Source: an uncultured delta proteobacterium
GTDB taxonomy: Bacteria; Myxococcota_A; Polyangia; Polyangiales; Polyangiaceae
NCBI GenBank assembly: GCA_963716725.1
Contig: CAVQUB010000005.1
Coordinates: forward strand, 256,001 to 320,000
DNA length: 64,000 nt
Direction: 5' to 3'
The position numbers were made by a program, and so were the translations under genes. The first letter of the stretch is position 1. The number at the start of each line of letters is the position of its first letter. The notes beneath the pieces are model-generated. The model had not been told where the DNA came from and did not search any database. It was given only the letters and a program-made list of their open reading frames with translations. Below are positions 1-64,000 of this stretch, one piece after another.

Positions 1-782
1 TGGGCGCCAACCTCTTCGGGGTCGTCGTCGCGGCGCAGCAGAAGCAGTGGGCCGAGCTCGAGAAGATGGTGAACGAGCTCCAGCAGGCCGTGCAGAGGCT
101 GAAGTACGCCAAGGTCCCGGTGGTCGCGGCGCCCTTCGGCATGGCCGTGGGCGGCGGGCTCGAGGTCTGCCTGGGCGCGGACGCCATCCAAGCCGCGGCC
201 GAGACCTACGCGGGCCTGGTCGAGGTCGGCGTGGGCCTGATCCCGGCCGGCGGCGGGTGCCTCAACCTGGTGTGGCGGGCCCTCGAGGGCGTGTCCGAGG
301 GCGCCGACGTCATCGTGCAGTCGCTGGTCGCCGCGGTGTTCAAGAACATCGCCATGGCCAACGTCGCCACCAGCGCGCTGATGGCCCAGGAGCTCGGTTA
401 TTTCCGCAAGACCGACGGCATCAGCTTCGACAAGGCGCGGGTGGCGGGCGATGCCAAGGCGCGGGCCATCGGCATGGCCGAGTCGGGCTACCACGCTCCG
501 GTGCCCAAGAGCTACGTGCTGCCGGGCGAGAGCGGTATCGCGACCATCTCGATGCTGGTGGACACCCTGGTCGCCGGCGGCTTCGCCACGGAGTACGACG
601 GCGTCATCGCGCGCAAGCTCGCCCGCATCCTGTGCGGCGGCGCCGCGGGGGCGGCGGGACCGGTGTCCGAGCAACGCATGTTGGACCTCGAGCGGGAGAC
701 CTTCCTCGCGCTCTGCGGTGAGCAACGGACCCTCGACCGCATGCAGCACATGCTGATGAACAACAAGCCGCTCCGGAACTAG
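1..782 (+). CDS. fadN: 3-hydroxyacyl-CoA dehydrogenase/enoyl-CoA hydratase (FadN-type), 3' part; starts before the window
   Basis: Frame open from the window edge (GANLFGVV...). Crotonase motifs PVVAAPFGMAVGGGLEV and YAGLVEVGVGLIPAGGG; typical C-terminus RMQHMLMNNKPLRN. Confidence 0.9.
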   Translation, partial: GANLFGVVVAAQQKQWAELEKMVNELQQAVQRLKYAKVPVVAAPFGMAVGGGLEVCLGADAIQAAAETYAGLVEVGVGLIPAGGGCLNLVWRALEGVSEGADVIVQSLVAAVFKNIAMANVATSALMAQELGYFRKTDGISFDKARVAGDAKARAIGMAESGYHAPVPKSYVLPGESGIATISMLVDTLVAGGFATEYDGVIARKLARILCGGAAGAAGPVSEQRMLDLERETFLALCGEQRTLDRMQHMLMNNKPLRN

Positions 783-847
783 TGCCGCGCGGCAGAAGTT
801 TCGCTGGTTTCTTTTCCGTGTGCGTGTCGTCGGTGTAGTGGGGTGAC

Positions 848-2001
848 ATGATCGACTACAGCGCGTTCGCGGGTCGAGCGCACGGTGGTCGTCCGACGGT
901 TCCGCTCGCGCTGAGGGCTGAAGAGCGCGCGCGGATCGAGGAGGCGTTGCGACCCGCCAGGGCGGAGCAGCGGCTGGTTCGTCGGGCGCAGGCCGTGTTG
1001 ATGATGGCGGACGGAGTGCCTGCGACGGACACCGCCCGGCTCCTCGGGGTGCACGTGCGCACGGTGGACGACTGGCGCAAGCGCTTCGACTGCGCGGCAC
1101 CTAGCGAGAGACTGGCGGACGTCCCGCGCTCGGGACGGCCGCCCTCTCTCTCTCGGACAACGTAGCGGCTCGAGTAGAAGCAGAAGCGTGTCGACCGCCG
1201 AGCGACGTCGGCGTGCCCGTCACGCACTGGTCAGCGTCGTTGCTTGGCGTGCACGTTCGCGCGCAAGGAATTCAGATCAGCGACCGGTCGGTGGGCCGCA
1301 TACTCAAGGATGCTGACCTGCAACCGCATCGGCAACAAATGTACCTGACTTCGCACGACGACGAGTTCAGGGGGAAGCGCGACGACGTGCTGCGCGTCTA
1401 CTACGAGACGCCAAAGAAGGAGCACATCGTGTGCGTCGACGAGAAGACCGGCATCCAGGCGCTCGAACGCCGCTACGCTGACATTCCGATGGTGGCCGGA
1501 CAGCCCGTCCGCCGCGAATTCGAGTACGTCCGCCATGGCACGCTCTGCTGGATGGGAGCGCTCGATGTCCGCCGCGGCAAGCCGTTCGGCTTCATCTCGG
1601 ACGGGCACGACAGCGACACCTTCGTCGAGCTACTCGACGTCATCGAGGCGGTCTACCCGCCGGGTCGTGGCCACATCATCATGGACAATCTCTCCGCCCA
1701 CGACACGCCCGACGTGAACGAGTGGTTTGACGAGCACCCACGCTGGACGCGCCACTTCACGCCGAAGCACGCTTCGTGGCTCAACCAGATCGAGTGCTGG
1801 TTCTCGATCCTCACGCGCCAACTTCTCGCACGAGGCTCGTTCACGTCAACCGACGACCTCGCGGCGAGGATCGACGCGTACGTCGCGTGGTATCTGCAGA
1901 CCGACCGACCCTTTCGCTGGTCGTACCGCCCCAAGTCGTGGGCCGAACCCAGAAGAATCCCCTCACTTTCTGCGAAGAAAGTCGCGGCTGTTTCGGAGTG
2001 A
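848..2001 (+). CDS. IS630 transposase split over two frames (HTH 848-1165; DDE domain in the -1 frame to 2001)
   Basis: HTH part ends in ...LADVPRSGRPP. The -1 frame continues DNVAARVEAEACRPP...THWS, then VCVDEKTGIQALER, EYVRHGT, IIMDNLSAH and SWLNQIECWFS (DDE). The frame switch lies in a CT dinucleotide run at ~1144-1154. Confidence 0.92.
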
Positions 2002-2018
2002 GGCCCGACCACACGGGG

Positions 2019-2514
2019 ATGGCACAGGAAGGGCGAAAGCTCGGAAGATTTGGGGATGGGACGGACGAGGTGATCGGTGCGCTGATCGAGGTGCATCGGC
2101 ATCTCGGTCCAGGGCTGATGGAATCCGCATATGAGGCCTGTCTATCTGCCGAGCTGTCCGAACGACGGCTCAAGTTCGAGCGGCAGCGACCGCTACCAAT
2201 CCGCTACAAAGGCGCACACCTTGACTGCGCCTATCGCCTCGACCTGGTCGCTTCCAGATCGTATCCTCCTGGAGCTCAAGGCGGTCGAGCGGCTGCTCCC
2301 GATTTACGAAGCGCAGGTCATCACCTATCTGCGTCTTTCGCGGTTGCCCGTCGGCCTGCTCGTGAACTTCAACGTGACCGCGCTCAGAAATGGCCTGCGG
2401 AGGCTAACGCCTGACCACCCCAAATCCTTCCGCTCTTCCGCCCTTCCTGTGAGAGCCCAAATGAGCGCAGGTCTCAGGGGCGAATCCACTCGAACTTCGG
2501 CCGCGCGGCACTAG
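2019..2514 (+). CDS. GxxExxY protein (PD-(D/E)xK nuclease fold), frameshifted near 2250
   Basis: EVHRHLGPGLMESAYEACL, YRLDLV, then in the +1 frame ILLELKAVERLLPIYEAQVITYLRLS..GLLVNFN..GLRRL. The stop TAG coincides with the right IS end. Confidence 0.88.
2023..2451. repeat. 33/34-bp imperfect inverted repeat bracketing the GxxExxY core (arms 2023-2055 and 2418-2451)
   Basis: Arm 1 CACAGGAAGGGCGAAAGCTCGGAAG-ATTTGGGG versus reverse complement of arm 2 CACAGGAAGGGCGGAAGAGCGGAAGGATTTGGGG: 30/34 aligned positions identical. Confidence 0.9.
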
Positions 2515-2615
2515 GTCTCCGGGGGGGGCCCTCGCTCCGGCGGCCGCCGCCGGCGAAGCTGGCGATCGCCAGGGCGCTGGCGGTGCAAGTCTTTGGATTT
2601 GCGGTGTCTTGGTGT

Positions 2616-2631
2616 TGGCGCGCGTGTTGCT
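2616..2631 (+). promoter_or_regulatory. Putative sigma-54 (-24/-12) promoter
   Basis: TGGCGC-GCGTG-TTGCT has the GG-N10-GC spacing and lies just upstream of an AGGAGG RBS (2642-2647) and the ATG at 2655. Confidence 0.55.
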
Positions 2632-2654
2632 CCGCGCCGGCAGGAGGAAGACCA

Positions 2655-2993
2655 ATGACCCAGATCCAAGAGAGCGACCTCGAGATCCGCACCCAAGAGC
2701 GCCTCGCCCGCGACCCCCAGGCCCGTCGAGAGCTGCTCTGGCTGATGGCAATGCTCGACGACGATCAGCCGCGCGCTCGCGAGCTCGAGGGGCTCGACGC
2801 CGGCATCCGCCGCCGCCTCGCGCCGCTGGTTTCGAGGTGCTGGCACGCGCTGCACGCTCGCAACGACGGCTCGACGGCGGGCCGCGAACTCTACGCCCGT
2901 GCCTGGACCGAACGCTTCGCGCACCATGCCGCCCGCTATCGAGGGGTGCGGTGTGGCTGCGCCCAATGCCGCGAAGGAGCCGTGGGCGCGTGA
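2655..2993 (+). CDS. Small hypothetical protein with C-terminal CxCxxC motif
   Basis: AGGAGG RBS, GC-rich third codon positions, ends ...RCGCAQCREGAVGA. Confidence 0.6.
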   Translation: MTQIQESDLEIRTQERLARDPQARRELLWLMAMLDDDQPRARELEGLDAGIRRRLAPLVSRCWHALHARNDGSTAGRELYARAWTERFAHHAARYRGVRCGCAQCREGAVGA

Positions 2994-3046
2994 TGGCGCC
3001 TCGGGCGAGTGACGGCGCCTCGGGCGAGTGACGGCGCCTCGCGCGG
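2990..3046 (+). repeat. 19-bp tandem repeat x3 (GTGACGGCGCCTCGGGCGA)
   Basis: Units at 2990-3008, 3009-3027 and 3028-3046 with 1-2 mismatches. Confidence 0.9.
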
Positions 3047-3418
3047 TGCTGTATCGCGTTCCTCAACGCGCGCGACGCGAAGCTGAAGGCTTGCATCCAA
3101 CGCTCGAGCGCAGGCGACCTGCGGCTCTGTTCGGTGGTGAAGGCCGAGCCCCCGCCCGGCGCCCGCAACGGCTCGCGCGCTGCTGATAACCTCCGCTCGC
3201 TCGCTCAGTTCTTCGACGCCTTCGAGTCGTTGCCCTTCGATGACGAAGTCGCGGAAGCGTACGGCGTGCTCCGCACCAAGCTGCGGCGATCCGGGCGGCC
3301 CATCGGCGCGAACGACATGCTCATCGCGGCGATCGCGCTGGTGAATCGCGCCACCTTGGTGACTCGGGACGACGACGAGTTCCTGCGCGTGCCGGGGCTG
3401 CAAGTCGAGGTCTGGTAG
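3047..3418 (+). pseudogene. vapC: VapC/PIN toxin remnant lacking its N-terminus
   Basis: CIAFLN...LCSVVKAE...LPFDDEVAEAYG...GRPIGANDMLIAAIAL...LVTRDDDEFLRVPGLQVEVW. No start codon or LDTN motif: an in-frame TGA lies at 3029-3031, inside the tandem repeat. No vapB upstream. Confidence 0.8.
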
Positions 3419-3459
3419 CCCATCGGGGCCGGCTGGAGCGGCGAAGTCGCGAACGTGTT

Positions 3460-4023
3460 ATGCCCGCCCGCATGCTGGGGCGAAGCGGTCTGCTATTGGC
3501 GGTTCTGATCTGCGGCTGCGGCGGGGCCGGCGCGCCTGCCCCCGACCCGAAGACGCCGGACGAAATCGAGTCTCCGACGCCCCCGGGCGACGCGCCGCCC
3601 AGCTCCGAGTCGCCGAGCGAGGCGAAGGACCCGGACGCCACGCCACCGAAGGACGAAGCGCCCGCGGCCGCAGTCGAGCCCCTGAGCGCCCAAGATCTCG
3701 AGGCGGTCCTGCAGCAGCTGATGGATGACCCTGAAATGTCCGAGTACCTGAAGCTGAAGAAACCAGGTCGGTTGCCGCTCAGGGTCTCCGGCGAAGGCCT
3801 TCCCGCCAAGCTCTCGGTCATCATCGGATCGCACGACCTGAAGGTCGTCGGTGAGCCGAAGTCGAAGAAGGATCCGGTGCTCGTCTTCACCAAGATCGAG
3901 CGCGACGGCGAGTCGGTGCGCCTGCGCTACCGCTTCGACGCCGAGGCCATCACCGGCTCCGCGGTCATCCACCGCAAGGGTGGTACGTGGCGGCTTGGCG
4001 CGAACCGCGTGTTGGGTAAGTGA
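3460..4023 (+). CDS. Hypothetical lipoprotein with Pro-rich linker
   Basis: Hydrophobic signal ending ...VLICGC, then a P/S/E-rich linker and a small globular C-terminal domain. Confidence 0.7.
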   Translation: MPARMLGRSGLLLAVLICGCGGAGAPAPDPKTPDEIESPTPPGDAPPSSESPSEAKDPDATPPKDEAPAAAVEPLSAQDLEAVLQQLMDDPEMSEYLKLKKPGRLPLRVSGEGLPAKLSVIIGSHDLKVVGEPKSKKDPVLVFTKIERDGESVRLRYRFDAEAITGSAVIHRKGGTWRLGANRVLGK

Positions 4024-4097
4024 GCTCGCGCGGCGCTGGTGCCAGCGTGCCCGCCTCGCTTGCAGTTGGCACGAAAGCGGGTGAAGATCCCACGGCA

Positions 4098-4331
4098 ATG
4101 GATCGCGTCATCCGTGTCGTTTCCAGCTTCGCCGAAGCAGATGAGGCTGACCGCGAAGATCTCGCACGCTTGTCCCTCGAGGAGCGCATCTCACAAGTGG
4201 CCGAGCTGCGGAGGATATGGTTCGGTGAAAGTAAGATTCGCTCCCGATTGGTCCGAGTTCGTGACGTTGCTTCTGGCGCACCGGGTGCGGTTCGTCCTGG
4301 TCGGCGGGCACACGTTCGCCGGGCACGCTGA
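4098..4331 (+). CDS. Small helical protein paired with the downstream nucleotidyltransferase
   Basis: MDRVIRVVSSFAEADEADREDLARLSLEERISQVAELRRIW resembles the short ORFs that precede this nucleotidyltransferase family; it overlaps the next gene. Confidence 0.6.
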   Translation: MDRVIRVVSSFAEADEADREDLARLSLEERISQVAELRRIWFGESKIRSRLVRVRDVASGAPGAVRPGRRAHVRRAR

Positions 4332-4758
4332 GCCGCGACTGACCGAAGATCTCGACGTATTCGTCGACCCGACGCTGGCCAACGGAGCGCGTCTCAGGCG
4401 GGCCCTCGTGGAATTCGGGTTCGGGGACTCTGCCCCCTCGGCGGAAGCCCTCGCGGTGCCCGGAAAGATCTGGATGCTGGGGAGAAAGCCCTGGCGGATC
4501 GACGTGCTCACCGCGATCGACGGAGTGACGTTTCGCGAGGCGTGGCGGGGGCGTGTGCATGCCGACTTCGACGCTGGGGCGCTGCCCGTTCTCGGACTCG
4601 AGGAACTCATCCGAAACAAACGCGCGGCGGGCCGTCCGAAGGACCTCGCAGACGTTGCCAGGCTCGAGCAAGTGGTCGCGGATCGCCGCACGAGGCGCGC
4701 CGTGCGGCCGGAGAAGGCGCCCCGCGCGCGACCTGCTCGCTCCAAGAAGCGCAAGTGA
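4225..4758 (+). CDS. Nucleotidyltransferase (Pol-beta superfamily, DUF6036-like)
   Basis: GGAGGA RBS and GTG at 4225; motifs FVLVGG, PRLTEDLDVFV, RIDVL and NKRAAGRPKDLAD. Confidence 0.82.
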   Translation: MKVRFAPDWSEFVTLLLAHRVRFVLVGGHTFAGHAEPRLTEDLDVFVDPTLANGARLRRALVEFGFGDSAPSAEALAVPGKIWMLGRKPWRIDVLTAIDGVTFREAWRGRVHADFDAGALPVLGLEELIRNKRAAGRPKDLADVARLEQVVADRRTRRAVRPEKAPRARPARSKKRK

Positions 4759-4764
4759 CGCCGC

Positions 4765-6435
4765 TCACCTGAGCCCGACAATGCGGCCGTCGACCACGTC
4801 GATATTCTCCGACGCGGGGTGCTTGGGCAGGCCGGGCATGCGCATGATCTCGCCGGTGAGCGCCACCAAGAAGCCCGCGCCCGCGTTGATCTGAATATTG
4901 CGCACGGTCACGTCGAAATTCGTGGGGCGACCGCGCAAGCTCGGGTTGTCCGAGAGCGAGTTCTGGGTCTTGGCCATGCAGATCGGTAAGCCCGCGTAGC
5001 CGAGTCGTTCGACGTCCTCCAGATCGCGCTTGGCCGCCGCGGTGAGCTCGACGTCGTTCGCGCCGTAGATGCGCTGGCAGATGGTTCGGATCTTGTCCAC
5101 CACCGGAGAGCCCCAGTCGTAGAGCGGCTTGAAGGGCACTGGCGTGGCCTCCGCGTGCGCGATGAGCTTGCGCGCCAAATCGAGGGCGCCTTCGCCGCCG
5201 CGTGCGTGATGATCGGTGATCGCAAAGGGAATGCCCAGCTTCTCGCAGCAGCGCCGCACCACGGCCATCTCTTCGTCCGAGTCGCCGCCAAAGCGGTTCA
5301 GCGCGATCACCGGGGCTTCGCCGAAGCAGCGGATGTTCTCGATGTGCTTCTCGAGGTTCGGCAGGCCCGCTTCGACCGCTCGAGCGTCGGGCTTCGAGAG
5401 GTTGTCCTTGCTGACGCCGCCATGCATTTTCAGCGCGCGGATGGTGGCCACCAGCACCACCGCCGCCGTGTCGAGGCCCGCGCCGGCGCATTTGATGTCG
5501 AAGAATTTCTCAGCGCCGAGATCGAAGCCGAAGCCCGCCTCTGTCACCGCCCAATCCGAGAAATGCATCGCCATGCGCGTGGCCAAGACGCTGTTGCAGC
5601 CGTGGGCGATGTTGGCGAAAGGACCGCCGTGGACGAAGCAGGGGGTGCCTTCCAGGGTCTGCACCAGGTTGGGCATGAGGGCGTCCTTCAAGAGCGCGAG
5701 CACCGCGCCGGTCGCCTTCAAGTCCCCCGCCGTGACGGGCTTTCCCTCGAAGGTGAAGGCCACCAAGGTGCGATCGATGCGGCGCCGCAGATCGTCGTAG
5801 CCGTCGGCCAGGCACAGCATCGCCATGATCTCCGAAGCGGCGGTGATGTCGAAGCCCGTCTCGCGCGGCACGCCCTGCATCACGCCGCCGAGGCCGATGA
5901 TGATGTTGCGCAGCGCGCGCTCGTTCATATCGATGACGCGACGCCAGAGCACTCGGCGCGGGTTGATTTGCACGCCCGAGGTGAAGTGAATGTGGTTGTC
6001 GAGGACGGCAGCGAGCAGGTTGTGAGCGGCGGTGATGGCGTGGAAGTCGCCGGTGAAGTGCAGGTTGATTGAGTCCGCCGGCATCAACTGGCTGTAGCCG
6101 CCGCCGGTCGCACCTCCCTTGACGCCCATGCACGGCCCGAGGGAGGGCTCGCGCAGCGCGAGGCACACCGACTCGCCCAACTTCGACAGGGCCTGGCCCA
6201 GCCCGATGGTCGTCGTGGTCTTGCCCTCGCCCGCCGGAGTCGGAGTGATGGCGCTCACCAGCACCAGCTTCGACGGACGCGGGCGCTTGCGAGCCTCGGA
6301 GAGCACCGAGAGCTCGACCTTGGCCTTGTCACGGCCGTAGGGGATCAGGCGCTCGTGGGAGATCCCCAGCTGGTCGGCGATCTCCGAGATGGGGCGGGGC
6401 GTGAACGAGCGTGCAATCTCTGCGTCCGTCTTCAT
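4765..6435 (-). CDS. fhs: Formate--tetrahydrofolate ligase
   Basis: ITPTPAGEGKTTT, KGGATGGGYSQ, HGGPFANIAHGCNS, EAGFGFDLGAEKF, IMRMPGLP. Confidence 0.98.
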   Translation of the reverse strand: MKTDAEIARSFTPRPISEIADQLGISHERLIPYGRDKAKVELSVLSEARKRPRPSKLVLVSAITPTPAGEGKTTTTIGLGQALSKLGESVCLALREPSLGPCMGVKGGATGGGYSQLMPADSINLHFTGDFHAITAAHNLLAAVLDNHIHFTSGVQINPRRVLWRRVIDMNERALRNIIIGLGGVMQGVPRETGFDITAASEIMAMLCLADGYDDLRRRIDRTLVAFTFEGKPVTAGDLKATGAVLALLKDALMPNLVQTLEGTPCFVHGGPFANIAHGCNSVLATRMAMHFSDWAVTEAGFGFDLGAEKFFDIKCAGAGLDTAAVVLVATIRALKMHGGVSKDNLSKPDARAVEAGLPNLEKHIENIRCFGEAPVIALNRFGGDSDEEMAVVRRCCEKLGIPFAITDHHARGGEGALDLARKLIAHAEATPVPFKPLYDWGSPVVDKIRTICQRIYGANDVELTAAAKRDLEDVERLGYAGLPICMAKTQNSLSDNPSLRGRPTNFDVTVRNIQINAGAGFLVALTGEIMRMPGLPKHPASENIDVVDGRIVGLR

Positions 6436-6503
6436 GTCGCGATGATACCGCGCTTGCTCGCCGCGGGGCGCCAGCGTAAGCGACGGACTCGGAGGTTCGT
6501 CGC

Positions 6504-7667
<1,164 letters not shown>

Positions 7668-7736
7668 GCAGCTTGCGTGGCGCGTCGAAGCCGAAGGCCT
7701 GGCCTGGCGTCCAATGGCTGGCTATAGTTTGCATGC

Positions 7737-8318
7737 GTGACCGAACCGGCGAAGAAGCTCGCTACGTATCGAGACGTGCAGGCCGCACCGCCTCACATGA
7801 TCGCCGAGCTCATCGACGGGGAGTTGCGTCTTCAGCCCCGGCCGGCCAAACCCCACGCTGCTGCCGCAAGCGCGCTCGGTGAAGAGCTGGGCCCACCTTT
7901 CAAGCGCGGCCGTGGTGGACCTGGTGGTTGGGTGATCCTCGACGAGCCCGAGCTGCATTTGGCCGCGGACGTTCTCGTTCCCGATCTGGGAGGCTGGCGC
8001 GTCGAACGCTTGCCCGCGCTCATCGACGACGAGCCGTTCTTTACGCTGACTCCGGACTGGGTCTGTGCGGTGCTGAGCCCGCGCACCGCGAAGTACGATC
8101 GAACCGATAAACTGCGAATTTACGCTCGAGAGCAGGTCCCCTGGGTCTGGTTCGTCGATCCTCTGCAGCGAACGCTCGAAGTCCTGCGGCTCGAGGCGAG
8201 CAAGTGGACCGTGCTGGATACGTGGCGCGACGACGCCACGGTACGCGCCCGACCGTTCGATGCAATCGAGCTAGAACTCGCAGCCCTCTGGCATCGGGTC
8301 GTTCTCCGTGAGCCTTGA
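7737..8318 (+). CDS. Uma2 family (DUF820) endonuclease-like protein
   Basis: [46 protein letters not shown]. Confidence 0.92.
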
Positions 8319-8484
8319 CCGGACGATGGGCGGAGCCGCTCGCCGGCTGCCGTCAGCCGACCCGTCTGAGCCAAGCCAGGAGCGCGCTGCGCATGGCCTG
8401 TCGAGGACCGCCGAGGGCGGCGAGTACCGGAAGCTGGACGAGACCCGAGGCGTGCGCCTGATGTGTCCGGGCACGTTCTGATCG

Positions 8485-9120
8485 TCACGGCTTTGGCAAG
8501 CCCGCGCCCGCGCGGATCTTCTCGACGTCGAGCTCGCGGACGTAGCGAATCAGGTTCTGCCAGATGGTGTGGAACCCGAAATCGCCTTGGGTCATCTCGG
8601 CGATGGCGTCCTCCTTGCTCCAGCCCTGGATCACGATCCGGTAGGCCGCGGTCATGGTTCCGGTGCGATCCGCCCCGTGCTGACAGTGCACGAAGACCGG
8701 CTGCTTTTCGGGACTGGTGACGATCTTCAGGAAGCGGACCACGTCTTCGTCCTCGGCGTGCCAGGCCTTGGCGCTGATGTGCTCGTAGCCGAGCGGGAGC
8801 TTTCCGATCTCGTCGCGATCGCTGTGCAGCGCGCGCAGGTTGACCACGGTGCGGACCCCCATGCTCACCAGCTCCGCCATGCCTTCCGCCGTGGGCTGCG
8901 CGCCTCGGTAGTAGGTCGCGTCGACCTGGTGCAGGTTCGGCAGGCCGGGTCGTTCGAGGCGCCGCGCCCAGGTCGCGGGGCGCGTGGCAGGCGCCGCCGC
9001 GCGCGCCGACGAGGCCGGCGGGACGCTCTGTGGCGCCGGACGCGCCTCGGGGGCAGGCGAGCAGGCGACCGCGACCAGCAGCCAAGAGCCGCGGAGCCCA
9101 GCGCGCGAGCGGCCCGCCAT
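8485..9120 (-). CDS. Exported dual-specificity/tyrosine phosphatase (Siw14/PFA-DSP-like) lipoprotein
   Basis: Lipobox VAVAC; YRGAQP, VVNLR, P-loop VHCQHGADRTG. Confidence 0.88.
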   Translation of the reverse strand: MAGRSRAGLRGSWLLVAVACSPAPEARPAPQSVPPASSARAAAPATRPATWARRLERPGLPNLHQVDATYYRGAQPTAEGMAELVSMGVRTVVNLRALHSDRDEIGKLPLGYEHISAKAWHAEDEDVVRFLKIVTSPEKQPVFVHCQHGADRTGTMTAAYRIVIQGWSKEDAIAEMTQGDFGFHTIWQNLIRYVRELDVEKIRAGAGLPKP

Positions 9121-9130
9121 CCGAGCGATC

Positions 9131-10360
9131 TCACACCGCTGGGGCGGTCTTCTTGCGCGCTTCGCCGAACTTCTTCTTCTTGCCGAGCTTGGCGAAGAAT
9201 TTGTGATCGAGCCACTCGGTCAAGGGCAGCGCGACGTAGATCGACGAATAGGTCCCGACGCTGATGCCGATGATCAGAGTCAGCGCAAAGTCCTTGAGGG
9301 TACCCGTCCCGAAGAAGAACAGCCCCGCCAAACTGATCACAGTCGTGCCGCTGGCCAGCAGCGTCCGATTGAGCATCTCCGAGATGCTCAGGTTCACCAA
9401 GCCGTGGAAGCTTCGCCCGCGGAGCTTGCCCAGGTTTTCGCGCACGCGGTCGTAGACGATCACGGTGTCGTTGATCGAGTAGCCGACGATGGTCAGGACC
9501 GCGGCGACCGTCGTCAAGTTCACCTCGCGTCGAACCAGGACCAAAAACCCAAGGACGATGACCACGTCGTGCGCCATGGCGATCACGGCACCGGGCGCGA
9601 AGCGCAGGTCGAAGCGGAACGCGATGTAGGCCATGATGAACACGATGGAGATCAGGATGGCTTTGAGCGCCGCGTCCCGGAGCTGCGCGCCGGCCTTCGG
9701 CCCGATCCACTCGGAGCGCAGCGGTTCGGCCGGAACTTTGTCGGCGCCGAGGTGGTCGCGCAGACCCGCCATGAGCTGGTCGCCCTTGCTCATCAGCTGG
9801 ATCTCGACCTTGTTGTCCCGCTCGCTCTGGAGTGAGGGGTTGTTGGCGCCCGGCCGGAGCGCGAGGCCGCCCGCCGCCAGGATGCGCTCCTTGATGAACT
9901 CCAGGTCGGGCGCCACCCGGAAACGCGCGGTGATCTTGTCGCCGCCGGGGCTGAACTTGACCTCCGTGGCCGTGCGGTTCGGAGTGCACACGTCGGCGGG
10001 CTGACCCTCGCCGACGCACAGGCTCTTCTCGACCTCGGCCTGCTTCTCCGGCGCGATGGTCGTCACCTCTTGAACGCGGATGATGAAGTGGTTGGCGTTG
10101 TTTGCGTCGTCCACCCGGATCACGTCCGGATGGGAAAACCCCGAGGCTTTGACGGCCTGGCTGACCTCGCTGGCGGCCACGGTGCCGTTGAACGCCACCT
10201 CGATCTCGGTCCCGCCCTTGAAATCGGTGCCGAGTTTGAAGCCGGCGCCCGGGGCGAAGATGCCCACCAACGCCGCGACGACGGCGAGCAACGACGCGCC
10301 GATGAAGAGGCGCCGGTGCCCCATGAAATCGTAGAGACGGCCTAGCGGAATCAGATTCAT
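9131..10360 (-). CDS. secF: Protein translocase subunit SecF
   Basis: GTDFKGG, YIAFRF, HDV, GYSINDTVIVYDRVRE, GTYSSIYVA. Confidence 0.97.
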   Translation of the reverse strand: MNLIPLGRLYDFMGHRRLFIGASLLAVVAALVGIFAPGAGFKLGTDFKGGTEIEVAFNGTVAASEVSQAVKASGFSHPDVIRVDDANNANHFIIRVQEVTTIAPEKQAEVEKSLCVGEGQPADVCTPNRTATEVKFSPGGDKITARFRVAPDLEFIKERILAAGGLALRPGANNPSLQSERDNKVEIQLMSKGDQLMAGLRDHLGADKVPAEPLRSEWIGPKAGAQLRDAALKAILISIVFIMAYIAFRFDLRFAPGAVIAMAHDVVIVLGFLVLVRREVNLTTVAAVLTIVGYSINDTVIVYDRVRENLGKLRGRSFHGLVNLSISEMLNRTLLASGTTVISLAGLFFFGTGTLKDFALTLIIGISVGTYSSIYVALPLTEWLDHKFFAKLGKKKKFGEARKKTAPAV

Positions 10361-10364
10361 GGCA

Positions 10365-12472
10365 TCACCCGATGTCCAAGTGGGTCTTGCGCCCGAAGCC
10401 GCGGGCCCAGAGCTCGAAGAAGGTGCGGCTGACGACCACCGCGGTGAAGAGGTTGATCAGCACGCCGACGGTCAGCGTCACGGCGAAGCCCTTGACGGGG
10501 CCGGAGCCGTACTGTGCCAGCACGATGGCCGAGATTAGGGTCGTCAGGTTGCCGTCGACGATGGCCGAGAGCGCGCGACCGAAGCCTACTTCGATGGCCG
10601 CCCGCGCGGTCTTCCCGGCTCGCTGTTCTTCTCGTATGCGCTCGTTGATGAGCACGCTTCCGTCCACGCCCATGCCGACGGTCAGCGCGATGCCGGCGAT
10701 GCCGGGCAGGGTCATCGCGGCGCCGAAGGTGGCCAGCACCGCGAGCTGCAGAAAGATGTTGATCAGCACGGCGGCGTCGGCGATGAGGCCGCCCCGCTTG
10801 TAGTAGATGAGCATGAAGAGCAGCACGAGCGCCACGCCGATGCCGGAACCGCGGACCGCCAGGCCGATGGCCTCTTGCCCAACGACGGCCCGATGCGTTG
10901 CTCGTTCGAAGGCGAGATCGGCGCTGGGAGAGCGCCCGATCGCAGCACCAGCTCCAGCTTGCGCGCGTCGCGGAGCTGGATGTCCGGGTCCTGGGCGCCC
11001 ATGGTGATCTGGGCGTGGCCGCCGGCAATGCGGTTCAAGATGACCGGCGTGCTCTCGACCCGGCCGTCGAGCATGATCGCGAAGCGCTTCTTCACGTTGG
11101 CGCCGGTGATTCGCTCGAAGGCCTTGCCACCCGACTCGGTGAAGGTGAGCGCAACGTGCCAGCCGCCCATGGTCCGGCCGCCCTGTTGGTCCGGCTGAGC
11201 CTGAGCCTCGGTGACCTGGGCGCCGGTGATCTCCGCGCGGGACCTGAGCAGGTAGGTGCGCCAGCCTGCTTCGCTCTGCTTGAGCGTGTCCGGGTTGGTC
11301 TCGTACACCGGCTCGAAGCCGAGCTCCCGGTCTTGCGGTGGAGTGAGCGTTCCCGCCCACTCCTTGAAGCGCGTGAGCGCGTCCTTGATCTTCTCGTCGG
11401 GCTTCTTCTTCAGATAGGCGTAGGTGATCTGCTTGTTCTTCTGATCGCCGCTCTCGTCGAGGCCAATCGGCGCCGTCTCACGAGCGAACTCCAGCCCTTC
11501 GGGCAGGCTCTCTTTGGCAGCGGTCTTGGCGACCTCGCCGATGTAGTCGGTCTCGTCGTCGAGCAGCTTGAACTCCAGGCGCGCCGTCTGGCTGATGATG
11601 TCGCGGATGGTCGCGAAGCTGGCCTCGTCTTCACCCGGGACCTCGACGATGATGTCCTCGTTGCGGGTCGAGACGCTCGCCTCACGAAGGCCGAGGTCGT
11701 CGACGCGCCGCAAGATGATCTCTTTTGCTTGGGCCACCGCGCGCTCGCGAATCGTGGTCTCAGAGGTCTCTCGGACGCGGAACACCCACTTACGCTTGTC
11801 ATCGCTCTGCGTGTAGGTGAGATCGGAACGGAACTTCTCGACGAAGCGCTCGTCAATCTTGGACGGGTCGTCCTTGACGTCGAAGCGGACCACGTTGGCG
11901 GGGGTGCGCGGTGCCTCGATGGCGACCTTCTCGCGCAGCTTGACCAGCGACTCTTCGCTGGGCAGCTCGTCGCCGCTGTGCAGTCCGTAAATTTTGGCGA
12001 GCTCGGCCCGCATCTGCTCGTAGTAGCGATCGCGCTTGTCCTTGACCGCCTCGTCGACGTCGACGGAGTAGACGAGGCGCATGCCGCCGCGCAGATCGAG
12101 CCCGGCCACCAGGCGAAATTTGCTGTTTTGCTCGACGTAATCCGGGCAGGGCAGCTTCCCGCCGCTCAGCCGCTCGAGGGTGGGCCAGAGCACGAAGAAC
12201 CCCGTGGTCAGCAGGGTGAAGACCAGGCCCGCACGAATGCGCCAGGCCACATCGACCAACTCGACGGCGACAAAGGCGCTCCAGAGCGAGAGCAGGCCGA
12301 ACATCACCATTGGCCAGAACGCTTGGAAGTACGCGGCGCCCGCCCCGCAGGCTGCGAGGATGGCGGCGAGCCAGAGGGAGACGCGATGCGCCCGCTTGAC
12401 CCAGCCGAGGGCCAAGAACATCAATGCGAACGCGCCGTAAACGAAGGTGACGGGATTGATTTGCGCGAGCAC
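10365..12472 (-). CDS. secD: Protein translocase subunit SecD (frameshift at ~10878, probably an assembly indel)
   Basis: GLDLRGG, LRSGALPAP and IGPSLG in one frame; TLPGIAGI, GMGVDGSVLINERIREE and GSGPVKGFA in the next. One G is missing from a G run. Confidence 0.95.
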
Positions 12473-12475
12473 GAC

Positions 12476-12886
12476 TCAGTCTTTCTTGGCGGGCTGAACG
12501 TCGCCGGTGTCTTTGCCCAGGAGCCCCGACTTCAGCAGCTCCACCTTCACCCCGGGTGCCACCTCGACCTTGGCGTAGCGATCCCCGATCTCGACTAGCT
12601 TTCCGACGAGCCCGGACTGAGTAAGCACGCGGTCGCCCTTCTTCAATCCGGAAATCGCGGCCTGCTGCTTCTTCTGCTGCGATCGAGAGGACCAGAACAT
12701 GAAGAACAGCAGGGGCACCAAGAGCAGCATCGGAAAGAGCATCGACATGCCCCCGGGCTGCTCGCCCCCGGCGGGCGGGGGTGCTTGCGTGTGTCCGGGT
12801 GCGGGCTGTGCCGGTTGCGGTGCTGGTGCGCCGGGCGCCTCGGGACGGCCCGGGGCTGGCGGGACTGCCTGGAAGAAAGAGGTCAA
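12476..12886 (-). CDS. yajC: Preprotein translocase subunit YajC
   Basis: Single TM segment, then QQKKQQ..LKKGDRVLTQSGLVG; directly upstream of secD; AGGAG RBS before the TTG start. Confidence 0.93.
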   Translation of the reverse strand: MTSFFQAVPPAPGRPEAPGAPAPQPAQPAPGHTQAPPPAGGEQPGGMSMLFPMLLLVPLLFFMFWSSRSQQKKQQAAISGLKKGDRVLTQSGLVGKLVEIGDRYAKVEVAPGVKVELLKSGLLGKDTGDVQPAKKD

Positions 12887-13130
12887 CCTGATGTCTCCTG
12901 GAGCGAGCTGAAAACCTGAATGCGCGTCTGGGTGCGCGGGGGTGCTCGGGCGACCGCACGGCGAGCGCGAGACGCCTCCCCGGCGGAGCGGCGAAGCTCT
13001 CGAAGCGCCGAAGCCGCCGGCTCATACCCAGTTTGTGGGGGGTCCGCAAGGACGCGGCCGCGCTGCCGACGGGGTCGCGCCCAATCGCTAAACGTCGGTG
13101 CAGGCCCTCGGCGATCTCGCGGCGAGCGTC

Positions 13131-13159
13131 TTGACACTGAAGGACCCGGAGGGTAGTTG
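13131..13159 (+). promoter_or_regulatory. Possible sigma-70 promoter for tRNA-Val/thrS
   Basis: Perfect TTGACA at 13131-13136 and a weak -10 (TAGTTG) 17 bp later. Confidence 0.4.
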
Positions 13160-13193
13160 GATTCCCCCTTGGTTTCTGAGGGTTTCAACTTCC

Positions 13194-13265
<72 letters not shown>

Positions 13266-13298
13266 CGACTTTCTTCATGATGACCGGGACACCTTGAG

Positions 13299-15358
13299 TT
13301 GCTGGCCTTGATGGCGGACGTGCAACGCACGCCGCGCGAGCTCTTGGAGGCCCGCGGGGAGTTCGCTGACGAGATCGTCGCCGTGTTGGTCGACGGCAAG
13401 ATCGTCGATCTGCACACGCCCGTGGCCGACGGCGCGACCCTGGAGCCGATCAGAGTCGGCGACGCGCGTGCACTCTCCGTCATCCGTCACTCGGCGGCGC
13501 ACATAATGGCCGACGCCGTTCAGCGGCTCTTCCCCGGCACTCAGGTCACCATCGGCCCGGCCGTGGAGAGCGGCTTCTACTACGACTTCGATCGCCCCGA
13601 CGGCCCGTTCACGGACAAAGATCTGGCGCGGATCGAGAAGGAGATGAAGAAGATCATCTCCGGGAAGAAGCCCTTCACTCGCGAAGAGATGAGCCACGAG
13701 CAGGTGCGTTCGCTCTTTGACGGCATGGGCGAGAAGTACAAATGCGAGATCATCGACACCATCGCTGCTCGCGGTGAGTCGATCAGCGTGTACCGCCACG
13801 GCAGTCCCGGTCGAAAAGATGGCAGCTGGTTCGACGTGTGCGCCGGGCCTCACGTGCCCCACGCGGGGCATCTGGGCGCGGTGAAGCTCACCACCGTCGC
13901 GGGCGCCTATTGGCGCGGCGACGAGCGCAACCCGATGCTCCAGCGCATCTACGGCACGGCGTTCCCCACGGAGGCCGATCTCGAAGCCTACTTGAAGCAG
14001 CTCGAGGAGGCCAAGGCGCGCGATCACCGCAAGCTCGGCAAGGAGCTCGAGCTGTTCGATGTTTCACGAGTACGCGCCGGCCATGCCGTTCTTCTTGCCG
14101 CGCGGCGCCAGCGTCTACCACCGCCTCGTCCAGTACGTGCGCGACCTCTACGTCGACTACGGCTACGAAGAGGTCATCACCCCGCAGGTGTTCGACAAGA
14201 AGCTGTTCGAGACCAGCGGTCACTGGGAGAACTACCAGGACAACATGTTCCTGCGCGTCACCCGTGACGCCTACCAGGACATCGTCGCCGGGAACCCCGA
14301 GGCGCTCGCTGCCATCGAGGGCAAAGGGAACCGCGAGTGGTTCGAGCAGTGGGTCGGCGGCTCGATCCGTACGGGCCTCAAGCCCATGAACTGCCCAAGC
14401 CACTGCCTGATCTTCGGCCAGCGCAAGCGCCGCGTACCGCGAGCTGCCCTGGCGCGTGGCCGACTTCGGTCGACTGCACCGCTACGAGCGCGGTGGTGTG
14501 GTGCACGGCCTGGCGCGCGTCCGTACCTTCTGTCAGGACGACGCTCACATCTTCTGCACGCCGGAGCAGATGGTCGAGGAGATCAGCGCGTTCAACCGCC
14601 TGCTCTTCGAGGTCTACAACGCGTTCGCTTTCGACAAGGTCGCCATCAAGCTGGCGCTCAGGCCCGAGAAACGCGTCGGCACCGACGAGATGTGGGACCG
14701 GGCCGAGGCCGCCCTCGAGCAGGTCTTGGTCGAGGCCAATTTGCCCTTCGAGAAGCTCGATGGCGAGGGCGCGTTCTACGGTCCGAAGCTCGAGTTCCAC
14801 GTCACCGACGCCATCGGGCGCAGCTGGCAGCTCGGCACCATTCAGGTCGACTACGCGCTGCCCGAGCGCTTCGGGCTCGACTACATCGGCAGCGACGGCG
14901 CGGCTCACCGCCCAGTGATGCTTCACCGGGCCATCTTGGGTTCGCTCGAGCGCTTCTACGGCGTGTACCTCGAGCACTGCGCCGGAAAGTTCCCGGTCTG
15001 GCTCGCGCCGGAGCAGATCATCTTGCTCACCGTGAGCGAGCGGCAGTCCGACTACGCTCAGAAGGTGGCGGCAGAGCTCCGGGCCCTGGGCCTGCGCGTG
15101 CTCGTCGACGACGGAGCGGACAAGCTGGGCGCGAAGATCAGAAACGCGCGCTTGATGCGGCACCCCTACCTGGTCGTGATCGGAGACGACGAGGCGACCG
15201 CCGGGACGCTGTCTCCCCGCTCCAGGGACGCCGGCGAGCTCGGCAGCATGACGGTCGCGGCATTTGCGGAGCGCGTGCTCCGCGAAGCGAGCGCACCACG
15301 ACTCGAAAAGACTCACGCGGCCGGACCGCGAGAACAGGAATCGAACATCAGCACATGA
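13299..15358 (+). CDS. thrS: Threonine--tRNA ligase (frameshifts at ~14059 and ~14430, probably assembly indels)
   Basis: RHSAAHIMA, GAYWRGD, RDHRKLGKEL, KPMNCP, GLARVRTFCQDDAH, GAFYGPK and HRAILGSLERF spread over three frames. Confidence 0.96.
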
Positions 15359-16128
15359 GCAACGGGCGCCGATTCAGCCGGGAGCCACGTGCTCCTCAGA
15401 TCCGCATCAACCACCGCATCCGAGTGCCGGAGGTGCGCGTCGTCGCAGAAGACGGCTCGAACCTCGGCGTATTGCCTACCGGCGACGCGATTCGCCGAGC
15501 GCAAGAGGCCGGCCTCGACTTGGTCGAGGTCAACCCCAAGGGTGCGCCTCCAGTCTGCAAAATCCTCGACTTCGGAAAGTACAAGTACGAAGAGAAGAAG
15601 AAGCAGCGCGAGACCAAGCGCAAGCAGACGGTGGTGGAAATCAAGGAGATCAAGCTCCGACCCAAGACCGACGATCACGACATGGCGGTGAAGGTCCGCG
15701 CCGCGCGCAGGTTCGCCGAAGCCGGCAACAAGGTGAGGTTCACGGTTCGCTTCCGTGGCCGAGAAATCACTCACCCCGAGGTCGCGCAGCGCCAGATCGC
15801 GTTTCTGCTCAAGCAGATGGAAGACATCTGCAACATCGAGCAGCACCCGGCGATGGAGAACCGCGCCATGGCGGCCGTCGTGTCGCCGAAGCCGGCGGTC
15901 TTGCAGCGGGTCGCGCAAGAGCGTGCGCAGCGCGAGAAGGACCGCGAGAAGGCCCGCGATGACGGCCATAGCGAGCCCTTCAACGCGGCGCCGGAGGAGG
16001 AAGACGAAGAGCTTCACGAGCCGGACGACGACGATGACGATGACGACGACGGCGACGACGGAGACGGCGAAGCCAGCGACGGCGAAGCCACCGACGGTGA
16101 AGCCGGCGACGGCGGCGACAAGAGCTGA
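15355..16128 (+). CDS. infC: Translation initiation factor IF-3 with acidic C-terminal extension
   Basis: INHRIRVPEVRVV, PPVCKILDFGKYKYE, KEIKLRP, FRGRE; ATGA overlap with thrS. Confidence 0.96.
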   Translation: MSNGRRFSREPRAPQIRINHRIRVPEVRVVAEDGSNLGVLPTGDAIRRAQEAGLDLVEVNPKGAPPVCKILDFGKYKYEEKKKQRETKRKQTVVEIKEIKLRPKTDDHDMAVKVRAARRFAEAGNKVRFTVRFRGREITHPEVAQRQIAFLLKQMEDICNIEQHPAMENRAMAAVVSPKPAVLQRVAQERAQREKDREKARDDGHSEPFNAAPEEEDEELHEPDDDDDDDDDGDDGDGEASDGEATDGEAGDGGDKS

Positions 16129-16248
16129 CGAAGCTAGCGCTGCGCTCCCTGTGTCTCCGCGCTCCGCGGCGATGGCAGCGAGCGCCAGCGCGGCTCCGAG
16201 TACGCGCGGCGAGTTTCTGAAGACGTGAACCGCTGCAGGCGGGAGCGT

Positions 16249-17654
16249 TCAGCGCTTCAACAGACCGGTGATGCTGGTCGGGAGCACACCCGCGAAGTAA
16301 GCGCCAACCACGCCGCCGATCACGATCAGCACCAAGAAGAACACGATCAGGCCGCCCTTGCCGCCGGACTGGGGCGGTGGGGAGAGCGCGGGCACCGAGG
16401 GCAGCGGCGCGCTGGGCGGCGACGCCATCACCACCGCCGACGGGGGCGCTACCGATCCGGGTCGGTGGCGCCCGGAGTGCGTGTCGTCCTCGAGGGCTGC
16501 GAGGTTCCCGAGCTCGAAGGAGACCGGCGAGGCCCCCGGCCCAGGGTTCGAAGCGGGATTCGGACCCATGCCGCTCCAGTCTTGAGATTCGTCGAACGAG
16601 CCGAGGTTGAGCGGTGCTGCGCCCAGCTCGGCGCTCGATCGATCGCCGCTCTCTCCGCCTTGGAGCGAGGTGAACTCGAAGAGTGCCTCCTCGATCAGCG
16701 AGCCGATGATCGACTTCTTGTCCTGAAGCTTACCGTCGTCGCGGCTCCTGACGACTGGCTCGACCAGGGCAGCAATGTCGAACGATGACACCGGGTGTCC
16801 GGAGTGGAACAGGAGCGTATTCAGGTCGCGGCCGAGATCGCGCGCCGCCTGGTAGCGCTGAGACGGCTCGCGGGCGAGAGCCTTGGCGAGCACTCGGTCG
16901 AGTTCGGCGGTCGCGTGCGGGTGAAAATCGCGGATCGACGGGATACGCGCCGCCTGCACCTGCCGCACGGTGTCGAGATCGCTGTCGCCCAAGAAGAGGC
17001 GACGACCCGCCAGCATCTCCCACAAGATGATGCCGACCGCAAAGATGTCGGTTCGGTGGTCGATGGGCTGACCCAGCGCGGCTTCTGGTGAGAGGTAGCT
17101 GAACTTGCCCTTGATGATGCCCGGCTCGCTCTTCTCGAGCTGGCTGTTGGCCTTGGCCAGGCCGAAGTCCACGATCTTGACCTCGCCGTGACGCGTGATG
17201 AGCACGTTCGGCGGCGACATGTCGCGGTGAACGATACCGAGGCCGTGTCCGTGTCCGTCCGTCGCTCGTGCGCGTAAGAGAGCCCCTCGCAGATGCGCAG
17301 ACAGATCAGCGCGGCGAGCTCCAACGGGAATGGTTTTCCCCCTCGGCGCGTATGGTCGATGATGGCCTTCAGGTCGGCGCCATCGACGTACTCCATGACG
17401 ATGAAGTAGGTGTTGTCGCCAACGCCGATGTCGAAGACCTGAACGCAGTTCGAGTGCGAGAGGTGCGCCGAGAGCCGCGCCTCGTCCAGGAACATCCCGA
17501 TGAACTGCTTCTTCTCGGAGAGATGCGGCAGAACGCGCTTGATCGCGACGGTCTTCTTGAAGCCCTCGAGTCCGGCGCTCTCCGCACGGAACACCTCCGC
17601 CATGCCGCCGGAGGCGATCTTCTCGATGACTCTGTACCGTTGTTGCTGGGCCAT
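16249..17654 (-). CDS. Hanks-type Ser/Thr protein kinase with C-terminal TM segment (frameshift at ~17265)
   Basis: IASGGMAEVF, VAIKR and LSYAH in one frame; HRDMSPPN, DFGLA, GKFSYLSPE and DIFAVG in the next. Confidence 0.93.
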
Positions 17655-17786
17655 CGCGATCCGCGGCGCTCGAGAAGACGCGCGCTTTCCGGGCGCGAAA
17701 GCCAGCCTAGGCGCCTGCGGGAGCGGGGGTCAAGAACCAGGATCTCGGTCGGATCTCGACGCAGCAACGGGCAGGTGCCGGGGCGC

Positions 17787-18572
17787 TCAGGTTCGGGTCT
17801 CGCGGAAGCGACTCAGCCGTCGCAAAAGCCCCAGGTGGCCATCCGGCACCGGGTCGAAGCGGCTTGCTTCGAACAGGGTCTGACTCGTCAAGTCGTCCCT
17901 CGTGGCCACGAGCGCTGCGACGATACGCCGTCGACTCGAGCCGTCAACGTGGCGTCCCACGGCGATCACGTCACCCGGAATCGGTCCCACCAAGAGCAGC
18001 ACGCGAACGGAGTTTGGCGGAAACCCCAGCGCTAGCCAGGACGCCGATGCCAGCTTTCCCGTCACGGGATCGAGCCCCACGTGGGTCGCGCCGACATCCG
18101 CGCGTCCTTCGAGAACGGCCCGCGTCACTGCCTCGTGGCTGCCCAAGATCGTCTCGTCTCCGAAGCACTCTTCCAGTCGAAGTCCCAGGGACCTGAGGTG
18201 CCAGCGCGGGACGAAGTATCCCGATGCGCTCTCCTTCGACACCCACGCAGCGCGAACGCCGAGCAAATCCTCGACCGCGTTCAGGCGCGATTCGGCCTTG
18301 GCGAACAAGGCCGAGTAGTACCCGGCGCGGGTGGAACGGTGCACCACCACCGCGCTGTCGGCACATCCCGCGTCTTCCAGATCGACGGCGACGAGAGGAG
18401 GGGCCCAGACGAGGTCCAAGCTCCCGGACAGCGCGCTGTCGCGGAGCTCGGCGTAGGACCCGAGCACCCGGGGCTCGAAGGCCAGCCCGGTCGCGCGAGC
18501 GAGCTTCGCGCAGAACTGCTCGAGGGCCTCTCCCGTGGCTGCATCGGCAGAAACAGCGGCAAAAGTCAGCAT
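17787..18572 (-). CDS. PhnD-like phosphate/phosphonate-binding protein, no signal peptide
   Basis: SYAEL, YYSALF, SASGYFVP, GSHEAVTRAVLEGRADVGA, PIPGD. Confidence 0.8.
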   Translation of the reverse strand: MLTFAAVSADAATGEALEQFCAKLARATGLAFEPRVLGSYAELRDSALSGSLDLVWAPPLVAVDLEDAGCADSAVVVHRSTRAGYYSALFAKAESRLNAVEDLLGVRAAWVSKESASGYFVPRWHLRSLGLRLEECFGDETILGSHEAVTRAVLEGRADVGATHVGLDPVTGKLASASWLALGFPPNSVRVLLLVGPIPGDVIAVGRHVDGSSRRRIVAALVATRDDLTSQTLFEASRFDPVPDGHLGLLRRLSRFRETRT

Positions 18573-18653
18573 GCACGCGCCTCCGGACCGGTATGCCCCC
18601 GTTGTGCCGGGAAGTCACCTCGGCGCCGGCGCAAGTTGTGCTATGGACCAGCC

Positions 18654-18965
18654 ATGGCGTCCCAGCATCACGATGAAACGGACGGCGTCGTCTTCTCCCA
18701 TCCGACCGAAGAGCCGGAAGAGCTGGACGCCGACGAGCCGCGGACGCCAGGCTGGATGCCGCTCCTCGGAGGAGTGCTGTTCTTGGGAGCCGCGATCTTC
18801 TTCGTCGCTACCCAACCGCCCGGCAAGACCACCGAAGAGCTGCAGCGAGCAGCCCAGGCCGCCGCGGAAGAGGCGAAAGCCAAGGCCGCCCCGCCGGCTC
18901 CACCCGATCCGACTCCGGTGCCGGACCAGGTTGCAGCGGCCGCTCAGCCGCGTAAAGGCGGTTGA
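18654..18965 (+). CDS. Small single-pass membrane protein
   Basis: Acidic N-terminus, EPRTPGWMPLLGGVLFLGAAIFFVA TM segment, Ala/Pro-rich tail. Confidence 0.65.
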   Translation: MASQHHDETDGVVFSHPTEEPEELDADEPRTPGWMPLLGGVLFLGAAIFFVATQPPGKTTEELQRAAQAAAEEAKAKAAPPAPPDPTPVPDQVAAAAQPRKGG

Positions 18966-19105
18966 GGCAGCTGAGCCCGCCGGTCGGCGGGCACGACGAG
19001 CGAAGCGAGGGAGCGGTCCATCCGGCGCGCAGCGGCGCGAGCTCGCGCTGGTCAAAAAGCCCTCGCCTTTGTCCACGCCTCATGCAATATGCCGCGTCCC
19101 TTCCC

Positions 19106-19178
19106 GGGGTCGTAGCTCAGCTGGGAGAGCGCCTGGATGGCATCCAGGAGGTCTGGGGTTCGATCCCCCACGGCTCCA
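19106..19178 (+). tRNA. tRNA-Ala (anticodon GGC), CCA not encoded
   Basis: Acceptor GGGGTCG/CGGCTCC with the G3.U70 Ala identity pair; anticodon arm CCTGG-ATGGCAT-CCAGG; GGTTCGATCC. Confidence 0.97.
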
Positions 19179-19190
19179 CGAAACGCAAGG

Positions 19191-21368
19191 TCACTTCGGA
19201 CCGGAGCGATCACCTTCGGCGCCTTCTGCCGCGCGCGGAAACACCGGCGAGCGCACCAACTGGTTGAGCAGCCGGAGCGTCGATTGCGGTCGGTCCTGAG
19301 AGAGGTCTTTCCAGTCCGGGTCCGAGGCGCTCAGGTCGTACAGCTCGGGGACTCCGCTCTCGAGCTGCACGATCAGCTTCTCGCCGCCAGCGGGCTCGAT
19401 CACTCCGATCCGCTGCGTGGCCTCGCGACTGCCGCCTAGCAACAGGATCGGTCGTCGGCGCTTCGCCGCTCCGGGCAGCAGGCGCAGCAGGAGATCTTCT
19501 CCCTGGTAGTCGCCCATGGTCGCCCGCGGGTCGAACCAGCGGGCCAGCGTCGGTGCCAGATCCACGAGCGAGACCGGCGTGTCGACCACAGCCGGCGGGC
19601 GTCCGGGCACGCGCAGCGCGAGGGGAACCCGGAGCAGGACGTCCCAGAGGAAGATCGAGTGCACCCAGAAACCATCCCGGCCGACGCCTTCGCCATGATC
19701 GGAGAGAAACACGACGATGGTCTCGTCGCGGAGCCCGAGCTGGTCGAGCCCGCGCAAGAACCGGCCAAATTGCACGTCGATGCCGCGTGCGACGACGGCA
19801 TAGCGCTTCATGCCGTCTCCCTCGGGCATGCTGAAGGTGCGCGCGGTCAGCGCGACGTGTCGGTCGTTCAGCTCGCGCCAGTTGTGTTGGTCGAAGTGGA
19901 AGCTCCAGAGCACGAACGGACGTTCCTGATTCTGCTTCATCCAGTCGAGCGAGCGATCCACCACGTGCTCGGCGGCGGGGTCGTCGGCGCCATAGCCCCA
20001 GACGTCGGTGCGAACGGGCGCGTAGTCGTCCACGATCACCTTTTCGTCGAAGCCGAAATCGGGCGACTCTTTATCGAGAAACTCGTTGGCGGACTGCGGA
20101 ATCACCAGCGCTCGCCGCCAGCCGCCGTCGCGCGCGACCTCCAGGAAGTCGCGCTCTCGACCCGTTCCGGCGACGTAGGTGCCCCGGGTGATCGCCGGGA
20201 GCGAACGCAAGGTGTCCGAGCCGGCGGCATAGGCTCTGGAGAAGTGGATGCTTTCGCGGAAGAAAGCGCTGACGTTGGGCATGACGTCCGGATCGGAGGC
20301 CACGTCGTAGCGCAGGGTATCCACGTAGAAGATCGCCACGTTGAAGCGCTTGCCGCCGCCGCGCATCTTCGCCAGGGCCGCGCGTTGGTCCGGGGTCTCT
20401 TCTGGCGGCCTGCTCCACAGGGGATCCAAGGTCGAGTTTTCGACGTCGTACTGGGCTTTCAAGCGCTCGACCCCGGACGCCGCCGTGCCCTGCCAGCGCT
20501 GGGGGTCATCCAGATACGCGCGGAGCGCGTGCACTCGCGAGACCATGCGCCCTGCGTAGACGGGTTCGACCCAGACGCCGCGCAGGGACCGTTCCACCCA
20601 GGCTCGCGGGCGGGGGATCAGCCAGGCGACGAGCACCCACGCCAGCGAGCAAGCGCCCAGCACCCGCACCCACCACGCCGGCCTCGCCGCGGGCATCAAC
20701 ACCCAGATCGCGGCCAGCACACACAGGCTTGCCATCGCCTCGAGCAATGAGTGCAAGCGCGCGTAGAGCGAGACGTAGAGCGTGAGGTCCACCGCGACGA
20801 AGCTGGCGGCGACGCCGAGCAAGGACAGCGTGACGAGCATCGGGACCACTCGCTCTCCGCGCACGAACCGGTTTCGCCCGACGTGGACCGCGAGCGCCAG
20901 CAGAGCGGCGCCCGTGCCGAGGCCGGCGAGGATCAGCCAAGGACCGAAACGAGCGATCCCGCTGGTGCGGACCCGCGCTCCGCCGAACACCCAGAACGCG
21001 ATGGACCAACTCAGCGCGGCGGCGATCAACGCGGCCAGCGCGGCGCGCAAGCCGAGAGCGAGGCGGGGCCGCCGCTCGGCGACGAGTCGGTGCAGCGCGC
21101 CTTCAGCGAGGAGCCCCAGGTGCAGAATGCAGCCGAGCAGGGAGGCCACCGCGACGAAGAGGACGACCGTGGCGGCGCCCTGGGGCAGGTCCGGGGTCCG
21201 ATGGCCCAACGAGCGGCGCCCGAGGTCGATGGCCGAAAAGGCCAGGCCCACCAGGACGGCGGCGCTCACGCTTCGGAGCAGCGAGTCCAGCGAGCGGACG
21301 ATCAGCGTTCGCCGCTCGACCTCGGAAGCCGAACGGCGCTCTGGGCGCGCGCCTTCGAGAGCGCGCAT
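19191..21368 (-). CDS. Membrane-anchored sulfatase-like/alkaline phosphatase superfamily protein
   Basis: Multiple N-terminal TM segments; YVDTLRYD, AYAAGSDTLRSL, FLSDHGEG, H..FLWDVLLRVPL. Start position uncertain. Confidence 0.82.
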   Translation of the reverse strand: MRALEGARPERRSASEVERRTLIVRSLDSLLRSVSAAVLVGLAFSAIDLGRRSLGHRTPDLPQGAATVVLFVAVASLLGCILHLGLLAEGALHRLVAERRPRLALGLRAALAALIAAALSWSIAFWVFGGARVRTSGIARFGPWLILAGLGTGAALLALAVHVGRNRFVRGERVVPMLVTLSLLGVAASFVAVDLTLYVSLYARLHSLLEAMASLCVLAAIWVLMPAARPAWWVRVLGACSLAWVLVAWLIPRPRAWVERSLRGVWVEPVYAGRMVSRVHALRAYLDDPQRWQGTAASGVERLKAQYDVENSTLDPLWSRPPEETPDQRAALAKMRGGGKRFNVAIFYVDTLRYDVASDPDVMPNVSAFFRESIHFSRAYAAGSDTLRSLPAITRGTYVAGTGRERDFLEVARDGGWRRALVIPQSANEFLDKESPDFGFDEKVIVDDYAPVRTDVWGYGADDPAAEHVVDRSLDWMKQNQERPFVLWSFHFDQHNWRELNDRHVALTARTFSMPEGDGMKRYAVVARGIDVQFGRFLRGLDQLGLRDETIVVFLSDHGEGVGRDGFWVHSIFLWDVLLRVPLALRVPGRPPAVVDTPVSLVDLAPTLARWFDPRATMGDYQGEDLLLRLLPGAAKRRRPILLLGGSREATQRIGVIEPAGGEKLIVQLESGVPELYDLSASDPDWKDLSQDRPQSTLRLLNQLVRSPVFPRAAEGAEGDRSGPK

Positions 21369-21444
21369 GACGTTCACTTCGACGTCGCGCACTGAGCGGG
21401 CAGGATAGCGAAGATACGCCGGGGCGGTAGGCAATCGTGCCGCA

Positions 21445-22746
21445 TCAGGCGGCGGGCGCTTCGGTCGAAGCCGTCTTCCCATCTTCGGGGGCGGCCAAGC
21501 GTCGCGCCAGGACCTTGATGGTCAGGCCTTGGACCAAGATGGACGACACGACGACCCCGTAGGTGATGGCCAGGATCGCGTCCCGATGGGGTCCGTGGGG
21601 CAAACTGAGGGCGAGCGCGATGGAAATGCCGCCGCGCAAGCCCCCCCAGGTCAGCAGCCGCACCGTGCCCCTGGGGATCTGCCACCTCGAGCGAAATGCG
21701 AGCAGCGGGAGCCCGACGGTCACGTAGCGAGCGGCGAGGACCAGCAGTGCAGCGAAGGCGGAGGCAACGAGCACCTGCTGATTCAGCTTGATCAAGATCA
21801 CTTCGAGCCCGATCAGCACGAACAGGACTGCGTTGAGCATCTCGTCGATCAGCTCCCAGAACTTGTCGAGGTTCTCGCGAGTGCGGTCGCTCATCGCGAA
21901 GCTGCGCCCGTGATTGCCGATCAAGAGCCCGGCCACGACCACCGCGATGGGTCCCGAGACGTGTAGGCGGCGCGCCAGCGCTTGGCTGCTCACGACCAGC
22001 GCCAACGTGAGCAGGATCTCCGCCTGATAGTCGTCCACGCGTCGGATCATCAGGTAGGTCACCCAGCCCAAGAGCAGCCCCAGCACGGCGCCCCCCAGGA
22101 CCTCTCGCACGAACATGATGGCGATCCCCACCGGTTCGGCGCTGCCGGCCCCGGTCGCAAGCCGGACCAACACCACGAACACCACGACTGCCACGCCGTC
22201 GTTGAACAGAGACTCCCCGGCGATCTGCGTTGAAAGCCGCTTGGGAACCTTCGCGGTCTTCAAAATGGCGAGCACCGCAATCGGATCGGTGGGCGAGATC
22301 AAGGCACCGAAGAGCAGACACACGAAGAACGGGATGCCGAGCCCCATCCAACCAAAGAGCAGCCACCCACCCGCGCCGACCAAGAATGTGGAGCCGACGA
22401 CGCCCACCGTGGCCAGGATGCCGATGATGCCTTTGTTCTTGGACAGATCCCCGAGATCGATGTGCAACGAGCCCGCGAAGAGCAGGAAACACAACATGCC
22501 GTGCAGCAGGGTTTCGCTGAAATTGACCCGCTCGAGAAAGGCTCGCACCGTGGGGCTGAGCCCGATTCCGAAATGATCGACCACCAGCAGGGTTCCCGAA
22601 AACACCAGCGCGACCAGCATCAAGCCGATGGTCGTGGGCAAGCGCAGCCAGCGTGTGTTCAGGTAGCTGAACACGGCGGCCAAGGTGACCAGGATGGCGA
22701 TGACGTCGAAGGCAATCACGGGAGCGCTGGACCCTAACATCTCCAC
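21445..22746 (-). CDS. Na+/H+ antiporter (CPA1/NhaP family)
   Basis: FGALISPTDPIAV, GESLFNDG, WGGLRGGISIALAL. Confidence 0.93.
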   Translation of the reverse strand: MEMLGSSAPVIAFDVIAILVTLAAVFSYLNTRWLRLPTTIGLMLVALVFSGTLLVVDHFGIGLSPTVRAFLERVNFSETLLHGMLCFLLFAGSLHIDLGDLSKNKGIIGILATVGVVGSTFLVGAGGWLLFGWMGLGIPFFVCLLFGALISPTDPIAVLAILKTAKVPKRLSTQIAGESLFNDGVAVVVFVVLVRLATGAGSAEPVGIAIMFVREVLGGAVLGLLLGWVTYLMIRRVDDYQAEILLTLALVVSSQALARRLHVSGPIAVVVAGLLIGNHGRSFAMSDRTRENLDKFWELIDEMLNAVLFVLIGLEVILIKLNQQVLVASAFAALLVLAARYVTVGLPLLAFRSRWQIPRGTVRLLTWGGLRGGISIALALSLPHGPHRDAILAITYGVVVSSILVQGLTIKVLARRLAAPEDGKTASTEAPAA

Positions 22747-22818
22747 CCAGGCGGACGAATTGGGGCGTCGGCCTGGGAACTCACCGCGCCTCGGCGAATC
22801 GATCCTATCGAAGGGGCT

Positions 22819-24579
22819 CTAGCCGCGAGCTGCCACGAATCCGAGCACGGCTTCGCGCTCGGAACGGCTCAGGTCAAACAGGTCGAACACTCGCTCGTCG
22901 AGCTCCAAGCGCGCCGAAGGCTCGACGCCGGACACGGTGATGCGGCGAGTCAGCTCCGCCAGAGCCGCGAAGGCACGCGGCTGCTGGGGTGGACGGGGCA
23001 GCGCCCGAAGGTGGCTGACCTTCACCTGAGGGAACGCGGCCTGACGCGCGTCGCGACGCAGAGCCAGGTGCAGGGCGCGGTAGAGCGAGCTGTTCAGGAG
23101 GGCAACTGCGAGCTCGGGGGTGATCTCGTCGTGGTCGAAGCCCGCGAGCAGAGTATTTCGAAACGGCAGCCCCGAGTAGAGCGCGGCGATGGGATACTTG
23201 GCGGTCTGCCGCACCACGAAGCGGGCACGGTGGAAGTGCTCCGGGGGTCGCAGGCGACACCCGGCGCGAGCCAGCGCGTCTCGATCCGGGTCCAGGAATA
23301 GCGCCGGCGCCCCGACGCGGAACTCGCCGACGCGCTTGCCTTCGAGCAAGGGCAGCGTGTGCCTCTCATCGGGCTCGTCCGCGCGAAGAAAGAGCGTCTT
23401 GGCGACGTTGCCCGCGCTCTGAAAGCCGAGCTCTCCGAACAGCTCCCGCGGCAAGCTCGGCAGGCTGGCGACGCGCTTCAGCACCTCCGGAACCTCGATC
23501 TCGGTCGCCGCGCCCGCTTTGCGCTGGCGCTCCATCAACCGCAACGGTCGGCCGTCGGTCGCGCCGCTGCCGGGTCGAGCGATCAGCGCGAAACACGGCT
23601 GAGTCACGCCGTCGAAAGCGTCTTGACCCAGCTCGAGCAGCGGTTCGCAGGGCGCGTGCGTAGCGCCGAGCACGCGACGCACCGGGCGGTAGCCCTCGAG
23701 ATCGGCGAGCGGGCTCGGGACCAAGAGCGCGATCACGCCGCTCGGAGCCAGCTCCGTCGCGCGCTCGACGAAGAGCCCCTGCAAGGTCGGGTAGCCTCGA
23801 AACGATCGAAAGTCGCGCGCCAGCTGCCGCCGCACTTCGGGATCGATGCGCTGAGCTGCGCGGCCGGCGTAGGCGACCCAGGGAGGATTGCCGATCACGA
23901 GATCGAATCCGCGCTGATCGACGGCGAGCAGATCGCGTTCCCAGCCACGGACGAGGGCGTCCCCCGAGACCAAGCGCTGGCGCAGCGGCGTTGGATCGAA
24001 GTGTGGATCGGCACACCACAGCCAGAGCGCAGCCTCGGTCACGGCGACTGCGAGGGGGTCGAGATCCACGCCGTGGATGTGATCGAGGGCCGCACGCGGA
24101 TCGAGCTGCGCACGCTGGGCCAACTGGCGCGCGGCTTCCAGTAGGAAGACGCCGCCTCCCGACGCGGGATCACAGATTGAAGGCGAGGTGACGGATTCGT
24201 TCAGCGCGGCCTCGGTCACTCGCGCCGCGATCTCTACGGGCGTGAAGTAGCTGCCGGTGCGCTTGCGCCCGACCGTATCGAGCAATACTTCGTGCAGGTG
24301 TCCGAGCGAGACGACCGGGGCCCGGCCGAAGTGCTCAGCCAGAGCAGAGATTGCAGGGGTATCGAGCGCGGGCTCGTCGCCGGACATCAGCCTCGAGCGC
24401 CGGAACATCTCGCCGTCGAGCCCACGGGCCCTCGCGAGGGCAGAGGCCGCTGCACGCAGCACGGCGCGCGGCGCATCGGGCAGGCCCGAACGCTCGGCCA
24501 CGCACGCCGCGGAGAGCTTGCGCAGTTCTTTCAGCGGCAGGTCCGTCGACAACGGGATCAATCTATCGAAGGCTGGCAC
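22819..24579 (-). CDS. Amino (N6-adenine-type) DNA methyltransferase, gamma order, TaqI-like C-terminal region; no cognate endonuclease nearby
   Basis: GSYFTP, ICDPASGGGVFL (motif I), GVDLDP, FDLVIGNPPW (motif IV), ALLNS. Confidence 0.88.
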   Translation of the reverse strand: MPAFDRLIPLSTDLPLKELRKLSAACVAERSGLPDAPRAVLRAAASALARARGLDGEMFRRSRLMSGDEPALDTPAISALAEHFGRAPVVSLGHLHEVLLDTVGRKRTGSYFTPVEIAARVTEAALNESVTSPSICDPASGGGVFLLEAARQLAQRAQLDPRAALDHIHGVDLDPLAVAVTEAALWLWCADPHFDPTPLRQRLVSGDALVRGWERDLLAVDQRGFDLVIGNPPWVAYAGRAAQRIDPEVRRQLARDFRSFRGYPTLQGLFVERATELAPSGVIALLVPSPLADLEGYRPVRRVLGATHAPCEPLLELGQDAFDGVTQPCFALIARPGSGATDGRPLRLMERQRKAGAATEIEVPEVLKRVASLPSLPRELFGELGFQSAGNVAKTLFLRADEPDERHTLPLLEGKRVGEFRVGAPALFLDPDRDALARAGCRLRPPEHFHRARFVVRQTAKYPIAALYSGLPFRNTLLAGFDHDEITPELAVALLNSSLYRALHLALRRDARQAAFPQVKVSHLRALPRPPQQPRAFAALAELTRRITVSGVEPSARLELDERVFDLFDLSRSEREAVLGFVAARG

Positions 24580-24871
24580 GCATGGAAAGCGCCGGCGGGC
24601 GTTCTGGCGTCAGCGGACCGCAGCCAGCCTTTTCGTCGGCTTCATCGGGGCGAGCGTGCGAGCCCTCGCAGACATCACCTTGTCGGCGGGTTTGCTCCAG
24701 ATGGGCATGAGCGTCAGGGCAGGGGGCCAGGCGTTGCCGGTCGACTCATCGGGCGAGCGGACAGCGGGAACGTGCGCTCAGCTGGAAACATTGCGCCGTG
24801 CTTGCAAAGCAACTGGATCGCAGCGCCGAGATCGGCGGGCCGGGGCTGGACATTGCGCGTACGCTTGGCTC

Positions 24872-25918
24872 ATGCAGCGGGGCTTCTATCTGTGGGTGAT
24901 CGGGTTCGGGTTTGCGATGGCGTGCAGCGCGGCTGCCAACGACGAAGGTGGCGTTGCCGGCGGTGGCGGCGGCCCTGCAGTTGGAGGCGCGGGCGCGAGC
25001 GGCGGCGCGAGCAGTGGTGGGGGTGGTGGCATCAGTTTGGGCGGTGGAGGCGCGGCCGGCAGCTCGGGTGGTGGCGCGGGCGACGGCGCCGCATCCGGGG
25101 GCGCCGCAGGGCAAATCGGCTGTCAGAGTGACGGAGGCGGCGCGACCGGTCCCGGGGGCGCTGGTAGCGGTGGCCCCGAGGTGTGTGGCAACGGTCTGGA
25201 CGACAACGCCAACGGCTTCGTGGACGAAGGCTGCTCCTGCACCGCCGGCTCGACGCAACCCTGTTACGGCGGCCCGGCTTGGGCTGCCGCGAAGGGCAAG
25301 TGCGCGCAGGCGGTCCAGCAGTGCTCGACGACCGGCGAGTTCCCGCAGTGGGGACCGTGCACCGGCTGGGTACCGCCAACCATGGAAGTCTGCGAGGGCT
25401 CGGTGGACGAGGACTGCGACGGGCAGGTCGACGAGAGCTGTGGCTGCTGCAACGGCGATGTCCAGCCTTGCGGCGTGCAGGAAGGCGCGTGCGCGCCGGG
25501 CAGCCACACCTGCGCGAATGGCAAATGGGGCGACTGTCAGGGCGGAGTGATGCCGCAGACGGAGATCTGCGGCAACAAGATCGACGACGACTGCGACGGT
25601 CAGATCGACGAAGGCTGCACCATCGATCTTCCGGTGAACATCAACGGTGACTGCGTGACGGCGACCTGCCCGCCGCAGGCGCCCTACGCCGTCGGTTGTC
25701 AGATCACGATGGCGGGCAACGACGCACGCGGATGCGTGGCAAACAACGGCGGGCCGGTGGTGTATTTTCAAGAAGGTGACAAGTGCGGCGCGGGCAAAGT
25801 GACGGGCACCTTGCTCTGTTCGAGCCAGCCCGGCGCGCCGCTCAGCGCCTCCAACTGCGCGATCAACAAGTCGACCAAGTACTACCCGACATCGAAGGCC
25901 GGCTGCCCCGCGACCTGA
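24872..25918 (+). CDS. Gly-rich, Cys-rich lipoprotein with putative metal-binding repeats (E.CG..DDDCDG..DE)
   Basis: Lipobox FAMAC; repeats EVCGNGLDDNANGFVDEGC, EVCEGSVDEDCDGQVDESC and EICGNKIDDDCDGQIDEGC. Confidence 0.85.
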   Translation: MQRGFYLWVIGFGFAMACSAAANDEGGVAGGGGGPAVGGAGASGGASSGGGGGISLGGGGAAGSSGGGAGDGAASGGAAGQIGCQSDGGGATGPGGAGSGGPEVCGNGLDDNANGFVDEGCSCTAGSTQPCYGGPAWAAAKGKCAQAVQQCSTTGEFPQWGPCTGWVPPTMEVCEGSVDEDCDGQVDESCGCCNGDVQPCGVQEGACAPGSHTCANGKWGDCQGGVMPQTEICGNKIDDDCDGQIDEGCTIDLPVNINGDCVTATCPPQAPYAVGCQITMAGNDARGCVANNGGPVVYFQEGDKCGAGKVTGTLLCSSQPGAPLSASNCAINKSTKYYPTSKAGCPAT

Positions 25919-25948
25919 ACCAGGCAACCGGGTTCGGGGACCCGGGTT

Positions 25949-26932
25949 TCAGCGGGCCGAAGCCAGGCGCTTTGCCAGCTTCATTGCGGCGAGCATGCCC
26001 GAAGCGTCGGCCTTGCGCTGCCAGGCGATGTCGTAGCCCGTGCCGTGATCGACGCTGGTGCGCGTGATGCCCAGGCCCATCGTCACGTTGACCGCGGTGC
26101 CAAAGCTCAGCAGCTTGAGCGGGATGGTCGCCTGGTCGTGGTACATCGCGACCACGCCGTCGAAGTCGCCCGCAAGGGCCTTGCGATAGGCTGTCTCGGC
26201 GCCCAGCGGACCGGACACCTGGGCTCGCTTGCCGAGTGAACGGGCGGCGATGCGGATCCCGGGCACGATCGCGGTGCGCTCTTCGCTGCCGAGCAGCTCG
26301 CCTTCGCCGGCGTGGGGGTTCAAAGATGCGACGGCGATGCGCGGCACTCGGCGTGACCGCGCGGAGAGCAACTCCGAGAGCGCGAGAATGGACCGTGCGA
26401 CTGAAACGCGTGTGACGGCGCGAGGCACGCGGAAGAGGGGCAGGTGAGTGGTCACCAGGCTGGTGACGAGCTTGGGCGACGCGAAGCACATCACCACGTG
26501 CTTGGCGCCGTCGAGCGCTGCGAGATGCTCGGTGTGCCCGATGAACCCTGCGGCGCCGGGGGCGCCCGAGCGGGCAATGGCCTGCTTGCTCACCGGGCCC
26601 GTCACCAGCGCGGTGCCGACGCCAGTGCGGACCAAGCCGTAGGCGACGTCGATGTAGGCGAGCTGAGCCGCGCCGCTGGTCCGAGTTGGACGCCCGGGGC
26701 GTCGGTTCGCGGCGCCCAGAGCGGGGCCCACGTGCAGCACGTGCACTTGACCCTTCCTGGCGCGCTCGGTGAAAGCCACGAGCCGGCTCGCGGCGACGCC
26801 GACTTTGCGTGCTGCCAGCACCAGCGTCTCGAGATCGCCTACCAGCACGCAGGGCTGACCCAGCCGCGCCGCTGCCGCCACCGAAACCTCGGGGCCCACG
26901 CCAGCGGGGCATCCCGTGCTCACTACGATCAT
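25949..26932 (-). CDS. pdxA: 4-hydroxythreonine-4-phosphate dehydrogenase
   Basis: GCPAGVGPE, GHTEHL, LNPHAGE, AMYHDQ, NVTMGL, RTSVDHGT. Confidence 0.93.
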   Translation of the reverse strand: MIVVSTGCPAGVGPEVSVAAAARLGQPCVLVGDLETLVLAARKVGVAASRLVAFTERARKGQVHVLHVGPALGAANRRPGRPTRTSGAAQLAYIDVAYGLVRTGVGTALVTGPVSKQAIARSGAPGAAGFIGHTEHLAALDGAKHVVMCFASPKLVTSLVTTHLPLFRVPRAVTRVSVARSILALSELLSARSRRVPRIAVASLNPHAGEGELLGSEERTAIVPGIRIAARSLGKRAQVSGPLGAETAYRKALAGDFDGVVAMYHDQATIPLKLLSFGTAVNVTMGLGITRTSVDHGTGYDIAWQRKADASGMLAAMKLAKRLASAR

Positions 26933-27687
26933 TCGTTCTCTATCGCGTCGGGCGGGTGGGGAGTCGGCGGCGGCTCCGAAGCGCCGCTTCGCGCTTCGAT
27001 GCCCTCGGGGGCCCGCAGCTTGTAGCCCGATCCGCGCAGCGTATCGAGGGGCAGCGCTTCGCCGAGCTTGGCGCGCAGGCGGCGCACGTGGATGTCCACG
27101 GTGCGCGCCCCGCCCTCGTAGCGATTGCCCCACACGCGCGCCAGCAGGTGGTCCCGCGTCAGCACACGGCCGCGGCGCTCGCAGAGGTAGGCGAGCAGGG
27201 CGAACTCCTTGGCCGTGAGCGCGATGCAGCGCCCTCCCACGCTGACGCTGTGGGCGGCTTTGTCCACGATCAGCGAACCCACCTTCAGGCGTTCGTCGGT
27301 CGAGAACTCGCTCCGTCGCCATTCGATGGAGCGGATGCGTGCGTACAGCTCTTCCGGTACGTAGGGGTGGAGCACGAAGTCGTCGAACCCACTGGACGGT
27401 TCGACGCGTGCGAGCTGGCCCACGGTCAACGCGATCAGCGCTCCGACCCCGTCGAAGCAGCTCTCTTTGCGGACCGCCCGCAGCACCACGATCGCGAGAT
27501 CGGGCCGGTCGAGCGCCTCGAAAACTAGGGCGCGGGCCCGGATTTCTCGCTCGTCGTCGTCGTCGTGCACGAGGTTCAAGGGGTCATCCCACAGATCGAG
27601 CGTGCGGACCGTGGCGCCGAGTTGCCGCAGTGTGCCCGCGGCTCCGTCTTCGCGCTCGAGCAGCGGGCCATGGCCGATCACCCCCAC
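26929..27687 (-). CDS. OmpR-family winged-helix regulator with atypical receiver domain
   Basis: C-terminal LTAKEFALL...RTVDIHVRRLRAKL..TLRGSGY; the receiver lacks the canonical acidic pocket. Start approximate. Confidence 0.85.
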   Translation of the reverse strand: MGVIGHGPLLEREDGAAGTLRQLGATVRTLDLWDDPLNLVHDDDDEREIRARALVFEALDRPDLAIVVLRAVRKESCFDGVGALIALTVGQLARVEPSSGFDDFVLHPYVPEELYARIRSIEWRRSEFSTDERLKVGSLIVDKAAHSVSVGGRCIALTAKEFALLAYLCERRGRVLTRDHLLARVWGNRYEGGARTVDIHVRRLRAKLGEALPLDTLRGSGYKLRAPEGIEARSGASEPPPTPHPPDAIENE

Positions 27688-27715
27688 ATAGGCGCGGGAG
27701 CGCCCGCCGATTGGA

Positions 27716-29161
<1,446 letters not shown>

Positions 29162-29352
29162 CTGAGTGAGACGATGGCGCCGCTCGGTCCGAGCCGCAAC
29201 CGCGGGGAGAAAGCTCCTGTCGACCCGCCGACTTGGACCCCACCCACCCGAAATCCCAAGCCAATTTGACGCTGAGGGCAGCGATCGCGTAGCATTTAGC
29301 GCTCCCCCTCCCCTGCCCGAGCCACGCCCCAGGCTCCGGCGGAAGGCCCCCA

Positions 29353-32349
29353 GTGTCGGATCGCGACAAACTACTTCAGAGCGCCCAGAAGTGGGTCGAC
29401 AAGAAGCGGTACGACCGAGCTGTCGAAGACTATCTCAAGGTCGTTCAGCTCGATCCGAAGGACATGCGGACCTTGCTCAAGGTCGGCGACCTTCAGACCC
29501 GCATCCAAGCCTACGACCAGGCCATTGCGACCTACGACCGCGTCGGGCAGTTCTACGCCGAGCAAGGCTTCGCGCTCAAGGCCATCGCCGTCTACAAGCA
29601 GATCCGCGAGGTCATCCGCAAACACGCGCCGCAGCTCACGGACCGCTACTCGTACATCGTGCCGAAGCTGGCGGACATCTACACGCAGCTCGGCTTGACC
29701 AGCGACGCGCTCGCGGCATGGGACGAGGTTGCGGCTCGGTACCAGCGCAACAACTTGGACCGGGACGCCATCGAGGTGTTCCAGAAGATGGTCGCGCTCG
29801 ACTCGACCAATCCGCTGCCCTACCTGAGGCTGGCCGAAGCCTGCTGTCGGGTCCAGGACCTCGACGACGCTATCCAGGCCTTCTGGACCGCCGCCGAGCT
29901 GCTGCTCAAGCTCGAGCGCCGTGAAGACGCCCTGAAGGTCATCGAGCGCATCCTTCACTTCAAGGCAGATCCCGAGTACGCGCGCATGGCGGCGCAGCTC
30001 TACCTGCAGAAGGGCCGGCGTGAAGACGGCCTGCAGGCCCTGGCGAAGCTCCAGATCGCGTTCCAGGCCGATCCCCGAGACCTCGACACGCTGGGGCTCC
30101 TGGCTCAGGCCTTCACCGTCATCGGACAGGCGGACAAAGCCCTCGAGGTCTACAAGGAGATGGCCCGAATCGCCCGCGAAGCCGGGCGCCAAGACCTCTT
30201 CGATCAGCTCGTTGCCCACCTCGAGCAGGTGGCGCCCGCCGACGAGGGCGTTCGCGCGCTGCGTTCGATGCCGCCGTCGATGCATCCCGATGAAGGCCGG
30301 GATCCTTCGGCCGTCCACGTGGCCGACGACGATCTCGAACTGGTCGATGAAGAACCGGAGATCGAAGACGACGAGCCCGAGCAGATCCCGGCCGAGGCGC
30401 CCTTCGCGCTCAATCGCCCCAGCCACCCGCCAATGAGGCCGTTTCAGGCCAGCGCCCCGGACGTCATGGTGGCGGACTCCCACTACGTCTCCGACGGCTA
30501 CTCCGGCGACGACGACTTCGACGTCGAGGCTCACGTCCGGAAGGCGATGGTCGACGCCGAGGCCTTCCGGAAGCTGCGCCTCTACAGCAAGGCGCTGGAG
30601 ACCTTGCAGATCGCCCTGGAGGTGAGCCCCGGAAGCATCGACGCGCGGGAGAAGTACCGCGAGCTCTTGCTCGAGTCGGGTGATCGCGACGCGGCTATCG
30701 GTGAGTCCATCGCGCTCGCGGCCATCTACCTCGATCGGAACGACATCGAGCGAGCCGAGATGCTGCTCTACGACGTGCTCGACTCCGAGCCAGAGCATCC
30801 GGTCGCATTGGAGATGCTCGCGCAGATCCAAGGCGGTACCGCGCCGGGGCAGCAGTGGAGCGCCGACTCCGCGACCGAGGCCGTGGCGGTCGACTATTCA
30901 GAGCAGGAGAGCGTCGACGTCGCCTACCAGTCGGCACCCGCCTGGGACGAGTACCGGGCCCGCGGTCCCTTGCCCTCCTACGACTTGGAGGAGGTCAGCG
31001 CGTCGAGCGTCATGGCCAGCCCCACTCCCATGTCCGAGAGTGGGGGAGCGTTCCAAATGGACGATCCCTTCGCCGTCTCGAGCGATCCGCAGGCGGCCGC
31101 CGGGCCCTTGCCGAGCTTTCCGCTCGGCTCCGAGGAGGACTCGCAGCGTCTGGACGACCCAGATCCCTACCTCGACGATCCGGCTGACTACCTCGAAGCC
31201 GAGCCCGAGCCCGAGGCCCGCGATGGCGGGCCGAACGCGTTCGACGAGGCCTATCCCACCGCCGCGGGCGAGGTCTCGGCAGTCAACATCGAAGCCATCG
31301 AAGAGGCGCTCGAAGAGGCGGAGTTTTTCACCACCCGCGGACTCTACGACGACGCCAAGGCCATCATCATCGATCAGCTGACGCGCGCGCCTGGACATCC
31401 CCTGTTGGTGGAGCGCCTCGACGAGATCGAGCAGGTACTCGGCACCGTTCGGGAGAGCACGCCGGTCGATCGCTCGGCGATGCCCGCCCACCCCTCTGGG
31501 CATCCCCCTTCGGGTACTTTCAAGGATCGTACCCCTTCGGGTACTTTCAAGGATCGTACCCCTTCGGGTACTTTCAAGGATCGTACCCCTTCGGGTACTT
31601 TCAAGGATCGTACCCCTTCGGGTACTTTCAAGGATCGTACCCCTTCGGGTACTTTCAAGGATCGTACCCCTTCGGGTACTTTCAAGGATCGTACCCCTTC
31701 GGGTACTTTCAAGGATCGGCCCGTGGCCGTGCACCAGGAGCCCGAGGACCGCGCTTTCGACATTGCCGCGTCACTCGAGGCGCTCGACAGCCTCCAGCCG
31801 TCCGCTCCGCCAGCCCCGGCGCCGAGCGCCCTCTCGGATCAGGACGTCGACCAAGTCTTCGAGAAGTTCAAGGCGGGCATTCGGGCCCAGGTCAGCGAGA
31901 ATGACAGCGCCACCCATTACGATCTGGGCGTCGCGTACAAAGAAATGGGCTTGCTGCCCGACGCGATGAACGAGTTTGGGCTCGCGGCGCGTGACCCGAC
32001 GCGGGAGTGCATGTGCTACGCGATGATCGGCATGATCCGCGTGGAGCGCGGCGAACTCGATCTCTCGGCCAAGGCCTACATCCGCGGCCTCGAGGCAGGG
32101 CAGAAGACCCCCGATCAGGAGCTCGCGCTCTACTACGACCTCGGCAACGTCTACGAAATGAAGGGCTCGACGAAGGACGCGCTCTACTACTTCGAAAAAG
32201 TCGCGCTGAAAGATCCACGTTACCGTGGGGTGTCGGACCGGATCGCCGCGCTCCAGCCGGGGGCACGGCCGGCGTCGGGCACCCGCGCGGTGAACGAAGA
32301 AGAAGACTTCGACCGCGTCTTCGACGACTTGTTCGAATCAAAGCGCTGA
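29353..32349 (+). CDS. sgmX: Large TPR protein, SgmX-like (type IV pilus/polarity factor)
   Basis: N-terminal TPR array, acidic linker, and C-terminal TPRs with THYDLGVAYKEMGL, matching the architecture I recall for myxobacterial SgmX. Orthology inferred, not searched. Confidence 0.7.
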   Translation: MSDRDKLLQSAQKWVDKKRYDRAVEDYLKVVQLDPKDMRTLLKVGDLQTRIQAYDQAIATYDRVGQFYAEQGFALKAIAVYKQIREVIRKHAPQLTDRYSYIVPKLADIYTQLGLTSDALAAWDEVAARYQRNNLDRDAIEVFQKMVALDSTNPLPYLRLAEACCRVQDLDDAIQAFWTAAELLLKLERREDALKVIERILHFKADPEYARMAAQLYLQKGRREDGLQALAKLQIAFQADPRDLDTLGLLAQAFTVIGQADKALEVYKEMARIAREAGRQDLFDQLVAHLEQVAPADEGVRALRSMPPSMHPDEGRDPSAVHVADDDLELVDEEPEIEDDEPEQIPAEAPFALNRPSHPPMRPFQASAPDVMVADSHYVSDGYSGDDDFDVEAHVRKAMVDAEAFRKLRLYSKALETLQIALEVSPGSIDAREKYRELLLESGDRDAAIGESIALAAIYLDRNDIERAEMLLYDVLDSEPEHPVALEMLAQIQGGTAPGQQWSADSATEAVAVDYSEQESVDVAYQSAPAWDEYRARGPLPSYDLEEVSASSVMASPTPMSESGGAFQMDDPFAVSSDPQAAAGPLPSFPLGSEEDSQRLDDPDPYLDDPADYLEAEPEPEARDGGPNAFDEAYPTAAGEVSAVNIEAIEEALEEAEFFTTRGLYDDAKAIIIDQLTRAPGHPLLVERLDEIEQVLGTVRESTPVDRSAMPAHPSGHPPSGTFKDRTPSGTFKDRTPSGTFKDRTPSGTFKDRTPSGTFKDRTPSGTFKDRTPSGTFKDRTPSGTFKDRPVAVHQEPEDRAFDIAASLEALDSLQPSAPPAPAPSALSDQDVDQVFEKFKAGIRAQVSENDSATHYDLGVAYKEMGLLPDAMNEFGLAARDPTRECMCYAMIGMIRVERGELDLSAKAYIRGLEAGQKTPDQELALYYDLGNVYEMKGSTKDALYYFEKVALKDPRYRGVSDRIAALQPGARPASGTRAVNEEEDFDRVFDDLFESKR
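31505..31718 (+). repeat. In-frame 27-bp tandem repeat x8 (CCCCTTCGGGTACTTTCAAGGATCGTA; peptide PSGTFKDRT)
   Basis: Seven identical units from 31505 to 31693 plus a 25-bp eighth unit; no spacers. Confidence 0.97.
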
Positions 32350-32371
32350 AATCGGCCCGGCGAGCGCCGGT

Positions 32372-33127
32372 TCATCCGAGCCGAAGCAGCAGCTCCTGCA
32401 CGTAGTCGTCCCCGCCCAGCTCGGCCTTGGCCTGGCGCAGGCCCTCGGCGAGCGGGGTGCCCTTGCTCCAGATCATACGAAACGCGCCCTGGAGCGCGCG
32501 CCGTGAGACCTCCGGCACGCCCATGCGCTCGAGGCCGACGTCGTTCAGGGCGCGCACCCGTGCGCGGTCTCCCGCGGCGATGACAAAGGGCGGGACGTTG
32601 CGCTCGACCTTGGCGCCGCCGGCCAAGAAGCAGCCGCGCCCGAGGCGCACGAAGGGCTGAACGGCCACGTGCCCTCCGCACACGACCTGGTCTTCGACCG
32701 TGACGTGCCCGCCCAGCGTCGCCAAGTTGCTCAAGATGACGTCGCTACCCAGGTTGCAGTCGTGCGCGACGTGGGCGCCGACCATGAGCAGACAGCGGGA
32801 ACCGATTCGCGTCACCCCGCCTCCCTTCAGCGTTCCGCGGTGCAGCGTCACCTGCTCCCGGATCTCGTTGTCGTCGCCGATCTCGAGCAGAGTTGGCTCG
32901 CCGCTGTAGGACCTGTCCTGTGGCGGCGCACCGATCACGGCCCCCGGAAAGATGCGGTTGCGACGGCCGATCCGAGTGCCCGGACCGAGCACGCTCACGT
33001 GCCCCACCAGCTCGCAGCCTTCGCCGAGCTGAGCGCCAGCGGCCACCCAGCAGAAGGGGCCGACGACCACGTCCTCAGCGAGCTCCGCACCCGGCTCGAC
33101 CACCGCAGAGGCGTGGATGCGGGCCAC
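32372..33127 (-). CDS. lpxA: UDP-N-acetylglucosamine O-acyltransferase
   Basis: Hexapeptide repeats, PQD, TLHRGT, HVAHDC, GGHV; follows fabZ. Confidence 0.95.
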   Translation of the reverse strand: MARIHASAVVEPGAELAEDVVVGPFCWVAAGAQLGEGCELVGHVSVLGPGTRIGRRNRIFPGAVIGAPPQDRSYSGEPTLLEIGDDNEIREQVTLHRGTLKGGGVTRIGSRCLLMVGAHVAHDCNLGSDVILSNLATLGGHVTVEDQVVCGGHVAVQPFVRLGRGCFLAGGAKVERNVPPFVIAAGDRARVRALNDVGLERMGVPEVSRRALQGAFRMIWSKGTPLAEGLRQAKAELGGDDYVQELLLRLG

Positions 33128-33131
33128 GGCA

Positions 33132-33590
33132 CTACCCCGACCGATCGACGATGGACGCGAGCAGCTCCCCCTGCGCGCACAGGGTGCCGTCCACCGTGGC
33201 CTCGCCCCGCAGCTTCCAGACGTTGGTGCGGTGCTGAATCACCTGGACCTCGAGATCCAAGCGATCGCCCGGAGTGACGGTGTGGCGGAACTTCGCCTTG
33301 TCGATGCCGAGAAAGTACATCAGGCTGCTCGACGAATCGAAGGGCTCGGAGGCGTAGGCCAAGATGCCGCCGATTTGGGCCAGCGCTTCGATGATCAGGA
33401 CGCCCGGCATGATGGGGCGGCCGGGGAAGTGACCGTTCGCCCACGGTTCGTTGTAGCTGACGTTCTTGTGCCCACGGATGTGCTTGCCCTTGACGACCTC
33501 GGTGACCCGATCGACCAGCACGAAGGGGTAGCGGTGCGGCAAGATCTCGAGGATCTTCTGGATGTCGAGGGTGGTGGCGCGCGGGCTCAT
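33132..33590 (-). CDS. fabZ: 3-hydroxyacyl-ACP dehydratase
   Basis: LPHRYPFVLVDRV, GHFPGRPIMPGVLIIEALAQ. Confidence 0.97.
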   Translation of the reverse strand: MSPRATTLDIQKILEILPHRYPFVLVDRVTEVVKGKHIRGHKNVSYNEPWANGHFPGRPIMPGVLIIEALAQIGGILAYASEPFDSSSSLMYFLGIDKAKFRHTVTPGDRLDLEVQVIQHRTNVWKLRGEATVDGTLCAQGELLASIVDRSG

Positions 33591-33685
33591 CTCGAAGCGC
33601 GAGCCTGGCACGGCGACAGCGAGGGGTACAGGCGCCTGCTCGGCGCTGCGACCCTCAGCGCAAACAGGGCCGCCGATCGATCCGG

Positions 33686-34591
33686 CTAACGCCTGAGCAG
33701 CCGCGCCATGGCGCGCAGCCAGCGGACCTTCGGCACCGCCGGAAAACCCGCGACCGTCGCGCCGGGCGGCACGTCCGCGATGACGCCGCTCTTGGCCGCG
33801 AGGCGCGCCCCTGCCCCCACGCGAACGTGGTCCTTCACGCCGACCTGACCGCCCACCTGCACGCCGTCTTCGAGCACCACCGAGCCCGCGAAGCCCGACT
33901 GCGCGGCGATCAGACAGCACCTTCCGATCTGCACGTTGTGACCGACGTGGATCTGCGCATCGAGCTTGGACTCGGCTCCCACGCGCGTGGGCGAGAGCGT
34001 GCCCGCGTCGACCGTGCAGAGCGCGCCAATCTCGACGTCGTCGTCGATGACGACGCCGCCCAGCTGCGGCATGCGCCGCGGACGACCCTCGGGGCTCCGA
34101 ACCCAGCCGAACCCGGGTCGACCGATGACTGCGCCGGCGCCCACCCTCACACGCTGACCGATGACCACGTTGCCGTAGATGACGGCGTTCGGACCGACCT
34201 CGGAGCCTGCGCCGATGCGCGCGCCCCGAAGCACCACGGCTCCGGGGCTGATGATGGCGTCGGCGGCGATCTCGGAATTGGAGTCGTTCGGCGGAAGATC
34301 GTCGAGCAACTCGGCCAGCACCCAGTCGGCGTGCGGGTGGATCCAACGGCGGCCGTCGGCAATTCGGGCAGCCAGCTCCGGCGGGCACAGGATCGGGCCC
34401 GCCGACGAGGACGCCTCGCTGAGAAATCGTGGTGACCCGACGAGCACTAGATCGCTGGTGGTCAGCCCAAGGCCGGGCGCCACGATACGATCGACGCTGC
34501 GCTCGGCGATCTCGGTATCCAGCGTTCCGCCGAAGCGCGCCGAGAGCTCCGTGAGCCGAAGCGGGCGGCGGAGCGAGAAGCCCGCGCTCAC
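33686..34591 (-). CDS. lpxD: UDP-3-O-(3-hydroxyacyl)glucosamine N-acyltransferase
   Basis: GRPGFGW, PQLGGVVIDDDVEIGA, KLDAQIHVGHNV; GTG start overlaps the skp stop. Confidence 0.92.
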   Translation of the reverse strand: MSAGFSLRRPLRLTELSARFGGTLDTEIAERSVDRIVAPGLGLTTSDLVLVGSPRFLSEASSSAGPILCPPELAARIADGRRWIHPHADWVLAELLDDLPPNDSNSEIAADAIISPGAVVLRGARIGAGSEVGPNAVIYGNVVIGQRVRVGAGAVIGRPGFGWVRSPEGRPRRMPQLGGVVIDDDVEIGALCTVDAGTLSPTRVGAESKLDAQIHVGHNVQIGRCCLIAAQSGFAGSVVLEDGVQVGGQVGVKDHVRVGAGARLAAKSGVIADVPPGATVAGFPAVPKVRWLRAMARLLRR

Positions 34592-35214
34592 TTCTTGGGG
34601 GTGAGCGTCGGGGCGGTGAGCGTCGGGCCCGGGAGCGTCGGGGCCTTGGCTCCACCCTTGGCGTCGCCCTTGGCGTCGCCCTTGGTGTCGCCGCCGCCGC
34701 CCTGGTTGTATTGCTGAATTACGCGGTCGGTCAGATCGAGATCGCTGCGCACGTAGGGCACGGCCTGTTTGTCGACGACCAAGTCGAAGCCGTCGTTGGA
34801 GGCCATGCGCCGAATCAGCCCCATGGTCTTCTGAAAGATCGGCTGCGTCAGCTCGTTCTGCTTCTTCTGCAGCTCTTTGTTGTATTCGACGAAGACCGTC
34901 TGCAGCTGCATCATCTCGCGCTGCCACTTCTCGACGCGCTTCTGGAGCGCCGCCTTGCTCAGCACGTTCTGCTGCTTCTCGATGTCCTCGCGTTCCTTCT
35001 GCAAGTCCGTCTGCTTCTTGTCGAGTTCGTGCTGCCGCTTGTCGAAGAGCTTCTTCAACGTCGCTTGAGCGCGGAGGCCGTCTTCGGTCTCCATGATGGC
35101 GCGCTGGGTATCGACCACGGCGAGCTTGGCTTGGGCGGCCGCGGTGGCGGTGGTGCCGAGGGCGGCGACGAACAGCGAGATGCTCAGGGCCCATCGAGTC
35201 GAATGACGAAGCAT
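34588..35214 (-). CDS. skp: OmpH/Skp periplasmic chaperone
   Basis: Signal peptide, KLAVVD, coiled coil, DLTDRVIQQYN; directly upstream of lpxD. Confidence 0.92.
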   Translation of the reverse strand: MLRHSTRWALSISLFVAALGTTATAAAQAKLAVVDTQRAIMETEDGLRAQATLKKLFDKRQHELDKKQTDLQKEREDIEKQQNVLSKAALQKRVEKWQREMMQLQTVFVEYNKELQKKQNELTQPIFQKTMGLIRRMASNDGFDLVVDKQAVPYVRSDLDLTDRVIQQYNQGGGGDTKGDAKGDAKGGAKAPTLPGPTLTAPTLTPKK

Positions 35215-35284
35215 GGCCGGGGGCATACGAGACGCCCGGTCCCGGGTCAAGACGCTGGCCGAGTCGGCTCCCGGGAGTGGGCCG

Positions 35285-36640
35285 TCAGAGCAACACGAAA
35301 TCGTCGGCTTCGGCGGCTTCTTGGGCGACGACGCTGGTGGTTTCCTCGTCCCGTTTGACCGCCAGCTCGTACAGCTCGGCCAAAATCGCCGGGTGCTCCT
35401 TGATCAGCTCGAGGAACCGGTCGCGGGGCAGGTGCAGGGTGACGGTCGGGCAGGCGGCCATCACGTTGGCGGTGGACGGGCGACGCAGGACCAGCGCCAC
35501 TTCGCCCACGACCTCTCCCACGCCGAGCTTTGCCAGGAGCGTTCGGTCTTCGCCGTCGTCGTGCATGACGACGACCTCCCCCGACGCGATCAGATGCAGG
35601 CCGTCGGAGGCCTGCCCCTGACTGATCAAGAGTTCGCCGTCTTCGTAGGTCCGCGTGACGAATCGATCGACCAGCGCCGGGCGCGCGGCGGGCTTCACTG
35701 CGCTCAAGATGTTGCTGGTGCGGACCAAGTTCTCGACCATTCGGCGGCGACAGTGATCGGCGAACTCCTGACCGACGGCGGGTTGCCGCGCCGCAACCGC
35801 ATCGAGGGCGTCCTTGCGGGCCACCAAGATGATGCTGGGGCGCGCTGCCACGACGCTGGCCGCCCGCGGGGCGCGCGAGAGCAGGGCCATCTCGCCAAAG
35901 AGCGCGCCGCTGCCGAGGCGGGCGAGCAAGAGGGACTCGCTGCCTTCTCCTTGGCGGCAGACTTCGAGCTCCCCGCGCGCGAGAATGTACGCTTCCGCGC
36001 CCGGTGTTCCTTCGTCGATGAGCACCGCACCGGTTGCGACCGTCTTGACCTCGAAGACGTCCAGCATGGCGCGCAGCGCGGATCGATCGAGGGCGCTGAA
36101 TAGAGGCTGCGGAGCGACCTTGGCACGCGTTGGCCCCGAGGCTGACTCGCGCTCGCGGAGCTTCTGGGCTTCGTGCACCAGCTCTTGCGCCTTGCCGACC
36201 AACGCCTTGCCCGAGAGCGCGGCCGGTAGCGGCTGAAATGCTTCGGCCGAGTGGGGCAGCTCCGGGGGCGAGGCGCCCGTGCTCAGCAGCTGCGACGAGC
36301 CTTTGCAGAAGGTCTTCGCGATGGCATCGCGGTGTTTGGCCGCGTCGTGGCCCAGCGTCGCGAGATCGCAGCACGCTGCAACGGCCAGTGGCAGGTTGCC
36401 GATGTCGATGGCCCGGGCGACGGCCAGCTCCAGCCCCTCGATGCCGACCTCGCGGCGGCCCGCCGCTGCCAGTAGACGAGCGGTGATGATCAGCCCCAGC
36501 GGCCCCGCGGGCTCGCTCTTCACCAGCGCAGCTCCCCAGCGCAGCGCGGCGTCGAGCTCGTCGGCGAGGGAGAGCGCCATCGCGCGATCGGCGGGGCTGT
36601 CAGCCTGCGGCGTACCCGGCAAACTCGGGGGCGCGGTCAT
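35285..36640 (-). CDS. Protein with two tandem cyclic-nucleotide-binding domains and a helical N-terminus
   Basis: FGEMALL...PRAASVVA and VGEVALV...PSTANVMA. Confidence 0.88.
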   Translation of the reverse strand: MTAPPSLPGTPQADSPADRAMALSLADELDAALRWGAALVKSEPAGPLGLIITARLLAAAGRREVGIEGLELAVARAIDIGNLPLAVAACCDLATLGHDAAKHRDAIAKTFCKGSSQLLSTGASPPELPHSAEAFQPLPAALSGKALVGKAQELVHEAQKLRERESASGPTRAKVAPQPLFSALDRSALRAMLDVFEVKTVATGAVLIDEGTPGAEAYILARGELEVCRQGEGSESLLLARLGSGALFGEMALLSRAPRAASVVAARPSIILVARKDALDAVAARQPAVGQEFADHCRRRMVENLVRTSNILSAVKPAARPALVDRFVTRTYEDGELLISQGQASDGLHLIASGEVVVMHDDGEDRTLLAKLGVGEVVGEVALVLRRPSTANVMAACPTVTLHLPRDRFLELIKEHPAILAELYELAVKRDEETTSVVAQEAAEADDFVLL

Positions 36641-36676
36641 CGGCGTGGAGCCTACCACGAACGTCCTGCCGCCAAC

Positions 36677-37771
36677 TCAGTCCTCGCGGTTCTTTCCGGG
36701 GTCGTCGCCGTCGGTCGCAGGCGAAGCCTCCCGCCCGCGAGAGAGCGCGGCGCTGACCGCGCCGGCGGTGGCAGCGACCAGCGGCACGACGCTCGGGTAG
36801 TCCATGCGGGTGGGACCGATGATGCCGACCGCGCCTCCGGGCCGTCCGCCCTCGTGGATCGGTGCCGCGACGACGCTCATGGGGTAGCCGACGGCCTGGC
36901 TGGTCTCTTCACCCAAGAACACCTGCACGCGATCGGCGCTGAGTGATCGATCGAGCAACAGGACCAAGCGCTCTCGGTCTTCGAGCACACGCATCAAATC
37001 GCGGAGCTCCTCGGTGGTGGCGAAGCCCGGACGTTCGAGCAAGCGGGCCTGTCCTTCGATCACCACGTCCACGACGTGGCCAGCTCCCTCAATCGCCGCA
37101 TTGACGAGCGACAGCCCGAGTCGTCGCAGCGACGCGAGTTCGTCGCGGCCGTCGGAGAGAGCGCGTGCAAAGTGATCTCGCACCTCGACCAGGCTGCGGT
37201 CACCCAGCCCCTCCTCGAGAGCGTTGTGCAAGCGCGCGAGTTCTGCCTCTGCGATCGGCGCTTCGATGCTGATGAACCGGTTCTCGACGCTGCCGTTGGA
37301 AAATACGATCACACTGAGCAGCTCCGTCGGTCGCGTCGGGATGAACCGGACCTTGAGTACGGTGCGCGTCTCGCTGCGCGGTCGAACCAAGATGGCGGCA
37401 GCCCCGGTCAGATCCGAGAGCAGGCGCCCGGTCTGCCTGAGCAGATCGGGTCCCGCGTGGGGATCCAAGAGCAGCTCCTCGATGCGATGAGCTTCTTCTT
37501 CGGAGAGCTGCCGGACACGCATCAACGCGTCGATGAACAGCCGGAAGGCCTTCTCGGTGGGAACTCTGCCCGCCGAGGTGTGGGGCTGCGCCAGATAGCC
37601 GGCGTCTTCGAGGTCGGCGAGCACGTTGCGGATCGTGGCCGCGGACAGGTCGAAGCCGTATTTCTTGACGAGGGTTCGGCTGCCCACCGGCTCGCCGGTG
37701 GCGATGAACTCGGTCACCACCGAGTAGAGAATCGAACGGGCGCGCTTGGGGAGCGGCTGGGACAAGGACAC
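36677..37771 (-). CDS. hrcA: Heat-inducible transcription repressor HrcA
   Basis: GEPVGSRTL, SAATIRN, QPHTSAGRVPT, GIIGPTRMDY. Confidence 0.96.
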   Translation of the reverse strand: MSLSQPLPKRARSILYSVVTEFIATGEPVGSRTLVKKYGFDLSAATIRNVLADLEDAGYLAQPHTSAGRVPTEKAFRLFIDALMRVRQLSEEEAHRIEELLLDPHAGPDLLRQTGRLLSDLTGAAAILVRPRSETRTVLKVRFIPTRPTELLSVIVFSNGSVENRFISIEAPIAEAELARLHNALEEGLGDRSLVEVRDHFARALSDGRDELASLRRLGLSLVNAAIEGAGHVVDVVIEGQARLLERPGFATTEELRDLMRVLEDRERLVLLLDRSLSADRVQVFLGEETSQAVGYPMSVVAAPIHEGGRPGGAVGIIGPTRMDYPSVVPLVAATAGAVSAALSRGREASPATDGDDPGKNRED

Positions 37772-37944
37772 GAAGATTCTCCACCAAGCCCGGACCGTCA
37801 ATTCCAGGGCCCGCACAAAAGCCGGGCATTTCCCCCGGGGTCGGGGGGGCAAGGAGGGTCTCGGTCAGCGAAATCCTTGACACTTTTCCGGCCGGTGCGG
37901 TTTGATCCCGTACCGACCGATTCCTCGGCCGCGGGAGGACACCT

Positions 37945-38730
37945 TTGACCACGACGCTGCTGGCCATCGACGACAGCAAGACCATGCGAAAGGTCCTCGA
38001 GATCACGTTCTCGGGTGACACCTATCAGGTACTCGTCGCGGACAGCGCGCAGCAAGCTCTCGAGAAGCTGCGCGCCGACAAGCCGACCCTGGCGCTGATC
38101 GACGCGAACTTGGGATCTGCGGGCGGCGGCTACGACCTGTGCCAACAGATCAAGCGCGAGGCCCCCGGGGTCGGGGTGCTGATCTTGTCCAGCAAGCAGC
38201 AGCCCTACGACAAGGCGCGTGGCGCCTCCGTGGGCGCTGACGAGTTCATGGACAAGCCCTTCGACACCCAGCAGATCCTCGACAAGACGGCTGCCTTGGT
38301 GCGGCGGCTCGCCGACGCGCCGCCGGCCGCGGCCATGCGTCCCGCGGTTGCCCCACCCGCTGCGGCCGCGCCTGCACCCGCTGCTGCGCCCCCAGTGGTG
38401 ACCCCGCGCCCGTCCGGTGTGCAGCCGCGCCCCGCGGCGCCGGCGATGGGACTCGGTCCGCCGCGACCTCACGTGCAGACCTTGGTCGGCGCGGCCGCGG
38501 CCCCCGCCCCATCGGCGGCCCCCGCGCCCCCGGCTGGCGCGGCGGCAGCGGCGACCTCCGACAACGGACAATTTGCAGAGCGCCTCGCCGGTCTCGGGCT
38601 CAGCAAGGACCAGGTGGAGGGCGTCTTGGCGCTCTCGCGCGAGGTGGTCGAGCAGGTGGTGTGGGAAGTGGTGCCCACCCTCGCCGAGACCATCATCAAA
38701 GAAGAGATCCGTCGGCTCACCGCCGAGTGA
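37945..38730 (+). CDS. romR: RomR-type polarity response regulator
   Basis: Receiver domain (IDDS, conserved D, KPF), Pro/Ala linker, C-terminal EVVEQVVWEVVPTLAETIIKEEIRRL signature; upstream of valS as in Myxococcus. Confidence 0.88.
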   Translation: MTTTLLAIDDSKTMRKVLEITFSGDTYQVLVADSAQQALEKLRADKPTLALIDANLGSAGGGYDLCQQIKREAPGVGVLILSSKQQPYDKARGASVGADEFMDKPFDTQQILDKTAALVRRLADAPPAAAMRPAVAPPAAAAPAPAAAPPVVTPRPSGVQPRPAAPAMGLGPPRPHVQTLVGAAAAPAPSAAPAPPAGAAAAATSDNGQFAERLAGLGLSKDQVEGVLALSREVVEQVVWEVVPTLAETIIKEEIRRLTAE

Positions 38731-38768
38731 TCCCGTTCCTCAGGTCGCGAGCCGAGCCCTGAGGCGGG

Positions 38769-39527
38769 ATGGCGTATCGCGACGAAAACCAGCAACTACG
38801 CGTGCGCGTCGAAGAGCTCGAAGACGAGCTCACGGCAGCGCAGCAGCGGATCCGCGTGCTGGAAGACCCCGGTGTGTCCGCGGGACAAACCCTGGGCGAG
38901 AAGCTGGCTGGGGCGAGGCTGCGCATCGTGCACGAGGTGGAGATCGCCGGTGAGCTGCCGCCGGCCGCGCACGAGGAGATCGTCGAAGTGCTGCGGCGGC
39001 GCTACAGCACGCTCGGACAAGCAAGCAGCGTGGGCAAGAGCCTCGGCTGGTCGAACGTCGTGCCGCAGGGCACGCGCGCGCTGGAGGTCAGCGTCAGCGT
39101 CAGGAACGGCAAGACCACGGTGCGCGGAGTCGAGCGCCTCGGCAGCCTGGCGGGCGGTCTCTTCGGGGGCATCGTGGGCGGCGTCGGTGGTGGAGGCATG
39201 GCCCTGGTTCTGCCCCTCGCGCTTGCGCTCAAGACTCCGGCGGCCATCCCACTCCTGATCGTGCTCTGGATCAGCATGGTCTACGCCGTCGTCCGCGCGT
39301 CCTTTTCCCGAGTGGCGACCGCGCGCGAGCGTGAGCTCCGGGCCGCCATCGACGAGATCTCGAGCGTCGCGCGCGAGAACATCGCTCGAGATCGGAAGGC
39401 CAAGCTGCGGGTGGATGCCGACAAGGCCGACGAGGCCGACGAGGCCGACGAGGCCGACGAGGCCGACGAGGCCGACGAGGCCGACGAGGCCGAGGCCGAC
39501 GAGGCACGGCGCACGCGCCGCAAGTGA
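38769..39527 (+). CDS. Hypothetical membrane protein (coiled coil, two TM segments, ADE-repeat tail)
   Basis: ERLGSLAGGLFGGIVGGVGGGG followed by a hydrophobic hairpin. Confidence 0.75.
   Translation: MAYRDENQQLRVRVEELEDELTAAQQRIRVLEDPGVSAGQTLGEKLAGARLRIVHEVEIAGELPPAAHEEIVEVLRRRYSTLGQASSVGKSLGWSNVVPQGTRALEVSVSVRNGKTTVRGVERLGSLAGGLFGGIVGGVGGGGMALVLPLALALKTPAAIPLLIVLWISMVYAVVRASFSRVATARERELRAAIDEISSVARENIARDRKAKLRVDADKADEADEADEADEADEADEADEAEADEARRTRRK
39426..39488 (+). repeat. 9-bp tandem repeat x7 (GCCGACGAG; peptide ADE)
   Basis: Seven identical in-frame units. Confidence 0.93.
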
Positions 39528-39582
39528 TCTCGGCGCCCGCGCTGGAACGGCGGCGCGCACTCGGGTAATAGTGCCGATCCCC

Positions 39583-42379
39583 ATGACCGAGCTACCCACG
39601 GCCTACGAGCCCGCGGACGTCGAGCCCCGCTGGTACGAGTTCTGGCAGTCCGAAGGCGTGTTTCGAGCCAGCGTCGACCCCGACGACGCTCGTCCCGTGT
39701 ACGTCATCGCGCTGCCTCCGCCCAACGTCACGGGCTCCCTGCACATGGGCCACGCGCTGATGGGCACCCTCGAAGACGCGCTCATTCGCCACCAGCGCAT
39801 GCTCGGCAAAAATACGCTCTGGCAACCTGGCATCGATCACGCCGGCATCGCCACCCAGACCGTGGTCGAGCGCCAGCTGCGCCGAGAGAACCTGAGCCGC
39901 CACGATCTCGGACGCGAGAAATTCGTCGAGCGCGTCTGGCAGTGGAAGGAGCAGAGCGGCGGCCGCATCGCCGAGCAGATGCGCGCCCTCGGCTGCTCCG
40001 CCGACTGGGAGCGCACCAAGTTCACCATGGACCCGGACCTGAGCCGGGCGGTGACCGAGAGCTTCGTTCGGCTCTACGAGGACGGGCTCATCTACCGAGC
40101 GACGCGCCTCATCAACTGGTGCAGCGATTGTCGCACCGCGCTCAGCGATCTCGAGGTCGAGAACGAGGAGTCGCAGGGCGAGCTCTACGAGTTCGCGTAT
40201 CCGGTTGCCAACTCCGATCCCAGCGCCGGGGTGACCGAACTCGTAGTCGCGACGACGCGACCCGAGACCATGCTGGGCGACACCGCCGTCGCGGTTCACC
40301 CCGACGATCCGCGCTACCGGCACCTGCACGGCAAGATGCTGAAGCACCCCTTCGTCGATCGCGAGATCCCCGTCATCACCGACGCCATCTTGGTGGACAT
40401 GGCCTTCGGCACCGGCGCCGTGAAGGTGACGCCGGCCCACGACTTCAACGACTTTGCGACGGGCAAGCGCCACCAGCTCGCCGAGATCAACATCTTGAAC
40501 CTGGACGGCAGCATCAACGCCGAGGGCGGCAGCTTCCAAGGCAAGACCGTGAAAGAGGCGCGCAAGGCCGTGAAGGCTGCGCTGGCCGAGAAGGGCCTGG
40601 AGCGGGGCGGAAAGCCCCACGCGCTGATGCTGCCGCGCTGTCAGCGCTGCAACACCGTGGTCGAGCCCATGGTCAGCACGCAGTGGTTCGTGAAAATGAC
40701 GCCCCTCGCCGAGCCGGCCATCGCTGCGGTCAAAGACGGCCGCACCGAGATCATCCCGGAGGAGTGGGCGAAGACCTACTTCCACTGGCTCGAGAACATC
40801 CAAGATTGGTGCATCTCGCGTCAGCTCTGGTGGGGCCATCAGATCCCGGCCTTCCACTGCGAGTGCGGCGAGATCGTGGTCACCCGCGACGATCACCCGG
40901 GCGCTTGTCCCAAGTGCAAGCAGGCCACGCTCACCCGCGATCCCGACGTGCTCGACACCTGGTTTTCGAGCGCGCTCTGGCCCTTCTCCACCCTGGGTTG
41001 GCCGACGGACAGCGTGGCGCTCCGCCGCTTCTACCCATCCAGTGACATGGAGACGGGCTACGACATCCTGTTCTTCTGGGTCGCCCGCATGATGATGATG
41101 GGCCTCTACTTCATGAAAGAGGTGCCCTTCCGTCGCGTGCTGCTCCACGGCCTGGTCGTGGACGAGACCGGCGAGAAGATGAGCAAGGTGAAGGGCAACA
41201 CCATCGACCCGTTGGATCTCATCCACGGCTCGGCCTTCGACAGCGTGGTGCAGAAGGCGCTGCCCGGCGCGCCGGTGGCCGAAGCGCTCGCCAAGTTTCG
41301 GCGAGCGTACCCCTCGACGGCCCAGATGGAGCAGGGCTTTCCAGCGTACGGCACCGACGCGCTTCGGCTCGCCCTGTGCAGCTACTCGCCGCAGGCCAAG
41401 CGCATCGCGCTCTCGCCCAAGCGCATCGAGGGCTACCGGAACTTCTGCAACAAGCTCTACAACGCCACGCGCTTCTCGTTGCCCAACATCGAGACCGTCA
41501 CGCTCTCCGGCGCCACGCCCGAGCCGCAGCTCTTGATGAACCGCTGGGTGCTCTCGCGCCTCGCCAGCGCCTGCGAGGCGAGCTCGGCCGGCATCACCGA
41601 GTTCCGCCTCGACGAAGGCATCCGGCGCGCTCTACCGCTTCGTGTGGGACGAGTTCTGCGCCTGGTACCTCGAGGCCTGCAAGCCCGTGTTTCTGTCCGG
41701 CAGCGAAGCCGAGCAGGCCGAGACGCGCCTGACCCTCGCGCACGCCATCGAGACGGTGCTGCGCGCGCTGCACCCCTACGCGCCCTTCATCACCGAGGAG
41801 CTCTGGCAGCGCGTGCCGCGGCCGGCGTCGCGACCCAAGTCCATCGCGCTTTCGCCCTACCCGAGCGCCGCCGACGGGCGCCCCGACCCCGACGCGGAGC
41901 GGGACTTCGCCGCGGTCACCGCCGCCATTGGCGCTGCGCGCGCCGTGCGCAGCGAGCACGAGGTGCACCCCGGCGCGCGCGTGCCGCTGCACCTCCGCGC
42001 CGGCGAAGCGCTGGCCAAGCTGTTCGCCTCCGAAGAGCGGCTGTTCTCGTTCTTGGTCAAGACCCAGGACGCGCCGGTGATCGAGCCGCTGGGATCCGCC
42101 CGCCCTGCCGGCTACGTGCTCACCGTCGCGGGCGACGTCGAGGTGCTCGTGGGTCTCGTGGGGCTCGTGGACGCGGCTCACGAGAAGAACCGCATCGAGC
42201 GATCGACCAAGAAGATCGACAAGGACATCGAGTCCATCGAGAAGCGCCTGGCGAACAAAGCCTTCCTCGAGAAGGCTCCGCCCGAGGTCGTGGTCGAAGC
42301 CCGCGAGCAACTCGAGGCGCTGCGCCGCCAAAAGGCCGCCCTCGAAGCGGGGCTGTCGTTGGTGGACGAGCTGGGGTGA
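39583..42379 (+). CDS. valS: Valine--tRNA ligase (frameshift at ~41617, probably an assembly indel)
   Basis: PPPNVTGSLHMGH, DHAGIATQ, TTRPET, DWCISRQLWWGH, KMSK; anticodon-binding and coiled-coil domains in the shifted frame (WDEFCAWYLE, LHPYAPFITEELW). Confidence 0.97.
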
Positions 42380-42533
42380 GCGGACTCACCGCGGGCGTGA
42401 GCTGGACAGCAGGGCCTGCGGAGTGTCGAGGCCGTCAACCAATCCCCGGCCCCGCCGCGAGCTTCCGGGCATTCGGAGCCTCGAACGAAACGCCTCGTTG
42501 AGGCATCAGGCGAAAGCGGGCAAACTGGTCCAT

Positions 42534-43787
42534 ATGCCCTGTTTCCGCGTTGGGCCGAGCAACGGCGTGTTGCTGGCAGCATGGCTGGCCTTGGGCTGCG
42601 GCGGGGAGTTCGCGCCGACAGGGGATGGGGTCTCAGAGAGCAAATGCAACGGCCCCGGCGCGCTCTCCGACACCTTCGAGGACGGCGAGCTGAGCGATGC
42701 GTTCGAATCTCGAATCTACGCGAAGGGCCTGACCATCGAGGAGAGCGGCGGCATGCTCGTCTTCACCCCTCCGGACTCCGGGGGTAGTGGCAGCCGCGAG
42801 TCGCGATACGCCGTCGATGTCCGCGGAAGTTACGCAATCGTGGAGGTCCCGGAGATCACGGGTGGCCTGGCGGGCAAGAGCGTTTCTCTGGCAGTCACCC
42901 AGGGAAACACGCTGGCAATCACCATGACCGCCAACGAGGACACACAGCACCCCGGTACCGACCTGCTGCGCTTCGATGTGACGACCGACGCCGGAAACAC
43001 CAAGAGCTCGACGCCTTACGATCCCTTGGCGCAGCGCTGGTGGCGAATCGGCGAGAACAGTGGAGTCTTGAGCTTTGGCGCATCACCCGACGGGATCCAG
43101 TGGACAACGCACTACGAGGTTCCCGCCCCCTCGTTCATCGAGGCCGGCACCCTCGTTCTGAGCACGAGCAACAGTGCAAAGGTGCTCCCAGTCGGCCAGA
43201 TCCGCTTCGACAACCTGAATCCCAAGGCGGGCCCCTTCTGCGGAATCGACAAGCTGAAGGAGTCCTTCGACCAAGACCTCGGTGAGGGCTGGGTCGAGTA
43301 TCAGGACAAAGCTTGCGTGGCGACCCTGACGGGGGGTGCGTTCGACGCCGCGGTGCCCAGTGGCGGCACCGGATACTGCTCGATCACGACGCGTCATGCC
43401 TACGACCTTCGGGGTCGCGAATTCACGGTCGGGTTTGGGTCGCTGCCCGCAGGCGCCTCTGGGATCGGCGTCATCCTTTCCCTCACCTCGGGGGACACGG
43501 ACCGACTCACCCTCGAGCACCGGCAGGGAAAGCTCACCGCCACCGCCTTGCTCGGAGCGGCGACGAGCACAGGCTCGCTCGACCTCGGAGGCGGCGCCTC
43601 TTGGTGGCGGATCCGCGAGAGCGCGGGGCGCGTCGAGTTCGAGGCTTCGTCCGACGGAAAGAGCTTCGCACCCGTTCATTCGCTGATCGTGGACTCGCTC
43701 CCCGCCCGGTTCCTGGCTTCGCTGCGCGTCTACGTCACTTCGCCACAGCCAGCCAGCACCAGCTTCGTCGTCGACGCAATCAACTGA
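42534..43787 (+). CDS. Lipoprotein with two tandem beta-sandwich (ConA/LamG-like) domains
   Basis: Lipobox LALGC; internal duplication RYAVDVRG..WWRIGE..SPDG versus RHAYDLRG..WWRIRE..SSDG. Confidence 0.72.
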   Translation: MPCFRVGPSNGVLLAAWLALGCGGEFAPTGDGVSESKCNGPGALSDTFEDGELSDAFESRIYAKGLTIEESGGMLVFTPPDSGGSGSRESRYAVDVRGSYAIVEVPEITGGLAGKSVSLAVTQGNTLAITMTANEDTQHPGTDLLRFDVTTDAGNTKSSTPYDPLAQRWWRIGENSGVLSFGASPDGIQWTTHYEVPAPSFIEAGTLVLSTSNSAKVLPVGQIRFDNLNPKAGPFCGIDKLKESFDQDLGEGWVEYQDKACVATLTGGAFDAAVPSGGTGYCSITTRHAYDLRGREFTVGFGSLPAGASGIGVILSLTSGDTDRLTLEHRQGKLTATALLGAATSTGSLDLGGGASWWRIRESAGRVEFEASSDGKSFAPVHSLIVDSLPARFLASLRVYVTSPQPASTSFVVDAIN

Positions 43788-43888
43788 CGGCGCGACGGGA
43801 GACCCGAGCGCATCGTCCCTCCATGGTGCCGTTGGTGCCGTTGCGGTGGGTCGTTCAAGCCATGCGCGGTGCGGCTGCGACCTTTGCC

Positions 43889-44674
43889 TCAGTTCGCCGA
43901 GCGGAAGGAGAGCGTGTTGCTGCCGCGATGAACCGAGAGCAGCTGCTCTTTGATGTCGAAGCTGACCGGGCTGCCATCGAGCACGAGCAGTACTGCGTCC
44001 GTCGTCGCCTGATCGCTCGGATCCGCACATGGCGCCCCGTCGTAGGAAAAACCCTGAAACGTCAGCGTTGCGCCGTCGACCTGGTAACTCCCGCTTCCGG
44101 TCTGGCACGCCGAGAAGACGGTCACGCTAGCGTTCGCGTCGAAGAAGACGTTGGCCTTCGCCAGCCCGGTCCAGGAGCTCGTCGCTTGCCCGTCGCCGAA
44201 GCCGTCGCCGTTCCAGTGGGTACCGACTAGCGCGCGGTCCGGACTGGCGATCTTGCGGTCGAGCAAGGTCATTTTGGCAGCTGCGGTCGTCATCACCAGG
44301 CGCGGCTCGTTCAGTTGGAGGGCGGGCCCGGCCGTGAGGAAACCCACGAGCCAGTCGTCCTGGGCGTGGCGCTCCGCGTCGCAACCCATCTCGGTCATGC
44401 CATAGCCATTCAACTCGAGCTTGTCGCCCTCGATCGCAAAGGGGCCGCCCAGCGAATTGCAGCCGGCACTGGCCGACAGCTCCCCACCTTTGAAGCCGAT
44501 GCGCACCTCGGTGCCGGCGACGAGCGTCCAACCCTCCACTGACTCCGAAACGAAGGTCCGATCGTTCAGTTTGCCTTGAAGCCCGGCGGTCGTACCGTCG
44601 GTTCCGTCGCTCGAGCCGCCGCAGGCCGAAACCAAGAGCACCAGCCCGAGCACCATCCCTGCCCTGGTAGTCAT
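43889..44674 (-). CDS. META (HslJ-like) domain lipoprotein, two domains
   Basis: LVSAC lipobox; SAGCNSLGG, MTEMGC...QDDWL, LVGTHW, SACQTG. Confidence 0.82.
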   Translation of the reverse strand: MTTRAGMVLGLVLLVSACGGSSDGTDGTTAGLQGKLNDRTFVSESVEGWTLVAGTEVRIGFKGGELSASAGCNSLGGPFAIEGDKLELNGYGMTEMGCDAERHAQDDWLVGFLTAGPALQLNEPRLVMTTAAAKMTLLDRKIASPDRALVGTHWNGDGFGDGQATSSWTGLAKANVFFDANASVTVFSACQTGSGSYQVDGATLTFQGFSYDGAPCADPSDQATTDAVLLVLDGSPVSFDIKEQLLSVHRGSNTLSFRSAN

Positions 44675-44953
44675 GCCCGGAGTGTGACCGAACGAAGGCA
44701 GGGATTCCACCGCCGCCACCCACACCCGCATCCAGTTCGAGTCATCAGTTCCGATTCGCGCGCGCCAAGCCAAGTTGACGAACATGTGGCCTTGGGGCCG
44801 GGCGTGCAGCACGCAGAGGAAGTTTTCCACCTGCAAATGCTGCGCGGTGCGGGACTTCACTCAGGTCGTTCCGCAATCGAGATCGCGCAGGCGAGCAGCG
44901 ACCGATACCAACGACTCCCTGCTGGCTGCCGACTCGGGTATAGGTCGCGGCGC

Positions 44954-46324
44954 GTGACCAGCGCAGCGTGGACCGGCTCGGCGGAAGTAGCCTCGACGTC
45001 TCGGACGTCGGCGCGGACCATTTCCGTGCTGGTCGTGGCCGCCACCGCGCTCGCGTGGTGGTTGGTGCGGGCCGGACCTTATCGGCTCGACGACTTCGCG
45101 ACGCCCTTGGACGATCCGGCCAGCGCTTCGCTCGCGGCCTTCGTCGAGCACTTGCCCAAGACGCTGCGCCCACTGACGAAGCTGACCTACGCGCTGGAGG
45201 CCTTCTTTGGCGTGGAGGGCGCGGCGACTCGTCGGGGAGTGACGGCGTTGATTCACGCGCTTGGTGCCGGCGCGTTGTCGTTGTTTCTGGTCCGGATCGG
45301 AACCCCGCGCCTGGTCGCGGCGCTCCTGGCCCTCGCCTGGGCGCTGCATCCCATTCACGCCGAATCGGTGCTGTCAGTGGCGGGGCGCAGCGCCGCGGTG
45401 GGCGCCACGCTCGTCCTCGTCTCCCTCGCGCTCCTGGCTCACGACCGACCCCGAGCGGCGGGCGTCGCGCTCGCGCTGGCGGTGCTCGGACGCGAGGCGG
45501 CCGCCGGGGCGTCGATCGGAGTCTTCGCCTTTGCCGTGTTTTGGCCTGGCATGAAGGGCACGCGACTCGATCGCTTTGGGCCGCTCTTCATCGGCCTTTT
45601 CGCGGCGGTGACTTGGGCGGCGCTCCGTCCGCGTGCGCTTCAGCTCGCCGAGTACTCGTTCATGGGGAGGCCCCTGTCCACCAGCATCGTGCAGCAGGTC
45701 TCCGCGCTGCCCGTGGGCCTCTCGCTCTACCTGCGCCCTTGGGCGCTCTCCGCCGACCACGGCGAGGCGCTGCCGAAGAGCGCGCTCTCGCTGCTCTTCG
45801 TGGTCGGGGCGCTGTTGATCGCGGCTGTGCCAGCGCTCGCGTTCTCGCTTCGCAAACGCTCGCCGATCGTCGCAGTGGGGCTGCTCCTCTGGCTCGGGGC
45901 GCTGCTGCCGACGCAATCGTTCTTCCCGAAGCTCGACCCGCTCACGGAGCGGCCCCTCGGACTGGCTCTCGCCGGGTTGGTCGTCGCAGCTGCGCCGTTG
46001 CTGGGGCGGGCGACGACCCGCTCCGGGCGTGCTCTCGCGCTCGGCGCTGTGCTCGCCGTGGCGTCGCTCGGGCTGCGCTTCACCTGGCTCCGCGGCGCGC
46101 TCTACGCGACAGACCTCGCACTCTGGTCCGACGCGGCCTCGAAGAGCGTCGCGAACCCGCGCCCCTTCGAGGAGCTCGCCTTCGCCCTCGACGCCGAGGG
46201 GCGTCGTGACGAGGCCATCGCCGCGCTGAAGCGAGCCCGCGACCTCGATCCCTTCAGCTCTTCCGTTCAGGCCCGCCTGCGCGTTTGGGAGCGACCGTCG
46301 CCTGCTGTGGAGAATGCTCGATGA
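44954..46324 (+). CDS. TMTC-like GT-C glycosyltransferase with one C-terminal TPR
   Basis: RLDD, LRPL, ALHPIHAESV..VAGR, PWALSADH, TER, LW.DA...P then a TPR; many TM segments. Confidence 0.72.
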   Translation: MTSAAWTGSAEVASTSRTSARTISVLVVAATALAWWLVRAGPYRLDDFATPLDDPASASLAAFVEHLPKTLRPLTKLTYALEAFFGVEGAATRRGVTALIHALGAGALSLFLVRIGTPRLVAALLALAWALHPIHAESVLSVAGRSAAVGATLVLVSLALLAHDRPRAAGVALALAVLGREAAAGASIGVFAFAVFWPGMKGTRLDRFGPLFIGLFAAVTWAALRPRALQLAEYSFMGRPLSTSIVQQVSALPVGLSLYLRPWALSADHGEALPKSALSLLFVVGALLIAAVPALAFSLRKRSPIVAVGLLLWLGALLPTQSFFPKLDPLTERPLGLALAGLVVAAAPLLGRATTRSGRALALGAVLAVASLGLRFTWLRGALYATDLALWSDAASKSVANPRPFEELAFALDAEGRRDEAIAALKRARDLDPFSSSVQARLRVWERPSPAVENAR

Positions 46325-47115
46325 TGAAACCAAGAATTGTTTCGACCTTGCGCGGTGCAACCCTGGTCCTGGTGGCCTTCGTCGGCTTCGTGCCCACGAG
46401 CGAGGCCACCGTGCCCTGCCTCAAGCCGGATCCCAAGACCTGCAAGATCCCGGAGGACTGCATGGTCAAACGGCAGATCGCCATGAAGCGCGCCTTCCGA
46501 GACGCCTTCGCGTCGAGCGCCATGCGCTGCAAGGCGATGACCGCGGCCAAGAAAGCCCTCGGCAAGGGCGCCACGCCGGCGGCGCTCTCCAAGCAAGCAG
46601 CCGCGCTGCTCTATCAGGACATCGCCAACAACCCTGGGCGAGTGGCGAAGAAGCTCGACCCCTGCAAGAAGTCGAAGCTCGCGGATCCGCCCGGCTGGTC
46701 CACCGGTGACGACTGCGTATTCTCGGCGTCCGTCAACGATCCGAACTCGGTCAACACGTGCAGCGAGTTCCTGAACGCGAGCCGAACCCACGAGCGCAAC
46801 CACGCTGCGAGCTGTAGGGCTGTGAAGAAGAACGAGAAGACGAAGCTCGGCGAGGTGAGCAGCTGGGTGGACCACGGAGCGGCTTGCGACGCGGCTCGCT
46901 ACAATCAAGGCGTCGAAAAGGTCCCGAACCGCGACGACCTGAACGACTTTGCCGACGAGGAAGCCGACTCCTACACCTTGGAGATCTGGGAGCTGGAGGA
47001 CGAGCGCGCGGCGGCCATCCACCGCTGCACGACCGCTCGTGACGCGGCCAAGGCCGCGGAGGCCGTCAGCAAGAACGCCAAGGCCCTGCTCGCCACGACG
47101 GGTGGTGCGCGATGA
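46321..47115 (+). CDS. Secreted Cys-rich protein with HExxH zincin-like motif
   Basis: Signal peptide, 10 Cys, THERNH and downstream DEEADSY; start overlaps the upstream stop. Confidence 0.7.
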   Translation: MMKPRIVSTLRGATLVLVAFVGFVPTSEATVPCLKPDPKTCKIPEDCMVKRQIAMKRAFRDAFASSAMRCKAMTAAKKALGKGATPAALSKQAAALLYQDIANNPGRVAKKLDPCKKSKLADPPGWSTGDDCVFSASVNDPNSVNTCSEFLNASRTHERNHAASCRAVKKNEKTKLGEVSSWVDHGAACDAARYNQGVEKVPNRDDLNDFADEEADSYTLEIWELEDERAAAIHRCTTARDAAKAAEAVSKNAKALLATTGGAR

Positions 47116-48212
47116 ACCGCTTCTCCCTTGCTCGCGCCTCTCTCGTCACTCTCGGCTGCGTGGTGTTTCTTCACTGGATCACCTCGTGCCGCACCGGAGC
47201 GCCACTTCAGTCACCGACGCAGGCGACGAGCAGCGACACGCCGATCGCGCCCGGCGCGCCCGGTCCCTGTGATCGGTCCCCGGACCCTGCGGGCTGCTTC
47301 CTCGCTCGGGCGTGGTTGATCGAAGAGATCCTTGGCGATCTCTACCAGCTCGAAGGCGCCCGAGATCAACGTGTGGTGCCTGCAGCCCTCGACGCCCTCG
47401 CCACCGGCGAGCCCGACGTGCAGATCGTCGCGCTGCGCGTGATCGGACCATTTGCGGAGGCACCCGGGGTGGGAGCGAAGGTTCTGCCCTGGCTCCTCGC
47501 GGACGATCTCCGACGCGAGGAGGGAGCCGCCAAGGTTCTGGAGCAGACCGGGGATGCCGGGCTGATGCGCCTCGGTCTGCAGTTCGCCATGGGGCACCAA
47601 GGCGACAACCGAGCGCCGCCGCTCGCCGGCTGGTGGCGCGACCCAGCGCGCCACGGCCTATCCGCGTATCCCAACGCCAAGCGCTTCCCGCCCGGCGACT
47701 CGGCGCGATCCATCGGCTTGATGACGGACGATCCGGTCGATCGAGTGCTGGCGCACTATCGTGAGAAGACCAGCCCGCCGCCTTTCAGCGCCAAGGACCA
47801 CCAGGCCCGAGAGCAAGCGAAGCTCAAGCGCCAAGCAGATGGCTTTCAACAGGCGATGCAGAGCCCGGAGTTCCTCCAGCGGCAGAAAGACATCCAGTCG
47901 CTGATGGAGCAGTACCAGAAGAACCCGGATCCCAAGATCCTCGAGAAGGTTCAGAAGCTCGCCGTCGTCCCGGGACCCGAGCTTCCGAAGCTGGAGCAAG
48001 CAGGCGCGCTCGACCTGCCGCTGCCAGTCATCGACGGCAGCGCCCCGATGAGCCAGGCGCAGTTTCTCGTGATCGAAGAGCGCGCTGGCGTGGCCCTGCG
48101 CGCGGTCGTCGCGTACCCGGAGCCGGCGCTGGGCAAGACCGTCGTGATCTTGGGCTTCGAACCGTCGGCCTATGCCGGCACGCCGGATCCGCGGAACGTG
48201 CGGCTCCACTGA
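47112..48212 (+). CDS. Hypothetical lipoprotein with HEAT-like segment
   Basis: Signal ending WITSC; VPAALDAL...VQIVALRVIG; ATGA overlap with the previous gene. Confidence 0.7.
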   Translation: MNRFSLARASLVTLGCVVFLHWITSCRTGAPLQSPTQATSSDTPIAPGAPGPCDRSPDPAGCFLARAWLIEEILGDLYQLEGARDQRVVPAALDALATGEPDVQIVALRVIGPFAEAPGVGAKVLPWLLADDLRREEGAAKVLEQTGDAGLMRLGLQFAMGHQGDNRAPPLAGWWRDPARHGLSAYPNAKRFPPGDSARSIGLMTDDPVDRVLAHYREKTSPPPFSAKDHQAREQAKLKRQADGFQQAMQSPEFLQRQKDIQSLMEQYQKNPDPKILEKVQKLAVVPGPELPKLEQAGALDLPLPVIDGSAPMSQAQFLVIEERAGVALRAVVAYPEPALGKTVVILGFEPSAYAGTPDPRNVRLH

Positions 48213-48330
48213 GCCCGAGCGGCACCCCCTCTGGAGTTCAGTGGCCTGGTCAATCGCAAGCCATACGAGCCTCGAGACGGTGGTCAAGCGAGGCGGTTGG
48301 CTCTAGGTGATCGACGAAAGGAAATGACCC

Positions 48331-48681
48331 ATGGGAGACACCCTTTTTCCTGAGTCCTCAGCCGCCATTCGGCGCGCGCGGCGGCAGGCATGTCCTGAAG
48401 TGCACGAAGCGTTCGCCGAGTTCAGCCGTAAAGTCTTCGCCGAAGGAGCGCTGTCGTCGAAGACCAAGCAGCTCATCGCCGTCGCGGTGGCTCACGTCAC
48501 GCAGTGTCCTTACTGCATTCGGGGCCATGCTCAGGGGGCCAAACGCGAAGGTGCCTCGCGGGAGGAGATCATGGAGGCGATCTGGGTCGCGGCGGAGATG
48601 CGCGCCGGAGCTGCGGTGGCCCACTCGACGATCGCGCTGGATGCCTTCGGGTTCGATGACGCCGACGCCGCCCCGAAGTGA
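48331..48681 (+). CDS. Carboxymuconolactone decarboxylase/AhpD-like protein
   Basis: GALSSKTKQLIAVAVAHVTQCPYCIRGH, EEIMEAIWVA; AAAGGA RBS. Confidence 0.92.
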   Translation: MGDTLFPESSAAIRRARRQACPEVHEAFAEFSRKVFAEGALSSKTKQLIAVAVAHVTQCPYCIRGHAQGAKREGASREEIMEAIWVAAEMRAGAAVAHSTIALDAFGFDDADAAPK

Positions 48682-48913
48682 AGGGCAGACCGCGTCGGCG
48701 CGCCGGGCATCCTCTCTCCATTCCCGGCGTGACTCGAGGCGCTGGTGCCGCACTTCCGCAAGAAAACCACCCCCATTCGTTACTCACACCTCGTTGACGT
48801 AGCAAGTCGAGTGCCCCACAGATATTGGTATCTCACGCGACGCATCGGCGCCTCGGAGTTCAAGATGTCCTCGATCAGCGGTTCGCCGGCGAGGCGAGAG
48901 CGGAGTCGTGCAC

Positions 48914-49321
48914 ATGATCCAAGTCAAGCGCACTTACGATCCGCCGGCGCGAGGAGACGCCCGACGCATCCTCGTGGAGCGGCTGTGGCCACGCGGCATC
49001 AAGAAGGAGGCGCTCGCCGCCGACGCCTGGGTGAAAGAGGTCGCGCCGAGCACCGAGCTGAGAAAGTGGTTCGATCATCGAGTTGAGCGCTGGGAAGAGT
49101 TCCGGCGGAGGTATCGGAAGGAGCTCGACGCAAACCCTGAAGCGTGGGGGCCGATCCTCGAGGCTAGTCAGCGTCGCACGGTGACCCTCCTCTACAGCGC
49201 GCATGACACCGCTCACAACGGCGCTCTGGTCCTGCGCGACTATCTCGCGGAGCAGGCCGCCAAGTCGCGGTCATCGCGCCGAGCGCAGCGAACCCCACCT
49301 TCGAAGGGACGCGCTCCATGA
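48914..49321 (+). CDS. DUF488 (YeaO-like) protein
   Basis: IQVKRTYD, RILVERLWPRG, APSTELRKWF, TLLYSA..HN. Confidence 0.92.
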   Translation: MIQVKRTYDPPARGDARRILVERLWPRGIKKEALAADAWVKEVAPSTELRKWFDHRVERWEEFRRRYRKELDANPEAWGPILEASQRRTVTLLYSAHDTAHNGALVLRDYLAEQAAKSRSSRRAQRTPPSKGRAP

Positions 49322-49470
49322 GGACGTTCTACGAGTTCGCTCGAGCGTCGTCCCGTGGCGCAGCGCTCGCCGGCGGCTCAGCGGTGGGTCGACCCGCCGA
49401 AGGGAGCCGCGCTCGTTCGACGCGGTCGGACCCACGACCAGGAGCTACAAGTGAGAAGGGAACGACAGTC

Positions 49471-50229
49471 ATGACCAGTGAAGCCCAGTCCGCCCATACC
49501 CTGCCACTCGAGAGCCGTTCGGAGGTGGCTGAAGGAACCCTGGAGTTCAGCTTCGACAAACCCGAGGGCATGACGTTCAAGGCTGGTCAGTTCGTGGATC
49601 TCACCTTGCTCGATCCATCGGAGACCGATGATGAAGGCAACACGCGAGCTTTTTCGATCAACAGCGGGCCGGATGATCCCCAGCTGATCTTCGCCACGCG
49701 CTTGCGAGACACCGCGTTCAAGCGCGTGCTCAGAGCGATGCCCCTCGGCACCAAGGTCAAGATCGAGGGACCGTTCGGCAACCTGACGCTGCACAACAAC
49801 GTGAGCCGACCCGCGGTCCTGCTAGCGGGCGGCATCGGTATCACCCCGTTCCGCAGCATCGCACGACGAGCGGCGCATGAGAGGCTGCCGCACCGTATCT
49901 TCCTCTTCTACGGCAACAAGCGGCCAGAGGACGCGCCCTTCCTCGACGAGTTCGTTGGCCTCGAGCGGGCGAACCCGAATTTCAAGTTCATCCCGACGAT
50001 GGATCAAATGAGCGAATCGCAGCGGTCGTGGCAGGGCGAGACTGGCCGTATCGGTCACGAGCTCATCGCGAAGTATCTGAAGCAGGGCTCCTCGTCGGAC
50101 AAGGAGGTGTCCCAGCCCATCTACTACATGGCAGGGCCTCCGGCGATGATCGCGGCTCTCCGAGCCATGCTGAACGAGGCGGGCGTCGACGACGATGAGA
50201 TCCGCACCGAGGAGTTTACTGGCTACTAG
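49471..50229 (+). CDS. FNR-like FAD/NAD(P)-binding oxidoreductase
   Basis: FKAGQF, RAFSI, GPFG, LAGGIGITPF, LFYGN, YMAGPP, EEFTGY. Confidence 0.92.
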   Translation: MTSEAQSAHTLPLESRSEVAEGTLEFSFDKPEGMTFKAGQFVDLTLLDPSETDDEGNTRAFSINSGPDDPQLIFATRLRDTAFKRVLRAMPLGTKVKIEGPFGNLTLHNNVSRPAVLLAGGIGITPFRSIARRAAHERLPHRIFLFYGNKRPEDAPFLDEFVGLERANPNFKFIPTMDQMSESQRSWQGETGRIGHELIAKYLKQGSSSDKEVSQPIYYMAGPPAMIAALRAMLNEAGVDDDEIRTEEFTGY

Positions 50230-50265
50230 ATCGCAGCCAGAAATACCCGAAAGAAGGGAGAGCTC

Positions 50266-50547
50266 ACGTCGATACGCAAAGCACATGCACGGTGGGAAGG
50301 GAGCCTGAAGGCAGGAACAGGTCGGGTGGATTTCGGAAGTGGAGCGTTCGACGCCGCGTACTCCTTCGCGTCAGGCCTCGAGCAAGGTGCTGGCACCAAT
50401 CCCGAAGAGCTCTTGGGCGCTGCCCATGCCGGCTGCTTCGACATGGCGCTGTCATTGGTCCTGGGGCAGGCGGGCTTCGAACCGGAGTACATCGAAGCGA
50501 CTGCGCGCTGCTGCGTGAGGGCGACCTTCGCATGGTCGTTGTCGTGA
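50266..50547 (+). pseudogene. osmC: OsmC peroxiredoxin, truncated
   Basis: RKAHARWEGSLKAGTG and TNPEELLGAAHAGCF are present. The expected start after the RBS is ACG, and the C-terminal half with the second Cys is absent. Confidence 0.82.
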
Positions 50548-50722
50548 TGAAGGCCGGCGCTCGCATGGCCGAGCTATTGCGCCAACGAAACCGTCGCCAT
50601 CCACGGGCTCAGCGGACACCTGAAGCTTCACTGTCCGGACAAGACGACGGACTTACGCGGACGGGTGATTGGTCCGAAGCGCGGCGGTCTGTGCCGCGCT
50701 CGGTCCGTCGCGGCACGTCGTG

Positions 50723-51196
50723 TCAGGACCCTTTGTGCGTGCGCATCTCCGCGAGGAACTCCGCTGCACCTTTGGCCGGTTCGAAGAACAGATCGCCCGA
50801 GGGCTTGAACTTCTTCACGGTGACAATGACCGTATTCGCGTTCTCCGCATCGACTTCGAACTTCGAGATGCTGGTCCAAGGGATCTCGTGGCACACGAGC
50901 CTGCCGAGCTTGCGCTTCTTGCCGATGGCCGTACCGGCACCGATCGCCAGTGAGATCCCCGCGCCAAGAATGGCGTAGTACGCCCAATCCGGCGGGCTCA
51001 GCACCATCTTGATGCCCAGCGCGCCGACGAAGAACGCGGCGAACAAGAGCCAATAGATCCCGGCCACGGAAGCGGATTCGGTGCCCCTGACCTTCAATCC
51101 CCCGGCGCTGACCCCGCAGCTGCCGTCGCCGGCGATCTCGATGGGCGGGCGCACCTTGCCGATGGCGGGAGGGACGAACTTGCCGTGGAAGTCGAT
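50723..51196 (-). CDS. Hypothetical two-TM membrane protein, start uncertain
   Basis: Coding-like frame extends to ATC at 51196 behind a TATAGT box; first canonical start is GTG at 51154; two hydrophobic segments. Confidence 0.6.
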   Translation of the reverse strand: MDFHGKFVPPAIGKVRPPIEIAGDGSCGVSAGGLKVRGTESASVAGIYWLLFAAFFVGALGIKMVLSPPDWAYYAILGAGISLAIGAGTAIGKKRKLGRLVCHEIPWTSISKFEVDAENANTVIVTVKKFKPSGDLFFEPAKGAAEFLAEMRTHKGS

Positions 51197-51284
51197 GCGG
51201 GCCGACTATACCGCCAACTTCAGCTTGCCGCGCCCGAGCTTTCCGCCGGTGACCTGCGGTGAACCCTTCTCGTGGGACGCCGCA

Positions 51285-51806
51285 CTAGTCCAATCTGATC
51301 TTCAAACCCAGATCGCTCTGCATCACCAGCAGCGCTTCGGCGTTGCCGCGGGCGTCGTCGAGGGGATCGTGGGTGTGGCGCGTCTTGCGCAGGTGCTTGA
51401 AGTTCTGGAACGTGTCGCGCACCAGTCCTTTGTACAGCGACCCCAGATTCTGGGAGCTGAAGCCAAAGGGGTTTTCGCCGGCAAAGTGGTGGAAGTACCA
51501 GTTGATGAACTACCAGTCGAAGCCGTTGTTGTCGGCGATGAACACACGCCGCGTCGGGCAATGTTCTTGCACCCATGCGGCGAAGGCCTCCATCACGGCT
51601 TTCGGCTCGTCGAACTCCAGGGTTTGCTCGCGAGTGAAGCCGCTGACGGCGAGTGCTTCTGGTACCCACTGCTCGGAGATCGGACGCAGCCGCCCATAGA
51701 AGGTCCGATCCAAGGCGGGTTCCACAATCACGGCCCCGAAGCACACCATCGAGTAGTCGCCGGGGATCGGCCCGTCGGCTTCGATGTCCACCATCACGTA
51801 GCTCAT
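51285..51806 (-). pseudogene. DEDDh 3'-5' exonuclease (RNase AS-like) with an internal TAG
   Basis: VMVDIEADGP, DNNGFDW*FINWYF and THDPLDDARGNA in one frame; in-frame TAG at 51510-51512. Confidence 0.85.
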
Positions 51807-52356
51807 GAAGCCGCACGCTAACCCTTTCTTACGAACTCCGGTGGGCGTCTTGGCGTTGGGCGTCTTGTGGCTCGGAGCGTGCGAGTCGCCGAACCCGACC
51901 CAGAACCGCAGTCGCCAGCCCGTCCCGTCAACCAAGCCAAACGCCATGCACGAAACGCAGAACAATCCGGCCCGGGATCGCGTGCGGGCGCTGTTGCAAA
52001 AGGCGGTGATCGAGCTGGCGGAGCACTATCAGGAAACTTCGCTGTCGAGGGCGGTGCAGTTGCCCAGCGCGCAGGCGGTGCCCGAGCTGTTGGCGATTCT
52101 GCAAAGCGGCAGGTCTGGGGGAGGGGCGCACTCAGGCATGCTGAAGTTGTATTCGTCTGTGGGTCTTGCGATTCACGGGCGGGGTGACGGCGCGGAGTTC
52201 TTGCGCGACCCGAACGCGGTCTACCAGACGAACTCTGACGTCGAGCGAATCCACGCTTTCGGCGCTCTGCGCCTGCTTGACATCGATGCGCCCGAGCCGG
52301 AGGGCGTCGGAGCGGGGGTGGCCGCGGAGCTCTGGCAGGCGATCCAAGCGCTTTAG
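51805..52356 (+). CDS. Hypothetical lipoprotein (true start probably downstream of 51805)
   Basis: LWLGAC lipobox and helical body; the annotated ATG overlaps the divergent exonuclease ATG. Confidence 0.45.
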   Translation: MKPHANPFLRTPVGVLALGVLWLGACESPNPTQNRSRQPVPSTKPNAMHETQNNPARDRVRALLQKAVIELAEHYQETSLSRAVQLPSAQAVPELLAILQSGRSGGGAHSGMLKLYSSVGLAIHGRGDGAEFLRDPNAVYQTNSDVERIHAFGALRLLDIDAPEPEGVGAGVAAELWQAIQAL

Positions 52357-52468
52357 GCGCATTTCCGAGGCGGGGGGTCGGGCGTGCGTCAAAGCCTTAA
52401 CGCCCCCGCACCCCGCGGCATGACCGGATCGAGCCGCCCAATTGCGGCCAAAGGAGACGATTCGATCC

Positions 52469-52930
52469 ATGCGCCCATTGTTCATGTCTGCCGCTCTCGC
52501 CCTCAGCCTGATTGCCGCCCCCGCCTTCGCGGAGGGCAACAACGACGCCAAGCCTCCCGCGGGCGAGGCCGCCCACAAGAAGGGCGAGAAGCGCGAAGCG
52601 CGCATGGTCGAGCGGATGAAGAAGCAGGGCTTGACCGAAGCCAAGGCCAAGCGGGTCGTGACCACGGTCAAGAAGTATCGGGGCGAGCTCCGCGTCATCA
52701 ACCAAGAGCGCAAGTCGCACCGGGCCGCGCTGAAGAAGGATCCCAACGACGCCAAGGCCAAGCAGGGTCTGGCCGACGCGCGCAGTCGCGTGCAGGCGGT
52801 GCGCGGGCGTCAGAAGGCGGAGATCGCGAAGTTCCTGACGGCGGCCGAGCAGGCCAAGGTCGAGAAGATCATTCGCCGGGGCCCCAGGGCCGGCAAGGGC
52901 GGCAAGCAGAACAAGAAACAAAGCGCCTGA
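52469..52930 (+). CDS. Basic helical periplasmic protein (Spy/CpxP-like)
   Basis: AAGGAG RBS, signal peptide ending AFA, GLTEAKA and FLTAAEQ (LTxxQ-like) motifs. Confidence 0.68.
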   Translation: MRPLFMSAALALSLIAAPAFAEGNNDAKPPAGEAAHKKGEKREARMVERMKKQGLTEAKAKRVVTTVKKYRGELRVINQERKSHRAALKKDPNDAKAKQGLADARSRVQAVRGRQKAEIAKFLTAAEQAKVEKIIRRGPRAGKGGKQNKKQSA

Positions 52931-52994
52931 CGCCTGCGACGCCGAGCGCCGGTCGGTGAGCCTCCCGGGCCGCCGAGCGGCGCTCGAGGCAGTC

Positions 52995-53735
52995 TCAACG
53001 TGTGATCTCGATGGCGCCCGTCGCGGTCGAGAGTTGTTCGTAGAGCGGCACATCGAAGGTGAGTTCGTACTTCCCCGGTCGCAGCAGCGCGGACTGCGTT
53101 TTCTTGCACGCGGCGTCCAGCCCGCGCTCTCGAGCGTGCACCTCGAGGGGCATGAACACTTGCCCGCCGGGAGGCAGGGCGATGCGAACCAGTGGCCTGG
53201 CGCAGCGCGCCGTCTGATCACACCAGTTCGACCAGCCCACGATGGCCTCTTCGCCCGCGGGCAGCAGGAACGTCTTGGACTGTGCGGTCGCTTTCGCGCG
53301 GAAGCCCCGCGCGGGATCGCAGTTGAGGGCGAAGTCGAAAGTGACGACCTTCTTGCTCACGTTGGTCCCCGTCACGCGGATGGTCGAAGAACCTGCGGAG
53401 GCGAGGGTCACGTTGGCAGGCGCGGTCGCCCAAGCGAGCGCGCCCACCGGGGGCGGCTTGCCTTCGGGTGCGGCACGGCAAGCGTTTCGAGCGATCAGCG
53501 CGGACAGGTCGAGTGCTGTTCCGAAGCAGTCGGCTGGCATGTCCGTGGGGCGCTGGGCCTCGGGTTCGGCCGCTGGCGTCGTCGTCGTGGTCCCGGTGCC
53601 TGCGGGCGGGCTGACTTCGGGTGTGCTCGGGACGCTCGCCCCATTGGGATCAGACGAGGTCGCCCCGCTCGTGGTCGGTGGCAGCGGGGCAGCGCAAGAC
53701 AGGACGAAGCACGCGAGAAGGGTGGCACGGCGCAT
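52995..53735 (-). CDS. Hypothetical lipoprotein
   Basis: FVLSC lipobox, Thr/Pro linker, beta-rich domain ending LRPGKYEL. Confidence 0.7.
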   Translation of the reverse strand: MRRATLLACFVLSCAAPLPPTTSGATSSDPNGASVPSTPEVSPPAGTGTTTTTPAAEPEAQRPTDMPADCFGTALDLSALIARNACRAAPEGKPPPVGALAWATAPANVTLASAGSSTIRVTGTNVSKKVVTFDFALNCDPARGFRAKATAQSKTFLLPAGEEAIVGWSNWCDQTARCARPLVRIALPPGGQVFMPLEVHARERGLDAACKKTQSALLRPGKYELTFDVPLYEQLSTATGAIEITR

Positions 53736-53846
53736 GGGCGCATCCTAGCCGAGGCGCTCGCGCGGCGGGGCCAGAGCGATTCTGGATCGCATGCCCGAGC
53801 GGCGAGGAGCAGAGTGCAGCCTGGATTCGCCCGAGCCCACGGACGC

Positions 53847-55001
53847 TCAATACGACGCACTGGTCGCGCTGCACTGCTTGGTCGCGCTCTCGGCGACCAT
53901 CAGCCGTGCTCCAGCGTCCAGTTGGAGCCACGGATTGAACAGCGAGATATGCCTGAGCCCCGCGAGGAGCGGTTCGTCCTGCCGTCCGTCCTTTTCGTCA
54001 CGTAGGACGAAGGGCGTGCCCCTCCGGATCGTGCCGATGCGCGCGCGCTCACCGCCAAGCACTCCGAACAGCTCGACGTCCGCCTCGCAGCGGCGCGCCG
54101 AAACCTGCTGTCCTGCCCGCGATCCGATGCCGCCTGCGGACGCACCGCCAGGGAAGCCCCGCACGCTCGGGGTCCAAGTGAGGTCGCGCGTCGCCATCCA
54201 ACCGACGATCCAATAGTCGAGTCCGGCGAGCAGCACCCGCGTCGCCCCCGCCTTTCGGGCGAGGACCTCGGCTTCGACTTGCTCGACCAGGCGCGCGACC
54301 GGCTTGCCGCCGGCTTCGAGGGCGAACTCGGCGCCGTCTCGAACCACCCACTGTTTCGGCAGCTGCTTCTGGCGGGTGATCGACGCCCTCCCGTCGAATT
54401 TGCCCGCCGTGATCACGAGCGCATCGCACGCGAGGGAGTCCTCGACGCGTTCGGGTGGCCGCAATACGTCCCTCGCGTCGACGCCGACGCGAAGCTTGCC
54501 CGACTCTCCCCCGAGCCAATCGAGTGACCGGGACGCCGCGGGGATCAGAAACCCCGACAGCCGTGCGGCCGCCCGCGTGTAGATCGGCGTCTCTGGCGCC
54601 TGGATCACGAGTCGGATCTCGACTTGCCCGTCGTCGAGCACGGCGACGGCGCGCTTGGGCGGCGAATCCAACCCGAAAACCAGCGTTACCGGCGCGCTCA
54701 CCGCTGCAGCGAAGACCTTGCCCGAGGTGCGCAAACGCAGCCCGTCGAAGCTCCAGCTCTTGTCCTGCAAACGGCAGGCGAAGGCCTTCGGTTCCTGGGG
54801 ATCGGTGTCTTCGGGCGGCGGACCAAGAGCGCGGGCGGGTTCGGGCTCCGCGCTCGGAGCGGGCACCACGAGGGCTCTGGCGCTTGGCGGGGTCGGTGGC
54901 TCCGATCTGGATGCGGGCGCGATTGCTCCGGGGGAACAACTCGCGATCAGCAGGCCGAGCCCGGCCGCGCGTCGGCAGATGCTGGAAGGTCGGTGTGCCA
55001 T
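53847..55001 (-). CDS. Hypothetical lipoprotein
   Basis: LIASC lipobox, Pro linker, beta-rich body; long ORF. Confidence 0.62.
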   Translation of the reverse strand: MAHRPSSICRRAAGLGLLIASCSPGAIAPASRSEPPTPPSARALVVPAPSAEPEPARALGPPPEDTDPQEPKAFACRLQDKSWSFDGLRLRTSGKVFAAAVSAPVTLVFGLDSPPKRAVAVLDDGQVEIRLVIQAPETPIYTRAAARLSGFLIPAASRSLDWLGGESGKLRVGVDARDVLRPPERVEDSLACDALVITAGKFDGRASITRQKQLPKQWVVRDGAEFALEAGGKPVARLVEQVEAEVLARKAGATRVLLAGLDYWIVGWMATRDLTWTPSVRGFPGGASAGGIGSRAGQQVSARRCEADVELFGVLGGERARIGTIRRGTPFVLRDEKDGRQDEPLLAGLRHISLFNPWLQLDAGARLMVAESATKQCSATSASY

Positions 55002-55020
55002 CGGATTGCGAGGACGCCGC

Positions 55021-55566
55021 TCAGGTCGGCGACGCCCGGGCCGTCGCGGTCGCGGCGGGGCGGGCTTCCTCGAAGGGCGAGGGGAGCGACGTCGGCTTCG
55101 CGGAGCGGATCAGGCCCAGGGCGAGGGCCACCGAGGCGCACAGGAACATCATTCGAAACTCGGGGGACCAGCTCTCGGTCCAGCGATCGAAGCCGGCGCT
55201 GATCCGACCGGGCCACGACCGCAGCCGGTCGACCCACTCGAGGTCCCGGGCGTCGAGCCGGATGTGGGATGCATCGACCGTGGGCGCGTAGCGGATCCCC
55301 CGCTCGCCCGCTTCGAATCCCTCGTCGCGATCGGCGCGCAGCCGGTCATAGACCGCACGCCGCGCGGGGTCCGTCAGGACGCCGGCAGCGACGTTGATCT
55401 GGGCCATCCGCCGCTCCGCCCGGCTCATGTCCTTCGGGTTCAGGTCGGGATGACTGATCGAGGCGAGCCGCCGGTAGGCTCTGCGTATTTGCTCAGGGGT
55501 CGAGCTGCGAGGCACCCGCAAGACCGCATACAAGTCGATGTCCACGAGCGCCCGTTCGAACCGCAT
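55021..55566 (-). CDS. J-domain (DnaJ class C) protein with C-terminal TM segment
   Basis: DLYAVLRV...IRRAYRRLA..SHPDLN...INVAAGVLTDPARRAVYD. Confidence 0.85.
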   Translation of the reverse strand: MRFERALVDIDLYAVLRVPRSSTPEQIRRAYRRLASISHPDLNPKDMSRAERRMAQINVAAGVLTDPARRAVYDRLRADRDEGFEAGERGIRYAPTVDASHIRLDARDLEWVDRLRSWPGRISAGFDRWTESWSPEFRMMFLCASVALALGLIRSAKPTSLPSPFEEARPAATATARASPT

Positions 55567-55688
55567 GCGAACCTCCCGGCAGATTAGAGGCCTGACAGCG
55601 CCCCGTCCAAGAAGTTCCACGAGCCCCAAATTTCTCCGCCCGAACCCTCCGCCGCGGCCCGTGGCTCCTACCGGCAGGAGACACCCAC

Positions 55689-56066
55689 ATGCCCACCACC
55701 GAGCTCGGCGCTGCCACTTTCGAGGCCACCATCAAAGACAACTCCATCGTGTTCATTGACTGGTGGGCGTCGTGGTGCGGCCCCTGCCGGGCGTTTGCCC
55801 CGATCTACGAGCGGCTGGCCGCGAAGCACACCGACATCGTCTGGGGCAAGGTCGACACGGACGCCGAGCAGGATCTCGCGAGCGGGTTCGCGATCCGATC
55901 CATCCCCACTCTGATGGTATTTCGGGACGGAGTTCTGATCTTCGAGCAACCCGGAATGATGAGCGCGGTGGCCCTGGACGGCCTGGTCGAGAAGGTGCGC
56001 GCCCTCGACATGGCCGAGGTGAAGCGTCGCATCGCCGAGCAGCACGGCCAGCACGCGCCACACTGA
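55689..56066 (+). CDS. trxA: Thioredoxin
   Basis: WASWCGPC, IRSIPTLM; AGGAG RBS. Confidence 0.95.
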   Translation: MPTTELGAATFEATIKDNSIVFIDWWASWCGPCRAFAPIYERLAAKHTDIVWGKVDTDAEQDLASGFAIRSIPTLMVFRDGVLIFEQPGMMSAVALDGLVEKVRALDMAEVKRRIAEQHGQHAPH

Positions 56067-56113
56067 GAACCGGGCTTGCCAAGCTCGGGCCGGTTCACCA
56101 CGATGGCCGCGCC

Positions 56114-56731
56114 ATGCTGCTGCGCGTCCTTGGTTCAGGCCTCCTGCTCGTCGCTTGCGAGAAGAGCCCGGCACCGGTCCCGTCGGTCGCTAGCGCCAGC
56201 GCACTGCCGGCGGTGAGCAGCGGCCTGCCGTCGCCGACCTCCGTCACCCACGGTAGCGCCAAAGAGATTGGTCTGACCTGGACGGAGCCCTCGACTTGGA
56301 AGAAGCTGGCGCCGACCTCGCCGATGCGCAACGCGAGCTACGAGGTCCCGCCGGCGGCCGGTGACGCAGAGCCGGGCGACCTCGGAGTCTTCTACTTCGG
56401 GGCCGACAAAGGCGGGGCTGCGGACAAGAACGTGCAGCGTTGGATCGACTCCTTCGAGGGCATCAAACCCGAGCAGGTGATCCGGAACGAACGCAAGGCC
56501 AACGGTCTGTCCCAGCGCGTCGTCGAGATCCCCGCCGGGACCTACAAGAGCGGCATGCCCGGTGGACCCACGACTCCGAAGCCCGGCTTCGCGCTGATCG
56601 GGGTGATCGTGGAGAGCCCGCGCGGAAGTCACTTCTTCAAGCTGGTGGGACCCAAGGCAACGGTCGCGCAGGCCAAGAAGCCCTTCTTCGAGCTGCTCGA
56701 CTCCGTCAAGGCCAAGGCGGCGCCGCCATGA
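56114..56731 (+). CDS. Hypothetical lipoprotein (PsbP/DcrB-like fold possible)
   Basis: LLVAC lipobox; PSTW, SPMR, NVQRW..F, FFKLVGP. Confidence 0.72.
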
Positions 56732-57597
56732 GTAGGCGCAAGCTCTGGGCCATCGCCGGAAATACCCAGCGTCTCGACGGGGGCGCGATGTTCGGCAACG
56801 CGCCGCGCGTGGTCTGGGAGCGATGGATCGCGCCCGACGAACAAAACCGCATTCCGCTCGCCTGCCGGGCGCTCTTGATCGTGGAGCCCTCGGGCCGAAA
56901 GGTGCTGCTCGAGACCGGGATCGGCGCCTTCTTCCCACCCAAGCTTCGGGCGCGCTTTGGCGTGGAGTCGTCCGAACACGTGCTGCTTGGCGAGCTCGAA
57001 CGCGCCGGCGTTCCGCATGCGGAGATCGACGTAGTCGTGCTCTCGCACCTGCACTTCGACCATGCCGGTGGTTTGCTTGCCGCTTTCAGCGACGGAACGC
57101 CGCCAGCCCTCGTGTTCCCGAAGGCTCGCTTCGTGGTTGGGCGAGTGGCCTTCGAGCGATCCCGACGCCCCCACCTGCGAGACCGCGCGTCGTTCATCCC
57201 CGAGTTGCCGGATCTGCTCGAAGGCAGCGGCCGACTCGAGCTGGTGGACGGCGAGCGATCGGAGTTGCTCGGCGCTGACTATCGCTTCCACTACTCGGAT
57301 GGGCACACGCCGGGGCTGCTCCTGACCGAGCTTGCGAGCGACGACGGCCCCATCCTGTTCGCGGGGGACTTGGTGCCGGGGGTTGCTTGGGTCCACCTGC
57401 CCATCACCATGGGCTACGATCGCAACGCCGAGCAGTTGATCGACGAGAAATCCCGCTTGTTGTCGGATCTCGCCGCGCGTGGCGGCCGCTTGTTCTTCAC
57501 TCACGATCCGACGCTCGCCATCGCGAAGGTCGTGCTCTCGGGCGACCGCATGATCGCCGTGGACGGCCAGGAGCGCGTCGCCGGCATGGAGGCTTGA
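56728..57597 (+). CDS. MBL-fold metallo-hydrolase (YtnP-like)
   Basis: [35 protein letters not shown]. Confidence 0.93.
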
Positions 57598-57668
57598 GCC
57601 GCGGGAATTCCTGAGGAATAGCCGCTGCCGATTGACGCCAGCGGTTCCAAAGGTAATGCGCGTCTCTC

Positions 57669-58700
57669 ATGCCCAACGCCTACATCTCGGGGACCGGCTT
57701 CTATGTTCCGCCCAAGGTCGTGACGAACGACCTCTTGTCGAAGGAGTACGGCATCGACACCACCCACGAGTGGATCGTGCAGCGCACCGGCATCGAGGAG
57801 CGGCGTTTTGCCGAAGAAGGCGTCGGCACCAGCGACTTGGCCGTGCCGGCGGCGCGGCAGGCCATCGAGCGTGCCGGACTGACGCCGCGGGATCTCGACA
57901 TGATCATCTTCGCGACGCTGTCGCCGGATCACGCGTTTCCGGGGTCGGGCGTGTATCTCCAGCAGAAGCTCGGTCTGTGTGATGGCGACTCGCCGAAGTT
58001 CGTGCCGGCCCTCGACGTGCGCAATCAGTGCTCGGGCTTCCTCTACTCGCTGACCGTGGCTTCATCAATGGTGCAGGCGGGCACCGCGAAGCACGTGCTG
58101 GTCGTGGGTGCGGAGACTCACTCGGCGGCGCTCGACCTGTCGGCAAAGGGCAGGACGGTCGCCTCGTTGTTCGGCGACGGTGCCGGCGCGGTGGTCGTGA
58201 GCACCACCGATGAAGATCGGGGGATCCGCGGCACCTACCTCGGTGCTGACGGCCGCTTTGCCGACGTGCTCTCGCAGCGCGTGTGGGACATCAAGAAGCG
58301 CCCCTTCGTGAAGCTGGACGAAAATGGCGTTGGTCAGGTCCCGCCCGACGACCTGTGGGCCCGCATGGACGGCAAGCAGGTGTTTCGTAACGCGGTCGAA
58401 CGCATGATCGGCGTCTTGATGCAGGCCTGTGCCGATCAAGGTCTGACCCGGGACGACATCGACCTTTTCTTCTTCCATCAAGCCAACCTGCGCATCAACC
58501 AGTACATCGCTCAGCAGATCGGCATCACGGAAGACAAGCTGGTTTCGAACATCCAGCGCTACGGCAACACCACCGCGGCGACGATCCCCATTTTGCTCGC
58601 GGAGGCCGAGCAGAGCGGTCGCCTGAAACGGGGCATGAAGGTCGCGATGGTGGCGTTCGGCTCGGGTTTCACCTGGGGCGCTGCCATCGTCGATTGGTGA
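57669..58700 (+). CDS. fabH: 3-oxoacyl-ACP synthase III
   Basis: WIVQRTGI, NQCSGF, FGDGAGA, HQANLRI, GNTTAA, AFGSGFTWG. Confidence 0.95.
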   Translation: MPNAYISGTGFYVPPKVVTNDLLSKEYGIDTTHEWIVQRTGIEERRFAEEGVGTSDLAVPAARQAIERAGLTPRDLDMIIFATLSPDHAFPGSGVYLQQKLGLCDGDSPKFVPALDVRNQCSGFLYSLTVASSMVQAGTAKHVLVVGAETHSAALDLSAKGRTVASLFGDGAGAVVVSTTDEDRGIRGTYLGADGRFADVLSQRVWDIKKRPFVKLDENGVGQVPPDDLWARMDGKQVFRNAVERMIGVLMQACADQGLTRDDIDLFFFHQANLRINQYIAQQIGITEDKLVSNIQRYGNTTAATIPILLAEAEQSGRLKRGMKVAMVAFGSGFTWGAAIVDW

Positions 58701-58768
58701 CGGCCGAAGTTGGGGTCGCGGAGATGGCCCAGTCGAGCTAAGCTTTCTGCCTGCGCGAAGGAGTTCTC

Positions 58769-59638
58769 ATGCGTTCGCTCACCATTGTCTTCATGGCCGG
58801 CCTCGGCGCCGTCGTCGCTTGTGGCAGCCAAAACGACTCCGGTCTCAAGGGTGGGAGCGGCGGGAGCAGCGCGAGTGGCGGCACCTCGAGCGGTGGCGCC
58901 GGTAGCGGCGGTACGTCGAGTGGTGGCACACCCGGTGGCGGAGCCGGTGGAACGACCAGTGGCGGTGGTGGGCCGAGCGGCGGCGCGCCCGGTGGCGGAG
59001 CCGGCGGAACGACCAGTGGGGGCGGTGGGCCAAGTGGCGGCGGAGCGCCCACGGGTGGCGCGCCAAGTGGCGGCGGAGCGCCCGCGGGTGGCGGGCCAAG
59101 TGGCGGCGGAGCGCCCGCCGGTGGCGGACCAAGTGGCGGCGGAGCGCCCGGTGGTGGTGGAGCGCCGCCGTCGTGCGTCGGCAAATGTGGAGACTCGAAT
59201 CCAGTGCCAGGCCCCGGTGGCTCATGCTTCTGCGACCAGCAGTGCAGCTCGACGGGCGACTGCTGCCCCGACTACGCTCAGGTCTGCGGCGGCGGCAGAA
59301 TCGCGTGCGCGGGCGACGTCTGCTCTCGCGCATCCAAGGAGTTCTGCTGCCACAGTTGGAGCAGCGGCAACGGCTGGAGTTCCGCGTGCCAGCAGGACGG
59401 CAAGAGCTGCACGGGCGCTTCGTACTGCGACGGTCCCGAGGACTGCGAGGCGGGCACGGTCTGCTGCGGTACGCTGAGCGGCAATCAGAGCTACTTCACC
59501 AGCATGACTTGCAAGGCGAGCTGCGAATACACCAGCGGTGTGCGGGTGATCTGCGGTGAGTCGAAGAAGTGTCCGTCAGGCTACGTCTGCAAGCCGTCGA
59601 GTTCCCCGCCAGGCTATTCCTACTGCGGTAAGCCCTGA
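58769..59638 (+). CDS. Gly-rich lipoprotein with somatomedin-B-like and further Cys-rich domains
   Basis: VVAC lipobox; SCVGKC...SCFCDQQCSSTGDCCPDYAQVC; CDGPEDC..G.VCC. Confidence 0.82.
   Translation: MRSLTIVFMAGLGAVVACGSQNDSGLKGGSGGSSASGGTSSGGAGSGGTSSGGTPGGGAGGTTSGGGGPSGGAPGGGAGGTTSGGGGPSGGGAPTGGAPSGGGAPAGGGPSGGGAPAGGGPSGGGAPGGGGAPPSCVGKCGDSNPVPGPGGSCFCDQQCSSTGDCCPDYAQVCGGGRIACAGDVCSRASKEFCCHSWSSGNGWSSACQQDGKSCTGASYCDGPEDCEAGTVCCGTLSGNQSYFTSMTCKASCEYTSGVRVICGESKKCPSGYVCKPSSSPPGYSYCGKP
59030..59149 (+). repeat. 33-bp in-frame tandem repeat x4 (PSGGGAPxGGx)
   Basis: CCAAGTGGCGGCGGAGCGCCC recurs at 59030, 59063, 59096 and 59129. Confidence 0.85.
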
Positions 59639-59650
59639 GCGCGCCGGCGA

Positions 59651-62600
59651 TCAGAGCTCCTTCAGCAGAGCGACGAGCGCCCGGAGTTCCTCGCCGTCGG
59701 TCACCTCTCGGAGCGAGCGGTTCACCTCCGACAGCGCGTGCGCGGCGAGCACGCACGACGCGCCGCGGTCGCCAGCTCTGGAGAGCAGGGCCGCAGCGTT
59801 GGGCTGCGTGGGGCAGAGCATGAGACGTTTCGATTTCGTGTCGTAGCGCAGCGCTCGCTTGGAGCGCTTCACGAACAGCTCTTCGACGGGCGCGCCGGTG
59901 AGGTGCAGGTTCGTGACCAAGTCGAGTAGCGCACGGTGCTCGGCCCTGGTGGCCTCGACGGGCTCGTCGCCCAATGAGGTCGCTCTCAGCGCTGCCGTCA
60001 CCCGGCCCCACCACGAACCGTCGGCCGGCGCGTCGCCGGCGTTGGGCGGTACCAGCACCGGTGTGGGCGGTGGCAGCGCGGTGCTCTCCAGTGACAGGCC
60101 CGGCGCGCGCAGCCCCGCAAAGTGCCGGATCGCCCCCACCGGCGCGCGCAGCGCGAGCACGCGGGCCAGCGCCGAGCCTTCGGTCACGAAAAACTTGGGC
60201 AGCGCGCCCGGGAAGGAGCCGTCGGCGAATCCTCGCCCATCACTCGTCCACACCGTGCCGGTCGTCTGGAGCTCGCTGACCACGGCGGCCAGGTCGAGGG
60301 GCGTTCCGTCGGCCGCCACGACGAGAGGCGGTGACGAATCGAGCCCGAGCAGCGCGAGCGAGAATCGCGTGCTCGTCCACAGCAGGCGCGTTCGAGCCCT
60401 TCGCGCGCAGCTCCCGCAGCAGCTCGACGGCGACCTGCTCTCCCAGGGCGTTCAGGGCGTTCCAGGTGTAGGTCAGCGTGGCGAGCGTGGCGAGTGTCGA
60501 GCCGAGTTCGGCCGCGATGGCCTCGCTCCCTCCATCCGGCTCACCGACCCAGCGCACCAGCAGATCACCCTCGAGCGGGAGCGCCGTGCCGATGGCGCTC
60601 TTCTCGATCCGCGCCTCGAGACTGCGGACGATGGGTGCCGCCTGCTGCCCTGCGTACACCCGCACCCGGGGAGTTGCCGGAAAACCAGCTCCGAGCCAGA
60701 GCGCTCCAGTCACGCGAAAGCCTCGGATCTGAACCTCGTCGAGCCAACGGGACGCCAGAGCCTGCCCTGGCGCGAACACCCGCTGCAGCTCGGACCGAGC
60801 GCAGAGACGCGCTCGCTGCGAGAGCACGGGCAAGAGGGCGCGAAGGGCAGGCGCTTCGAAGTAGCGGTCGGGTTCGACGCTGTCGTCGTTCAACATCATC
60901 ACGAGCGGCCAGCCGTCTCCGGAGTCGAGGGGCGAGAGCGGTCGACGCATGACGTGCAGCGTTCCGCCCGCGAGTTCGGCCTGCGCTGGCAAGAGCACGC
61001 CCACCTCACCGGTGGTGCCCTCGACGTTGACCGGCGCCGTGACCAGGCAGGCCGCTCGCTGTTCGGTCGAGAGCAGCACGGTCGGGACCTGTGGCGCCGT
61101 CCGGCGCCGCTCGGCGTCGCGCATTCGCTCGATCTGAGCGTCGACGTTGACCAAGTCGAAGCTCGAAGCGAGCGCTTCGGCCTCGTTGAGCGTCAGCCGC
61201 AGCGTGAGGCCGTTCATCGGCGGGAAGGGGGGGGCCAGGCTGGTGAACTGCCAACGGTTCTCGGTCGCAAGGGCGGCAAGGCTGTGAAAGGTGCCAGCAG
61301 TGCCTTCGAACACCGGCGCTGCGGTCAGGCTCGCCTCTTCCCGCATGGACTCGCCCAGGCAGAGAACACGGCGCGCGGCACGTCGCACGAATGCGGGGAG
61401 CTGGTCGAACTCTCGGGCCGAGCTCACCACTATCTTCACGGCGGCGTCGTCGAGCTCCGAAACCAAGCGCTCTTTGACCCCCGCGACGTCGATGGCGTCG
61501 ACGCGGGCCACGGCTCTAAACGCGCACAGTGTCACGGGCATGAGGGTTTCGACGCGCCCGTCCAGCAGCAGCACGCTGACGCTGGCGTCCGCGCCCGCGA
61601 TGAGCTCGACCTCGCCGTCGCCCGAGCCGACGCCGAGCTCCCACAGCGCCTTGCGCAGCGCCGGATGGGCCGGCGCGCCAGCGAGCTTCGGCGCAGCGAC
61701 GGAGCTGCCCCCGCGTCGCTGCTGCAAGGCATCGAGCGCCGCGCTGACGTCGTCGAGGGTCGCCCCGAATCGGCCGAACAGCGCCGAGATCTGCGCGCCC
61801 GCGTCGCCGGCGGGCAGAAATAGGATGGGCCGGTCAAGCTCGGACGCGCGAGCGTCTTGCGACCGCCAACTGGGGTAGCGTCCCGTCCCGCACAGCATCC
61901 GTCCTTCGCGCAGGCTGAGTTGGCTCCAAGGAGCTTCGTCGCCTTGCACGGTAGGAAAGCGGAAGCTTTCACTAGCAAAGAGCTTTCGCAGCTGCTCGAC
62001 GGATCCAAAATCACAGAGCGCGAGGCAGAGCGCCAGCGCGCGCGGATCCGAGAGCAGCTGTCGCTGTTCCGCCAGGACATGGAGCAGCGCGATGCTCGCG
62101 GTCTGCAGTCGCGCGCCGATGCGCCCGAGACCTTCGCGGGTCGGCGCGCCGAAGTCGACGAAGTCGTCCGGCAGGTGAGAACTCAGATTGGCAACGATGG
62201 GCAGGCCCACTTCGCGCGCGAGGAGGCCGTGGACTGATCGGCCATCGAAACGCAAATCCACCCAAGCCGTAGCCAGAGAGAGCTCCCCGGGAGGCAGGGC
62301 CAGCGCGACTTCGAGATCGTTGGGTGAGTTCGCGTTGCGGGCTGCGGGTAGGTGAGCGACGACATCGCGTGCGCCGATACGCGCGCCGAAGTCCCGGATG
62401 TCCACCGCGGGCCGCGCGAGGACGGCCTGTTGGTCCAGCTCGAGCTTGGCCCGCGCACGCCGAGCCTTCAGCTCGGTCGCGGCGGCCGTTGCCCGTGGAA
62501 AGCGCCGGAGCAGAAGCTCGCGCTCGCGCTCGTGCCGGACGAGCACCGGAGCCCAGTCGCCGGTCGAAAAGCCGGGAGCGGCGTCGAGGAGCGGCAGCTT

Positions 62601-64000
62601 CTCCCCGTGCCTCGAGGCGGCCTCGGCGACGGATGTCTGGGACGGTGATCCGGAGGCGTCGAGGCTTTGCAAGATCGGGAGCGCCTCGATCCGGGCCAAC
62701 ATCGCCGACAGCTTTGGGTCGGGTGCTTTGTTCTCCGCTGCCCGAGACAAACGCAACCGCAGTGAGATGGCGTGGCCCAAGAGACAGAGAGAGAGCCCCA
62801 GGTCGTCGACGGGCTGCCCGAGGCCCATCCCCAGGGCTCGCCGCGATTCATCGTCGCCCTCGAGGGCCGCGACGGCCTTCTCGACGAAGCGCTGTTCGAC
62901 CCAGCCGCGGTAGCGCCTGCCCTTCCAGTGAGGCGCGGTCCAGTCCGCATTGGGAACGGTTCGTGGATCGTCCGTCGCCACGATCAGCGCGCAGAGCGCC
63001 TTCTCGCGAGTTTCGCGCAGGAGCACCACGCTCACGTGGCTCTCGATGTCGACCGCGACGATAGCGGGTGCGACCAGGACGATGGCGCCGTCGCGTTCCA
63101 GCCAGAGCTGCGCGGACCGTGGGGCGAGGCCTTGCTCCGCGCGCACCTCGCCGACGCTGCGAGCCAGGGCCACGCGACCGGATTCCTCCGCGGCTCCAAG
63201 GGCGTTCTCCGAGGACACTGCGCGCTGATAGGGGATGCGCGTCACCCGGTCCGGCAGCGCGGCGGCGATGGCCTCGGCTTCGAGGGCGGCGGCAACGAGC
63301 ACCGGACGCCCATCGGGTGCCGGCCGCGGAGGACCGCCTGGCGGACCGGGCACGACACACAGCGCCTTCTTCTCGCGGGCGTAGCTGGCGAGCGTCTGCA
63401 AGCTGACCCGACCGCCAGCCGTCGTGGCCAAGGCCTCTGCGCCGAACAACTGCGCATGGTCGCGGCTAAACTCGGTCGGGTCGGGCGCGAGCAGACCGAG
63501 GCGAGCAGGGACGACGCTCCAGGCGATGATCGCGTCTCGCAACACGCGTTCCAGTGCGCTCTGTTCGCGGCCCGAGAGCAGCGTCAGGCGCGCCGCTGCG
63601 CGATCGGCGATGCCGACGGCCAGCATGCTCACCGCGTGAAGCGTCTGGTTCAGGTGAGCGTCTCGCTCCACGCCGTCGTAGTCGAAGCGAGGCCTCAGTC
63701 CCGAAGGCCAGGCCACCGCCGCGTCGAAGGAAAGCGGGCACAAATCGGGCTCGACGACCACTGCCTCGAGCATGCGTCCTTCGACGAAGACCCTGAGCAG
63801 CGAGGGACCTGGCACGCCGAGGGGAGTCAGCAACACCAATTCGCCGGTCAGCCCCGCGGTGGGACCCGTGGTGAGCGAGAATCGCTCGCGCGCGAGCTCG
63901 CGGGGCGACGACGGTACCGTCGGAGCAGAGGCTGCATGAGCCAAGAAGCGGGCGCGGCGCGCGGCGCCCGCTCGGGCGCGCTTCAACAGCGTCGAAGCGT
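59651..64000 (-). CDS. Very large hypothetical protein (>1400 aa) with repeated modules; starts beyond the window; frameshift at ~60360
   Basis: The 1248-aa ORF and the 222-aa ORF join if 2 nt are restored near 60360 (ATT CTC [TC]G CTC GCG CTG...). Recurrent motifs P.F.T..G...SL..L and P..D/N(F/W/Y).. Confidence 0.68.

Follow-up and report, generated by a model that had tools for sequence, protein, structure and literature searches.

A GxxExxY nuclease gene between covarying inverted arms, nested in a probable miniature-element remnant and an IS630-family insertion sequence

Why does a small nuclease gene stand between the arms of its own long inverted repeat, and does such a unit move by itself, act at the level of RNA, or travel as the passenger of something else? 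The question is raised by a locus in the window, the 64,000-nucleotide stretch of an uncultured delta proteobacterium (Polyangiaceae) analysed here, for which the initial annotation had favoured a nuclease-driven mobile element with ends pairing in single-stranded DNA and had also suggested an intervening-sequence (IVS)-like RNA. We establish here the anatomy of the locus, its nesting, the copy families to which it belongs and the covariation of the arms throughout the GxxExxY family. Coordinates are window positions on the plus strand unless the minus strand is named; the two target duplications carry no strand.

The hairpin arms extend over 2016-2059 (arm 1, purine-rich) and 2415-2458 (arm 2, pyrimidine-rich), which a repeat search aligned over 44 nt at 77% complementarity. 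Their cores, 2023-2055 and 2418-2451, pair in 30 of 34 columns with one bulge and a score of 45, compared with a mean of 16.6 and a maximum of 26 in 1000 mononucleotide shuffles of the same flanks, which bears out the long inverted repeat described at the outset. The foot of arm 1 contains the gene's ATG (2019), and arm 2 begins directly past the GLRR motif, so that the reported placement of the arms at the start and end of the gene holds, as does that of an 8-nt sub-repeat, whose units recur at 8-nt spacing (CAGGAAGG / GCGAAAGC / TCGGAAGA); comparison of the ends likewise agrees with the claim that the arms are unrelated to those of the surrounding IS630 element. Purine-rich tracts are common in this genome of 68% G+C, which would favour complementarity by chance, or a common REP-like repeat that flanks the gene by accident, but the shuffle scores, the absence of arm copies elsewhere in the genome and compensatory changes in relatives refute that reading and leave it a negligible probability. 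At 1965-1982 a 7-bp stem closed by a GCGA loop, singled out earlier as a GNRA hairpin, can be read in the sequence and forms in the RNA minimum-energy fold; the homologues of the same-genus genome G006 have not preserved the stem.

Between the arms the gene is broken in two. Its N-terminal part (2019-2258, the ATG frame) matches PF13366 (PDDEXK_3) at 8e-21 over profile positions 4-67 and TIGR04256 at 6.2e-22, and its C-terminal part (2260-2414, the +1 frame, open until the TAG at 2512-2514 within an ORF at 2131-2514) matches PF13366 at 9.7e-13 over positions 71-116; the two halves score 75 and 49 bits with PF13366 (cut-off 22) and 78.2 and 49.7 bits with TIGR04256 (curated cut-off 35). Alignment of 32 copies places the +1 frameshift at 2251-2256, where a complex substitution relative to intact sister copies, rather than a homopolymer slip, has added one base. 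The break separates the catalytic Asp from Glu-x-Lys, leaving no single ORF with the D...E-x-K core. Three sister copies keep the intact allele (C13:340938, C20:94431 and C33:69453), whereas 29 of the 32 are broken or scrambled, 7 with second-site restoration of the frame and 22 truncated, as read from the alignment and translations. Judged by its reading frames, the window copy is a predicted pseudogene, as are most others in the genome. An AlphaFold2 model of an intact sister copy (pLDDT 90.4) has as its best structural matches only PD-(D/E)xK nucleases, all weak (4ic1 Cas4, Z 7.5; 1gef Hjc, Z 6.1), and a wide VIA-align search returned generic PD-(D/E)xK entries at Z <= 7.5 that single out neither a resolvase, Cas4 nor restriction type. 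A Foldseek search of the PDB with the same model gave nothing at E <= 0.001, and the PDB searched by GxxExxY sequence gave no match. The model thus predicts a PD-(D/E)xK (restriction-endonuclease-like) fold for the GxxExxY protein.

The surroundings of the cassette were delimited by blastn of window positions 1-4000 against the genome itself, which returned a composite IS630-family insertion sequence of 1736 bp at 779-2514, repeated in about 32 near-identical copies. Its left terminal inverted repeat (779-802) begins with CTAG and matches the reverse complement of the right one (2491-2514, minus strand, ending in CTAG) over about 24 nt, and its transposase is encoded by a helix-turn-helix ORF (848-1165; Pfam HTH_23 6.5e-12, HTH_28, HTH_29) and a catalytic ORF (1213-2001; DDE_3 4.5e-24), the last 17 codons of which (1950-2001) come from an inserted unit. 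We found 27 left-end/right-end pairs, 5 of them full length, in length classes of 1736, about 1067, 1254, 1240, 643 and 604 bp. IS630 elements insert at TA within CTAG; here, all 27 left ends begin with CTAG beside unrelated flanks, and the alignment shows CACTAG at 29 of 32 right ends, the outer flanks differing in every copy. An empty target site that would reveal the TA duplication was sought and none was found. The transposase domains, the 24-nt inverted ends and the CTAG at the left ends, together with the families of internally deleted copies that are mobilised in trans, are those of IS630 elements; unlike the usual IS630 element, this one has as its passenger a nested mobile unit that removed the last codons of the transposase and was kept by all deletion classes. 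All internally deleted forms retain the cassette, which is expected at a chance of about 0.11 over the five independent deletion classes, and we therefore do not count its retention as a sign of function. The sampled words of the element recur in public sequencing data, 18 DNA metagenome runs containing at least half of them.

A middle layer lies between cassette and insertion sequence. The 528-bp segment 1950-2477, which carries the cassette, interrupts the 3' end of the IS630 transposase gene and is bordered by an imperfect 9-bp target duplication, GGCCGAACC at 1941-1949 and GGGCGAATC at 2478-2486, identical at 7 of 9 bases. The two closest IS630 relatives, in G068 (68% identity) and G135 (63%), are without the insert: their transposase ORF runs straight to the TAG of the right end, and the 9-bp stretch is present once. 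Removing 1950-2477 and one 9-bp copy in silico restores the transposase frame with the same last two residues and the terminal TAG. Furthermore, the insert is homologous from end to end with 528-bp units of G006, the homology stopping at both outer repeats. In G006 the outer repeat is a perfect 21 bp, found as 24 ends, all belonging to GxxExxY units or their fragments, and the 5 paired units are flanked by 9-bp duplications (3 perfect, 2 imperfect, as read from the flanks); in the window, alignment with these units reveals its decayed counterparts at 1950-1970 and, on the minus strand, 2456-2477. Searching the window's own genome with the G006 end pattern at <= 3 mismatches gave 0 matches. Comparison of one G006 unit (L038) with five same-genus genomes yielded no homology to its flanks, only a 103-nt match to the gene itself.

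What kind of element the insert derives from is suggested by another genome, G171, which has 73 ends of a different outer repeat, with perfect 9-bp duplications at 6 of 6 units whose flanks were read. Two of its elements, of 2.0 kb, carry a DDE_Tnp_1 transposase (PF01609, 1.3e-9) together with GxxExxY, and its 579-bp units are internal deletions of these. By analogy with G171 and from the 9-bp duplication, we label the middle layer of the window a putative IS4-type miniature element with decayed outer repeats and a 7/9 duplication. The likeness to IS4-type (DDE_Tnp_1) elements lies in the perfect 21-23 bp terminal repeats and 9-bp target duplications of G171 and G006 and, in G171, in the numerous short copies that internal deletion of a 2.0-kb parent has produced; unlike IS4-type miniatures, the short derivatives retain a gene, GxxExxY. 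The G006/window type differs from the G171 type in that no parent transposase was found, either in G006 (a genome 73% complete) or among the 6 candidate ORFs examined in 14 metagenome stretches with ends of this type. In three metagenome stretches two such ends lie just 77 nt apart. This end may resemble those of IS10, a likeness not used in the assignment.

We hold it probable that the feature comprises three nested mobile layers and that the cassette is here a mostly broken passenger of the IS630 element. The innermost layer (2016-2458), a small PD-(D/E)xK nuclease gene between inverted arms of 8-nt units, would have resided in a miniature element (1950-2477) bounded by outer inverted repeats of its own and a 9-bp target duplication, a layout that in a related genome appears to be the deletion product of an IS4-type (DDE_Tnp_1) element carrying GxxExxY. 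An IS630-family transposase gene would have received the miniature element in its last codons; the resulting composite (779-2514) would then have been moved by the IS630 transposase, cut-and-paste into CTAG, and its spread would have given rise to the roughly 32 copies, which are for the most part internally deleted and non-autonomous. The cassette would thus be a hitch-hiker in this genome, with decayed outer repeats and nuclease genes that are mostly pseudogenes.

The copies also bear on the reading in which gene and arms form an autonomous nuclease-driven element here, their ends pairing in single-stranded DNA. Three gene copies are intact, the arms are kept almost unchanged in 32 of 32 copies, and at the level of the family the existence of gene-less hairpins and the polymorphism of sites suggest that hairpin elements are mobile. 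Against this, no arm or cassette copy lies outside IS630 ends: all 133 arm matches in the genome fall inside known copies, outside which only 18 chance 13-15-mers occur, so that neither the arm pairs without an ORF for which a search had been suggested nor a dispersed REP-like repeat is found in this genome. Every copy shares identical junctions with the insertion sequence and the same decayed outer repeats, as predicted by IS630 transposition and not by independent movement, and 29 of the 32 nuclease genes are broken or scrambled. We consider the autonomous reading, the main proposal of the initial annotation, highly improbable and close to refuted for this genome. Its companion claim that gene and arms are a discrete unit survives in part: the unit is recurrent, but it is not free-standing, the natural unit being the insert 1950-2477 within the insertion sequence 779-2514.

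Homologues were sought by scanning genome contigs with a profile built from a 4-sequence alignment. Among 75 diverse GxxExxY loci from many phyla, 62 have flanking arms of their own, with an inverted repeat scoring above all 30 shuffles, and wider flanks raise the count to 67, since in 5 of the 13 misses the arms stand at a greater distance from the gene; homologues lacking inverted repeats, which would have told against a tie between arms and gene, are thus the minority. The arm units measure 8-9 nt, differ among lineages and match within a locus: the median score is 40 for pairs of arms from one locus and 17 for 450 mismatched pairs. Within the window's lineage 85.1% of arm cells pair, against 78.1% after shuffling (0/500 shuffles reach this), both sides have changed in 12 of 33 pairs (0/500 shuffles), and slid controls pair at 42-55%. 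The arms are hence paired yet divergent in sequence, the outcome anticipated of co-variation, and, to judge by these sequence comparisons, arms that bracket the gene characterise the GxxExxY family in many phyla.

Such arms could be the ordinary terminal repeats of a conventional transposon acting in trans, with GxxExxY as interchangeable cargo of unrelated (e.g. defence or toxin) function. Two conventional IS families, one of IS630 type here and one of IS4 type in G171, do carry the gene and raise its copy number, arrays of short repeated units are typical of protein-binding sites, and the arm mismatches, which lack a G·U bias, fit recognition of duplex DNA. In the diverse sample, however, only 1 of 150 flanking ORFs is a transposase, no target duplication was visible by eye where the arms end, and the same gene family lies between the arms at 62-67 of 75 loci in many phyla despite changing arm sequence. 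Constancy of the gene while the arms change is not expected of free cargo, and we regard this alternative as decidedly unlikely.

The arm units also occur without the gene. In genome G172 the unit pattern has 77 matches (control, 0), and the coordinates give about 21 convergent, gene-less pairs 55-100 nt apart and one pair 431 nt apart that bears the gene. Furthermore, a single aspS-arginase spacer varies among genomes, being empty or occupied by a gene cassette, gene-less hairpins of other unit types or a solo arm. These arrangements recall REP/RAYT "REPtrons", in which a TnpA-REP HUH Y1 gene is flanked by inverted hairpin-forming repeats. Common to both are a single small enzyme gene between inverted copies of a short hairpin-forming repeat, the dispersal of that repeat in far more gene-less intergenic copies (G172) and the lack of an obvious target duplication. 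They differ in that the GxxExxY enzyme belongs to PF13366, with a predicted PD-(D/E)xK fold, and is not an HUH Y1 transposase, that the arms consist of 3-4 units every 8-9 nt and not of one palindrome, and that the window's genome has 0 gene-less arm copies. We infer that in live members the arms may be the nuclease's own site of DNA recognition and structure, gene cassettes relating to gene-less hairpins as RAYT to REP, and rate this a shade below an even chance. It is weakened by three points: we know of no PD-(D/E)xK protein of this size that moves DNA, no target duplication is apparent by eye, and the fold matches are generic.

Could the arms instead act in RNA? An IVS-like element would be carried on a read-through transcript from the upstream gene (here the IS630 transposase), its duplex of ~33 bp hiding the start codon and RNase III excising the cassette. 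Much at the locus is compatible with this: the arms pair in both the minimum-energy and centroid RNA folds of 1950-2477 (z = -3.9; 0/100 shuffles as stable), the ATG sits in arm 1, a scan of 1850-2600 found 0 sigma-70-like promoters, and, of the 32 same-strand loci of the diverse sample, 30 have the gene co-oriented with both neighbours (p = 2e-4 for 19 of 21 distinct sites). The IVS of Coxiella burnetii 23S rRNA is built in the same way, with a 28-bp stem of terminal inverted repeats, a run of three heptamers in tandem ahead of a small ORF, and excision by RNase III, according to its description (PMC4990558). The window cassette shares with the 23S IVS and its S23p ORF a unit of ~430-530 nt with complementary ends and a stem of ~28-33 bp, an AG-rich 5' arm with short tandem repeats before the small ORF (heptamers there, 8-nt units here) and an ORF that is often decaying. 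It departs from the IVS in location (helix 25 or 45 of 23S rRNA in the same source, as against an insertion sequence in the window and operon spacers elsewhere), in its ORF, a PD-(D/E)xK GxxExxY protein and not the four-helix S23p, and in a mismatch spectrum that does not speak for pairing in RNA. Over 56 non-redundant loci the arm mismatches are 37 of G·U type, 54 of A·C type and 109 of transversion type; the sense strand has no excess of G·U over A·C and hence no sign of wobble tolerance, so that a role in RNA only is not supported. Regulation of the ORF, moreover, explains none of the gene-less hairpins, the solo arm or the unrelated unit types found in the same kind of spacer. We judge the IVS-like reading unlikely, although the strong co-orientation with host operons (19/21) would suit an RNA-level role no less than one in DNA recognition.

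Other observations touch on transcription at the locus. The one clear RNA run, X20, yields three contigs at depth 2-3. Two joints appear in them: 1181|1849, from a deletion derivative, and 1933|2025, which has 14 other letters. Such contigs can neither show RNA ends nor prove transcription and so have no bearing on processing. The scan of 1850-2600 also gave a single terminator-like site (minus strand, 1980-1958), no more than shuffles lead one to expect. Rfam gave no family match at E <= 1 over 700-2700.

Taken with the gene-less hairpins, the family-wide arms allow a broader proposal, which we put forward tentatively and with the balance of probability against it. GxxExxY cassettes and gene-less hairpins of the same units may constitute a distinct, cross-phylum class of selfish DNA, in which a minimal nuclease would recognise its own arms (probably as hairpin or cruciform DNA) and cause them to spread or be retained in operon spacers. 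The ORF-bearing 23S IVS would then be the same architectural class landed in rRNA, and insertion sequences (IS630-type here, IS4-type in G171) would repeatedly capture cassettes, perhaps since the cassette aids cut-and-paste. The report on the Coxiella IVS calls that element selfish and its origin unknown (PMC4990558).

Our search of the openly accessible literature found no description of repeats around GxxExxY genes, and the hairpin-bracketed gene cassette is a widespread and apparently undescribed kind. The only survey found to name the family gives its function as "Unknown" (PMC3424549), and the GxxExxY mention in PMC8934634 concerns a cas4 mis-call. For annotation, about 32 "GxxExxY" and "IS630" fragments of this genome are one composite repeat. 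The window itself offers a clean natural experiment, a dated insertion in an IS630 transposase gene of which relatives keep the empty state, and two unrelated cut-and-paste IS families have each come to carry the cassette and to amplify short derivatives that retain it. GxxExxY/PF13366 proteins occur widely in bacteria and also in some archaea, and the layout ties them to two old puzzles, the origin of the 23S rRNA IVS and the spread of REP-like hairpins. Overall, the covarying arms at 62-67 of 75 loci give the GxxExxY family a concrete and testable substrate, its own arms; gene-less copies of the hairpin and a spacer that is occupied in some genomes and empty in others likewise point to it.

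A repeat search of the window identified a 44-nt inverted repeat (2016-2059 and 2415-2458, 77% complementary) around a GxxExxY (PF13366/TIGR04256) gene, and the paired arms claimed by the initial annotation were borne out: 30 of 34 columns align with one bulge over the core (2023-2055 and 2418-2451), scoring 45, where 1,000 shuffles of the same flanks averaged 16.6 and did not exceed 26. The ATG at 2019 is at the foot of arm 1. As claimed, arm 2 begins directly after the GLRR motif, the arms repeat an 8-nt unit, and a 7-bp stem with a GCGA loop is present just upstream (1965-1982) and formed in the predicted fold. The gene itself is split over two frames by a complex change at 2251-2256 that leaves one extra base relative to intact sister copies, a comparison that ruled out a homopolymer error as the cause of the frameshift. 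The window nuclease gene is dead; its +1 frame (2131-2514) is open across arm 2 and the right end of the surrounding IS630-family element up to the TAG of the CTAG target, and the final 10 codons of this ORF are the original IS630 transposase C-terminus, displaced by an insert. An AlphaFold2 model of an intact sister copy was confident (pLDDT 90.4) and matched only PD-(D/E)xK nucleases, weakly and generically, while a sequence search found no PDB relative; the modelled fold indicates a nuclease, without telling which kind.

We retrieved 80 loci whose products are relatives at 55-89% identity, with record titles from Planctomycetota, Myxococcota, Acidobacteriota, Cyanobacteria, Chloroflexota, Nitrospirota, Verrucomicrobiota, several proteobacterial classes and an ANME-1 archaeon. 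Among the 75 loci whose flanks were long enough, 62 had an upstream/downstream inverted repeat scoring above all 30 shuffles, and 320-nt flanks revealed arms further out in five of the remaining 13. The initial annotation had been open to refutation by homologues lacking arms; since arms surround most of these 75 diverse loci, the test fails to refute it. Family arms consist of three to four units, one every 8-9 nt and mostly C-R-C-N-R-A-G, frequently starting with TTCACC and ending with GGTGAA; the unit varies from locus to locus, and both arms within one locus match. Own-arm pairs reached a median score of 40; for 450 mismatched pairs the median was 17 and the 95th percentile 36, a level that 45 of 75 own pairs surpassed. 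Within the window lineage (eight sequences, among them two pairs of close kin), 85.1% of cells were paired vs 78.1% in shuffles, and 12 of 33 pairs had two-sided changes, each value being reached by 0 of 500 shuffles; slid controls gave 42-55% pairing. We found repeats flanking GxxExxY genes described nowhere in the searchable literature. The window's genome also encodes a second, distant GxxExxY gene (C14:2117-2464; 48% identical, intact), around which no significant inverted repeat was found within 320 nt (score 26, shuffle maximum 27).

The cassette lies within two further layers. A blastn search of the 7.9-Mb, 35-contig genome with the first 4 kb of the window showed that 779-2514 is a repeat, encoding an HTH ORF and a DDE_3 ORF between ends of about 24 nt that are inverted copies of each other; left ends start with CTAG in 27 of 27 cases, next to unrelated flanks. 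The 27 end pairs comprise five of full length (1736 bp), deletion classes of ~1067 bp (nine), 1254 bp (four), 1240 bp (one), ~643 bp (six) and 604 bp (one), and one pair of another length. Every deletion class retains 2012-2514 (chance about 0.11 given five events), and the right-hand 500 bp is present in about 32 copies. By our reading, the nuclease gene is intact in 3 of 32 copies and truncated in 22; in the other 7, a further change of +11 nt or +2 nt brings the downstream frame back and leaves the middle scrambled. These restorations are independent, one being an 11-nt duplication and the other a 2-nt insertion, and in both types the scrambled segment takes in the catalytic Asp (copies with second-site changes: C20:34365, C21:53836, C12:117685, C15:516467, C32:143340, C1:35628 (643-bp class), and C7:218765 and C5:331195); they may reflect chance, or selection for a frame that is translated as far as arm 2. 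No arm sequences occur in this genome beyond the known copies (133 matches inside copies; outside, 18 chance 13-15-mers), and here the cassette is multiplied solely by riding in the IS630-type element. Ahead of one cassette copy, the arm-1 region is repeated three times in tandem at ~75-nt spacing (C14:36298-36450; blastn matches at 36298-36337, 36376-36411 and 36450), a local arm amplification. When public runs X1, X13 and X20 (the last an RNA run of low depth) were compared over window 700-2600, two DNA metagenomes had a contig depth several-fold higher on the cassette than on the transposase gene. A contig from the RNA library has joints from 1181 to 1849 and from 1933 to 2025 with 14 other letters, and such joints in public runs place deletion derivatives of the element in other samples too. 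Next to the element, a 112-aa ORF without a Pfam match (2655-2993, +) and a downstream PIN-domain ORF (3134-3418, +; Pfam 1.1e-10) may form a toxin-antitoxin pair. From their translations, we take the ORF end at 3-782 (+) to resemble enoyl-CoA hydratase/3-hydroxyacyl-CoA dehydrogenase and the long ORF at 4765-6435 (-) formate-tetrahydrofolate ligase.

Among 151 genomes of the order, the closest IS630 relatives (G068, 68% identity; G135, 63%) are without the insert, and their transposase ORF continues into the right end to stop at the TAG of CTAG. Window homology to them ends at 1949 and restarts at ~2478, and the intervening 528 bp (1950-2477) are bordered by an imperfect 9-bp duplication (7/9 identical); excision in silico of this segment with one duplication copy reopens the transposase frame to the terminal TAG, the last two restored residues equalling those of both relatives. 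The insert is homologous over its full length to 528-bp units in G006, a genome of the same genus, and this homology stops exactly at the perfect 21-bp inverted repeat bordering those units. G006 has 24 such ends (control 0), of which five pairs are spaced 380-681 bp with 9-bp duplications read from the flanks (three perfect, two imperfect) and the others are fragments; no transposase was found inside the units. G171 has 73 copies of another 23-bp end (1 in control), mostly paired at about 555-580 bp, with perfect 9-bp duplications in the six of six units whose flanks were checked, and two pairs 2.0 kb apart enclose a 438-aa DDE_Tnp_1 transposase and, on the opposite strand, a GxxExxY gene. 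The short G171 units are internal deletions of the 2.0-kb element. G171 thereby reveals the nature of such units, and the best interpretation of the middle layer is that it derives, in miniature form, from an IS4-type element which had carried the cassette; no parent with G006/window-type ends turned up in G006 or metagenome stretches. Metagenome contigs L201 (1891-1988), L203 and L207 (2001-2098) have two facing G006-type 21-bp ends only 77 nt apart, and are minimal versions of that element without the cassette. Overall, anatomy and nesting are well supported and very probably correct.

Gene-less arms bear on whether the repeat acts as DNA. The arm pattern of locus L129 matches G172 77 times (control 0); by hand count from coordinates, about 21 are convergent pairs 55-100 nt apart, a spacing too small for a gene, and one pair is 431 nt apart with the gene inside. 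The gene-less pairs count for a DNA-level element. So do the varied states of the aspS-arginase spacer, a locus that 39 of 41 genomes in a single Terriglobales-type family carry (a tally with two unpublished genomes that contributed no sequence to the analysis): empty (5-33 nt) in G186, G188 and G212, a gene cassette in G173, G174, G179, G180 and G184, gene-less hairpins of other unit types in G177, G193 and G203, and a solo arm in G206. These hairpins (L196, L195 and L198, respectively) are built from very different 8-9-nt units, e.g. a GTCATTGAG-type array, and the solo arm (L193) is purine-rich and immediately 5' of the arginase ATG. Spacers that immediately follow a stop codon seem to be hot spots shared by several families of hairpins. 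By eye, no target duplication was seen at arm boundaries across diverse loci.

The arms might instead act in RNA, as in an intervening sequence. They are paired in the predicted fold (z = -3.9), and a promoter scan found no promoter-like site within the unit. Cassettes have neighbours from a single operon on either side (liv permeases, nuoM/N-type, MoxR-DUF58, oppB/C, E1-E2 and others). In the 35 diverse loci where both neighbours are Pfam-supported, both are on the nuclease strand in 30 loci, both opposite in 2 and mixed in 3, and a hand count of distinct sites from flanking genes gives 19 co-oriented vs 2 opposite (p = 2e-4). The Coxiella 23S intervening sequence is built in the same way, and RNase III cuts it (PMC4990558). 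Arm mismatches at 56 non-redundant loci are nevertheless 37 of G·U type, 54 of A·C type and 109 of transversion type; a selected RNA stem should favour G·U, and the lack of such a preference counts against RNA as the constraint on the arms. For live cassettes we consider an intervening-sequence-like RNA role unlikely, and plain cargo of unknown transposons quite improbable. The reading we favour, if tentatively and at somewhat under even chances, is that the arms of live cassettes would be recognised by the nuclease at the DNA level, in the manner of REP/RAYT systems.
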